A stretch of DNA of 64,000 nucleotides, from the NCBI GenBank assembly GCA_951406725.2, contig OX597826.1, positions 39,680,001-39,744,000 on the forward strand, read 5' to 3'. The position numbers and the translations under genes were made by a program. The notes below the pieces were generated by a model. That model made no database searches. It had not been told where the DNA came from and saw nothing but the letters and a program-made list of their open reading frames with translations. Of the stretch, positions 1 through 64,000 are shown piece after piece (within the stretch, counting starts at the first letter, position 1; each line of letters begins with the position of its first letter). Origin of the DNA: Octopus vulgaris (taxonomy: Eukaryota).

Positions 1-595
1 CCTTGTGGCTATGGCGAAAGAATGTATCTGGTGGACGCGTCTGAAAGGATTGGAGACAAACACTTTCCTCTCTGGTCAATCTCTCATCAACTTCTTCAAG
101 TACCACTTGAAAAGGAAAGTGAGAGTAGAGAGGCAAGTTTTGTCTAGCGAATGTTTTAAAAAAAGATGGGTGAATGTAGCAAGAATGGCACGTATGAATG
201 ACGAAGCCACCTTGAGCATGATCCTATGAACCCAGAAATTGAAAACAGAGAGTTGCTTATTCGCAAAAAGAAAAAGAAAAAAACCCAGAAATATAACATG
301 TGACTCCATTGACCGAGGTTACCGTGGTCTTTTCCGTAGGCTTTTCTTTCCACGGGTAAACCTCACCTGTCCTCCCCTTTACACTTCATATTGACATTTC
401 TGTGATAACGATCCCTATTGATCAATTTTTTAATTAAAAAAAAATGTTTTTTTCCTCTCCCCCCCTTTTTTGTCCTCTTTCTCTCCTTTTACGATCCCTT
501 TTGATCGAAACTCCCCCTTCCTTTTTTTTTTTTTAAACCTTCAAAAGAAAAGCTCTACCTTGTAATTTGTTCTATCTGTGTGCAGCCCTGTGTGG

Positions 596-597
<2 letters not shown>
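1..597 (+). mobile_element. 3' end of a Tx1-clade (L1 superfamily) LINE: ORF2 C-terminus plus 3' UTR
   Basis: Frame to the stop at 229 reads LVAMAKECIWWTRLKG...FFKYHLKRKVRVERQVLSSECFKKRW, matching the AKxxIWxxR...FxxxW C-terminal pattern of Tx1 ORF2. A pyrimidine-rich UTR ends in the hairpin AGCC-CTGTGT-GGCT (584-597), abutting (TATC)n. Confidence 0.7.
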
Positions 598-652
<55 letters not shown>

Positions 653-786
653 ACCGGTTGTAAACCAATGGTGAGAGTACAAACACACACACACACGCAC
701 GCGCACACACACACACACACACACACGCGCACGCGCACACGCACACGCACACACACACGCACACACACACGCTCGCGCGCGCACAC
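597..786. repeat. (TATC)n and (CA/CG)n microsatellites
   Basis: Directly visible simple repeats; they explain ORFs 578..934 and 640..921. Confidence 0.95.
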
Positions 787-989
787 TAATGTACACAATA
801 TGTACGACAGTGTTCTTTCAGTTTCCGTGTACGAAATCCACTCACAAGGCTTTGGTGGGCCAGAGACTATAATGTATATATATAAGAAAGAAAAGTGGTG
901 GGGGTTGACGTGCAGGAGCACTTGTAAGCATTAACCGATTTGGCTGGTATTTCTAGCACGTCCTGTTACCACTGAACAGGTATTTGCGA

Positions 990-1548
990 ATAGCTGTTAC
1001 GTGGTAGCAGCGCGTGCTACACTAACACTTATGAGCGTGCGCGGTAAAATATCTGATTAAAAACAATCAAAAATTTGCGAACGTTATTGTCGGGCCCCTC
1101 GTATCATTAGTAATATCTGATACAAGTTACCGCCCCTTGTATTGTCCGGCATGTTCATTTATATTCGCGAGTGCTCGTTTTCGATGTTTTATTTTTTTTG
1201 TATAAAATATTTAAAAATTGATGAATCTTCGTAATTTTTTGCATATTCATTTTGGATATATTTGCAAGTTTCATAATTTTTTTTTAGAAATTAGGAGTCA
1301 TTTTCTTGGAGAGAAGCGCTGAAAATTGTACGCGTACCGTTGCATGGACGTGGTGGGTTCAAAACCTAGGCGAATTGAGAGTAGTCTATTTATGCTGGCG
1401 GCGATCAATTTCGAGAAAAAAATAAGAAGAAAACGCGTCCTAAGTCAAAGAGAGCACGCATGTCAAATTTGGTGAAATTCGATTGAAAATTGTAGTAGAA
1501 GTGGTTCACACAACACACAGACAGACAACTTGCCTTTTGATATATAAT
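990..1548 (-). mobile_element. Non-autonomous Helitron-like element
   Basis: Minus strand begins ATATATCAAAAGGCAAGTTGTCTGTCTGTG...AATCGAATTTCACCAAATTTG. It ends with hairpin GTAGCA-N5-TGCTAC (1004-1020) about 12 nt before a CAGCTA(T) terminus resembling CTAG. Confidence 0.45.
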
Positions 1549-2522
1549 ATTATACAAATAAAGATTACACTAATTTTAGAAGAAAAAAACAAAGCAAAAC
1601 TCTCGAAACAGAATATATTATTAGTTAGCACTGATAATATATTGCAAAAATACTTGAATTAAAGAAATGTCTAATAAACAAGATGCAGCATGAAGTTTTG
1701 TCAGTGAACAGGTTGTGGTCTCAAAGCGACGAAAATATTTCGACAAATTAAATTTAAATGTTGAAGTGAATCTAACGGTTTTGTGTGTTTCTTAAATGGC
1801 TTATAAACACCTTCCACGCTGCAATTGTTTTCGTTCCAGCACACGATCTCAGATCAAGTCACTCGCTGTGCAAATACATCTCCATAAACCTAATAAACTG
1901 TTGTAGTGGAAGAGGTACGACCCTCCCATGGGACAAGTGGTATTAGATTGCAACAATAGAACACCATACTACTAAACTATGACTACGCAATGGAATATTT
2001 ACCTTTGCAAAAGTTAGGACATGCTGACGGCCTGTCCAGGTAAATACCCCAAAATGGCGAACCATTCGAGGATACAGTAATAGCAGCTTTAAGAACCGAA
2101 GGTGAAATTAAGAACATAATGTGGAACATTGTACGAGAGTTACTGATAACCCTGGAATATATAAAGCGGAATGCGTCAAATGATAAGTTCATAAATAAAA
2201 AAAGAACACTATGGTCAACAGAAGAACACAAAAAAACGGTTCCGTACCAAAAAACACTAAGACATATATTCAACATGTGACGGCCTACTGATATATGTCC
2301 AAAGAGTAGCGATACTGGAGACACTACAAAAACGAATGTTGGAAGAATTCCACATTGAACATCTGGGGATCTCAAGGATGAAAGCGTTAATGTGCCGTTA
2401 TGCATATTGACTGAAGATGGACAAGGAAATTGAAAACTTGGTAAAAGTCTGGAGAGGATGTGATCTGGCAACGAAATTGCCTACTAAAAAACGGGAGCCT
2501 TGGTCAGAAGTCAAAATCCCAT

Positions 2523-2908
2523 ACTCTTTACTCTTTTACTTGTATCAGTCATTTTACTGCGACCATGCTGGAGCACCACCTTTAGTCGAACAAATCGACC
2601 CCAGGACTTATTCTTTGTAAGCCTAGTACTTATTCTATCGGTCTCTTTTGCCGAACCGCTAAGTTACTGGGACGTAAACACACCACTATCGGTTGTCAAG
2701 CGAAGTTGGAGGGACAAATACAGACACACAAATACATGCACATATATATATATACATATATATACATATATACGACGGGCTTCTTTCAGTTTCCGTCTAC
2801 CAAATCCATTCACAAGGCTATAGTAGAAGATACTTGCCCAAGGTGCTATGCAGTGGAACTGAACCCGGAACCATGTGGTTAGTAAGCAAGCTACTTACCA
2901 TACAGTCA
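2523..2908 (-). mobile_element. SINE family A, inserted in the Gypsy integrase
   Basis: Reverse complement of the 19767-20165 copy. It splits the integrase between ...EVKIP and WSRLHINF. Confidence 0.9.
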
Positions 2909-3772
2909 CTGGTCAAGATTACACATCAATTTCGTGAGTCTGTTAAATGGTATTACTTAGTAGTATCTGATAGTTTTACAAAATGGTCTGAAACGGTTAA
3001 AGGCAAAAGACCAACCTTCTCAACTCTAATAAAATGTTTTCACGAATTATTCGCAAGATTTTGCATCCAAGACGTGATTGTGTCTGGTAATGGAACACGA
3101 TTTGTGTCCAGTGAGTTTAGAAAATTCTGTGAAGTGTTCACGGTAGAACATATAACAATAGCGCCTTACCCTTCCAGATCATATGGAGAGGAGGAAGCTT
3201 TTGTTGGTAACTTTAAAAGAGGTTCAAGAAAAGCAAACAAGGAAGTCACAGACGAATTCGCTTTTCAACAATTTTTAAGAGTGTACAGGGTGACACCGAA
3301 CCCGAATACACAAGCAGAACAGATGTTCGCGAAGAAGGTGAAATTAGCTTTTGATAAATTGCTACCTGGCAAGGAAGGAAACAGTGCCAAGAAGGATATA
3401 TCAACATTTTTCAAAATTGGTGTACATGAGGTCGTATAAAAACAGAAAACAGTACTGGGAATAAGGCGAAATTGCAAAGTACAAAAGGAAAAATGATATA
3501 TGAGATGAAAAGCAATAAAGGTATTGAAAAATGACACAGAAACCAGTTAAAGAAGAGATTCATAGAAAATTAACCAAACAGGTTGGGAGTAACTATAGAA
3601 TGGATGTATGCCACATTCCAGGTACCAACGCCGTTACAGATGGTTGAACCCACGCGTACAAGTGGAAGAAAAAGGAAGAACACAGCGTTCCAAAAAATAG
3701 ACGCCAAAACGAAAAAATATTAAGTTGTACAAAAAAATAATCAAGGGAAAAAGAAAAAGCTAAAAGGGGAGA

Positions 3773-4065
3773 TGTTGTAGTGGAAATGGTACACCCCTCC
3801 CACAGGACAAGTGGTATGAATCAGCCACTATAAAGTGAGTGGACGTCAACTGGTACAGGGAGTCGTATGTCAGTCGTTGTAGAGTCGTTGCACGAGATCT
3901 CAGTTGGGAGTTTTAAGAGTCAATTACGTGTTATGGTAAAGTTCGAGTCACAGTCAAGGTAGACGATTCAAATTCACCGATAGCACGATAGACCATTCTG
4001 ATATAGAAAAGATACATTGTATCCGATGCGAAGACAATATCGTGGCTACTAAAGTAGATACAACA
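3773..4065 (+). repeat. 3' LTR of the Gypsy element
   Basis: Starts TGTTGTA directly after the polypurine tract and ends TACAACA (7-bp terminal inverted repeat, TG...CA). Confidence 0.8.
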
Positions 4066-4069
4066 GTTA

Positions 4070-4250
4070 TTCGCTGGACGAAATGTTTCACACTATTTCG
4101 CCTGTCGCTACGTTCTGAGTTCAAATTCTGTCGAGGTCGACTTTGTCTTTCATCTTTTCGGGGTCGATAAAATAAGTGAACACTGGAGTCGATGTAATCG
4201 ACTCATCCCCACTTTCCCCAAGCTACCCTTGTGGCAAAAATTTGAAATAA
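4070..4250 (+). mobile_element. SINE family D (degenerate)
   Basis: Core CGTTCTGAGTTCAAATTC...GAGGTCGACTTTGTCTTTCATC...GGGGTCGATAAA is shared with 43969-44366. Confidence 0.75.
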
Positions 4251-4455
4251 TTATAACCGTGAAAACACCATCGTCATAACATAAACAATAAGCCCCACTG
4301 ATATGTAAACTCGGAAACAAACTACGATTGACGAAAATGTGATTTCTAAGTACGATAGATGGCATGAATCTTTACACTTCACATTGGCTAAATAAGTTAC
4401 AGTACTGCGGCCACATCATGCACTGACAAGGTGCAGTAACACGTACCACAGAAAA

Positions 4456-4838
4456 GTGGAGGCGCAATGGCCCAGTGGTTAGGGCAGCGGACTCGCGGTC
4501 ATAGTATCGCGGTTTCGATTCCCAGACCGGGCGTTGTGAGTGTTTATTGAGCGAAAACACCTAAAGCTCCACGAGGCTCCGGCAGGGAATGGTGGTGATC
4601 CCTGCTGTACTCTTTCACCACAACTTTCTCTCACTCTTACTTCCTGTTTCTGTTGTACCTGTATTTCAAAGGGCAGGCCTTGTCACTCTCTGTGTCACGC
4701 TGAATATCCCCGAGAACTACGTTAAGGGTACACGTGTCTGTGGAGTGCTCAGCCACTTACACGTTAATTTCACGAGCAGGCTGTTCCGTTGATCGGATCA
4801 ACCGGAACCCTCGTCGTCGTAACCGACGGAGTGCTTCC
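4456..4838 (+). mobile_element. tRNA-derived SINE family B (head 1 + tail 1)
   Basis: Pol III A-box TGGCCCAGTGG and B-box-like GGTTTCGATTCC. 11-bp TSD ACCACAGAAAA (4445-4455, 4839-4849). Near-identical copy at 46876-47270. Confidence 0.92.
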
Positions 4839-5424
4839 ACCACAGAAAATACTACTGTGTTTGGGGAGCATTAGTTTTTCATAAAAATATTGCTTCATAT
4901 TTAATTACTGAATGCTCGTATGTAGCATCCTAAACAATCCTCCTTAATATGACATTCCTCTTAATAATACAAGAAATTCTTAAGCAAATGTCTATATTTG
5001 TAATTGTATTAATATATATTTATGAGTGTATAAAGAAATGCTTATGAAACACTTTCTCATTCTCTCACTCTCTCTTATTTCATTTCCGTCAACATCACCC
5101 ATTTTTTACATACACATACACGCACAAACATGTACTACGGATTTATCACGTGCAGGAAAACAAACCCTGATAATTAAGACGGTGTATATATACTGTCATA
5201 TGTGAGACGCGTGACCATGTTTTTATAAAGTATATTGATGATTCATTTATTTTATCTATTCCGCATTCCCAATGTTTACGTATTTTAATTGCATATATAA
5301 TTCGCAGATATGCTTCAATATATGTGAAGGATGTTTAATCGCATGGTAACAAATGCACTGGCACACACACACATATATATGTACTTGCATGCTTTTCTTC
5401 TTAATAATGCAATTAGAAATAGGT

Positions 5425-5744
5425 GTGTGCGCGCGCGCGTGCACTTGCTTGTGTGTGTGTGTGTGTGTGTGTGTGTTCGTGCGTGTTGTGTGTAAATATG
5501 TGTGTGCTTCTCTGTTGTGTGTGAGAAGAAATTATCTTCGTTGAATTTGTTTGAGTTAGAAAGGGCTATTTTCAAATGTAGGTACGTAAGTTTTTTGTAG
5601 TACTTAATGCAAGATAGGAACTACGTTATTAATATTAAGTATACACAGGTGTATGTATGTATGTATGTATGTACACACATACGCACACACACACACCACA
5701 TACATGTGTGTTTGAGTGTTTATATGTGAACATATTAACGTATA

Positions 5745-5787
<43 letters not shown>

Positions 5788-5807
5788 AATTGTATAGATA
5801 GATGGAA

Positions 5808-5888
<81 letters not shown>

Positions 5889-5900
5889 TGTATGTATGTA
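5425..5900. repeat. Microsatellite cluster (GT)n, (TATG)n, (TA)n, (GATA)n
   Basis: Directly visible. Confidence 0.95.
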
Positions 5901-5915
5901 TATTTGTGAATATGT

Positions 5916-6680
5916 ATATTTGAGAATATAAAATTCCGTTCGGGTTTTTAAACGAAAATAAGGCACAAGATTTACACACACAGCGAGTTATTCAATTAAT
6001 GACATAATTACCATTTTATTCCGTTATCTTCTGCCGTCTTATGGACAGATCCATTATTCCCTGCATAAAGAAATTCTTGTCATTACTGGCGAAGAATTTT
6101 TACATCCTCTTCAGTTCTGAAGATCTGTCCATTCAATGAATTCTGTAGAAGTCGAAATCTGAAGGTTCAAAGTCGGGCAAATATGGAGGATATGGGTGCA
6201 TCGAGCGTGCTGACGAAATTTAGCCTATGTAGATGATTTTCTACATACGGTTAGGTTATTTTGTGAATAGCTGTAATCATACTGCTCGCATAACTAGTGC
6301 TGATATTGCTGTTCGTCTCATTTGACAGGCCAGTGTGAGGTGCATCATGAACTGAAATAATTCTCGATCGAAATCTCGAAAGCCGCTTCTGGCACACACG
6401 TTTCTGTAACAACATGACTATACACAGCACACACCTTCCTGCAGGTTTCCACATTTTCCTGCATGAGGTGTTGAAAATGTTTGTTTTCCGTCACCATTTC
6501 CAGGATGATCTCAAGCACACAAAATTTAATGTTACATTGAAATTTTGTTTAGAATTACATTGAAGTGTCAAGTATTTAAAGAGTGCGCATGCACGAAGGA
6601 GACGTAAGCTAGCTACATATTAGAGTGTTTAATGGATTGTGTCGATAAAAACCGAACGGACTTTTGGCAGACACAGTATA
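5916..6680 (-). mobile_element. Internally deleted mariner transposon
   Basis: Minus-strand fragments VCQKRLSRFRS...DAPHTG (HTH region), PYPPYLPDFEPSDF (degenerate YSPDLAPSD) and FMQGIMDLSIRRQK. Degenerate TIRs TCCGTTCGGGTTTTT / AAAAACCGAACGGA. Confidence 0.75.
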
Positions 6681-7155
6681 TCAATATATATGTATTTGTG
6701 TGTGTATGTACAGAGAGAGAGAGAGAGAGAGAGAGAAGGGGGGGAGGGAGAGAGATAACATGAACAAGTCATTTGTTACATATATTTCTGTGTTCGATAA
6801 TTCATCGTGTCATACCATAGAAACGGTTTTTGAATGCGAATTACAGAAAGCATTTAAGTGTAGAGACCGCGACCTCAAATCCTATACAGTTACGCAGCAG
6901 AAGAAGTTTAATATACTGAGAGCCACAACCATGAGGACGATTTTGTCACGAACTTAGCGCATCCAATTATTGGAGAGTGGCCAAGCATGGACACAGCATT
7001 GAATCGATCCTAGTATCTATTTTCAAGTCTGGTAGATATTCTATAGGTCTGTTTTCATGAACAGCTATGCTACAGGAATAAGACACCTACCAACACACTC
7101 TCTCTCTCTGCCGCACGTACACACGCACACAAACACACATACATACATAATTCAT

Positions 7156-7189
<34 letters not shown>

Positions 7190-7802
7190 TTTTACATGAA
7201 TATATATATATATATTATACATACGCACATACATTCACACGCACGTGTTTATACACATGCACACACATACACACACACGCACACAATTATACATATATGT
7301 ACACGCACATACGCACATACAATCACACACGCACGCATACATAAAGTAAAGTACAGTTACTCCCCCACAGACAACCCCTACTCATACACACATACACACA
7401 CGAACACACACATACATACATACATACATACATACATACATACATACATACATACACACATACACAAACACTGCAAACAAAACACACACACACTACATAT
7501 ACATACACGCAGACAAACATACTTCAAACTACCAGTACTTTTTACTGACCATTCTCCTACGCACATGTGTAGGTAGACATACAACAGGCAGCCACTCCTA
7601 CCAAAATTCTTACTATAAATTCTTCCTATGACCTTAAACGACACTAAGCCCAACAACACACATAGATAAACAGCCACAACCACACACACACACAGACCTG
7701 CACACATGCACATACCCCCACACACACACATACCTCCTCTTGCACTCTCTTGTCTTTGAAAGAACTTTTTCTTCACCCGTTCCCTTCCGGTCATTTCAAT
7801 AT

Positions 7803-8009
7803 GTGACCGCGCGTGTATTGTTGGCGATTTTCTTTCTCCGTCTTCCTTTCCTTGAATCTTTCCTATTTCTATGTTTCTGACGAAGAGCTCCGCTCGAAAC
7901 GTTGAATCCTCCTTCTTTCTTTCCTTTCCTGAGCGTCCAGTAACACTATACTTGTTCCACGACCTCGCGTTGTTGTGTTTTCTCTTTGTTCATGTTTGGA
8001 TTAACTATG

Positions 8010-8010
<1 letters not shown>
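7803..8010 (+). mobile_element. Short Penelope pLTR-like element carrying a minimal hammerhead
   Basis: About 200-bp unit repeated in reverse at 36410-36612; its 3' end runs into (TA)n/(CA)n. Confidence 0.7.
7873..7907 (+). ncRNA. Minimal type I hammerhead ribozyme motif
   Basis: GTTT-CTGACGA-A-GAGC(TCC)GCTC-GAAA-CG-TT-GAAT: catalytic boxes, 4-bp stem II and palindromic ACGT stem III. Confidence 0.6.
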
Positions 8011-8087
<77 letters not shown>

Positions 8088-8099
8088 AATGTGTGTGTG

Positions 8100-8860
8100 T
8101 ACTTATAAATTGAGGATATAATCACTAAAGTGATTATATCAGTGGCTAGCATATAAAAAAAACACCATTTCGGTAAAATTAATTTTTAAGTAAATAATTA
8201 TAAAAACATAAATATACTTGAGGGCGTTGGAGTGCCAACGCCTATACGCTAAAAGTAGATGTCAAATGTCTACATGCCACTCTAAATTCTAGCGTATAGG
8301 CGTTGGCACTCCAACGCCTATAATTATAATTATATTTTTATAATTATATGCTTTAAAAATAGAATTACCGATATGGTCGTTTTTTTTTATATGCTAGCCT
8401 CTGATATAATCATTGTAATGATTATATCTTCAATTCATAAGTATATATAATTTTGAGTGCTCGAGTCATTATATTTTGCTGCGGTACTGTATTCACCCCG
8501 GCATAATTTCTGACATTAACCACATGGCTATGATGGGGATTAGATATAATGTATACGCGGAAAATGCATCTATATATTGGTGTCTGTATGCAGAAATGTA
8601 TTGGTATGCATATGTATTTCTCTCTTGGGTGTATCTCTACTGAATAGAGTGGAGTAATTTTTATTACAGAACACGAAATTTTAAGCTATAGGGTAATCCA
8701 AAATTTTTGTAAGTCTTTTTACCCATTACCTCTCATTTGACCTTTTGTTGTAATAAAATAGAGGACAAATTTAGAGTGGCTTGTAGGCATTTGACTCTAC
8801 TTCTAGCGTATGGGTGTTGGCACTCCAGCACCTTTAATTATAATCATATTTTTTATAATT
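8100..8860. repeat. Inverted plus tandem duplicated repeat (Penelope-like architecture)
   Basis: 8100-8250 is an inverted copy of 8290-8443. 8767-8860 repeats the same end in direct orientation relative to 8290-8345. Confidence 0.75.
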
Positions 8861-8879
8861 ACCTAGTTAAAAAGGTATG

Positions 8880-9070
8880 CGCACACACACAGACACACAG
8901 ACACAGACACAGACACACAACTATACGACGGGTTTCCACAATTTCCGTCTTCTAACTTCACGCATAACATATTGGTCGGTCCCAGGCTATAGCAGAAGTA
9001 ATTTTCTTTCAGTACAGCGCATGGGGACTGAACCGGCAACCACGCGGCTGCAAACCAAGTTTTAACACAC
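8880..9070 (-). mobile_element. SINE family A, degenerate 5' half
   Basis: ATACGACGGGTTTC...TTTCCGTC...GGACTGAACCGGCAACCAC aligns to family A. Confidence 0.65.
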
Positions 9071-9127
9071 TTACACACACATAGTTACAGATATGCATAT
9101 GTCTGTATACATTTACATATCTCTTTG

Positions 9128-9214
<87 letters not shown>

Positions 9215-9419
9215 GCATATATACATTGTTGTATGTATGTCATTATTCAGTTATTTCAAGATTTCTTTCTTGCCAATAGAGAAAGAACCGGTTTGTAACC
9301 TAGACCCAAGGCTCCTTCATTGGAATTTTAACATCAACGACAGGGTATTTTTGTTTGTTTGTTTGTTTGTTTGTTTGTTTGTTTGTTTGTTTGTATGTAT
9401 GTATGTATGTATGTATGTA

Positions 9420-10685
9420 TATATGTGCAGATTTGTATGTTTTATATATGTATTCTCATACCTATAGTCGCATATCTAGACATGCTCATATATATTTACA
9501 TGATAAATTTCTGGAAAGTTTTACAGATTTTTAAAGTTACAGTGATGGATTGGATCTGTAGTCTTCGAATTAGCTTTCTCCTTTCTGATTGGTATTTAGG
9601 CAGTGTATTACATATCCCATAGCCTCAATAATTACAGGTATAAACCTGAACTTGTCATCTGAATAGAGTAACTGCAGATTTCTCAATTCTTCAGCATAGG
9701 TGTTCTCATTTTCATTGATCTTCAGCTTTATGTTAATAACCGCTGGGTAACTAATTTCCACAGTTGTACACAATTTCTCTTCTCTATCGCAAGTCATTAT
9801 ATTAGGTCTGTTGCGCTTAAATTTTATTGAGTCTTCACTGGTATATTCCACCAGTATTCCTTTTTATTATAAGTGGCTATGGCTTCTACCATATTGGAGG
9901 TTCTTTTTTCTTTGTCCTAAGGATTATCCTTCCGACGGATTATCCTAGCTACAACGTCGTGTCTCATCAGTAGAAAATACCGTCTTGACATTTTCGGACA
10001 ACTGCTTATGATGTGGGAGATATCTTCAGTGTGAACTCCACAAAGTCTGCACCGGTTGTCACATTTTATGACTTTATCTGCATCTCTATCCCTTTTGTGA
10101 TCATTCACGTTTTCCGTTTTCTTAATAAAGGCACAGTTACTAACCTTCTTTCTATGTTCTACAAATGTTGCTTGTCGGTGTAGTTGCTTCGTAGTAAAAT
10201 GATTTAATTCTGGATGCAGATCGTCCCAATATGATTTCAATCATTTCATGTAGCAAACAATGGGGTTTTGTTTCGCTTTTTCGTAGCAGTTAAATAGATC
10301 GTTATTCAATTCATCACTCCAAGAGAAATGAGTTTTCTAATTACGGTTTCTTCTATAACTACAGCTAGAAAGAATTTGTTTACCTGCTGAGCTGTTGCTT
10401 TTGTTCTGTTCCTCGACTTTCTGCAAGTTTAATTCCAGTTTCAGTCGAAAATCACTACGATCGTGAATAAATGGCTCCCTCAGTTAATTTACCTGAAGAG
10501 TATCCAGTTATTTAACAAGGCTGATAGTTGTGGCTCCAAAGTTGAAGATTCATTCATATTCTACCAATTCAGGGATGATACATCTTGTCGCGAACGAATT
10601 AGCAAAGAGACTCTCTTTATTACAAAATACAGATCCCTTTTGAACGCGTCTACAACAAATGACATATCCACCACGACCTTAGAAT
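9420..10685 (-). mobile_element. R4/Dong-clade (RLE) LINE with the RT deleted
   Basis: N-terminal domain FSWSDELNNDLFNCYEKAK...YWDDLHPE is joined to CCHC CRLCGVHTEDISHIISSC...RHDVVA and RLE NRPNI..DREEKLCTTVEISYP...FIPVIIEAMG. The 3' UTR ends in (TACA)n. The 5' boundary is approximate. Confidence 0.85.
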
Positions 10686-11064
10686 AACACAAACACACAC
10701 GCAAATATAAAAAAATGATACACTCAAGAGATTCCCAAGAATTCTTTAAAAAACAATCCCAATCACTGCTATAATCCATAACGAGCCACTACGACCATTT
10801 AGCACCTTACTTCTATCATACCACCTACATTCCTTCTTATTCTCCTTTCTTTTTCCTCTTCTTTTTCTTCTTCGTCTTCTTCCACTTCGCCACCTCCTTC
10901 ATAACTTTACCAATATTGCTGTTTAGAATACCACCTATACAAATTTTATACACAATGCATTCAAAAGAGATGTCTCATGAATTCAATCACTACTACCAAC
11001 CACAACGGGTCACATTCAGGGCATTTGAGTATTTAATATACTGCTATCATGGCATTCCCACATT

Positions 11065-11094
<30 letters not shown>

Positions 11095-11095
<1 letters not shown>

Positions 11096-11335
11096 GTTCT
11101 TCCCTACCAACAATTCTCAATGACCTCGAACCCACAAGAGTAAACAAGAGAAATAGAAATAGGCAGAAACAAGGAAAATTTGTATTTGAACACTATCTAT
11201 GCAAATATTCTTTTTAAAAAACTTTTCCTTTCAATTTTTCCAAAATTTAATTGTTTTCCATACTTATAGTTGAAAAAGTCTCAGTAACTGAAACCGGTAC
11301 TGAAATATTATTTATAAAAATATTTTAGCATTTTC
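11095..11335 (+). mobile_element. Penelope-like 3' end with a decayed hammerhead
   Basis: IEIGRNKENLYLN resembles a GIY-YIG C-terminus. TTGAAAAAG...GAAACCGGTACTG keeps GAAA, palindromic ACCGGT and the GUA triplet. Confidence 0.45.
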
Positions 11336-12049
11336 TACCTTGATATTTTTCCACATATATCAACTCGTGTGTTCCTTTTTAACTTTCTACATATACATAT
11401 ATACATACGTACATACATACATATATATATATATATGTGTGTGTGTGTTTTTGTGTGTGTATGTATGTCTGCTTGTACAGATCCACGAATGTACGTATGA
11501 ACATACATTTGTATATACTCATATTTATGCATATACACAACTACGCATGCACATGTGATTGTAACTTTTTTATCTCATTACGAAAGAAATTTATATATAT
11601 ATAAATATATGTGTGTGTATATGAGTGTATATGTGCACGCACATACGGACACACAGCCGTGTGTGCGTGCGCATATTAACATGAGTACGGGATTCTTTAC
11701 ATACGTTCTTATACACATCCTTTAATATCTTATACCTAGACCTAGAGGCGTGGGCATATACGTGTGTGTACGTAGTGAGGGGCGCGCGTATATACATGTG
11801 AGCGTGTACGCGCGTAATGTCCGTCTATATATGCGGATATTCTGTTGTATGTATGTGTGTGTGCGCGCGTGCGTGTGGGTGCGTGTGTGTTTATGTACGT
11901 GTTTACACGCGAGTGCGTGTGTATGCTTATAGGCTTGGAGACGTATATGTACGCGTGTATGTGGGTGTATGTATCCATGATGATATGTATGTACTGGAAG
12001 TCCATTTAATTCAAGGAACCAGATTAAATTCTCATCAGCTCTGATTTAC

Positions 12050-12700
12050 GACGAAACTGTTAATTTACTGACAGTTCTACAACTAAGTTTTATCAATCTC
12101 CTGACCACCATGCTTGGTCCGTGACCTCTATACATCCCTTATCTTTACATTCTTTTACACTTTTATCATGTTTTTATCAGGTTCTTTTACTTCTTTTACT
12201 ATTATTTCCATTTCTATTTTTACTTTACAACCTTATGTCTTTACATTTATTTATATTTCTTTATATTTCTTTATACCCCCTTTACATCTCCTTACAACTC
12301 TTTATATCTTTATCCTCTACATTTTTATATTATTCTATACGTACATTTTTTATATATATTTTTTATCCCTCGTCCCGAACTCTCGCCCCTCCATCTTCAC
12401 CTCTATATACGTATTTATTTATTTACATTACCTCAACATCCAAGTTTCCTCATTCTACATTGAGAGAAGAAAGAGATGGACGCCTCAATTCTATGCTGCT
12501 GCCGCATTATGTCGTACGTGAACGAGAGGATTTGCATCCCCAACCAAGAATCTTTGATGTAACACATGTCCTTGTGGAAGCTGTTGTGCGCGGCTGAAGA
12601 AGGCCACAGACATACATTATGCTTTGTTATAAATCTGTCTAATAAAGGCCCGAAACATATGTACCGCTGAATCCTTCGCCTCATGTTTTTATTTTTATTT
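12050..12700 (+). mobile_element. Penelope-like pLTR
   Basis: A T/C-rich tract is followed by a canonical hammerhead and ends at a (TA)n run. Confidence 0.6.
12590..12667 (+). ncRNA. Type I hammerhead ribozyme
   Basis: GCGG-CTGAAGA-AGGCC-[41-nt insert]-GGCCC-GAAA-CATATG-TA-CCGC. Stem I GCGG/CCGC, stem II GGCC/GGCC, palindromic stem III ACATATGT, GUA cleavage triplet (cut after 12663). Confidence 0.8.
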
Positions 12701-12706
12701 TGATCA

Positions 12707-12763
<57 letters not shown>

Positions 12764-15223
12764 CATCTGTATATGTAAATACATCTGTATATGTAAATAC
12801 AGGCACCTAGATGTCTGCGCTTCTACATCTGCTTTTTTGGTATTATTTGAATACAGAAAAGAAAAACAGATGTGAACGTTGAATTCTGAAGTGTGTTATT
12901 GTGTATAAAGAATCTAACATTCTTTACGTAATGCTTCATTTATCATTTGTAGACGTTTATAATTAATTCTTAGTTTAGGAATACACGACCTAAGTAAATT
13001 GTCAACATTGCATGAGAAACACGCATCTTTCCTTCTCTTATCTATTTGCGTTCTTTTATTTCCTATTCAATTTGATTTCTTCATTTCCTTTGTTACAAAC
13101 TTGTATTTTTTATTGCAAAACCATTTTTCAAGGTATTCATTGAAAATCAGTTTTGAACGACTCAGTGTTTCAATCATCTTGCGGAGGATTGCAAGTTTAG
13201 TAATTAATGTATAAACGTGAGATAAGTAGAGTTTTATGAATAAAACGAAATAAAAATTTCAAAAACTTTGTCAGTCTTTTACTGTCTAAGTAAATATACA
13301 ATAGATTTTAGTTTAATATTGGTGCGGCTGTGATGGTGGTGGGAAGCAGTAAAAATGGCACAAGGGATATATGAACGATTGCTATACGCTGTTTAGTCCG
13401 TTCCATCTATGTTCAGAGTTCTTATACTACCAAAGTTGATAAAATGTATCTTTAAATTTCATTGATCACTAAAATACCTCAGCTACTTTTTCTGTCGTCT
13501 CTGTTTATCTCTGAATGAGTGTGTAATAAATGTACAGCACTGGCAACCACCTTATTTGCGTAACTATAGAAATAGTATAATTCACCCTGTTTTCTGACGA
13601 ACGGAAGATTTGGTTGGTTTTTCTAGCGTTCGAGTGACAAAGTACAAGCCTTCTTGTTCGTTTCTTAAACAATTGTTTATTTCATACCATGAAAATAATA
13701 TGCATTAAAAATTCTATTGGTTCTTAATCTCTTTAATATTAAAAAAAAATGAATACACTTAGTTTGAAAATTTAAAAAGACACAAGATAACTTCACATAT
13801 CGTAGGTTCTAACATACAACTAATTTCCTTAACTTCGTCTCATGTTCTCTCAGTGATGTCTAGATCTTTTAGATCTTACTGTAAAGCTATCGTGTAACGT
13901 TGGTTGTAATTTTCAAAATATTAAAGCAAAACTGTGGATTTTAGAATACACAGACACCCAAAAGCAAAGCAGCAATTAAATACTGTAATGCATTTAAATA
14001 GAAGGCCAATATTTACTGAAATTATCTTAGTCTTATACATACTAAATTCATACAGAATACCTGTAATATTTTAAGTCATGGATATATATAGGACGTCTAT
14101 AGGTAATTGATGAATTGTTATGATGATGATTCTGGTTCAGTCTGGTTCAGTCTAGACACTGAAGAAGGATGGTGTCACCGATGGCTTGTATAGTCGAAGT
14201 ATCATTCGGCATAATTCCATACACATGTAATCCACAATTACACGACACATTTTCTCCATATATTTCTCAATATATTTCTTCCATAGAAATTACTACTGTA
14301 TTAAATACTGCGTATTTGTTGAGTAATATAAAGTTTTAGGCCAATGAAATGGATGTGCTAATCCTCATCTTGAAATTCCTATTGTGAATCATCGTTATAT
14401 TTTTTTCGAAAATAGTTTGCTTAGATCTTAGTTCTTTGCGATTGATTAGATTTCTTGGATCTTAGCTTTTGGCCATTGCCGTCGCGAAATGTGCCAAGTT
14501 TTACCGTTTCAAACAACAACATGGATAATTTTTAAATAAACACCAATGTTAAACCTGAGGCAACAAAGAGGACGCAGTAGACACTAGATCTTCTAGTAAT
14601 AGTAACTGAACATCTCTAAAAATATATTTTAACAGCAAACCCTAAAACATGCGAGATATTGCTTCCTTGGTAAATCTATTATAAACCAAGACAAAATTGG
14701 GATGACCACAGCTGGAACTTCATTTCAATAAATCCGGCAAATGAGTCTATGTTGAAACTGAGAAAAATTAGATGTTATAACGTTGAAAATGTAGGAACAT
14801 GCCAATTCAAAACCGCAAACCATAAGATAACTTAAACGTACCCGAAATACAGAAAATGGAGTATAGCACAATTATCTTCGTACGATTGTTTCCAGCTTCC
14901 AAAGCAACATTTCAGGGCACCGTATGATAACAAAGAGAAGCAACAAGTATACAATACCCAAAAGCACATCCCACAAAAACCGTCAACTCTGATATTGTCA
15001 CTGAATCTATTTGGCTGCATCCATTATGACCCTCATCGAAGGTACACGAAAATATCGAACGGTTTTGTAAAAGATTTATATAATCAGACTGTGAAACTGC
15101 ATACTACGTATTGAACCATTATATAATAAAGTGAGCAGCATGATTGCATTTCTGTTGTTAGAGGCCGTATTTGTGAAACAATGGATGTTTGTAACTCACC
15201 AAGACTAGTCAGTAGGAACATAT

Positions 15224-15510
15224 TTTGTTGTTGTTTGTTCCTTCTCGAGCCATGCCTGGCTCATAAGGGCCGGTTTCCCGGTTTCTTGGCGTATAGGTCC
15301 ATCGCAGATGAGCTGCAAGATGCAGGAGGAAAGAGTGAGAGAAAGTTGTGGCGAAAGAGTCTGTAGAAGTTCGCCACTATCTTCTGCCGGAGCCGCGTGG
15401 AGCTTAGGTGCTTTCGCTCATAAACACACACATCGCCCGGTCTGAGATTCGAACCCGCGATCCCTCGACCGCGAGTCCGCTGCTCTAACCACTAGGCCAT
15501 GTGCCTCCAC
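15224..15510 (-). mobile_element. tRNA-derived SINE family C (head 1 + tail 2)
   Basis: Matches 40604-40887. TSD TCAGT(A/G)GGAACATAT at 15209-15223 and 15512-15526. Confidence 0.9.
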
Positions 15511-15599
15511 CTCAGTGGGAACATATGTCATAAATCGGCTCAAATACTTCTGAAAACTATACTAATCTGTACATAGTCGATAATAACTTTTATGAAAAT

Positions 15600-16560
15600 G
15601 TAACACTTATACTAGTTAAGTAAAACGAAGAAATTTCAAGAAGAGGAGTGTGAAGATAATTCAGTTTGTTTTGAAGCAGAATAGATGATCCTAGAGCAAA
15701 ACAAGGGCAGGGCAGATTTGGATTAAGTAACTTTTATAAAAGAATGTAAAATCACAAATGATATATATTTCCTCCATAACGACAACAATTTAAAAATAGA
15801 ATTGAAATCAAAGTCGCTTATCTCTCAACCTAAAGCGATCGACATACAATGCCGTAAGAAATACTGAAATGTAGTAATAATTTAAAATGTTATCAAATTT
15901 CTCAAACACAATCTCTATTGCATCCAGCTGTCTGTTATCGATTTAAAGTCAGATAAGTAAGGTGGAATAATCTCAAGATATTTTTCCTTGCGGCAATATC
16001 CTTTTCTGTTGAATAATAGCTCTAAAATATCTAGCTATTTACATCAATATTACTTAGTTTAGATGGATCGTAAATTAACAACAATCGTTTATAGATTGAA
16101 ACATTGTTTACACGTTAGAAGTTACCGTGCAGTCTCATCAAGATGAATCAACTCTCCTATGTTAAAAGACAACTCTAAAGGGGCCTTTGATAAAATGATT
16201 GTCCAGTTTGAAAGATATCTTAGACGTATGGAATCAGATGAGAACAAACAATAAGCTTATCTATATTAAGTCATGAAAATTTGGTACTGGGGTTCAATGC
16301 AGAAATAGAAATAGATATTACAAAAGAGGAAACTGTCTTCAGTCAAAACGAATTTATTCTTCTTCGCAAACAAATATGAAAATATTGTAAAGTTCCTATC
16401 ATTAGAGGAAACACTATTAGAAATGTGAAATCAACTGAAATCAACTGAACAAAATTTTTTCATAGTTTTGCCATGTTTTCTAAAACTAGAAGCACTTTTT
16501 GAAGAAGTCAGTTTCTACATTTCATATGGAAGAGTCTATCATGAGTAATTTGGATAAAAT
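15600..16560 (+). mobile_element. Possible highly decayed hAT (Charlie/Buster-like) transposase remnant
   Basis: Only faint motif echoes (FSxxLDES-like near 16000, PFxSTYLCE-like near 16510) and no open frame. Confidence 0.25.
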
Positions 16561-17840
16561 TTAAATTTTGAACCAGCATTACTCGAGATTTCGTACCCTT
16601 ACGACTGAAAAGCAACTGTAGAAACAGATGACGGGACTGGGACTAAATTTACATAAGATCACATCCTACAATCTTTAAAATTGAATCTCATAAGGGATAG
16701 TGTACTACTTGATTCATTGTCTGAAAATATGGTGGGACGACCACGACAGGAATAAAATTGAACAGAATAATAGTCCTATTTAGTTAATGCTAAGACAACT
16801 GAAGTATGTGTAAACTAGTTTAAAACTTAAATTATAGAGAAGACAATAAAACTGAAGATATCTACCGATTCATCTTACCAATGCATCTGATTTGGAAACG
16901 TAAAACAATTAACTCTGTTATTTATATTACATTATATAAAATTGGATTTATAAACGATTTTTTTTTTATATTGAAACTTTGATCATATTATATTACTCTC
17001 TTTTATACAGATTTCAGCCATTTGGTTGTGACCAGACGAAGACAAGAAAATGAAGTCTTGTGCTGCCGAATTTGTGTACGGAAGTGATGTAAGAAGAGAG
17101 GGACTGATTTAAATCTAGGAAGAACACTTTGTTTGGAACTTACTACTTCCCCCTCAGGCTGTCTATTCTATATCATTCTCTTATCGTATCAGTTTCCTTG
17201 ACTAATTAAGAAATTGGATCAATAATCCGATTTATCTCATATGACCGACACTAATTACGTATTTTGTCGAGGGTTTTTAAATATTTGAATTCTTGCCAAT
17301 TTATCGAATCTTCCGTGGCAGCTGTTTACTGATTCATAAACTCACAGTGGACATCTGCAAGTAACGTTATATCATCGACCTTACCAACAAGAGACTCGGA
17401 TACGATATGATGCATAAATCTATGACTATCTCAAGCGAAAAGAATTTAATCAGTGACTTATCCATGAATATTTTAGGAAATTAAATGTTAGAACAGTTAA
17501 CTTGTTTGGAGGCATTCGGGACAGATGTCAGGATATTCTATAAGTAAAACGAATGATATCGTTGTAATGATAGTTACGTCTCTTGAGAGAAAATATTATA
17601 ATTGGCTCATATTCGCATTTCAAATCGCTTTAAAATTTATTAACATTTCAGCAGTGAAGTGTAGGAAATAGCATTTGACTTCCTGCATTTGGCTTTCTAA
17701 CTTACAGGGTCAATTAAATAATTCTTGGTCAAACACCGAGTTTGACAGAACAAATTATAAGGTTTCCACCAAATGTAGTTTCATGCCAGGTGACGAGGAA
17801 TGGAAAAAATGATAGGCTGCCGGAAACTACAGAGTACAAA

Positions 17841-17908
17841 ATTATATACGTCGTATAACTGCATTATATACATCGTATAACTGCATTATATACATCGTAT
17901 AACTGCAT
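17841..17908. repeat. 22-bp tandem repeat x3
   Basis: ATTATATAC(A/G)TCGTATAACTGC occurs three times head-to-tail. Confidence 0.9.
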
Positions 17909-19766
17909 CTCGTGATTTCCTAATCTGGCAGGATGAAATCCACTCACTCCATTCTGATGCAGAATTTGTTATGCTTAGCCTATCTACTATACACTTTCCA
18001 AATCAGAAGTATATCACACTAGACTGTATGCCATTTAAAAAGCATTTTAAATTTAAATCGCGCCGGAACTATGAAAAAAATAAATAATCAATAAAATGAT
18101 TTATAAAAAAATTCTGAGAACTGACTACAACTGTAATAGTTTCAGCCACACCATTTATTCTCTTGGGAAATCTATAATCACGAAAATATCTTATTTCTCT
18201 CCATTATGAATGTGAGGATTTAATCTTTTATTATTTTTTTATTATTTTACTTGTTTCAGTTATTTGACTGCGGCCGCACTGGATTACCGCAATCAACAAA
18301 TTTAATACTTATTTTTGTTTTCTTGTTATAAAATTAGTGGAATATCCCAAATGTTGCAATCCACAATGTGATATCAATCAATAGTTAAAACTGATAAGCA
18401 CAAGGCATTTCTATTAGTGAGCAAACGATCAAATTAAGTCGACAACGCTATGCTATTCTCAAATAAACTTCATTTTGTTTTCACTATTAATACACTTGAC
18501 AAAAGCGTGAATATCACGAATTCCATTTCATGCGTGTCCTGCTGTTTAATGACATTATTCCTTGACCACTACAATCAGTTTCACACACATTAAGTATAAG
18601 AGAAATTTCTCTTCCGCGACAGTTACTGCGGTGAAAGCATTCCCACGTTTGAGTGTGCACCAGCGTGTTAAATTTAACTGTACACATCTTTATTTTAATC
18701 GTTGCTGTTTGGTGTGATTTTAATCAATTGGTATTTTGTTATTTAAATGTCAGTAATGCGATCGATGTAATCGACCAGCCCATTCCAAATGTCTGTCCTT
18801 GTGCTTATCATAAAAAATATTCTAGTAGACTGAAATAAGAAAAGGAAAAATCCAATTCATGTGATCTAATAAATGCACATCCTGCTATTTCTGGGAGGCG
18901 GCTAAGTTTTGATATTGTTGATTTATTGGAGGCAGTGATGTTGGCATAACGACCATGATAATGTAGATATAAGTTATAAAATGATTTATATTTGAATGAG
19001 AAGACAAATACATGTATTGCAAGTTTGCAAAAGTTGAAAAGTAAAAATGCATTTTAGGCACATGCCAAACTGCATTAGAAACAAAAGTGAAGAGATTTAT
19101 TGTAGTGAAGAAAAAAACAACAATTCTTTAGTTGAAAAGAGCAATAGCACAATGAGAAGTTTCATTTTGGTAGGTGAGACAAATCCATGAAACAACATAA
19201 ATAGACCAAGTGTAAATATAATACTGAAATACCGACACATAAATGCAAGAACAGCTATTTCAACTAGATGAAAGGACAACAAAACTATGAAATTGCATTT
19301 GGAAAATCAAATTAACCAATTTTTTTCTTAACTGGAAAATACAATACTTATACAAACAGAATAAGATGCTTCTAAAATTATCCGAAACAATCTGAAATGA
19401 CAAATTGATAAATACAGATATTTCACGAAATTTCTTTCATAAGAGTGGAAAAATACCCGATATACGAAGAGATTATAGTGAATGTACAACTACACTGACA
19501 CGTAATACGCTGGCACATAATTTTGCTCTACAGTCAACCTTACTGACTTACAAAGTTACATGTCTACAGGAGATAATTGAGCTGATGTTACATCATTTTA
19601 TATCCTAGCAATTGTGCACATGCCTAACCGGAAGTAGTCATCGTATGAACTCAAAACGGAGAAATCCCCTATTCAGAAATTGCAGTATGGAAACTTCAAT
19701 AGACATAAAAGTTAGTTGTAGATCAGTAATCATTTGCATTTATCATAAAATTATATATATATATAA

Positions 19767-20165
19767 TGGCTGTGTGTTAAGTAGCTTGCTAACCAACCAC
19801 ATGGTTCCGGGTTCAGTCCCACTGCGTGGTATCTTGGGCAAGTGTCTTCTGCTATAGCCCCGGGCCGACCAATGCTTTGTGAGTGGATTTGGTAGACGGA
19901 AACTGAAAGAAGCCTGTCGTATATATGTATATATATATAAGTGTGTATGTATATGTTTGTGTGTCTGTGTTTGTCCCCCTAGCATTGCTTGACAACCGAT
20001 GCTGGTGTGTTTATGTCCCCGTCACTTAGCGGTTCGGCAAAAGAGACCGATAGAATAAGTACTGGGCTAACAAAGAATAAGTCCCGGGGTCGATTTGCTC
20101 GACTAAAGACGGTGCTCCAGCATGGCCGCAGTCAAATGACTGAAACAAGTAAAAGAGTAAAAGAG
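19767..20165 (+). mobile_element. SINE family A, full length
   Basis: tRNA-like head TGGCTGTGTGTTAAG...GGTTCAGTCCC, internal TA/TG microsatellite and (AAAGAGT) tail. Further fragments at about 802, 18240, 36685, 40025, 41838, 45655, 59783 and 63810. Confidence 0.9.
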
Positions 20166-22379
20166 AGAGAGAGAGTATATATATATATATCAGGTCCAAA
20201 AATGAAGAAAAAAACTAGGTGAAAGAACCACAGAGTATATTAGATGGACGACCACGAAAAATGTAGGAAGTTTTTAATGTTTCGAGCCTACCATCTTCTA
20301 CAGAAAGAATCGATGAGTAAAGAGAAACGATGGTGAAAAAGTCTGTAAGTTAAAAGGTCAAGGTATGCCGAAGGTCAAGGCAAGCTGAAACGACCGAAAA
20401 TAGGAAGAAGTTGACTTGAGGCGTGGTATATTGACGCCATAAGAATGTATAAGTGTTCCAAAAAACGAGAAATTATTATTTTCTGAAATAATGGATCTCA
20501 AAGCATATAAAGCTATAAAATAATACCTTATATAGCATGTAAAAGTAATAATAACATATAAGTATTGGGGTGAACAACCCTTTTGGATAAAAAAAGTCGA
20601 ACAATTCGAGTTTTATTTTGGTATTTAGTAACTTATTTATTGTGTGATAGGAAAGCATTCAAAAGCAGAAAGTTAATGAATACAACTGGAAAGAACTATA
20701 TAACTTTAATTACATACTGGATTGTAGAAATATTAAATTTTATGTGATTGAATGGAAAATGCATATCTTACTATGGAAGTAGTTTATGGAAAAGCTGGAA
20801 ACAAGAAAAACATGAAATTAGAGGTGAAATAATGTAAAAGAAGTGACTAATATAACGGTTATTGGTGTAATTAAATTTATATCGATTATTAACATTTTCT
20901 CGATGCAGGAGGAAATTAATATTTATGGTAAAATTTAAGAGAATTTTTATAGAAATGCAAAATTGAAGTTATCGGTACTACCCAAGAATATCATCCTTAC
21001 GTCGCTATCCTATAATATTCCACTCCCCTTAAAACTTTTTGTCTCCAGTTTTCTGATATTCTAATTACATTAAACTCCAAACAAATCATTTTATAAAAGT
21101 GTATCTAGTAAAATCATAACTTGCACCTAATTTTCATTTCTACATTTTCGCTAAATGAATCGACGCATCTATTACTCACATATAAATGATTTATTCTTTT
21201 CTCTTATTGCTTTGAAAAGTTTTCCAACGGGAATTTTAGGTAATTAACGTATTCAATTATAATAATACATTACGGTTTGATATACCTTAACTTGATAATT
21301 AATTAAGTTAAAGTATATATTTCTGGCGAACACAGACACACATGCATACCCAAGCGTTTTAATTTGTGTTATTTCTTCCATAATTTAATCATTATTCAGC
21401 AGAATCAGTAATGTGTCGAATAGATTGTTTCGTGGTATTCGTTCCGACTTTCTACAGTTTGAGTAACAGTAACAGCTACTGTGAAAATTAACAGCCGCTC
21501 CTTAATACCAACATTCTTGAAAGAACAAAAGACAACGGCTACTGCTAAAACTGTCACTGCTACTGCTGCTGCTGCTGCTGCTACTACTACTACTACTACT
21601 ACTACCCATAAACCATCAGAAGTTAACTACAATCCAGCACCATGCGAATTTTGAAAAATAAATGTGAACTTCCATAAGTGAGGAAGATTAATTTAATTTC
21701 ATTGTCTTTCAGCATGAATAGTTTCGCTCTCTTGTCCATAATAAAATTCTCAGCTTTTCCTTCTGATTAATAATCATTCACACACACACACACACACACA
21801 TCAAATACACACATATCAAATACACGTGAGAGTGAATTTCAATATATTACGACAGGATTGAAATTTAGCTCACAATGCAGATAAGGGCAAGTGTCTTACA
21901 CTTTTGGAAATATGTCACCTTTGCTTCGCCCGTCTCTTCACTCAGGACAACTTCAGCTTCTGTAAACTTGAATATACAAAATTACTCGTAAGCATCGCCG
22001 GCTTCAACTGAACTCTGAAGAGGAGATCCGTGGCTGTTTCACCAATAGACTATTATTTCGAGTTTCAGTGTGTTCACCTCTCATTTTTGCAATGATTTTC
22101 TTTCACTTTTAGATTATTCAAAATCTCCATTAGAATGCTTTTGAAAAATTGGCATACCTTGATATTCATACATTCCATCTCATACGGGAGGAACGATGGT
22201 CAGTCGATGGGGTATTGTAGGGGCAATAAGCATAGTAGTGCTACCACAGTAATTATAAACTCTTACACTAGAAGGGTGATTGAAGAATTTTTTTTTAAAT
22301 TGTAAAAACTTTTGTGAATATGTTAAAATCAAAGTAGTTGGTATTATTGTTCGAGTGTTACTGACACAATGGGATAATA

Positions 22380-22610
22380 ATCCTTTCGACAATAGGCACA
22401 AAGCCTGAAATGTTGGGGTGGGGGAGGGAGGGTCAGGGGACTAGTCAATTACATCGACTCAGTGTTTCACTGGTACATAATTTATCCACCTCCAAAAGGA
22501 TGAACGGCAAAGACAACCTCCTCGGAATTTAAACTCAGAACGTGAAAACGGGCGAAATGCCGCTAAGCATTTTGCCCAGCATGCTAATGGGTCTTCCAAC
22601 TCACCGCCTT
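22380..22610 (-). mobile_element. SINE family D
   Basis: Reverse complement of the family D head and core. Confidence 0.8.
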
Positions 22611-22687
22611 ACACGATAAGATAATAATGCTATTTGTCACCAGTAATATACATCATATTATTTATTAATGCTTATTTGTGAGTACAG

Positions 22688-22718
<31 letters not shown>

Positions 22719-22740
22719 TATATTGTAGGATACAAATGTG

Positions 22741-23060
22741 AGGGCGCGTGGCTTAGTGGTTAGGGCATTCGGCTCATGATCGTAAGGTTGTGAGTTCGAT
22801 TCCCGGCGACGCGTTGTGTCCTTGAGCAAGACACTTTATTTCACGTTGCTCCAGTTCACTCAGCTGGCAAAAATGAGTTGTACTTGTATTTCAAAGGGTC
22901 AGCCTTGTCACTCTCTGTGTCACGCTGATTATCCCAGAGAACTACGTTAAGGGTACACGTGTCTGTGGAATGCTCAGCCATTTGCACGTTAATTTCACGA
23001 GCAAGCTGTTCCGTTGATCGTATCAGCTGGGACCCTCGTCGTCGTAACCGGCGGAGTCTT
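22741..23060 (+). mobile_element. tRNA-derived SINE (head 2 + tail 1)
   Basis: A-box TGGCTTAGTGG, B-box GTTCGATTCC and TGTCCTTGAGCAAGACACT body, then the same 3' ~180 bp as 4456-4838. Confidence 0.88.
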
Positions 23061-23324
23061 TTTTAGGATACAAATAAGATGATTATTTTCGAACGCGGAG
23101 ACGACGTTAGAACAGCTGAAAAAAGTTGGGTAATTACTTTTACAAAGGGAGAATATATATATATATATATATATACACACTGGCGAAAATAAATTTAAGA
23201 CCGATGATAAAAGTTATATTGCTTACAAAATATTTTGTTACTAACACCATGCAAATTATTTTTATCTTTTACACCTTATGCAGAATTTATTTCTCTTTCG
23301 AATGATGCAGACAATAACTATATA

Positions 23325-23355
<31 letters not shown>

Positions 23356-23973
23356 GCATGAACTTAAAAGATATGGCCGGTCAAATACTGACCATCGGTT
23401 TCACATCTATAAAGCGCTTAGCAGTATAGGCGACTCGTCAGAATCAAATGGCTGATATCAGAATTATTATTCTGCTTATCAGCATTTGTTTTCAAATGTT
23501 AGGCATTAAATAAGAGTCTAAATATTTGACGTAATGAAATAATATAATGGGATTTACAAGTACAACTTATATGACCGTAGTGTCATCCACGAAGCCCTCT
23601 TTGTGCAATATTATTACACATATCATGTTTTATAGTCATATATATTTTATAATACTCTGCAGCGTTATATTATCATACCACGTCATATACAGTTTTACAC
23701 CGCTGTATATATTTGACGTTTAATATTTGTTCAATATAATATCGTTCCATAACCAATGAAATTCAAGCAAATATCTTTGGATTCAAAATTATCAGGTCAT
23801 TAAAAATTAAGTGTCTGATTTTCTTATGCACCAAGTTTGACAGTTGTTAACTCTAATGTTTTATCCTGACAATTCTTTGTTTTACATCATTGAAAAGTTA
23901 CATCATTACTTTTCTAAATACAATTCATGATATCTGATTATATTGTGTGTACTCTCTTGTAAATCCGTTTTTG

Positions 23974-24608
23974 TTAACCCATGGATAGATTAAAAGTTCG
24001 TGTTATTTTTATGAATATGCGTTCTGTTGTGGAACCAATGCATCTCAGACAGCTCGAAACATCAGTGAGTTGGTGAAGATTTTGATATGTATATTATGGT
24101 ATAACAAATATACCTGTAAAATTTTCCCTGTATTAGATAGATACTTTCCAGCATCTACCGAATAGAGCCAGATTTTCATTTGACACACATTGAAGTTTGC
24201 GCATTCGACAACTAGGAACCGACCCCAAATTACAGCAGCACACAATTTTAAGAGAATTAGAGAAATCACCAGTAGGTATCTAGTAAACTCAAATGATAAA
24301 ACTAACATAAATAGCAATAATATTTGGTAATAATAATTGTTCGGATGAAGTCGATTATAATATAAATGATTCTAGTGGGAAAATTAACATCTTTTTTGCA
24401 AGCATTAATAGTGAAAACAATAGAGAATCTACGAAAGATAATGCACGGTTGCTAACGTTGACCAAATTACACTTATATTAATGAAATGAAACGAGTAAGG
24501 AATCCTGTAACATACTTAATTTAATCTATAGCGAAACTGATAGTATCCGTAGAGTGATACTAAAGACGGAGTGCATAATAATTCTGACAGTAGAAAGCAA
24601 AGGGTTAA
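23974..24608 (-). mobile_element. Possible piggyBac remnant
   Basis: TTAACCC...GGGTTAA ends. Minus-strand MKIWLYSVDAGKYLSN...LQVY resembles the piggyBac KIWxxxDxxxxY motif. TIR identity beyond CCC is not evident. Confidence 0.35.
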
Positions 24609-24689
24609 CATTTATAAGCATTATTGTAATTGTAAGATGTACAAAAAAAATTGTTTATTGATATACTGTAACAGTTGATATTTCTAATC

Positions 24690-24988
24690 ATTGTATAGCG
24701 TCATGTTCTCCAACACATTCGTCGCGGTGGTACGGCTTCCAGCCGCCGAAGCATAGCTCACGGCATGGGCTCGTACTGGTTCGCTATTCATTTTTTACAA
24801 GTCTCTTCGCCTCTAAATGAAGAAAGAAAAGTAACAAATTCACAAGCCCGCAGGGAAAATGGCAACAGTCTTCAGCAAAATTCAGCAATAGGCACCAAGC
24901 CTTCGAGAATCAGATAAACAAGAGTACTCGACAGAATCACAAGGATTTAAACAAAATCGATTAACGCCTGCTCTACTGCCCAAACGCT
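24690..24988 (-). mobile_element. 5' UTR and ORF1 start of a Tx1/L1-like LINE
   Basis: ATG at 24791 gives MNSEPVRAHAVSYASAAGSRTT. SYASAA is typical of L1/Tx1 ORF1 N-termini. Truncated. Confidence 0.5.
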
Positions 24989-24989
24989 C

Positions 24990-25993
24990 AATTTCTTTAT
25001 TGGCCACTGAGGGCCAAACACAGAGGGGACAGCACAAGGACAGACAACACAAAGTGGAGACATAAAACATAAACGAATTAATGAAATGAATTATAAAATT
25101 AATGAGGGTGGAATGGCTATTTGAACCTCACTCGCGTGTAATACATTTAACGAGCGGATCTATGCCATGGCCGAAAATTCCTTGTAGTTTTTGTACCTGT
25201 CCACATGTATTAATATGCATTTTATGTCTGTTAGGTAGCACTCTACAGGCATTTTAACTCTTATTACTGATTTAATTTTTGAAACCTTTCTCTCGATGGA
25301 ATGCTCGTCACATAGGCCATCAAATATGCCCTATTTTTAAAACTGGTTTGAAAGGTTTGTGTGTCTGCTTGGGTGTCTTTATGTGTTTCTATTTGTGTAT
25401 GTCTATCTGGTGAATCTGGGCATTTTAGGATGTTTGTGTTGTTTGAGGGTGTTTACGGTGGTGAGGTAAACTGTGTGAGTGTGTTTTCTATATTTGTTTT
25501 CTGTGTGCTGGATGCTCCTCCTGGAACTCTTCGTCCATACTTTCCACATGTGTTGCTTCTATGGTTTCCTCTGTCCTCTCGACTCTGTTGCCTTTCTCGT
25601 TTTACTTCTACGCCACCAGTGCCTGATTGTTTAACAGGGAACGGCTCACCTTTGTGTGTCCCTTCCTTCTGCAGTGTTAGCAGATGGGAGGTCTCCCCTC
25701 CACCACCACTGTCAGCTTCACTTCTTCAGGCAGCTCAATTTCCTTCACTATTTCTTCTAAGTTCAGTGGCATGGCCTGGATTAAAACATCCAGGCCATAG
25801 CCCCATCAGTTCAGTTGCTTTGCCTGAGTTGCTTGTATTATTTTTGGGTCCTCTTTTGACCCCGTGAGTATTGCTGCCAGTAACCACATCTCAGCTATCT
25901 CGGGGGGTACCTTGCTAATCCTTACTCTCGCCACACATTTACCGAGATAGGTTGGCAAGAATGCCGATCCCTCCGTTCTCAATGTTGTGGTGG
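24990..25993 (-). mobile_element. Tx1-like ORF1 remnant joined directly to a Tx1-type 3' tail
   Basis: FLPTYLGKCVARVRISKVPPEI...VVVEGRPPIC*HCRRKGH (gag-type zinc knuckle). Tail TGTCCTTGTGCTGTCCCCTCTGTGTTTGGCCCTCAGTGGCCAATAAAGAAA. No EN or RT is recognisable in between. Confidence 0.7.
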
Positions 25994-26120
25994 AACTGTA
26001 AAGTTTCAGTAAAACTTTCCAGAAATTTATCATTTAAATATATATGCGCCTGTCTAGATATGCAAATATATGCATGAAGATACATACGTAAAACAAGACA
26101 TACAAATCTGTACATATACA
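25994..26120 (+). mobile_element. 3' UTR of the R4/Dong family seen at 9420-10685
   Basis: AAAACTTTCCAGAAATTTATCAT...TCTAGATATGC...CATACAAATCTG matches the reverse complement of 9420-9545 and runs into (CATA)n. Confidence 0.8.
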
Positions 26121-26166
26121 CATACATACATACATACATACATACATACATACATACATACATACA

Positions 26167-26198
<32 letters not shown>

Positions 26199-26199
26199 C

Positions 26200-26588
26200 A
26201 ATAATGTGTAATGGTGTCTGTCGTGTGTGTGTTTGGAGTTACTCTAACTCCTCCCACACCGTCCAACCGATTTTAATGATTTTTGGCAGATAGGTAGATC
26301 ACATGCCCTGAAGATCAAATAAGTCTAGAATTTTTCGAAAACTCGATTAATGCCCAGCTGCGTCGGCTGCAAAATCTCCGTTCCGTCAACAAAACTCCGT
26401 CGCCTACTCTGACCATTCCCCTCCCCGCTTGCCACACATCTACTGATCCTGCAACACCCTGCCGAGCCAGATATAACATCTTAATGGGTAACAGCTGGCA
26501 CGGGGAACGAAGAAAATTTCAATACAAGGTCAGAAGTGGGCTTAACTTCAACACGGAAAACACGAGCAACGCCGGGTCCATAGCTACT
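26200..26588 (+). mobile_element. Non-autonomous Helitron-like element
   Basis: 5' TGTCTGTCGTGTG...AACCGATTTTAATGATTTTTGG. 3' CGAGCAACGCCGGGTCCATAGCTA(C) resembles a hairpin plus CTAG terminus. Confidence 0.45.
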
Positions 26589-26689
26589 ACATACATACGT
26601 ACATACATACATACATACATACATACATACATACATACATACATACATACATTCATACATACATACATACTTACATACATACATACATA

Positions 26690-27060
26690 GGGATGGATGA
26701 AAATATATCTTACAATGACACCTATAACAAAACACGTGTTACTAAAGCATATTACAGCCGAATAAAGCAAATTTGGATCTCAGACCTCTCTATATTCCAT
26801 AAAACAGTGGCCTGCAATGTGTTTGCACTGCCAGTACTCACACCAACATTTGGGATGCTTGATTGGACGCTTATTGAGATCCGAGTCATTGATGTGAAAA
26901 CCCTAAAAATACTAAGAATCACACATAATTTCCACATAAACAGTGACGTAGACCGCTAGTACCTGAAACGAAAACAAGGCGACAGAGGCTTAACATTGAT
27001 CCAAAATGCCTTTGAATGTCGCATCATATTCCTTCGGCAACATCTTTTAACCACCAAGTG
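26690..27060 (+). mobile_element. R4/Dong-clade RT thumb fragment
   Basis: YYSRIKQIWISDLS..HKTVACNVFALPVLTPTFGMLDW...IDVKT...FHINSDVDR*YLKRKQGDRGL. Begins immediately after (CATA)n. Confidence 0.85.
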
Positions 27061-27470
27061 TCTTTAAAAAAAAGGGACAGATTAGATAATGTGATCCTAA
27101 GTATACTGTGCCCTAAGTTAGGGAAAAGGATGGAATGCCTGTGATTGTAGGAGGTCCCTGACTTACTCCTCTTAAAGCTGACCAGGGGCTAAGACAACAA
27201 CGAACAATGCTGGCAGGTACGCGATTACAAAAGGACTACATTTACTACTGAATAACCTGTAACTGGTTGTTTCCGGAGAAAGTTGCTCGTTTTTCTCGTG
27301 GTTTCCCATGCACCAGCACCATGATTTTCAGATAGAACAAACTATATGCTTCGAGCCTGGAGATAGCTTGGATACACAAGACTCATTATGAAAACCTACC
27401 CAGCCTCATAATAAGAGGCTATATGTAGCTCTTATTTTAGTACAGTGTACGTTAAATTACACACACACAG

Positions 27471-27504
<34 letters not shown>

Positions 27505-28306
27505 CTCAGACCTTCTAGAAGCAATTCTATAAACTCATGTTTATGCGCACGCGCTCACACTCACACATATGCAAAACCCTGCACACTATCTACGCCAGCT
27601 TTTTACAACCTGGGGTATCCGTAACAATAGTGGTTTTAGGTGGCCTTACGAGAGTGAAATGTAACGAGGAGAGGGAAGCATTTATATTATGAAAATAGCT
27701 CAACAAAATGAATTATTAAATAAGTCCTTAAAGTAACTAAATTACATTGAGTCAACACAAACTATATTATCCTACATATGTAGATTGAAGCATAGGCAAC
27801 AAATTGTGACCAACAAATTTGTCGTTATTCCATTTGCGATGTCACTCTTTTATTGATTTAGATTCAGTTGTCTTTTGTCAGTTACAATTAAATCTGGGAA
27901 TCACTCGAAATCTAAAACAGGCATGCAGAGAGCAATCGGTAAGAAACTATAACATTTCGATAAACTTATCTCTGAGAAATATAAACAAAGAGCGCAGTAA
28001 AACGTTGTGATTGATATCACTGTTCACAGTTTAATTTTTCTCATTGTTCGTTTTATATTAGCATTTTATTCACCGAGTCAAAATCTAAGTTTAGTTGAAT
28101 TTGTCTATCTACCGTACTGTATGTAGTTCAGTTTTCAAAACATAAATTGGTTATCTTCAACTGTGATATTCATTTTACTGGAGGTGAGAAAATGATTCAA
28201 ATGTTTCCTTGGTCTGCAAAAGGTTGTAAGACATTGACTATAATTGTCTATCTGTCTCTCTTTCACACACACACACACATACACACAAAAAAATACACAC
28301 ACACAA

Positions 28307-28338
<32 letters not shown>

Positions 28339-29562
28339 ACGAAACCACTATTTCATTCTACCCTCAATTCAGTATGTTAACAGCATGAACTCACTATTTC
28401 TTTCCCCTTTTTTTCTTTAGACACTTGTATCTGATCCTACCTCTCATACATAACACAAATACGTACATGGACACCCACACACGCACATATATGCGAGCGC
28501 GCATGTATACTTTCTTCTTTTCAGAATTCATTTCTTTGTTTCTCTCCTACCTCCAAACGGTTTCTCACATCACCGTGACGCAACTCACTGACATCAATCG
28601 ATGACATTTTCTATTTTCTGTGATATATATATGGATGACTCTGAAATCGTATCTGATAGCTAATCGCTAATAATCATAGAATGGAAGATTTGATTCATCA
28701 AATAATCAGGAGCCATCAGAAATGGTTCTCGCATGGGACAAATTTCAATCCCAATCGGTATATTGTATTTTAGAAATAATATTTATTCTTTTATCATTAA
28801 AAATCTAACATATTTACTTGTTCATTCGCTTGATTGCTACAAGTATTTCTCTTCATATCACCATTGGTTTCATTATGTACTTTTTGATGTTTTCACCACT
28901 CAACCAAAACATATAATTACGATTTGTAATATGTTTATTAGTTTTCCGTTGTATTATAATTATATAATCTAGCTGCAATGGCAGAGAGCCTAAGCTGCTG
29001 TGTTATTGAAACAAAAAGTAATAGATTCATATCTTCTGGTTACTCGTTTACAGTAATATATAGTAGTTTCGAAATAATTCTGTTACTGACCCGAGGTAAA
29101 CATTCAACAACTAAAATATATAACATCTTAAATAAGTCACCTGTCTGTTACAACATATTAATAAACACCCTACTATTCGTTGCGTTCTAGTGAAAGCTGT
29201 TTTTCTGGCCATTGCACCTAGTGGCGTTCCGTGAGTTTTCGCCCCCTCCTTGCAATAACCTGGTCGAGTGCTCTCTGTCTCAAACATAGCATTTCTTCGG
29301 CAACAATAACCATACTTGTATATAGTAGCCACCCTGTGTAATCTGCAACCCCACCTTACATTCTCTGAACGTTCAGATAGTTTTCCTTTCTAAACTGTGT
29401 CAACACACCAAACATTTCCTCCGACGCTTTGATCACCCTCTGGAATCACATTTCTAAACACACAGCTCCTAGAACAAAGTTTCTATGTATTTTCCTCCCC
29501 CACTCCATTGTCCTCAAGACACTAAACTGCAAACATTCCTCACTTATCACAACCACTTTCAT

Positions 29563-29784
29563 ATTCTTTTCTACTCTAGGCACAAGGACCAAAATTTTTT
29601 TTTGGTGAGTGGGGGCAATCAATTAAATGACCCCAGTACGCAACTGATACTTAATATATCAACCCCAAAAAGGATGGAAGGCAAAGTCCACCTCGGCGGA
29701 ATTTGAACTCAGAATGTAATTACAGATGAAATTTCGCTAAGCATTTCGCCCGGCGTGCTAACGTTTCTGCTACCTCGCCGCCTT
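29563..29784 (-). mobile_element. SINE family D
   Basis: Reverse complement of head, core and the CCTTGTGCCTAGAGTAGAAAAG tail. Confidence 0.8.
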
Positions 29785-31196
29785 AAAACCGCTTTTATGT
29801 TGAAAGCTTAGTCTTTTAAGAAACCCACCTTCCTTTGTAGAAAAAACTATTTTAACACTTAATAACTTGTAAAAACAATAATTTTCCAAATATTTATGTT
29901 AACACATTTCAAATGAAATTTGTTATACATTTTCATTTGATTTTATTCATGATTTAACTATTCAAACTGTTATTTGCAGGAAAATAATATTTATGGTCAT
30001 GAATGTTTTCGTAATGTTGTTTATATTATGAGCTGTGAAACTAGAAAACTTTTGATGCCAACCACTAATTTATTTGATCAATTCTTATGAATTACAATGC
30101 TCTGAAACTTTGCAGAAAGAAAAGTTTTAAATAATTGAATTTATTTTCTTCATATTCAAAAATAGGTTATTCTCCTTTTGTTTAACAGAATAGAGTGTAA
30201 AGTAACTGTGGTCAACGATATACAAATGTAGACCATTAATACAGTTTCAATGCAGGTAGAGACCAGTAGTAAACAAGTCTCCGATTTTACTTTCAAAACT
30301 AAATTATATTTCATAACTGAAATATTTTTTTTATATTCGATCTGTTCTGTATTGAAATTTTAGTTCTTCCTTGGAAGGGGTCTGAAATGTACCATTTCTA
30401 TGAGAAGATTTATTCAAGATTAGTTTCTTCTGACCTCTTGCACTGCACAACTCAGTTGATTCTATGACAAGATCAAACTCGTGTGTATGACTGACACTTT
30501 ATTTGAACTCATACTGTTGAGAGCTGTAATGGATGATGCAAGTCATTCTAACCGACACTATTATAACTCACCAATTCACTGCTTTTGAAACGATATACAA
30601 AACGAACTAAAGAATGAGTATGTGCAACAATAAAAATATAGTAGAATCCAATGAAACCAGTGATATATCTGATGGTAGCTCTTAAATAGAAATAGTTCTC
30701 AAATTAAATTCATTGCAAGGAGGAGAAAACTTATCTGACATTTCCGGCATAGCTTTACGTCTTGGTCCTAGCAATGTAAGTTTCCGGCACAAAACATCAG
30801 CTTTCTCCTATTCTTTGAACCAAACTAACTTATTTAACTTTATAAACAGTGTGTACTCTATCGAAGAAAATACACCAAATAATCTCTCTCTACACAGAAA
30901 AACAATATATAAATTCTTTGCTTACTTTTACAGCTCTTTATTTTTTTTACCGTCGAAAGACTATAAATATCGTATAAGATTTTCTCATTAATCATTCATA
31001 ACCAGGAATAAAATAAAGTAAACAAAACATCAATCATATTTTCTTTTCTCTAATGCTGACCTACAAGGTTTCCATAGTAACAATTTAATCTTTATTATTT
31101 ACTTACCCCATAGATTTCATTTTCTATTTGGACTGATTTCTCTGTATGTTTAAATTGCTACTAAATTCATTCTCTTAGTAACCACAGCAAACGTAT

Positions 31197-31232
<36 letters not shown>

Positions 31233-31689
31233 TATACAGTGAATATACATAGCCTTGAGAGTTCCTCCTATCATGTACAAAGAAAATGACTGCTTTCCTG
31301 TTGAGTGGAGTTAAAGAAACAGAAAAACAGTCACGGATTTTTTTGTTGAGAAAAAAAGAAGCAAGTCTTATTTCAAAACTTCCTTTCAACCATAACATTC
31401 TTCTTGCAACACACCATTAAAAAAAAATGTTTCCGTAGAATTATCATTTGTCCAATATTAATATTTATCTAAATTATCAAACGAAAGAAGTAAAGCACAT
31501 GTACTTTTGTACATACATGCGTATCACGCGTTTATTTAAACCAATTAGCTTGTAGTTTACATGTAATGGTTTTATGAGTGAGCAAACTTCGTTTGTTTCG
31601 ATCGTTTTAATTTCAGTTGGTGGGGGCCTTCTTTTATTTTGTTTATATTTATATGTTAAAAATATTTTTTAATCCATATCATTAAATGG

Positions 31690-32980
31690 TTGTTATATGA
31701 TTGTTGGTATTTCCGTTCAGAACAGGTTTGAACATTTTAATGAAACGTTTTTCTTTTATCTTTCTTCCAACCTCACTTGTTGCGTCCCCAAAGACTATCC
31801 CCTCCTCACCGTGGTGGGGACGCTGGCAACGGGTGGTGTCAGAGCTATGCCGTCGGGAACTTCGGTTCCTGGTAGGGCCACCCAAGGCGGATCGGTCCGA
31901 CACCGAATGGTATTAGGGCCACAACCCGACAGACGGAGTGTCTGTTTCGGCAACCGGCGGCTCCTCGGTCGTTCTGTCCCTGCGTCTGCGGCAAACAGGA
32001 TGTCTCTACATGCGGGATTGTTGGGGACCGCTTGTGAAATCCACATATTCCCACGAAACTTCTTCCATGAATTCTCAATGGCGAATACAATGGCAAAATC
32101 GGCCTGCACCGATGGAACCGTGACTGGCTCGCTATCTCCAGTGAACTGGCGCAGGACCGTCGTGCGTGGGCTGCCATAGTTCAAGATGCCTCGAGGGTGA
32201 TAGAAGAAACCGACTCAACCCGCCCAGGGGGAATGTCACCACAAGTACAAGTAAGTAAACCTCACTTGTGTCTTGTAGTTTGTGAAAAATTAGAAACATA
32301 AGAAAAATTAGAAAAATTAGAAACATTTTCTGATCACATGTTTCTATATGCTCGCTCTATGGAATTTGGCGAACATTAGTGTTCCGGATATTTGTTGTCT
32401 GTGAATACGTGAGCGTTCTGATAATGCATTACCTGTCTCACCAATGTATAATTTCACGCAATTAGGGCATGTAATACAGTATATCAATTTCCTGCTCTTG
32501 CAGTTCATATATGCATTTGTGAAAATCTCTCCATTTTTTTTCTAATGGATTTACCAGTATGCATGTATTCACACGTTCCACATCTGTTATCATTATAATT
32601 GGATATCGTGAATGTTTTATCCTATTTATTCATGTTTGATTAGTTAAGTTTTTTAAATTTTCACTTTGTTTCATGATTGGCAAATTTGTTTTGATGATGT
32701 TAAAAATGTTTTGGTGATGCGGACTACGTTTTATTACAAATGTTATTGTGTTCCACTGAAGGGTTCGTCTTCTTGTGTTGCCCTAAGTTGTTCTATCGGT
32801 ATCTCTTTTACTCGTTTAATACTATTTTCTATAAGTAGGAGAGGGTATTTTTGCGTGAGCAGAAATCTTTTGAGTTCTATAAGTCGTATGCTCCTGGTAT
32901 TTGAATCTTATACTATAATACAAATTTTCCTGGTTAGACAATGTACAATTACATGTCATGTAATTCCTTTAACATGAAGA
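31690..32980 (-). mobile_element. Penelope-like element GIY-YIG region, interrupted by an insertion
   Basis: MNCKSRKLIYCITCPNCVKLYIGETGNALSERSRIHRQQI. The C-terminus IFHKLQDTSEV|GRKIKEKRFIKMFKPVLN is restored when 31781-32257 and one TSD copy are removed. Confidence 0.85.
31781..32257 (+). mobile_element. Non-autonomous bipartite RTE-derived retroelement (5' UTR + 3' end)
   Basis: 12-bp TSD AACCTCACTTGT (31769-31780, 32258-32269). RTE/BovB-like 5' motif GAGCTATGCCGT...AGGGCCACCCAAGGCGGA. RTE C-terminus GLHRWNRDWLAISSELAQDRRAWAAIV...STRPG. CAAGTA-type tail. Confidence 0.85.
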
Positions 32981-33393
32981 AATGCTGGTCACAAGCAGAG
33001 TGAGAGGATTCTTTTTGAAGCACAGTCAACAATAGAGATGATTAGTCTAAAGTATTTCTAAACCTGGTGTTAGATATCGCCCACAAAAATTAGAATTCTA
33101 AACAATTAGTTGTCTCTTAACATACTTTACATTTTAACATTAGTTATATACGAATTCATTCTTGCTCACCTTTAGATTTCGCTTCCTTTAATTTTACACA
33201 GAACAATGATTGTCATGATTTATAAGTTATGCAATTCGTAGCATTGTTTCCCTAATTTCTTTTCTCTTTTTGTATTATATAATATATTAATAATTCAGAA
33301 ATCAATATTACATAGTTTTAAATTATTAACAATTTAAAACAACGCTTTCTTCTTAGCTCAATAGATACTTGCATATTAGTTGAGATCAAGGTA

Positions 33394-34303
33394 TTGGGTC
33401 GTCTCATAAATAATGCGGTGTTTTTAATTGCATGAACTAAAAAGTCTGAGGAGAGCGGGATAAATTATGTGCAGCAACTTGCCATAAAAGCAGGTAGTAA
33501 TTTTACCTTGTACTTATTCTTAGTTCAAGTTTTGAAGAGTGCATTGAATTGTAACAGTTATTTTTTCAAAACTATAATGGAAGTGACAAAGGAACATATT
33601 CGGCATAGTTTGCTTTATGAGTTCAATAAAGCAATAACGCAACGGAAAGTGCGAGGAATATTAATGCAGTATATGGGAATCGGACAACAAGCGTACGACA
33701 ATGTCAACGGTGGTTCCAGAAATACCGACCCGGAAACAACTAGCCTGGAAAACGAGCCTCGTTCTGGGAGATTTGTAGAGCTCGACGAGAACGTCCTGCA
33801 AACCCTGGTGAAAAAAAATCCCGCCGTAACTGTCAAGCAGAGAAGCTTGGATTTGGTCATCCGACCAGTCATTCAAGCAAGCGCTAGTAGAAAACGACCA
33901 TCTTTGATTTGAAGACGAATGATGTTCTTCTATCCGGTTAATGCTCGACCACATACAGCGAGGATGACATTCCAAAGGCTGGAGCACTTTGAATGGGAAA
34001 CGATGCCCCACTCACCATATTCGTCGGACATTGCCCATCTTATTATCATTTATTCGGCTGTCCTCAAAATCATTTGGACAGAAAAAAATGAATTCTGTAG
34101 ACGAGGTTAGAACAGTGCTGGAGAAGTATTTTTTTTCATGAACAAGTGAATTTTGGAGAGGAGCCTTGGAAGTATACCAGATAGATAGGAGAGCAACGGA
34201 GAAAATGAAGGAGAGTATATTTTACATCTGAAAAAAAAACACTTTGTCTTAATTTTGAAGAATAAAAGAATAAAAAAACCGCATTATTTATGAGATGACC
34301 CAA
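33394..34303 (+). mobile_element. Mariner transposon, internally deleted, with intact TIRs
   Basis: TIRs TTGGGTCGTCTCATAAATAATGCGGT / ACCGCATTATTTATGAGATGACCCAA with TA TSDs. Peptides MEVTKEHIRHSLLYEF, ENEPRSGR, NARPHTA and HSPYSSDIA. Confidence 0.93.
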
Positions 34304-34427
34304 TATATATTTAATGATTTGGAAAACTACCACCACTTTACGCACATACATTCACACACTTATACATATGTAATTATAACGTACATAAACTGAGCATATG
34401 TACATACACACACACATACACACACAC

Positions 34428-34463
<36 letters not shown>

Positions 34464-34867
34464 TCGCACGCCCCGCCATAAAATCTCCGAAAACCTTCGA
34501 AAACATTTCTTCCCACAAATTTCTTTATAATCGTAATTTGTGCCATTTGAAAGGGATTTGTATAAACTTTCATTAAAAGATACCCATTTTCCTGAAAGTT
34601 ATAGCGGAAAAAAGTCAGATCGTGTGAATTTTCCGAAACTTCTCTCTCCATCCCCTCAGAAAAATTCTGTCCCATAAATACCTATATACTCTGAAGCCAC
34701 AACATTTAAGTGGTATTGGTAGAAAATGTTGCTTAAAAGTATCGATTTTTCCGGATGTTATGAGGCAATACAATCGGGGGCGTATACATCGGTAGTAATA
34801 CCCTATTATTTATACGATTCTTTCATTTCATGTTTATTTCAGTCATTGTTTGAAATATTCTGACTAC

Positions 34868-34937
<70 letters not shown>

Positions 34938-35049
34938 TTCACACAAACACTACAAAGCTTACAGATGTGCTGCTGAATTGAAATCTCTCAGTTGCCTTGA
35001 GGAGAAGATAAAATTTGACAAACTGCTTCTCCCTCTATTGTTGGACTAC

Positions 35050-35960
35050 CGTGATTACGACTGTGATAAAATAATGAAAGCAATATTTACTAAGCAAGTG
35101 AGTATTATTATACAAAGAAAGAGTTAGACATAAAATATCATAAAAGTTATTAGAATTGGGAATCAAATGTGAAAATATTATCAAGCGGCTAGCAGAAAAC
35201 CACCCGGAGGGCGGTCATTCTGTTAGTATCTCAAATAATCCTAGGTGTTCCTTACCACACGATGCGCTTAGCCATTACTTGAATTTTAATTCAGTGCTTT
35301 AACCGTACCCGCTGGAATGTATTATCCATATCTATTCATATCTATGTATTATCCAATGTCTGTGTGTATTTATGCCTAAAGTCAGAAGTGCAAGTGGCGA
35401 ATTGTCTATAAAATCTGATGAACCTTCTTTTGTGCAATATACCGAAACCCCCAACGAATTTAGATGGCCTTTCTGATAATTTGAGGGTAGAATAAATCCC
35501 CAGGAATACAATTTTTTTTTACTTCGGCCAATAGATCAAGGTGTGATAGCTAACTTCAAGGCATATTATATGAGAAGACCTAGCATGAAATGAAACTTTC
35601 AGCTTTGAATAGTGCTTGAAAAAATATGTGACCAGACGGTATCCGTGACATTACAAGTTTACCTCAATTAGAAACTCTACATGAAATTCAGAAATATATT
35701 GTGATACGTGCAAAGTATGTAGGATTTGAAGAAGTCAAAGAGGATGATGTGATTGAGTTATTAGTGTCCGAGAAAGAAATTTGATCTAACAAGGAGCTGA
35801 TGCTTTTACAAAAACAAACTCAATAAATGAGCTATTTAAATTTGCTACGAAAACTATTGCTAAAGAGTTGGTACTTATAGAGGAAGGTCTGCATGTTTTT
35901 GCTGATAATGGTGCTAAATGAGAACTTATCATAAATTATACAAAAGAAGTTTACAATTAG
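35050..35960 (+). mobile_element. pogo/Tigger transposase remnant
   Basis: RPIDQGVIANFKAYYMRR (Tigger QPMDQGVIxxFK motif) near 35525 and VGFEEVKEDDVIELL near 35720. Boundaries approximate. Confidence 0.7.
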
Positions 35961-35984
35961 ATCAGTTACAGAGCATATTTGAAA

Positions 35985-36300
35985 TTAGGTAATGCAGAAC
36001 GGACCGGTGTGAACGACGTTAATCGCAGAATACCGAAAGCTTAAATTCTATTGAGCAGGACATATCGCAAAGTTCACAATACGTGCAATTACCGAATGGT
36101 ATCCAAGAGATTAGAAAAGGCCACTTGAAACGTCATCTCGAGGATGGGAAATCGCTTTAGATAGAAGACTTGGGCTAATGTGAGAAAGGACGGAATCAAG
36201 AAAGAACTGAATGAGCAAGTGCAAAATTAGCATGCTTAACTCATGCATCTCGCTTGCAGTGGAAGAGGTTGTCGCCCCTGTTAGTTAAATAGAGCACGTT
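35985..36300 (+). mobile_element. RTE LINE 3' fragment
   Basis: KLKF..AGHIA...AITEWYPRD*KRP...RGW pattern of the RTE ORF C-terminus. Confidence 0.6.
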
Positions 36301-36409
36301 CTTTCCGTGGCTAAAGAATGTCTATCGCATATTTCTAGCAAAACCGGTGCTCTCTGCACACTTGGTCACATTTTAGTGACGATCAATTATACATACATAT
36401 ACATATATA

Positions 36410-36612
36410 TATATATAAAGTTAATACAAAGAGAAAATACGACAACGCGAGGATGTGCAACAAGTATAGTGTTATTGGACGCTCAGGAAAGGAAAGAAAG
36501 AAGGAGGATTTAACGTTTCGAGCGGAGCTCTTCGTCAGAAACATACGAAAAGGAAAGATCCAAGGAAGGGAAGACGGAGGAAAAAATCGCCAATGATACA
36601 CACGCGGTCACA
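36410..36612 (-). mobile_element. Short Penelope pLTR-like element with minimal hammerhead (36508-36542)
   Basis: Minus strand GTTT-CTGACGA-AGAGCTCCGCTC-GAAACGTT-AAAT. Same family as 7803-8010; lies between (TA)n and (CATA)n. Confidence 0.7.
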
Positions 36613-36636
36613 TACATACATACATACATACATACA

Positions 36637-36683
<47 letters not shown>

Positions 36684-36893
36684 GTGTGTTTTTGCGTTTG
36701 TGTTTGTTTCCTACCCCCGCTTGACAACTGGTGTTGGTGCTTTTACATCACCGTAACCTAGTGGTTCGGCAAATGAGATCGAAAAGTAGCAGGCTCAAAC
36801 AAAAATAAGTAATAGGTGCAATTCATTCGACTAAAAGATATTGAAGATGGTGACCCAGCATGATCGCAGTCAAATGACTTAAACAAATAAAAG

Positions 36894-36972
<79 letters not shown>

Positions 36973-36974
<2 letters not shown>

Positions 36975-37325
36975 AGAGGCGCAATAGACAGCGGACTCGC
37001 GGTTGTAGGATCGCGGTTTCAATTCCCAGACCTGGCGTTCTGTGTGTTTATTGATCGAAAACACCTAAGAGCTCAACGAGGCTCCGGCAGGGGATGGATG
37101 GGTGGCGAACTCTGCTGTACATTTTCACCACAACTTTCTCTCAATCTTTCTTCCTGTTTCTGTTGTACTTGTATTTCGAAGGGCCAACCTTGTCACATTC
37201 TGTGTCACGCTGAATCTCCCCGTGTCTGTGGTGTGCTAAGCCACTTGCACGTATATTTCACGAGCAAGCTGTTCCGTTGATCGGATCAACTGGAACCTTC
37301 GTCGTCGGAGCCCACGGAGTGCCGC
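36973..37325 (+). mobile_element. SINE family B (diverged)
   Basis: Aligns to 4456-4838 with small deletions. Confidence 0.85.
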
Positions 37326-37439
37326 TAGTAAATATGCACAAATATTCGTACGCACAGGCACATGTACTGCACCTTGTTCCTGATTTTCGAACAAATAATT
37401 GAGCTTATATTAATTCATACACACATACACACACACGCG

Positions 37440-37551
<112 letters not shown>

Positions 37552-38740
37552 ACAAACACAAACACATACACATCTCTCATTTTTCCTCTCATATCATTCT
37601 ATATCGTACCTGATTTGGTGATTTCATATTCATTCTATAATTACAGCGGAAAGAAAAAAATACAAATGAAATTTAAAACGGTATACTTCTAAATTTGGTG
37701 TAGATCTTAACAAAATATTGAGACATACTTGGTAAATTACTACATGAATATTAAACTATCCACGTTATTTGTCACAACGTCAATCTGACACCAGAAGATA
37801 ATGGAGATACGAGATTAGGTGGAAAATTACTTCAGAATTTCAGCTGAAGATATCAGAATTCGTATCTTGTAATACTCTGTTAGTGATGTTTGGCCGTAAT
37901 TATATGTGGATCGAACAGATTTGTTATCAAGGGTTTTACAAACCACAAAAATCCAACCCCCTTTTCTGGCATATTGTATCAGGGAGTAGATTATCCAATG
38001 TATAAGACTGTACAATGCGGTTTAAAACAACTTTAAATCCTGAAGACTAAATAAAACTGATCAAAACGTTTAGCTGTGACCATCCCATCGATATTCCCGT
38101 GGAATTTAGCTGCTTTTTCCAACAAATCCAACTAGCAAGTAGAGGCTCCCTCTTTGACACGTGATATGACATGCAATTACTCAAGCTGGGCTGCTCATAT
38201 GTAGTACTATACAGTAAGGTTGGCAGACTGGTAATTTAAATGTTGTTTGTTATATTATTGTTATTGATCGTTGGAAGATATTTAATGATCGAACACGTCT
38301 TTGATTAAACTGGAAATGATCCCGTCATAGCATTTTTTAAGATAGTAGACTGTGATATGAGGTAGATTTTTCTACTCTTTCTAGATTAAATGGCCTTATA
38401 ATGGATGTAGTTTCGGTTCGATATGAGCGTTCAGTGGCTCGATTCACGTAATAAGGCATTGCTGAGGTCACACCAAAACCATCACCGTGTTCTTGGTATA
38501 AATGCATTAATCGGACCTACCCGATAAACAAGAGCCAAGCGTCCCTAACAAAACATTTGTTGATTATATTTTGCAGTAATTACTCGCAGAAATGAGTCGC
38601 ACCTCTCATTGCATTTCCTCACATGTTTTAAATGCGGTTAACATATCGTAGTTAACCGTTAACATATCGTAGTCCGTTCGAAAGGACTTAATAGTAGTAC
38701 TACTACTGCGTTCATCTCTTAGAGAGATTTTAGAACTAGC

Positions 38741-39621
38741 TACTGGGGTAACCAAAGGAATGCGGAATTCTGAATATTATTTTATTCACCAAGATTTACA
38801 TGTTTACACTTTTATCGCCTTCAAAGTGTTCTCCATTTGAAACAATGCATGTTGTCCAGACGTATTCTCTACTGTTCAAAGCAGTCCTGGAACTCTTGCG
38901 AAATAATGTTTTTTAACACCCCCGTCATTTTTTCTTTATCTCTTCTATATTTGCAAATTCCGTATTACCAGCTTTCGTCACCAGTAATGATCTTCCAAAA
39001 CAGTTCCGGATCAACTTTCAATGCTTCTTTAAGTTCACGACAAGCATTCAGTCGTGACTGCTTTTGATCTTCTGCGAGCAAGTGAGGTACAAATTTTGCT
39101 GCAACTCTTTTCATTCGCAATTCCTTGCTCAAAATTAATCGGCAGGAGTCCTAGGACACACAATTCATATCAACACTTTCGTCAGTTTTTCGGCGATGGT
39201 CCTCCAAGTTATTTTTGTGATGTTTTCATTCGTTCAGGAGGCCAACGGTCACCCTGAACGAGGCTGGTCTTCAAACGACAAGTGCCCATTTCATGTAAAC
39301 TTGTGTTTTGCTCATGATAGCGTCCTTGTAAGCTGTTTTAGGTATGAAAACTGTTTCGGCCGCCTTTTTCCCCCAGCAGAAAACAGAATTTCACGGAAGC
39401 ATGCTGTTCCTTCGTTTCAACCACCGCCAAATTCGACGATCAAGGGAGAAGCGTTGCAAAACCAGGAAGCATCACGTGGCAGTAGGACCTCACATGATGA
39501 GGTAGGTCGGCTGACTGATGATTGAGAGTCGCATCAAATGGCTTTTGGAGGCGGAAGCCAAAACTACAATAGGATTGTCCCACAGAGAATGTTGCGGTTT
39601 ACTTTTGGGTACCTTCTCGTA
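38741..39621 (-). mobile_element. Mariner transposon remnant
   Basis: KIITGDESW motif (first catalytic D) on the minus strand near 38965-38997. Degenerate TIRs TACTGGGGTAACCAAAGG / CTTTTGGGTACCTTCTCGTA. Confidence 0.75.
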
Positions 39622-39639
39622 TGTATGCATGTACATATA

Positions 39640-39660
39640 CACGTATATGTATATATATAG

Positions 39661-39692
<32 letters not shown>

Positions 39693-39709
39693 ATTCGGTG
39701 TATATGTAA

Positions 39710-39752
<43 letters not shown>

Positions 39753-39770
39753 ATTCGGTGTATATGTAAG

Positions 39771-39835
<65 letters not shown>

Positions 39836-39866
39836 ATATAATTCGGTGCATATATAAGTATATATG

Positions 39867-39900
<34 letters not shown>

Positions 39901-39955
39901 AGTATATATATATATATAGTATATATATAGGTATACAGGCATATATGTATATATA

Positions 39956-40001
<46 letters not shown>

Positions 40002-40020
40002 TACACGTATACATACATAC
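39640..40020. repeat. (TA)n-rich minisatellite with AATTCGGTG anchors
   Basis: AATTCGGTG(T/C)ATAT at about 39692, 39752 and 39840, separated by (TA)n/(TG)n. Confidence 0.9.
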
Positions 40021-40603
40021 ACATCTTGTGTCTGCGTTTGTCCCCCATCACCGTTTGACAATCGATGTTGGTGTGTTTACGATCTCGTAACCTAGCTATT
40101 CGGCCAAATTAACCGACAGAAGACGTACTTGGCTCGAAAGAATAAGTCCTGCGGTAATTCGTTCGCGTAAAACCCTTCAATGCAGTGCTCCAGCATGACT
40201 GCAGTCAAATGAGTGAAACAATTAAGACGTAAAAAAAAAAAGATATTTCTGATTAAATTCTGTTCAATTAATAAGCAACATAATTCAATGAACGGTAGTG
40301 TCTAACTTTGCATATCTGTCGGTGAGACTGAATATAATCGATTATATTGATTTCAATAATGAACACATGTCGATTCCATTAGCAAATACGGTAAATTTAA
40401 ATTTGGAAAGATTTGAACGATCCTCAGAGTAACCTAACTAAATAGAAAAAAAAAATTCTATTTTCTATCGTTTCTGTACTCCCATTTTACTACATTCCAC
40501 TACGCAATTGCTGCTTCTAGTAGAAATAGTAAGATTACTCTCAACTCTCAGTAAACAAAAACGGGACACAGGACATCATTTAATAGTACTTACACTATAT
40601 CTT

Positions 40604-40887
40604 GTGGAGGCACATGGCCTAGTGGTTAGAGCGGCATTCGAGGGGTCGCGGGTTCGAATCTCAGACCGGGCTATGTGTGTGATTATGAGCGAAACACCTA
40701 AGCTCCACGCGGCTCTGGCAGAAGGTAATGGCGAACTTCTGCTGACTCTTTCGCCACAACTTTTTCTCACTCTTTCCTCCTGCATCTTGCAGCTCATCTG
40801 CGACGGACTGGCGTCCCGTCCAGTTGGGGAACCTATACGCCAAAGAAACCGGCCCTTATGAGCCAAGTACGGCTCGAGAAGGAACAA
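40604..40887 (+). mobile_element. tRNA-derived SINE family C
   Basis: A and B boxes present. 12-bp TSD ACACTATATCTT (40592-40603, 40888-40899). Confidence 0.92.
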
Positions 40888-41837
40888 ACACTATATCTTA
40901 AAATATCTGAGATTGTTATGGTTGGAACCCTTTGGTAATAGGACCAAAAAAATGGAAACATCATGGAGCTAAGCAACAACATATACGAGAACTGGCACAA
41001 AAGACAAAAAGGAAATGAGAAAGAAAAACACTTTCTTGCAATATATGTGTTTTTCAAGGAGTGCCATGTTGAATATAAATTGCCTAAAACGTTATAAAAG
41101 TAAATAAAATATTGAAATCGAGAAAAGAGGAGAAAAAAATCAATGAGAAGGTAACACATTCTGCCAAATAATGTTTTGAATTTGGTTTGTTGTGTGCAGA
41201 TGAGAATTTTAAGCAGATTAACAAGTAATGCCATACGTGTGACTGTATTCGTATCTGTTTGACTTTCTAAGAGAAATAATTCAGTGGCCAGTGTCGAATA
41301 AGCGTAAACAAATTACCATAAAAGATAGATTCTTTGGTTTATTAAAATTATCTCAGGAGAAAGTAGAGTGATCGCTTGGTGACAGTTAATGCCAAACTAG
41401 CTACAAATGAGAAGGAGAGATAATTTTAACAATGAAGAATTTCCCCAAATCGGCCTGCTTTAAAGCAAAAGAAAGTCTTGGTATCTAGTCCATGCCAGAT
41501 TTAAACATCCCAATATTTACATGCAATTTTTGCGCTTCAAAGAAGCTTAAACGGGTTTTCAATGTGAGACATTGGAACACTGAGTAGAACACAGCCACAA
41601 TTCTTCGTGTGTGTGTATAATCGGATGAGCGCGCGCGTGTGTAGGCAAAATTGCGATGAAAGAACAAAATCAAGAACACAAGAAAATGTTGTGGATAAAT
41701 TCAAAATCGGTTAACTTATAAAAAATACTTATACATAGATATACATAAATACACACACATACACACACACGCATCTATCTATCTATCTATCTATATATAT
41801 ATATATATATATATACACGCACGCACGTATATATAAG

Positions 41838-42160
41838 TGCCTGTGTGGCAAGAAGCTTGCTTCCACTGCGAGACACGTTGGCCAAGTGTATTCTACAGTA
41901 ATCTCGAGCCGACCAAAGCCTTGTGAGTAAATTTGGTAGAAAACTCGTCGTATAATTATATGTCTGTGGGTGTGTTCGTGTCTTTGTGTCTATGTTTGTT
42001 TCCCCATCACTGCTTGATAACCGTTGGTTGTTAATGTGCCCGTTCTGCAAAAGAGACCGAATGAATAAGTACTGGTTCGCTTCGTTCGACTAAAAACTGT
42101 TCAATGTGGTGCTCCAACACGGCCGTAGTCAAATGAAAGAAACAATTAAAACAATGAAAG
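41838..42160 (+). mobile_element. SINE family A (diverged)
   Basis: Aligns to 19767-20165. Confidence 0.8.
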
Positions 42161-43968
42161 AATAATGGAAGATATATATGTAAATATATACGTATGATTA
42201 CGTATTTATGAATGGATATGTACACACACACACATATATACATATATGTGCGCCACATATATACATATATGTGCGCCACATATATACATATATGTGCGCC
42301 ACATAGTGTCTCCCTCTCTCCCTCTCTCTTTCTATCTCTGTCTCTCCTTCTGTCTATGTGTGCGTGTGTGGATAAATATGCGTACACAAAAAGAGACACG
42401 TATTTGGGTGTTATCGATGGATTTCTAGACTTGAAAATTATTACTGAAATTGATCTTATCAACTAAAATATTTAACTCAGTGCTCAAGCACGGTCGTCGC
42501 AGCCCATCGACTGAGAGAATGAAAATAACGCCAATAAAATAAGCATAAATATCTACATGAACAATAGAAAATGAAAAATATTCACTGCTTATATGTACAT
42601 ATGCATGGAAAAATCTATTCGTAAAATGTTGAAAAATGTGTAACTCTTGAGAATATAACTCTTGAGAATATAATTTCATTTCAAAATCATTATTTGCCTA
42701 GCCTAATGGAAACTTAGAATATTACCAATACTCATGTTACATATACCCCGCATGCTTTTTTGTTTCGTTTGTGCTACAAAAACATAAAACTGGTCAACAA
42801 TCAACAAAAATCGAAGTCTCAATTGAATGGAATCGTAGTTAGGATTAGCTATTTGTGTGCTTTGAAAATAAAGAAACACACACACACACACAAATATATT
42901 AATATAGACAAATGGGTGGGGCATTCATGTACCTATGAAAGTCTCTCTGTGTGTGTGTCACTAAGTGGACGCCCGAGTGTGCGTTTGAATGTGACCGTCC
43001 AGTCCCAGCTGACGATATCAAAATATGACGTTGATTGCAATTGATAAATATAATGTATAGATGGCCTCTTGTGTATTGGAAATTGGAGAGAAAGGTTTTG
43101 TCACTATCTAAATATATTGAAAGCATAACATCGATGAAGATTTTATTAAACTTTTAGGTTTACTAATAAATCCCACTGCTTACTAGCTCTGAACGTCATG
43201 TTAGAGTTTAGAACCTGTATCAATTTTCAAACGGAAAATTCCCAGAAAATACACACATATAATTATACGCACACACGCACACACACAGAGTGTTATATCT
43301 TAGTCGTGCCTTGCAAGCACCGCTAAACTAGGAGATTGTCGTCCCCTTCCGCTTATTGTTTAAGGTACTCGTCTCTCCCCGATCCCATGTCATAACAGAG
43401 CATCAAAAACGTCAGATCGATTGGGAGAGAACCACATCAGCAATCTATGTGTATTCATTTCGAATCTCTATCACCCAAATGATTTGGTGAGACAGAATCA
43501 TTTTAAATGTAGTCATTAGGACTAAAATATTGAGGGGAGAGATAGTCAATTACTTTTACCTCGTATGTGGATTGTACTTTATTTTATCGACCCTGAGATG
43601 AACGGCAAAATTGATCTCGGAAGAATTTAGATTGACAACTTAAAGAAACGAAATACCACAGAGCATTTTGTTCGACGCTCAAACAAATCTGCCTGTCGCC
43701 CGCCATATATAGGATAAATAACAAATACAAATTAAAAAGAAACACGAAAACAACGAAAAGTAGATATTCATTCCTTGATAGGATTTGAACTCTTTGCCAT
43801 AAGAATGATGTGATGATACATTTTAAATGTAACATTGTAGAATAAATTAGGAATATGTCATGAATAATTGTTGATCCCTTTCTTATGTAAATGAGAGCAC
43901 AATTAGAGGTTGACCTGGGTATGATCAATTTCACTGATTTCAGTATGCCATCGATTCCACCAGCAAGG

Positions 43969-44366
43969 AAGGCGGCGAGCTGCTAGAATCGTTATCACGC
44001 CGGGCGAAATGCTTAGCAGTATTTCGTCTGCCGTTACGTTCTGAGTTCAAATTCCGCCGAGGTCGACTTTGCCTTTCATCCTTTCGGGATCGATTAAATA
44101 AGTACCAGTTACGCACTGGAGTCGATATAATCGACTTAACTCGTTTGTCTGTCCTTGTTTGTCCTCTCTGTGTTTAGCCCCTTGTGGGTAGTAAAGAAAC
44201 AAGTATTTCGTCTGTCTTCATGTTCTGAGTTCAAATTCCGCCGAGGTCGACTTTGTCTTTCATCCTTTCGGGATCGATAAATTAAGTACCAGTTGCGTAC
44301 TAGGGTCGACCTAACCGATTGGCCCCTCCCCCAAAATTTCGGGCCTTGTGCCTAGAGTAGAAAAGG
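43969..44366 (+). mobile_element. SINE family D, dimeric (core + tail X, core + tail Y)
   Basis: Core occurs twice (about 44020-44135 and 44203-44320). TSD GATTCCACCAG(C/G)AAGG at 43953 and 44367. Confidence 0.9.
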
Positions 44367-44923
44367 ATTCCACCAGGAAGGGAAGATAGTCAACCTCATC
44401 AAGATTTGAAAGATTGTAAAGTATGATAGATTGATCTCTACTTGATCTGCTAGAAATAGAAACCAAATTTTTCAGCTTACAAGTTAGTGTCTTAATCCAC
44501 CGATGCAAACCATATAATTTAGTCCTACATATCTTATAACTTCAAACAGCATATGGTAGCACTCCTGGCTTCACTGATTATATGTCTGTTAAATATGAGT
44601 TACCGTCAGCCAAACAACTACAACACTTACTGATTTAGAGTTCTTGCTAGCGTCCTCACTATAACAATCACTATTCATTTTTTTAATATAAAACACATAA
44701 CGTTATATTTTTAAAAATCAATAATAAAATGAATAATAAAATGAATCAATAATAAGATAACATTTTCCACTACCATTTTCAGTTTGAAGATTGGTATTTT
44801 GATTTGATGAATATATTCAATAACTGACTCAATGTTTCAATGTTTTAAACAAACAATCAGGTGTCAGAAGTACGTGTGATTGAATCAGTATTTCTCGGTG
44901 TATCTGCCTATTTGTCTGTCTGC

Positions 44924-44983
<60 letters not shown>

Positions 44984-45409
44984 AGTAAACAGGGGGGGGA
45001 GAAGGGTAAACGATATTGGAATTATGACCATAACTATAAATGAAAAGATCACAAACTGAAGAAAGGGTTAGAACATAAAAAAGAATATATACTATAAGAC
45101 AAAATGAAAAAAATGACATATTCACATGTATTCACTGCTTAGACACACACTCACACAATCACTGAATATGTATTTGGAGAATGAATTTTTTTCACTGTAA
45201 CTCTTGGGAATATGAATTTCATTTCAAATTCATTATTAGACTAATGGAAACTTATGATATTGACATACGGTATATGTAAAATATATGGTTATGTGTATAC
45301 ACGTGTGTAATTTATGTGTATACATGACTGTGTGTATGTGTATATGCGTTATATGTGTTTCTCTCTTTCTCCCTCTCTCTCTCTATCTATATAGATATAT
45401 GTATGTATT

Positions 45410-45445
<36 letters not shown>

Positions 45446-45483
45446 TGGAGTAAACACATAAATGTGAACATTTGAGTATTTGA

Positions 45484-45527
<44 letters not shown>

Positions 45528-46231
45528 TACATGTATGTATATACATGTAATTGAATACGCACATATATGTCCCATTTGTGTATGTATATTTGAATTCGTG
45601 TACTATTACATTTTTTATTACATGTTACAATCTGATATGATTTCTTTTACTTTTTATATTTTTATTTGTTTCAGCCATGCGGGGGCGCCACCTTGAAATT
45701 TTCGTCGACTGAATCGACACCAGTATTTATTTTTTATTTTGTCATGCCTGGTTCTTATTCTATCGATAAATCATAAGCCATAGAATTATTTTCAATAAAC
45801 ATTTCAAACGTAATTCGTTTCACAGTATAACTGCTTCTGGAGCGCAACCACTATTGTGCGGATACAACTTTCGCCTTAGAATCTCTAGTGTGCATTCGGC
45901 CCCACTGCTCTCTCCTTTATAAAGTGTCACATATGTCAAAGAAGTGTCTGCTGCGGGAACTGTCCAAGACAGACCCTTTCTTCCGGTTATGCGGCACTCA
46001 TGACAATCTTTCAAAACCAATAAATATAGAAATGAAGGGGAAAATACGTTTCACGCTTCTGAACTCTGCCTTTTGGAAAAAATTCCCATACTCCAGTTCC
46101 TGCCGTAACAATGTTTGGGATGCTTGTGTGTGTATGTATGTATGTATGTATGTATGTATGTATGTATGTATGTATGTATGTATGTGTATGTATGCATGTT
46201 TGTATATATGCATGTATGCATGTACGTATGC

Positions 46232-46262
<31 letters not shown>

Positions 46263-46444
46263 AAGCGAGAGAGAGAAACAAAGAGAAAGGTTTATATAGG
46301 GAGAGACACTTATACATATAGACGCATACATACGTATATTGAGTTCTACACCAGATTAGCATCGCAATGCTTAAGCGAAATATGTGTGTGTGTATGTGAG
46401 TGTGTTTGAAAGAGACAGAGAGAGAGACAGAGAGAGAGACAGAG

Positions 46445-46494
<50 letters not shown>

Positions 46495-46875
46495 GGGAGA
46501 TGAGAAAAAAATGCAGTATGTGCAACATCCGAGGAGATTACGAGTGAGAATGTAAAAGTATCATTTAAACTTTATACACATTCAACAGGTATTTGAAAGG
46601 CAAATAAACGAGATTGCCAGTAAGAGTGAAGATACATAGTTTGAACTGTAGAAAGATGAAGCGCATCAGAAAAGAGACTCATTGTGATTTGCTATAAAAA
46701 AGAGAAAAGCAAACAACACACGGATAACACTAAGAATAACCGAGACGACAAAATTAAGGTTAAAAATGTAGGAAACATTGAATCAGTAAGATTAATAACT
46801 AATGAAATCGGTTAGAGATTAACTCCAATATTTTAAGTTCACTATTACAGTTTTATTCTGAACCCATAATTTTTT

Positions 46876-47270
46876 GGATGATGATGGAAGCACTCCGTCG
46901 GTTCCGACGATGAGGGTTCCGGTTGATCCGATCAACGGAATAGCCTGCTCGTGAAATTAACGTGTAAGTGACTGAGCACTCCACAGACACGTGTACTCTT
47001 AACGTAGTTCTCGGGGATATTCAGCGTGACACAGAGAGTGACAAGGCCGACCCCTTGAAATACAGGTACAACAGAAACAGGAAGTAAGAGTGAGAGAAAG
47101 TTGTGGTGAAAGAGTACAGCAGGGATCACCACCATCCCCTGCCGGAGCCTCGTGGAGCTTTTTAGGTGTTTTCGCTCAATAAACACTCACAACGCCCGGT
47201 CTGGGAATCGAAACCGCGATCCTACGACCGCGAGTCCGCTGCCCTAACCACTGGGCCATTGCGCCTCCAC
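46876..47270 (-). mobile_element. SINE family B, full length
   Basis: Near-identical to 4456-4838. TSD CCATAATTTTTT (46864-46875, 47271-47282). Confidence 0.93.
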
Positions 47271-49106
47271 CCATAATTTTTTATCTAGTCATGCACCGAA
47301 TATTTTGATACTCCGACAAACTAATAACATCAATCTATTGTAATCTGGTTTGTTTGCAAAATAGAAATGCTTGTTAAAAATTCATTCAAACACCTGAAGA
47401 ACCGAAACGGATAACAGTAAAATTCTGTATCGAGTATTTTTTCTCGAGTTCTATTAACTAATGTGTATTCATTTCATGCACAAAAATACACACACACAGA
47501 CATACCTAGACACAAACGCATACATATTGGATGTACTTCATGAACTGATTTGTCGCGAGTTGCGAAAATTACTTCACACAAACCGAATACAGAGACTGGA
47601 AAAGAGTGTGACATTTTATAACGTTAATTAATATTTTCTATGGAAAACGTCACCCTAAGCTGTGAAACATGCTATAACTTTGCACAATTTATTCCAAATC
47701 TTTTGTGTGCGGGCGCGCATGTGTGTGTAGTTACATTCGTCTGTGTGTGTTGGTTGATACGCAAGCACGGCTACATTATTCCTCTATTACAGACACAACT
47801 ATCAGTACATCAATATACCTAATTTGCTGTTCTGTTCAATTTTTTGAAAATATTTTCTCGTCTAGAAAGTATGAATTCTATTTGTCACGAAAAATACTAA
47901 ATATATTTAACTGTTGCATCACGTTTAACTCCTAGTCTTAGTTACTTTTACTGTTTTAGACAATATACTGTTTTGTATAAGCTGAGGGTTTGTTAACTTA
48001 ATTACACTCTCAATACAAAATATAAAGTGAATTTGTTTGAGAATCACTGAACCGATTTCACGCTCACTCGCTTGGAATCATTAATTTCAAAAGGAATTTT
48101 ATAGTTGCAATAATTTTAGAATCCTTAAAAATTGAAGTAATTGACGTTTTGATTTTCAGTCAAAGAAACTTTGCGGGTATGTGTATGTGTGTGTGTGTGT
48201 GTACATACATAAATACAAAATATAATATACGTGTACACAGACACACACGCACATACACACATACACACATACTCATAAAACTACGCCTGTTTTATGAATT
48301 TGCCAAAACAGTCATCACTATTTGAACTATGAATGAATAATTTCAAATAATTGACTCACTTAACTCGCTCTTAAAAGATCCTGAAAAATATTTTTCAAAA
48401 AATATAAACTGTGAAGACCAATCACAGAAATCTCATTAATATTCAACACCTTTTGGACAGAAATAATTTTAGTTTAATTTTCATATTAATATGAATTTCT
48501 CTTGATTTCAATAATTGTTTCCGCATCATGTTCGTCTGTAAGTCGTTAAGAAATTCTCTTGATTTAAATAATTGTTTCAAAATGGCTGACATTGAGAAAA
48601 AATCGTGGGTAACTGAGGCTACGAAGCACTTCAACAAGCTTCATTCCATCACCACCAGAACTAAGACAAAAACGGACCCAAAAAGAGCAATTTGAACGAA
48701 AATGCAAGAGCGCAAGATCCTTGCAATTTTTGTGCTCTACTAAATTCAACTTCGCCATGATTCAGTGACTTTAAGGATTTAACATTTCGTTTCTTACAAT
48801 TTTAAGTCAGTTGGACATAGTGCTTAAAGATATCTAAAATCATTATTATTATTAAATATTATTATTATTACGAAAGCGATAACATTATCAAAGATGCTTG
48901 AATTTATAAAATTGTTAATGGAATTTATTAAAAATTTTGCCAAATGTCGTTATAAAACAACCTCGCGCTTTCGCAATCAAAATTACAAATCCTGGAAGTT
49001 TTGTAACGTTGGTACTGAATTGTTATTGGTAAAAAATTGAGGTTCAACAGAAGACATCGCAGTCAACTATTTATGAATTTAGTTTTATAAAAACATTAAT
49101 AGAATC

Positions 49107-49339
49107 GTGAAGTATATTTGCCACTTAAATGTGGCTAACCCTCAAAGGTGGATGCTACTGTAACCTCCTCCATCTGGCTATTGACACACTTTCTGTGCCC
49201 TATCAGTATTTGCAAAGGGAAGCCATCGTTACACGCTACAGTAGCATCCAGCCTTAAGGGTTAGCCACATTTAAGTGGCAGATATACTTCACGATGTCGT
49301 GCAGCTACTGTTTATACCTCGCTAAGATATTTATTATTG
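49107..49339. mobile_element. TSD-flanked insertion with ~57-bp internal inverted arms
   Basis: TSD ATTAATAGAATC (49095-49106, 49340-49351). Arms at 49106-49162 and 49237-49293. Confidence 0.75.
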
Positions 49340-50235
49340 ATTAATAGAATCAGTAGCGTCAAGTAAATATCCACTGTTTTCTGTTTTATCTCATGCATAA
49401 AGCTAATAAAAACAGTGTATGCACTTTTTCAATTGAATTTCACAGAAATTTGTTTATAAGAAATGTTGTACAAATGCAGACCTGTAGATGTTTTTCAAAA
49501 GACATTTGTGTTATTATTTGAAAGAATTTATTCGTATAAGAAAAATAAAGAACAAAAAACAAAAAAACAAAAACGAAAGCAAAGAATATAACTGTCCTAC
49601 ATTCTTCTTATAAAGAAGTTTCTGATAGCGAAATATAAAAGCGGAAAATATTCTTTGATGGAAGTATTGTATACATGAATCAGAAAATTCCGTTGATTTT
49701 GCTGAAATCAATTGAAGTGTCAGCGGGCTTTGTAGCTGGTTATCAAAATATTAATGGAAAACACTCTATGTATGTAGACAAAAAGCTTACAGAACGGGCA
49801 GAAAACTATGAAATCTGTAAACGTAAAAATAAAATTAAAGTACTGATGAAAAGTTTATTGAAATGTAATGTTATGAAAAGGTGATTCATTGCATTAATGT
49901 AATGTGTATGATACTGCGGGAGTATGAACTGGAAACGCACAAGGTACTGCGTTTAGACTGGTATCATAATCTATTAAATGAAAAATATTCTGTAACATCT
50001 TTTCTCTACATGTTTAACAATTTGTAAATGTTGATTTCAAGAAGCAGATAAACATACTGAGACACAGTAAAATATAGGTTGAAATTCGATATACATATAT
50101 TTACACATATACATAAACATGCATGCACGCATGCATACATTCATATTTATACATACATATATATATACACGAGCGCACAAATATATATAAAAAAATATAT
50201 ATGTGTGTGTGTGTATGTGCGTATGTAAGTATGTA

Positions 50236-50880
50236 TATTGGGTTGGCCAAACTGTCCGTTAGATCTTTTTAAACGAAAATAAGACAGGTTTTAAGCTCAA
50301 AGCCACTTATCCAATCAATGATATGATCCTTTCTACTATGGGCATACATCCACCCCAGTGCTCGACTGGCAATTGATTTATCGACCCCGAAAGGATGAAA
50401 GGCAAAGTCGACCTCGGCGGAATTTGTCAATCAATGATATAATGGCCTTTTCGTTCCAACATCTGCCATCTTACAGGCAGATTCAGTATTACCGCTCAAA
50501 GGCTTTCTTTCTTGTCTTTGCAGGCGAAAAACTCTTCCAAGTAAATTTTTACACCCTCATCGGAGTTGAAAATCTGTTCGTTGGATGAATTTTTGAAGAG
50601 AAATAAAGTAAAGAAGGAGAAATCTGCAGGTGCAAAATCGGGAGAAATTGGTGAGTGCGGCAAAACTTCACATCCAAACCCTAGAACCTTCTGTCACATC
50701 TGCAAAGAAGTGTCCAGACTGGCATTGTAGTGATGAAAGACGATACCTTTACGATTAACAAATGCTGGCTGTTTCTGGTGGATCGTAGCGTTTAACCTGA
50801 CAAGCTGATTACAGTACATATACGAATTGATGTTCCTCTCCGTAAGAAGAAGCTCGTAGAAGACAACACTTTTCCAACTC
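50236..50880 (-). mobile_element. Mariner 3' half with a nested SINE D fragment
   Basis: WKSVVFYELL...YCNQLVRL...GIVFHHYNA and EVLPHSPISPDFAPADF. TIR start TATTGGGTTGGCC. SINE piece at about 50330-50425 is flanked by CAATCAATGATAT. Confidence 0.85.
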
Positions 50881-51412
50881 TAACAAATTAAAAGTATAAC
50901 CCTTTCCCGGTGAAGTCCAGTATTGAAGGTTCCAGTTGAATGTCTCCTTCATTGGCTCGAATTTAACATATTTATCAAGTTGTTCTACCCTGACTTTGGC
51001 TAGATACAATGGCGGTTGTTTCACATACCCCATTAATTAACGGATGTATGCGGCATTATTCTACAATAACATTTTTCTTAGGAATACAATGACCGCTTGA
51101 GCCATCACTCTCATATACCGTTTGAAGTATTTGTAACATAGAGACAAATTGTCAGAGATGCTCAACTGTAACATCTTCCTTGGAATAATATATATAGGAT
51201 ATCCAAATATCAGTCGATTATATCAATCATAGTACTTGACGAGTGCCTCATTTCTTTGGATATATGAAGATTTGACTTCGATGGGATTTGATTTCGAAAC
51301 ACAGACGACTGGAACCACAATACCATATAACATAATGTACTAAAGATGATGTATTTCCATAGCCATGCTGGAGGTGGTGGGGATGTAGCTGAGATAAAGA
51401 AATGTGTCTTAC

Positions 51413-51528
51413 CTTGCTTTATAAATGACCTGACCTTTGTCATAAACATGGAGCATTTTATTTTGAACTGTGACGTCATGGAAGTAGGAATACTTCTCGT
51501 TTGGGAAATACAAATCTGGAACCCATAT
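51413..51528 (-). CDS. Internal exon of a Cys-loop ligand-gated ion channel subunit (GlyR/GluCl-like, loop A to loop E)
   Basis: Acceptor TTTCTTTCTTTCATATCATTCTAAAG| and donor AG|GTAAGA. The 116 bp encode IWVPDLYFPNEKYSYFHDVTVQNKMLHVYDKGQVIYKA(R), ungapped against GlyR alpha1 I93-R131. The phase-2 intron in the Arg codon matches a conserved Cys-loop intron position. Confidence 0.92.
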
Positions 51529-51767
51529 CTTTAGAATGATATGAAAGAAAGAAAGTATTTATAAAGTATATAATGTGGAGGATATATTTCTCGTCTGTTT
51601 AAATGTGTGTTTTTGTTTCTGATAAATTAGTATAGGAAACTAATGAGATCGATACTTACATATAAATCAAACTGGTATGCAACAAATTTCTGTCACAGCA
51701 AGAGAGAAATGTTTTGAGATTTAGAAAATGGTATATCTTGCAATACCTAGATTTATATGTAGAAACA

Positions 51768-51831
<64 letters not shown>

Positions 51832-52130
51832 CACACACGCACACACACACACAACTCACACTCTTGGTATACCACATATCGCTAGCATATCTAAGACTAC
51901 ATTTCAAAGTTTGACTATTTTCTTTCTTATTGGAAAATATTTCGACCCTCAAGAGCTGACACTCTTCAAGACTACAGTGGTCTCACACTGGAGGACTGCT
52001 TCAAGTGGTGAAACGCTTCTGATCCTGATTCACTTGATTATGATACGGAAAGTTTTCCAACATTGCGATTGATTTAGAAGACATTTCCGATCTTCTGAAT
52101 AGCCCCTGCAGTTTTCACATGAGGTAAGTA

Positions 52131-52216
<86 letters not shown>

Positions 52217-53351
52217 TCTCTCTTACTCTCTCTCTTGCTCTCTTTCTCTCCTTGTCTCTCTCGCTCTATCTCTCACACATGCTCACACACACACACACGA
52301 CACACACGCACGCACACATAGCTTACTTTTCCGTTACTGGAGGGATAAACAAAATAACTCCATCTAGTGAGATTTTTATCATATAATATACATAAGGTTT
52401 AGATGCGAGCTACTATCATTTGATGCCTCAGATAACACAATAGTTGTACGAACTTGTAGAGCGAGCCGTGTATTAAGAGGCAGTCATTCAGACGCAAAAT
52501 GCATCATAGCTGCTCTCTAGAAAAAAGCAAGAAGGATGAGAACGAGAAAGTGTACGAAGAAAGGGTACGAGAAAAGAAAGATGAAGGGATGGGAGATAAC
52601 ACTTGTGTCCCTTTGGCCAGTTATAATGAGAATTAATACTGATTGGTGTAGTTAATTTGAGAGAGCTAAATCTATATAAGTGGTGTTTTACAGTTCGATC
52701 ACAGCAACCTATCAAGATGCTTACATGTAGTGAAAATTTCTGATCTGGTTTCGGTAGGTCGGTGGAGTGATTAGATATAAAGGATGAGGTCTTTAGGCTA
52801 TGTATATAACCTGGACCTCCTTATCATCTTAACATAAGGTGTGCATTCTTGAGCGACGCTCCGCTTGTTGGTTTGTGGTGGATGTAAAATCTAAGAATCT
52901 CACTGACCTACTAAATTCGAGAACCGAAATTTTCACGAAATGTAAGTGCCTGGATTAAGCATACAGTTTCACAACCTTTCAAGCATTTCCTTAAATAGAA
53001 GTAATGTTGTATTTTAAGCATCTAAATCTGGTGATCCTGTGGATAACAAGTGATGTATAGAATACTAAGCAGTAAGAGTGAGTGTTTAACATCGTACATG
53101 GAATAATTACCGTTATTTCCTGTATCAAAAGTGCCACTAAAAGTTTAATAATGTAAGAACTTCTGCGATTTTTCAAGCGATCCATTTTCTTATTCGCTCC
53201 CTTCTACAAATGTAAAATTGAATGAGATTAAAGGGGATTTCTAAATTAATAGATACTCAAATCATGAAAGAAAACTTTAGGAGAGTTCTTTAATAGTTAT
53301 TTCTTGCGTTCAACTCATAGTAATTGCATTATACGAAAAGATTCTCGCATA

Positions 53352-53392
<41 letters not shown>

Positions 53393-53439
53393 TATAATTC
53401 TAGCACTTCTTGGGAATACATACATATTATGCATATCGT

Positions 53440-55230
53440 GCATATAACCAAAAACATATTTTAAATTTATGCTAATTGAATTGATAAGCTGTAACAGAAG
53501 GTCATGCTTGAATTTTGAGTTTAGATTGTTGTTTATGTAATCAAGGGTAGAATGTCTTTTTCCTTCAGTTGTTATGTTTGATTTTCCTACGATACAGAAG
53601 CCGCATGTGGTGCCTCATCCCTTATATTTGCAGGCCTTAGCTCTGATTCTTCAGTGTATAGGAAGGGTGTTCAGGCCTCTGTCTTTAACGTTCCACATTA
53701 TGTTAAAGATGCTGCATGTATTTTGTTCTTATCTCGAAATCAAGCAAAGTGTTGCACATATCTTTTCGTGATGGCGTTTCCAATCATTTCTTGGTAAGTT
53801 TTTATAGTCCTACTCATGCCAGTGATGCAAGCCAATTCCATTTGTAGGTACATATTGCTCAGAGGACGGTTACCAGGGAATTTATAATTACCAGAACTCT
53901 AAGGGTTGTTCCTAATGTTATTTTTTCTAATTGTTATTGAAGATCAACGATCCTATATTGATGTGAAACGATAGTTAAATTTAGTCGTGATTCTGTTAAA
54001 GATCTTGTGATAGTCATGTGAGAGTAAATGTCTGTAAGTTAGAGAAATCGTCTAGATATATCTGTAGTCATTTTGACGTTATATAAGTTTGGTTCGATAT
54101 AGGTTATATTAGTGTAGAAATTGATCTTTCTATATGGCATTGTAACATGGGGATGCCTCTTTGAAAGTTGTTTCATCAGAGGATAGGTTGAAAACACGCC
54201 TACTAATGCTATTAATTATTGTCTCATTATTCATGGTAGATGTTAAAGCCCCTCACAATGTAGGTGCTGTCCTTATTTGGTGTATGGAAATTTTCCTATT
54301 TTCCAATACAATGATTCATGTTATGTCTACGGAACTAACATCTTAATATTAAAGCTGAATTGACTAAGTATTTTGCGTATATTTTCTTATCTTATCCATA
54401 TCTTGCCATTCTTATGTAATATTTCTAGGCCGTCCTCTCCATATAACTCTATGCTGGGTTCTTATATTTCATTAAAGATATGTAGTATGTAGATGCCAAC
54501 GAGATCTGCCACTTCTGCTCCATCGTGGTTATATATGGCAACATCAGATAGTTTATCTCCATTCTTTTCACTTAATAAGTCTTATCGCAACTATTCCCTT
54601 GTGTCCATTATAATGGTTATATCGGTATTAGTAAGAACTGTATATGCTTTACAAAACTTCAATTATTTTGGAGGAGAATTTTGGAGATAAAGTGTAAAAC
54701 CCTATGATGCCGATCTGAAAGAATTTGCAATTTAACTCATCTTTAATTTTCCTGAGCCATTCAATGACTTCACTGCTACATATATATATATATACTTAGA
54801 TGAACGTAGAGAAGGCTTTGATGTGTTGCATAATGTTATCTACAATAGGTTTGCTGGTTATACCTATCTCCCTATTTGTGGGATTATTACTACTGATGGT
54901 TTGGCGAGAATTTATCTTTATGGCCCCTCAGGGATCCGAAAGGTTTCAGTGGGGTGAGTCGTTCTACTCTATCTTCGATTTTAAATTTCATAGCTAGGGT
55001 TTTGCCTCATCATTGATTAAATTAGAAGTCGTCGACTATTTCATATGCTGTTTGTTATATTACTGATTAGCAATTCCTTATCAGCGCGGTTATGTACGTC
55101 AGTGACATTTGCTTTTGTTTTATCTGCCTGGGGAATTCTTAAAAGGGATGCATGTAATTCACGTTGGTTGGTATTGGATTTGTGGTTGAATCCAGTAATT
55201 TTAAATAATGCGTCACTCGTTGTATACATT
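53440..55230 (-). mobile_element. Degenerate Penelope-like (Naiad-like) retroelement, RT + GIY-YIG
   Basis: PQADKTK, HKDKF, VIEWLRKIKD...FFQIGIIGFY, DGAEVADLVGIYIL...LYGEDGL (cf. GLYRDDGL), HKIFNR, then a GIY-YIG-like C-terminus. Many stops. Confidence 0.8.
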
Positions 55231-55262
55231 AGTATGCATACATGCATATATACACACATACG

Positions 55263-55295
<33 letters not shown>

Positions 55296-56058
55296 ACACA
55301 CACGAGCGCACACGCACACAGGTATATACGAATGTTTTGCTTAATGCAATTGATATATGTTGAACGCAAATTCTTGCAAAGAGCCAAGTCTAATGCAAGG
55401 AAAATAAAGATTAAAGTTCCTAAAATATTTTCTCTCTACATCTGTGTATCTATCAATTTTGAAATCCTCTACAATCGCGTGTATAATCACATAATCACAT
55501 CCAAATTCACAATATTTTAAAGTGGATCGCTTGAAATATTGTGGAACTCTTTTGATATGAAAGCACTGGAGGCACCGTTAATCCACAAACAAAGCATTAT
55601 GCGCGTGTGTGTTTGTTATCAGTTTTATTTGTTCCCTCTCAAGTCGATGTCTATGTTTATCTTGATGGATTTGATTGTTTTCATATAAGGTATCTAAATA
55701 TTTCTTTAACACTTAAGGACACAAAGGAAAGGAGAAAGCTGAATTAACACACTTGTTGAGTCCCGAAGGAAATATGCAAGTGATACTTTGCTCCTATATA
55801 TAAGAAACTGTAAAACCAACTGAGGTTTATGATGTCATGCCAAAGTCACTAATGTTACATTAACCGGTTCTACCTAGTTATAATCTGGTTGTTATAGTTG
55901 ACATAGTTTCATCTAATCCAGATCAATCAAGCCCAGAGCGAGTTATGAGTGGCCGATCGAAGAGACGCAACTCACAGATCTATATTCACAGTTGTATTAT
56001 GTTTCCACCGAGCTGAAGACCAAATAAGTAATCCGTCATATGGTGATGAGCCATATAT

Positions 56059-56287
56059 ATTTCTTTACTACCCACAAGGGGCTAAACATAGAGGAGACAA
56101 ACAAGGACAGACAAAGAGATTAAGTCGATTACGTCGACCCCAGTGCGAAACTAGTACTTTATTTATCGACCCCGAAAGGATGAAAGGGAAAGTCGACCTC
56201 GACGGAATTTGAACTCAGAACGTAACGACAGACAAAATACCGCTAAGCATTTCGCCCGGCGCGCTAACGTTTCTGCCAGCTCGCCAG
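56059..56287 (-). mobile_element. SINE family D with tail X
   Basis: Head, core and the TTTAGCCCCTTGTGGGTAGTAAAGAAA tail. Confidence 0.85.
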
Positions 56288-56889
56288 AGTGCAGTGTGAC
56301 ACTCTGTACATACTGCACTACAAGAGGAGGGGAGGGTGAACTTAGTTAACGCACGGTAGAAAACCTTGATCTGCTCTTATTGATGATGGTGTGCTTCCCA
56401 ATAAAACGTGTAGAGTTAAAAAATGAGGCTCTTTCTGTTTCTGAATTTGAGTCCTTTTGTGTTTTTCCTGTTTGAGTGGGAGATTAGTGTTTTCAGGAAT
56501 AATGTTGTAGATGAGTTATTATAGAACACATCCATACCCACACATGTCACACACATGCACAAATATGTGTGTGAGTTTGAGTGTGTCTGTTTGTGCAACC
56601 TGATGATACGTTGGGCTTCATTTAGTGTCGTTTCTGATGGAAAGATTGGTGGTGGAGGAGGAAAAAATTGACATAGGAAGAGGGATGTTATCTATTATAA
56701 GGGATGTTATCTATTATAATATAAGAAGAACCATATTATCATACGGCATAAGTGTAATAAATGTGTTTCGAATTTAGCCAAAACACCAACAGTTCTGAGG
56801 GTAGGGTTTAGTCGATTCCATCGACTACAACACCTGTCAAGTACTTTATTTTCGAGGAATAAAAGCAAACGTGATTCTAGAGGGATTAT

Positions 56890-56945
<56 letters not shown>

Positions 56946-57015
56946 TAGAAGAAGTAGAAGAAGAAGAAGAAGAAGAAGAGAAGAAGAAGAAGAAGAAGAA
57001 GAAGAAGAAGAAGAA

Positions 57016-57047
<32 letters not shown>

Positions 57048-57062
57048 AGAGGAAGAAGAAGA

Positions 57063-57134
<72 letters not shown>

Positions 57135-57160
57135 GAAGAAGAAGAAGAAGAAGAAGAGAG
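56890..57160. repeat. Compound (TAA)n-(GAA)n microsatellite, two cycles
   Basis: Directly visible; explains ORFs 56707..57306 and 56886..57185. Confidence 0.95.
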
Positions 57161-58340
57161 AAAAGTTCATAGGAATTACTGCCATATATGCAATCAGGTT
57201 GATGAAATAGATTTCCTTGATTATAATGTATATCTTTAAATATTAAATTCAAGTTCGTTAAATTACCTTTGATGGAAATTAATACTTCTGTGGTCATCAT
57301 ATGCAAAAGTGATTAGGTGTAGTGAGGATTAAAAGTAAATCGTTAAGAATTATATAGTAATATGCTTTGAAGTAATTTTAATATTTTATAGTTATACATG
57401 TTAACTCTAGTGTACTATGTAAAGAATTTATATGCTGAATTATCCGTTAAGTGAATTGAATATTTAACGTTTCAACTATGAGGGCGACAGTTATAGAAGG
57501 AAAGAAGGGCAATATTCAATTTAAATGATACAAAGATTGACTTGTATTTCTGTATAATAGGATGTGTAGCTTCATGAATCATGGATGATAATGTGAAATT
57601 GGGAAACTAATGCTTTGCGTTTACAAAACAGAGGTGATTTTATTTGAATGAATGTATACAAACGTACAGAAAAGCACACACATACATAAATGTATACAAA
57701 CGTAAACGTATGCGTGTGTGACTGACTACAAATTTATAGAGCTGAACACGGCGCGCAAAAAGCAATTAAATAAGATATATTTACGGAAATTAACGAAGTG
57801 TGCGGGTTCAAGCGAAAGAACGCGTATGTATGTTTGTATATATGAGCCTCAGAGTTATACAGCTATTTTGTTTAATAGTCTTCATTCAAAAATATTTTAT
57901 TTACTTTACGTATATAGAAGACATTGTGGGTTTGGAAATAGCGAACTAAAACTTTAAATGAAAATATTACGTATATAGAATAAACTATGGGTTTTGCAAG
58001 TAGCGAAAACATTGAAATAAATATATATTAAATTATCATTAATGAAAATAAAGGCGAGAGAGTGTGAGAGTGTGTGGCAAATAAAAATGGAAAATTTCAC
58101 CTGCAACGAATTAATATTGTTTATCACATTAAAATCCACTCCGCAATGAATACAATGAATATTTAAATTTGGGAAAAAAACTTGTTTAAATATTCAATAA
58201 ACTTCAGAAATCGAAATTGCAGGAAATTTCTTGGAACACGAACTTATGAAAAAAATTCCAGACTGCTTTCCTTTAGTAACTCTCACATGCCTAACAAATA
58301 AGCAGCTTTCTCCATTATAATATGGATATATGTACATGTA

Positions 58341-58428
<88 letters not shown>

Positions 58429-58712
58429 TGTGTGGGTGTGTGTGTACGTGCGTGTAGGAATATATAATGTCAGCACTTACAATTGGGTTTATTCCAAACA
58501 GTCTAATCATTGTTACAATATTTTTTATTGTGAGCGACTCTATGTCATATTATGTTATAGTACACGTGTACATCGCTAGTTATTTTACGAACGGTATAAA
58601 TGATGTTCCATTTTATCGAAATGTGGTTTATACATTCAGAAAAAAATGTTACACAAATTGGAAAGAAAATATATTTTATTCATATACATTTGTATAGTAC
58701 ATTATTATAATT

Positions 58713-58926
58713 AAGGCGGTGAGGAAGCAGAATCGTTAGCACACAGAGCAAAATGCTTAGTGGTATTTCTCCCGTCTTTACATTCTGAATTCAAATTCAG
58801 CCGAGGTCGACTTTGTCTTTTATCCTTTCGGGGTCGATAAATTAAGTATCAGTTGCGTACTGGGGACGATCTAATCGACTGGCCCCTTCCCCTCAATTTC
58901 CATGCCTTGTCCCTATTGTAGAAAGG
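58713..58926 (+). mobile_element. SINE family D with tail Y running into (ATT)n
   Basis: Head and core match 43969-44366. Confidence 0.85.
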
Positions 58927-58958
58927 ATTATTATTATTGTTATTATTATTATCATCAA

Positions 58959-59009
<51 letters not shown>

Positions 59010-59010
59010 C

Positions 59011-59047
<37 letters not shown>

Positions 59048-59065
59048 TCATTATTATTATTACTA

Positions 59066-59460
59066 TTCCGTAGTCTTATTTTTATAACGCCCTTTCACTG
59101 CACTACAGAGCACAGCTCTGTGTGCCCTGGGTATGAGCTGTGGTTTGCTGTGATGCTCTTATGGTTACTGTATTGAAAGTGTTTTACGTAGGATGTGTGC
59201 AATGCCTAGTAGTGCTATTTTCTGTATGTTATATATATTTGTTTGTCCTGTTGTTTTATGTTATGTATTTCTCTGAATATTTGTTTTCATACCTAGTGCG
59301 CCCACTATGACAGGAATTGTTTCTGTTTTTAGACTCCACATTAGAATTACCTCTATTTCCAGATCTTTGTATTTTGAAAGTTTCTCCATTTCTTTTAGAG
59401 AAGCGTTGTCATCCGTTGGTATTGATACATCAATTAGGAAGCATTTTTTCTTCATGAACT
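59066..59460 (-). mobile_element. Dong/R4-clade LINE 3' end inside a (TAA)n microsatellite
   Basis: RLE KKKCFLIDVSIPTDDNASLKEMEKLSKYKDLEIEV...IPVIVGALG, with (TAA)n on both sides. Confidence 0.88.
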
Positions 59461-59479
59461 CTGATTATTATCATCATCA

Positions 59480-59538
<59 letters not shown>

Positions 59539-59897
59539 ATTATTACTATTGTTGTTATTATTATTATACTGGAAACCTAACAGAATTGTCGTGGCACTGG
59601 ATAAAGTGTTTGGTAGCATTTCGTCCAACTTTACCTTGTGGGTTTGAATTTTGCCGTTATCGACTTTGCCTTTCATCATCTCGGAAGTTATAAAGTGTAC
59701 CACTCGATCAGTGGCGTCAGTGTAATCGATTTCACGCATCCCTTAAAATTGATAGCGTTGTGGCAAAATTTGAAACCAGCGTAGGTGTGGTGGTGTAGTC
59801 AGAAATTTGCTTCCCAACCACATAGTTCTGCATTCGGTTCCACTGCGTGTCACGTAGGACAATTGTCTTCTACAAACGTCTTGGGCTTATTATATAT

Positions 59898-59977
<80 letters not shown>

Positions 59978-61469
59978 ATATGAGGGATTTAGTTCACTGA
60001 TGATCTGAACCAATAGGTACGCTGCGTAAGTGCTATAATTAGTCATCCGTTGGGTTCCAAGTTCACAGGTGTCTGGAGCTAGGGATCTGTAGTAGGCTTT
60101 CGAGTCGACAGGTACATATTACAGGAAAATAAAAATAAAACGAAGTCAGGAAGAGTGCCACTTAGAATAGTTTTAGTATATTTACGTAGAGTAAGGTGAA
60201 TAAAAAATGGAGAAGTAAAAGTAATTAATGTCTTACAGATGTTTCTATGATGTCTCAGATAATGGGACATCATCATTCTTTGGGATTCTGTAATCAGAGA
60301 CAAGGTGTGTAAGCATGTTCCAGACAGAGAATTTACTGTATATAAAAGTATAAACATAAGATAGAAATATAAAACAAGAGAATAAAGTTCACAATATATC
60401 TTGTTTCAGAGAGTGTGGAGGTTAGTCTGTATATCCGTAAAGGTATAGCCCCTTAAAAACAATCCCAGGTAAGCCCAGGTAGTATTTTGAATGTTGCCTT
60501 CCGATCGAAGGAAATAAATCAAGTGGTTAGCTTGTAAGAAAAGAAAAATGGTCCCTATGGGTGTATTGTGTGAAAGACATCATGATAGATAGATTAGTGA
60601 GAAAGGGTGGATGTTGTGAGTGAGTCAATTGAAGAGAGGAAAGAAAGGAAGAGGATAAACGCGAGAACGAAAGTAAAATAAAGATAAAGATAAAAGGTAA
60701 GAGGCCGATATCATTCTTCGTCAGGGTAGATTCGGGGTGAAAGGTCAGGGGTTAAGATTTTGGTAAAGCGGAGTAGGAAGACATTTATGGCTATAAAAGG
60801 GTAATTAAATAGATAAATGAATGCTAGTTTCAGAAAGAATATTTAGCTTTAGATCAGTGTTCAGTAAAGAGAGCTAAAGTGCTAGATATAGATGCCTAAC
60901 TTAAGGGAGTATATTCAGAATTAAAAGTTAAAAATCAAGATAAAAATTTAACAATCAAAAAGATTATTGCATCTAGCGAACTTCTAAGATACTTATGTTA
61001 AAGAAATAAGTATTAATAGATGAAGGAAAAACATACGTATATTGCAACTAATGTAGATAAGCAAGTGTCATGCGTGTTGATTTTGCTTGCAAATGCGATA
61101 GTTGGACCCGGGGAAGAACCTAAAGGTACGATAAAACATATACCTTCATGAAAAAAAATGCTTCATGTCGTCCATTAAGTAATTGTGATGAATCATGAAC
61201 TAATGTTTGGAGGGCTTCCTTAAGGCAGAATCCACACGCAGAGCGCTGGCCTTGGTATGGGCAACCAAAATCTATTATGGCCCAGGTTATCCTATATAGT
61301 ATTTTTCTTACTTATCAGATGGTTTATGCTGTTGGCTAGGGACATACTTCTCCATTTTTAATTCACCTTACTCTATATTGAAAATATTCTAAATGACCAG
61401 AGATACTCGTCCTGACTCGGCTTTCTTTTCCTTTTCCTTATATATACATACATATATTTTTATATATAC

Positions 61470-61526
<57 letters not shown>

Positions 61527-61805
61527 TTATCTTGACTATCGAGTAATGTAACATATTATTTTATAGATAAATTTCCTCTATTTACATAATATTGAGGTCT
61601 CTTTCTTTCTTTTGTTATCTTACCGTTTTACCAATATATATATATGTGTGTGTGTATATATGTGTGTGTGTGTATATGCGTGTGTGTGTTTGTGTGTGTA
61701 TATATATATATATACTTGTGTGTATGTAGTATATATGTATGAATACATACATACATATATATCTATATAATTCAGTTGTCACTAATTCTGCCTAAGATGC
61801 AGAAT

Positions 61806-62304
61806 ATTGCTAGAAATAAGAGTTAAAGATCTTTAGCGCTAGAAGCAAGCACATTTTTATATACTAACAAGGGAGATATATTTCTTTATTGCCCACAGGG
61901 GGCTCTCTTCTCTAGTGACTAATACATCGCTGGATGGTCTGGCTAAATCTTGACTGACAGTGTATATATTTATTATATGGCTGATTCAGCAAAATGCTAG
62001 TTGAAAAATTATAAAATAATGAAGGCAGCTATTCGCAATATAAAGCCAAAATTGTAAGTGAAGACGCAGGGTGAAACCTATACTGCTAGAAATAAGAGTT
62101 TAAAAACTCTTAGAGCCGCAAGAAAGCAAGTGTTCTTATACTACAGTGAGATCAATATATTCGTCTATTTTAGTAGTGACTATTCCATCGCTAAATACTG
62201 AATGTCAGTATATATATTTACAATTATGAATTTGTGACTGAATCAGCAAAATGCTACTTGACAATTATAAAATAAGGAAGGCAGCTATATTCAATATAAA
62301 ACCA
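61806..62304. repeat. Diverged tandem duplication (~220-240-bp copies)
   Basis: TGCTAGAAATAAGAGTT...TCAGCAAAATGCTA...AATTATAAAATAA.GAAGGCAGCTAT occurs at about 61806-62048 and 62081-62304. Confidence 0.75.
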
Positions 62305-62316
62305 TGGCATTAGATA

Positions 62317-63060
62317 TAACCCGTAAGTAGATATAGATGTGTAAACGCTCTCGCTCAAGTTGTTTGGCGCACGTATACACGTTCGTTCAAACTTTCACAA
62401 GGACATATGCATACGCACACTCATGGTTTTGCACATATAAGCTCAACCAGCAAATTAAATAAATACTAATAAAGTTAGTGCAGACAAATGGCTAGTGATA
62501 CGACTCCGTGTGGCAAAGAGTCAGTTTCTGTGGTAGGATTCACTAGGCATGGCCGATTTACTTGTAGCGTCATGAATATGGCCATTGTATACCAATTAAT
62601 GTGAGATTAATACCAACTTCAGCCTGTCAATAAATATCGTTCACCATGAGATGAAAATGCAAAATACCTACGCTTATCCACACAGGTGGTCCTATCACTG
62701 GCATTAATACTTTCTGCTGACTATCGATTATTTCATTAGCCGTTCATACAAAAAAATACACATCTACTATGTCTGTATCTATATACATACTCATGACTAA
62801 ACTAGTGCTGTAAGTATATCGGCCAGACCTAGTGAGCCCCACCACAGAATCTGTGACTCTTCACCAAGCGGAGTCATATCACCAGCCACCTTTTCGGCAT
62901 TGATGTTATTGATATCTATTTAATTCGCTGTGCGAGCGTATTTGCGCCAAACCACGCCTGTGCGTATGCTTCTATCTTTGTGAAAATTTGTACGAACGAC
63001 CGTACGTGCGCCAAAGAACGTAAGCGAGAGCGTTTGTACATCCGTATATACTAATGGTTA
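62317..63060. mobile_element. Foldback MITE with ~260-bp imperfect TIRs
   Basis: 62317-62580 matches the reverse complement of 62785-63060 (e.g. AAACGCTCTCGCT, TTTGGCGCACGTA, GCATACGCACA, GACTCCG, CACTAGG). Confidence 0.8.
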
Positions 63061-63340
63061 TATATCTAATAATTTTTTTCGCAGTATTGTGTATTTGTTT
63101 CTTTTTGCATCTGGTATTTGTTATTAGTAATCTTCTATAAGAATGAAGCTGTATCCCTTAGTTTGCTGCTTTTATAGACACATAACAGGAAGAAATCTAG
63201 CGAAACAGACGTTACTTTAAGGATACACATCTTGTAATCACCTGGTTAATCAGATAGTTGTACTGGTTTTCTCTATGGTTTTCTCCATTTTTTAATTATT
63301 TACACACACATATATATATATATATACATATATGCATGCA

Positions 63341-63414
<74 letters not shown>

Positions 63415-63417
<3 letters not shown>

Positions 63418-63607
63418 AGAGTTTACGAAAAAAACAAAAGACGAAGACAGGTGGTGTACAAAACAAACAGATGTATTAGTATAACGCTCAGGAATAGTAA
63501 AAGTCTTTTACATTTCGAGCCTACGCTCTTCCACAGAAAGGTACACTGAAAAAACAAGGACAGAAAAATATGTGTGTAGTGGCTAACGATCTATCATGGC
63601 GTCTGTG

Positions 63608-63610
<3 letters not shown>
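63415..63610 (-). mobile_element. Related pLTR-like element with a variant hammerhead core, between (TA)n runs
   Basis: Minus strand CTTT-CTGTGGA-AGAGCGTAGGCTC-GAAATGTA-AAAG. A similar decayed copy lies at about 20190-20330. Confidence 0.55.
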
Positions 63611-63643
<33 letters not shown>

Positions 63644-64000
63644 CACACATACAATACACACTAACACACAAACATATCCGCAATTCATACAACCGAAAAC
63701 ACACTCTAAAGCATTAGAATAGTAATATATATTCTAGGAAGTTAGAAGTTATGGTAACTCCATGACCGTCCTAATTTTTAACTTCCTAACACACACACAT
63801 ACACACACATGGTGCTTGTCCCCCACTACCTGTATTGGTTCTTCTATGTCCCCTTTAACTTAGCTGTTCGGTAAAATTGACCAACCAAGAGAGTAAGTAC
63901 CAGCCTTAGCAAAAGAAGCAGCAGGGTCGATTCATTGGACTAAAATTCTCCAAACGAGGGACCCTGTGTAGGCGCGCTCAAATGACTGAAACAAATAATA

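Follow-up and report, generated by a model that had tools for sequence, protein, structure and literature searches.

The window analysed here is a stretch of 64,000 bp of Octopus vulgaris DNA. It contains an insert of 477 bp (31781-32257) with a GC content of 57%, compared to 30-32% in the 1-kb flanks. The insert is bounded by an exact 12-bp direct repeat, which has no third occurrence in the 64-kb window, and ends in a CAAGTA/TAAGTA tail. These features had been named in a preliminary description of the locus, and re-reading of the sequence confirmed that all of them are real. The same applies to the MANTMA start, as the ATG at 32078 is the start of the parent ORF, and to the RTE-type C-terminal codons: positions 32098-32229 match residues 992-1035 of a 1035-aa protein (66%, E 6e-13). 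The short element itself has no coding capacity, and its start codon is out of frame with the remaining C-terminal codons. One detail had to be corrected: the predicted helix P1 does not start one base inside the duplication but at 31782, two bases past its end, with T31781 as an extra base. All coordinates are collected in Table 1.

Table 1. Features of the insert and of its target site, in positions of the 64-kb window; folded elements are predictions.
Feature	Position	Strand	Remarks
Left target-site duplication (12 bp)	31769..31780	.	
Internally deleted RTE-type LINE copy	31781..32257	+	Family length ~509 nt; window copy without 21 and 11 nt
Extra T between duplication and P1	31781..31781	+	Likely untemplated or microhomology base
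P1 5' strand	31782..31789	+	Predicted +1 at G31782, immediately preceded by the putative cleavage site
Predicted P2 5' strand	31795..31802	+	One substitution in window copy; partner deleted there
P3 (two C-G pairs and U-U opposition) closing the 7-nt L3 (31806-31812)	31803..31815	+	
P1 3' strand (31816-23) and two P1.1 bases (31824-25)	31816..31825	+	P1.1 bases pair with L3 positions 2-3
Junction into P4	31826..31830	+	C31827 at the place of structural C41 of genomic HDV
P4 domain	31830..31928	+	Basal stem 31830-34 with 31924-28, 8-bp stem, three-way junction, side hairpin
J4/2	31929..31934	+	Predicted catalytic C31930, conserved A31933; 31929 is A here, G in family
21-nt deletion site	31934..31937	+	Removes most of P2 3' strand; 3-nt microhomology
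Remainder of RTE 5' UTR	31937..32077	+	11-nt deletion in window copy
Pyrimidine arm	32059..32065	+	Predicted partner of purine arm near 3' end
Parent start codon region (MANTMA) and deletion junction	32078..32098	+	Out of frame with C-terminal codons
Last 159 nt of parent	32099..32257	+	~50 C-terminal codons running into microsatellite tail
Purine arm	32203..32209	+	6/7 pairs with pyrimidine arm in window copy
Right target-site duplication (12 bp)	32258..32269	.	

Elsewhere in the window, positions 2678-3439 hold the remnant of an integrase core (Pfam rve, E 1.6e-7, just under the cut-off). A 158-aa open frame at 33436-33912 has no Pfam match; judging by eye, it resembles the remnant of a transposase N-terminus.

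Aligned to other loci of the same genome, the insert is an internally deleted RTE-type LINE in which the 5' UTR of a 3.4-kb parent is joined to its final 159 nt. The window copy corresponds to positions 1-329 and 3238-3396 of the 3396-nt long copy L061, with identities of 89% and 92%. Long copies were located by searching the genome with protein P0004, the 1035-aa endonuclease and reverse transcriptase whose C-terminus is matched by the last codons of the insert. Five of them (L061, L063, L064, L071 and L076) are 87-93% identical to a typical short copy in the 5' part and 90-95% in the 3' part, and endonuclease and reverse transcriptase are encoded between them; the long copies examined contain stops or frameshifts. 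A single ORF with AP endonuclease and reverse transcriptase as well as the microsatellite tail of the parent fit RTE, and we assume this clade name on the basis of domain order, single ORF and tail. The subfamily of the window copy (A) has two sisters, B and C. Subfamily B reaches 70-77% in the 5' UTR and also has short derivatives. A SINE with a small-RNA head was considered and ruled out, as the alignment with the parent LINE begins at the first base of the element; likewise, no Rfam family of the tRNA, 5S or 7SL type matches the insert.

Of the candidates found with the element in the 2.8-Gb genome, 40 were scored and gave 47 matches. All copy numbers are minimum values, as the covariance model was run on selected loci, and the first-look candidate counts (1938, 1208, 851, 375 and 1133) overlap between subfamilies and are not copy numbers. 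Divergence from the majority sequence was 1.9-9.9% with a median of 3.7% (n=30 copies) and 3.1% for the window copy; CpG sites differed at 9.3% and other sites at 2.8%. This sample, which was picked by likeness to the window copy and not by age, shows an older burst. The element can thus be called young, as proposed earlier, in a relative sense only: the copies are ~4% diverged and even the closest pair among 28 is 3.7% apart.

The expected large number of copies with one and the same junction was found, as at least 32 share that of the window copy. They were counted among 60 short copies, a set enriched for this junction by the aim of the search, so that 32/60 is not a frequency. About 12 other junctions occur in the same set, several in 3 to 7 copies and several seen once, and the sequencing contigs contain further joints. 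Such a variety is what one would expect if most short copies were one-off internal deletions that arose while the long LINE was copied, instead of self-propagating families. This is improbable, however, given that the 32-copy junction includes three to four bases absent from the parent at that place, and that other junctions, too, are common to several copies. The shared junctions point to amplification from short templates, and together with target duplications and the microsatellite tail they are marks of a bipartite non-autonomous LINE. A query inside the 5' UTR found 29 short copies and 1 long copy among 30 loci. At several loci (L027/L249, L076, L117, L122, L266), a full copy is preceded by a duplicate of the 5' part, a pattern expected from template jumps.

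Uniform 5' ends had been predicted for the family, which holds for the full-length copies, as these begin at the first base of P1, but not for all copies, since some ends lie further in. With a junction query, alignments started at +1 to +3 in 15, at +4 to +12 in 9 and at +51 or beyond in 6 of 30 copies. A second cluster of 5' ends is visible in many copies at element positions +4 to +13, just past the 5' strand of P1. Conservation is 0.71 at +1 in subfamily A (n=49) and 0.73 in subfamily B (n=30), and upstream of this position it declines to the level of the flanks. In both, +1 is the first base of P1, the G of an 8-bp helix in A and the C of a 7-bp helix in B; sequence and length of P1 differ between the two, yet the 5' boundary tracks P1 in each. 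The boundary of subfamily C (23 copies) is blurred by a run of C. A T precedes the first base in 17/34 full-length A copies compared to a background of 31% (p = 0.014), while the B copies (8/19) show no enrichment. R2 elements, which cut at their own 5' end, are described with untemplated bases and microhomologies of a like sort (PMC3774820), and by analogy T31781 is likely such a base. Identical 5' ends would also result from an internal promoter with its start site at +1.

The comparison of the three subfamilies with 17 RTE 5' ends from other organisms suggests that the 5' end of the family likely folds as an HDV-like ribozyme of ~163 nt with a large P4 and C31930 as the predicted catalytic residue. 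P1 starts at the 5' boundary, comprises 7 bp in B and 8 bp in A, contains one C-A mismatch in C, and covaries; typical P1 helices have 6-7 bp (PMC4908430, PMC3774820). P3, usually a 3-bp helix closing a loop of 7-8 nt, consists here of two pairs and a U-U opposition, the latter forming the first P3 pair in 13/13 rows, and closes an L3 whose first U and a G near the end are kept in all three subfamilies. P1.1 is paired in 96% of cells, and the homologous pair covaries in the 17 outside RTE ends. The P4 interior is a conserved RTE three-way junction with a UUCG hairpin (31855-70), whereas the basal stem and the side hairpin change on both sides between subfamilies (the basal stem between A and B). 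Compensatory changes between subfamilies are present in both P1 and P4. Downstream of P4 follow a G, the motif C-N-R-A, a C and a run of G pairing with a run of C before P3. The J4/2 motif (window 31930-33) reads CAGA in 41/52 A, CCAA in 27/28 B and CTAA in 15/21 C copies. P2, for which at least 5 bp are expected, is composed of 4 + 3 pairs around an internal loop, with 7/7 pairs in 41/46 A copies retaining the strand, and shows no covariation because it is invariant across the three subfamilies.

All core elements are intact in 11/55 A and 8/30 B copies. Two-sided changes within this genome affect 6/48 pairs, a number reached by 181/500 shuffles because only three independent lineages contribute. 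The folding energy was not better than that of shuffled sequences (z -0.9 and -0.3), although minimum-energy folds cannot represent pseudoknots, and free folding recovered the same P4. When the window stretch and 8 long copies were scanned with Rfam, none of its ribozyme families reached the threshold.

The outside RTE ends were collected with a 5'-UTR motif, which identified 62 loci in metagenome contigs, 27 of them distinct and with full span. Fifteen of the 27 together with L149 and L156 make up the 17 rows; the other 12 (near-duplicates, truncated or degenerate) were left out by eye, a choice that favours structure. In these rows, 90% of cells are paired and 19/32 pairs show two-sided changes, a level reached by 0/500 shuffles, with covariation in P2, P3, P1.1 and P4. 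At least 6 Watson-Crick pairs form in the P1 of 16/17 rows compared to 10% of swapped pairs (0 of 100000 permutations), and a C occupies the catalytic position after P4 in 17/17. This covariation assigns the HDV topology to RTE 5' ends of this type, with a large P4 in which the UUCG hairpin lies. From the outside rows alone we built a covariance model, which matched 31780-31922 at 53 bits, a score that is partly circular as it includes the motif used to collect the training set. In A, B and C, the model places P3, L3 and the inner P4 but leaves the outer P4, J4/2 and P2 unaligned. The whole set of 62 metagenome 5' ends (L139-L200), with a clean covarying HDV-like fold of ~150 nt, could seed a family model.

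The preliminary description had placed an HDV-like fold at the head of the element, and the topology is supported. The proposed structure was, however, a compact ribozyme of 57 nt without P4, with C31827 as catalytic residue and P2 formed by 31794-800 with 31831-37; the fold favoured here is about three times longer. Part of the compact structure is present: 31782-90 is complementary to 31815-23, the 7-nt loop and the UUCG hairpin exist, and P1, P3/L3 and P1.1 hold. Its P2 does not, as 7/7 pairs form in the window copy only, via three substitutions that the family does not share. The same helix reaches 5/7 pairs in 37/53 family-A copies and is paired in 48% of cells over the three subfamilies without any two-sided change. 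Moreover, its 3' strand is the covarying basal stem of P4, and two unpaired bases are left between P2 and P3. C31827 is an A in 28/28 subfamily-B copies, and the corresponding stretch in subfamily C is all A and one base shorter, while homologous RTE ends place the catalytic C after a large P4. Far from being absent, P4 is a large domain (31830-31928) in which the UUCG hairpin is embedded. The sole ribozyme match in Rfam aligned the first 62 nt to an HDV family and scored 17.1 bits (E = 2), where the gathering score is 44. Ribozymes without P4 are on record (PMC10879173, PMC3774820), which made the compact idea reasonable, yet the subfamily comparison rules it out, and as a whole it has hardly any probability left.

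Two related ideas were also rejected. If P1 were read as a 7-bp helix from C31783, the P1.1 pair kept in 17/17 outside RTE ends would be lost, and the copies keep the G at +1. The three P2-improving substitutions of the window copy do not qualify as compensation for its deletion, as L291, which shares this deletion and has a different junction, lacks all three.

The window copy itself is probably inactive as a ribozyme because it lost the required P2 3' strand by the 21-nt deletion; in addition, the base before the predicted catalytic C is A instead of the G of the family. The cleavage test suggested for this locus, using a transcript of 31740-31900, would probably give a false negative, since this RNA ends before C31930 and derives from a copy without the P2 3' strand. 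The strand is missing in 9/55 A copies as well as in the long copy L061. Deletions at this spot, J4/2 and the P2 3' strand, were found in 6/26 copies compared to 4 deletions in the rest of the element. Judging from 39 copies picked for a deletion there, which have many breakpoints and mostly no shared substitutions, these seem to have arisen by chance in individual insertions. In two pairs of copies, deletion and junction type are both shared, and these could represent tiny lineages in which strand-less RNAs were copied again. The hot spot covers element positions 140-172 (window 31921-31940) and may be where the reverse transcriptase runs into the folded ribozyme or into a local hairpin.

Taken together, we consider it probable (about 0.7) that the element is a short RTE derivative which is spread by the enzymes of its parent LINE and cuts itself at +1 by the ~163-nt HDV-like ribozyme, with a probably inactive copy in the window. 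Observed are the bipartite anatomy, the parent, the target duplications, the shared junctions, the 5' ends at the first P1 base and the compensatory changes in P1 and P4. In the proposed life cycle, read-through transcription from host DNA would provide the RNA, which would fold into the double pseudoknot and be cleaved at +1 with C+149 (window 31930) as catalytic residue. The LINE protein would then capture the 3' end of the short RNA and insert a copy by target-primed reverse transcription.

A different explanation is that the fold is a relic or a binding or stabilising structure, and that the 5' end is set by a promoter at +1, by an exonuclease or by a reverse transcriptase stop at the helix. 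The deviations in the core (U-U in P3, the 8-bp P1 in A, the split P2 without covariation) would agree with this, as would the finding that 29/29 short copies found by a query of about +100 to +190 keep the UTR up to 308-329, far beyond the need of a ribozyme. Furthermore, the 5' end of L1Tc/ingi is reported to have both promoter and ribozyme activity (PMC4758252). Nevertheless, we regard this explanation as clearly the less likely one: all three subfamilies retain P1.1, L3 positions 1 and 6, the C predicted to be catalytic and the A that ends J4/2, the two middle bases of J4/2 vary while the flanking ones hold, and the 5' boundary follows P1 in A and B. Mismatches in P2 and P3 are tolerated by R2 ribozymes (PMC3774820), although this tolerance of like departures does not demonstrate activity in the octopus family. 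The four sets of sequencing contigs cannot show transcript starts, strand or level and therefore say nothing on cleavage.

The positions of the junctions follow a pattern of their own. In all 29 short copies found with the 5'-UTR query, the 5' part ends at 308-329 and the 3' part starts at 3116-3344 of the parent. With few exceptions, the junctions are flanked by two complementary arms, one at each end of the parent ORF: a pyrimidine arm at 302-308 and a purine arm at 3342-3348. Of 60 A copies, 44 have 7/7 pairs between the arms, 13 have 6 and 3 have 5, and both arms pass a motif test in 22/24 B copies. The shortest copies are reduced to a hairpin, and L293 lost the purine arm. In the long copies, the terminal 40 nt rank among the best 3% of partners in 7/9 and poorly in 2/9, and end pairing clearly beats shuffles in 4/9; the segments were chosen after the arms had been seen. 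A wide 78-nt segment gave a weak result, with the terminal window ranked 2 to 252 of about 490, and a swap test separated C from A and B, while A showed no preference for its own end.

These data lead to the tentative idea, for which we see somewhat less than even odds, that RTE RNA is closed end to end: the start-codon region would pair with the last codons, the reverse transcriptase would jump the neck of the loop, and deletions would take out the ORF in the loop while sparing the two arms. Alternatively, the clustering could stem from short direct repeats close to the start codon or from a requirement for the complete UTR. The bias of internally deleted derivatives toward RTE has been called unexplained (Kojima 2018, PMC5786205), and end pairing was not found in the accessible text of the literature searched, including the papers on bipartite RTE elements. 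If end closure were true, it would, in combination with a promoter-free, self-cutting 5' end, explain the recurrent ribozyme-headed mini elements of RTE. The deletion hot spot at J4/2-P2' would then be the genomic footprint of an enzyme stumbling on the folded ribozyme.

Bipartite LINEs without ORF have been catalogued for RTE, Ingi, Vingi and R2 (Kojima 2018, PMC5786205), and such RTE derivatives are called common (Kojima 2020, PMC7245038). As far as these two papers describe them, RTESINE1/2, WALLSI3, MAR4_MD and Bov-A resemble the octopus family in having the same two RTE ends from the first base of the parent, no ORF, a microsatellite tail and target duplications in the range of 7-15 bp known for RTE (PMC6007223). 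Unlike these, the octopus elements represent a new family in a new host, with at least 12 independent junctions in one subfamily and additional ones in a sister subfamily, and their junctions are bounded by two complementary arms, a feature absent from the published descriptions consulted. HDV-like ribozymes at RTE 5' ends were reported by Ruminski et al. (2011, as cited in PMC5786205; the review PMC6765202 agrees). They share the position and the P1/P2/P3/P1.1/P4 topology, and L3 and the inner P4 junction are homologous between RTE 5' ends and the octopus family. The latter departs from them in the U-U first pair of P3, the 8-bp P1 in A, the split P2, the rebuilt outer P4 with an added hairpin and an extra C after J4/2; these differences are relative to descriptions in the citing papers.

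A tested precedent exists in the R2 SIDEs and R2/R1 hybrid SIDEs of Drosophila (PMC3414825), which likewise combine a 5' HDV-like ribozyme with a LINE 3' end, an internal deletion and copying in trans; RIME and NARTc of trypanosomes are grouped with them as elements of like kind (PMC3414825, PMC5786205). The SIDEs are rare and site-specific in 28S rDNA, whereas the octopus family is dispersed, RTE-derived and abundant. Compared with genomic HDV (PMC1874588), and with the match of numbering being inferred, the junction into P4 of subfamily A carries the bases of the C41:A43:C44:G73 quadruple (C, A, C and G), and C75 and A78 are likewise represented by C and A. The quadruple match would make C31827 the structural C41 and C31930 the catalytic C75. 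In contrast to genomic HDV, the octopus P4 measures ~100 nt, +1 forms a G-C instead of a G-U pair, and the C41 equivalent is absent in B and C.

The literature search found no paper on this octopus RTE family, and the word ribozyme does not occur in the accessible portions of two octopus papers; Repbase entries or the supplement of PMC5786205 may already contain the family. It is likely a new family of a known kind with a probable HDV-like ribozyme variant at its head. The element as such is ordinary, as bipartite RTE derivatives and RTE 5' ribozymes are both published. The corrected fold and the residue to mutate would keep a cleavage assay from being spent on a dead copy. Three subfamilies with dozens of intact and damaged copies provide a natural series of an HDV-like variant that is missed by Rfam. 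In addition, the clustered independent junctions make the question of clade bias (RTE versus few other clades) testable, and are also relevant to how templates are designed for RTE-based gene-writing systems, where the cargo lies between cognate UTRs (PMC13708176).

Three further observations concern other copies and LINEs of this genome. The long RTE copy L064 (G000:C4:96494200-96501000) has its 5' third inverted relative to the 3' part. L059, L060/L077 and protein-search matches at 30-32% identity belong to another LINE family, which is apparently much younger and has uninterrupted frames of 1040-1100 aa in several copies; the RTE 5' covariance model found no match in L077. Finally, a chimeric subfamily (L066, L067, L079-L093; e.g. 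G000:C2:64653499-64653904) joins the 3' end of another abundant repeat to RTE subfamily C. Subfamily C is cut exactly at P3, so that the 5' strands of P1 and P2 are lost, which fits Kojima's argument that the ribozyme has to be disabled before a new head can be kept.
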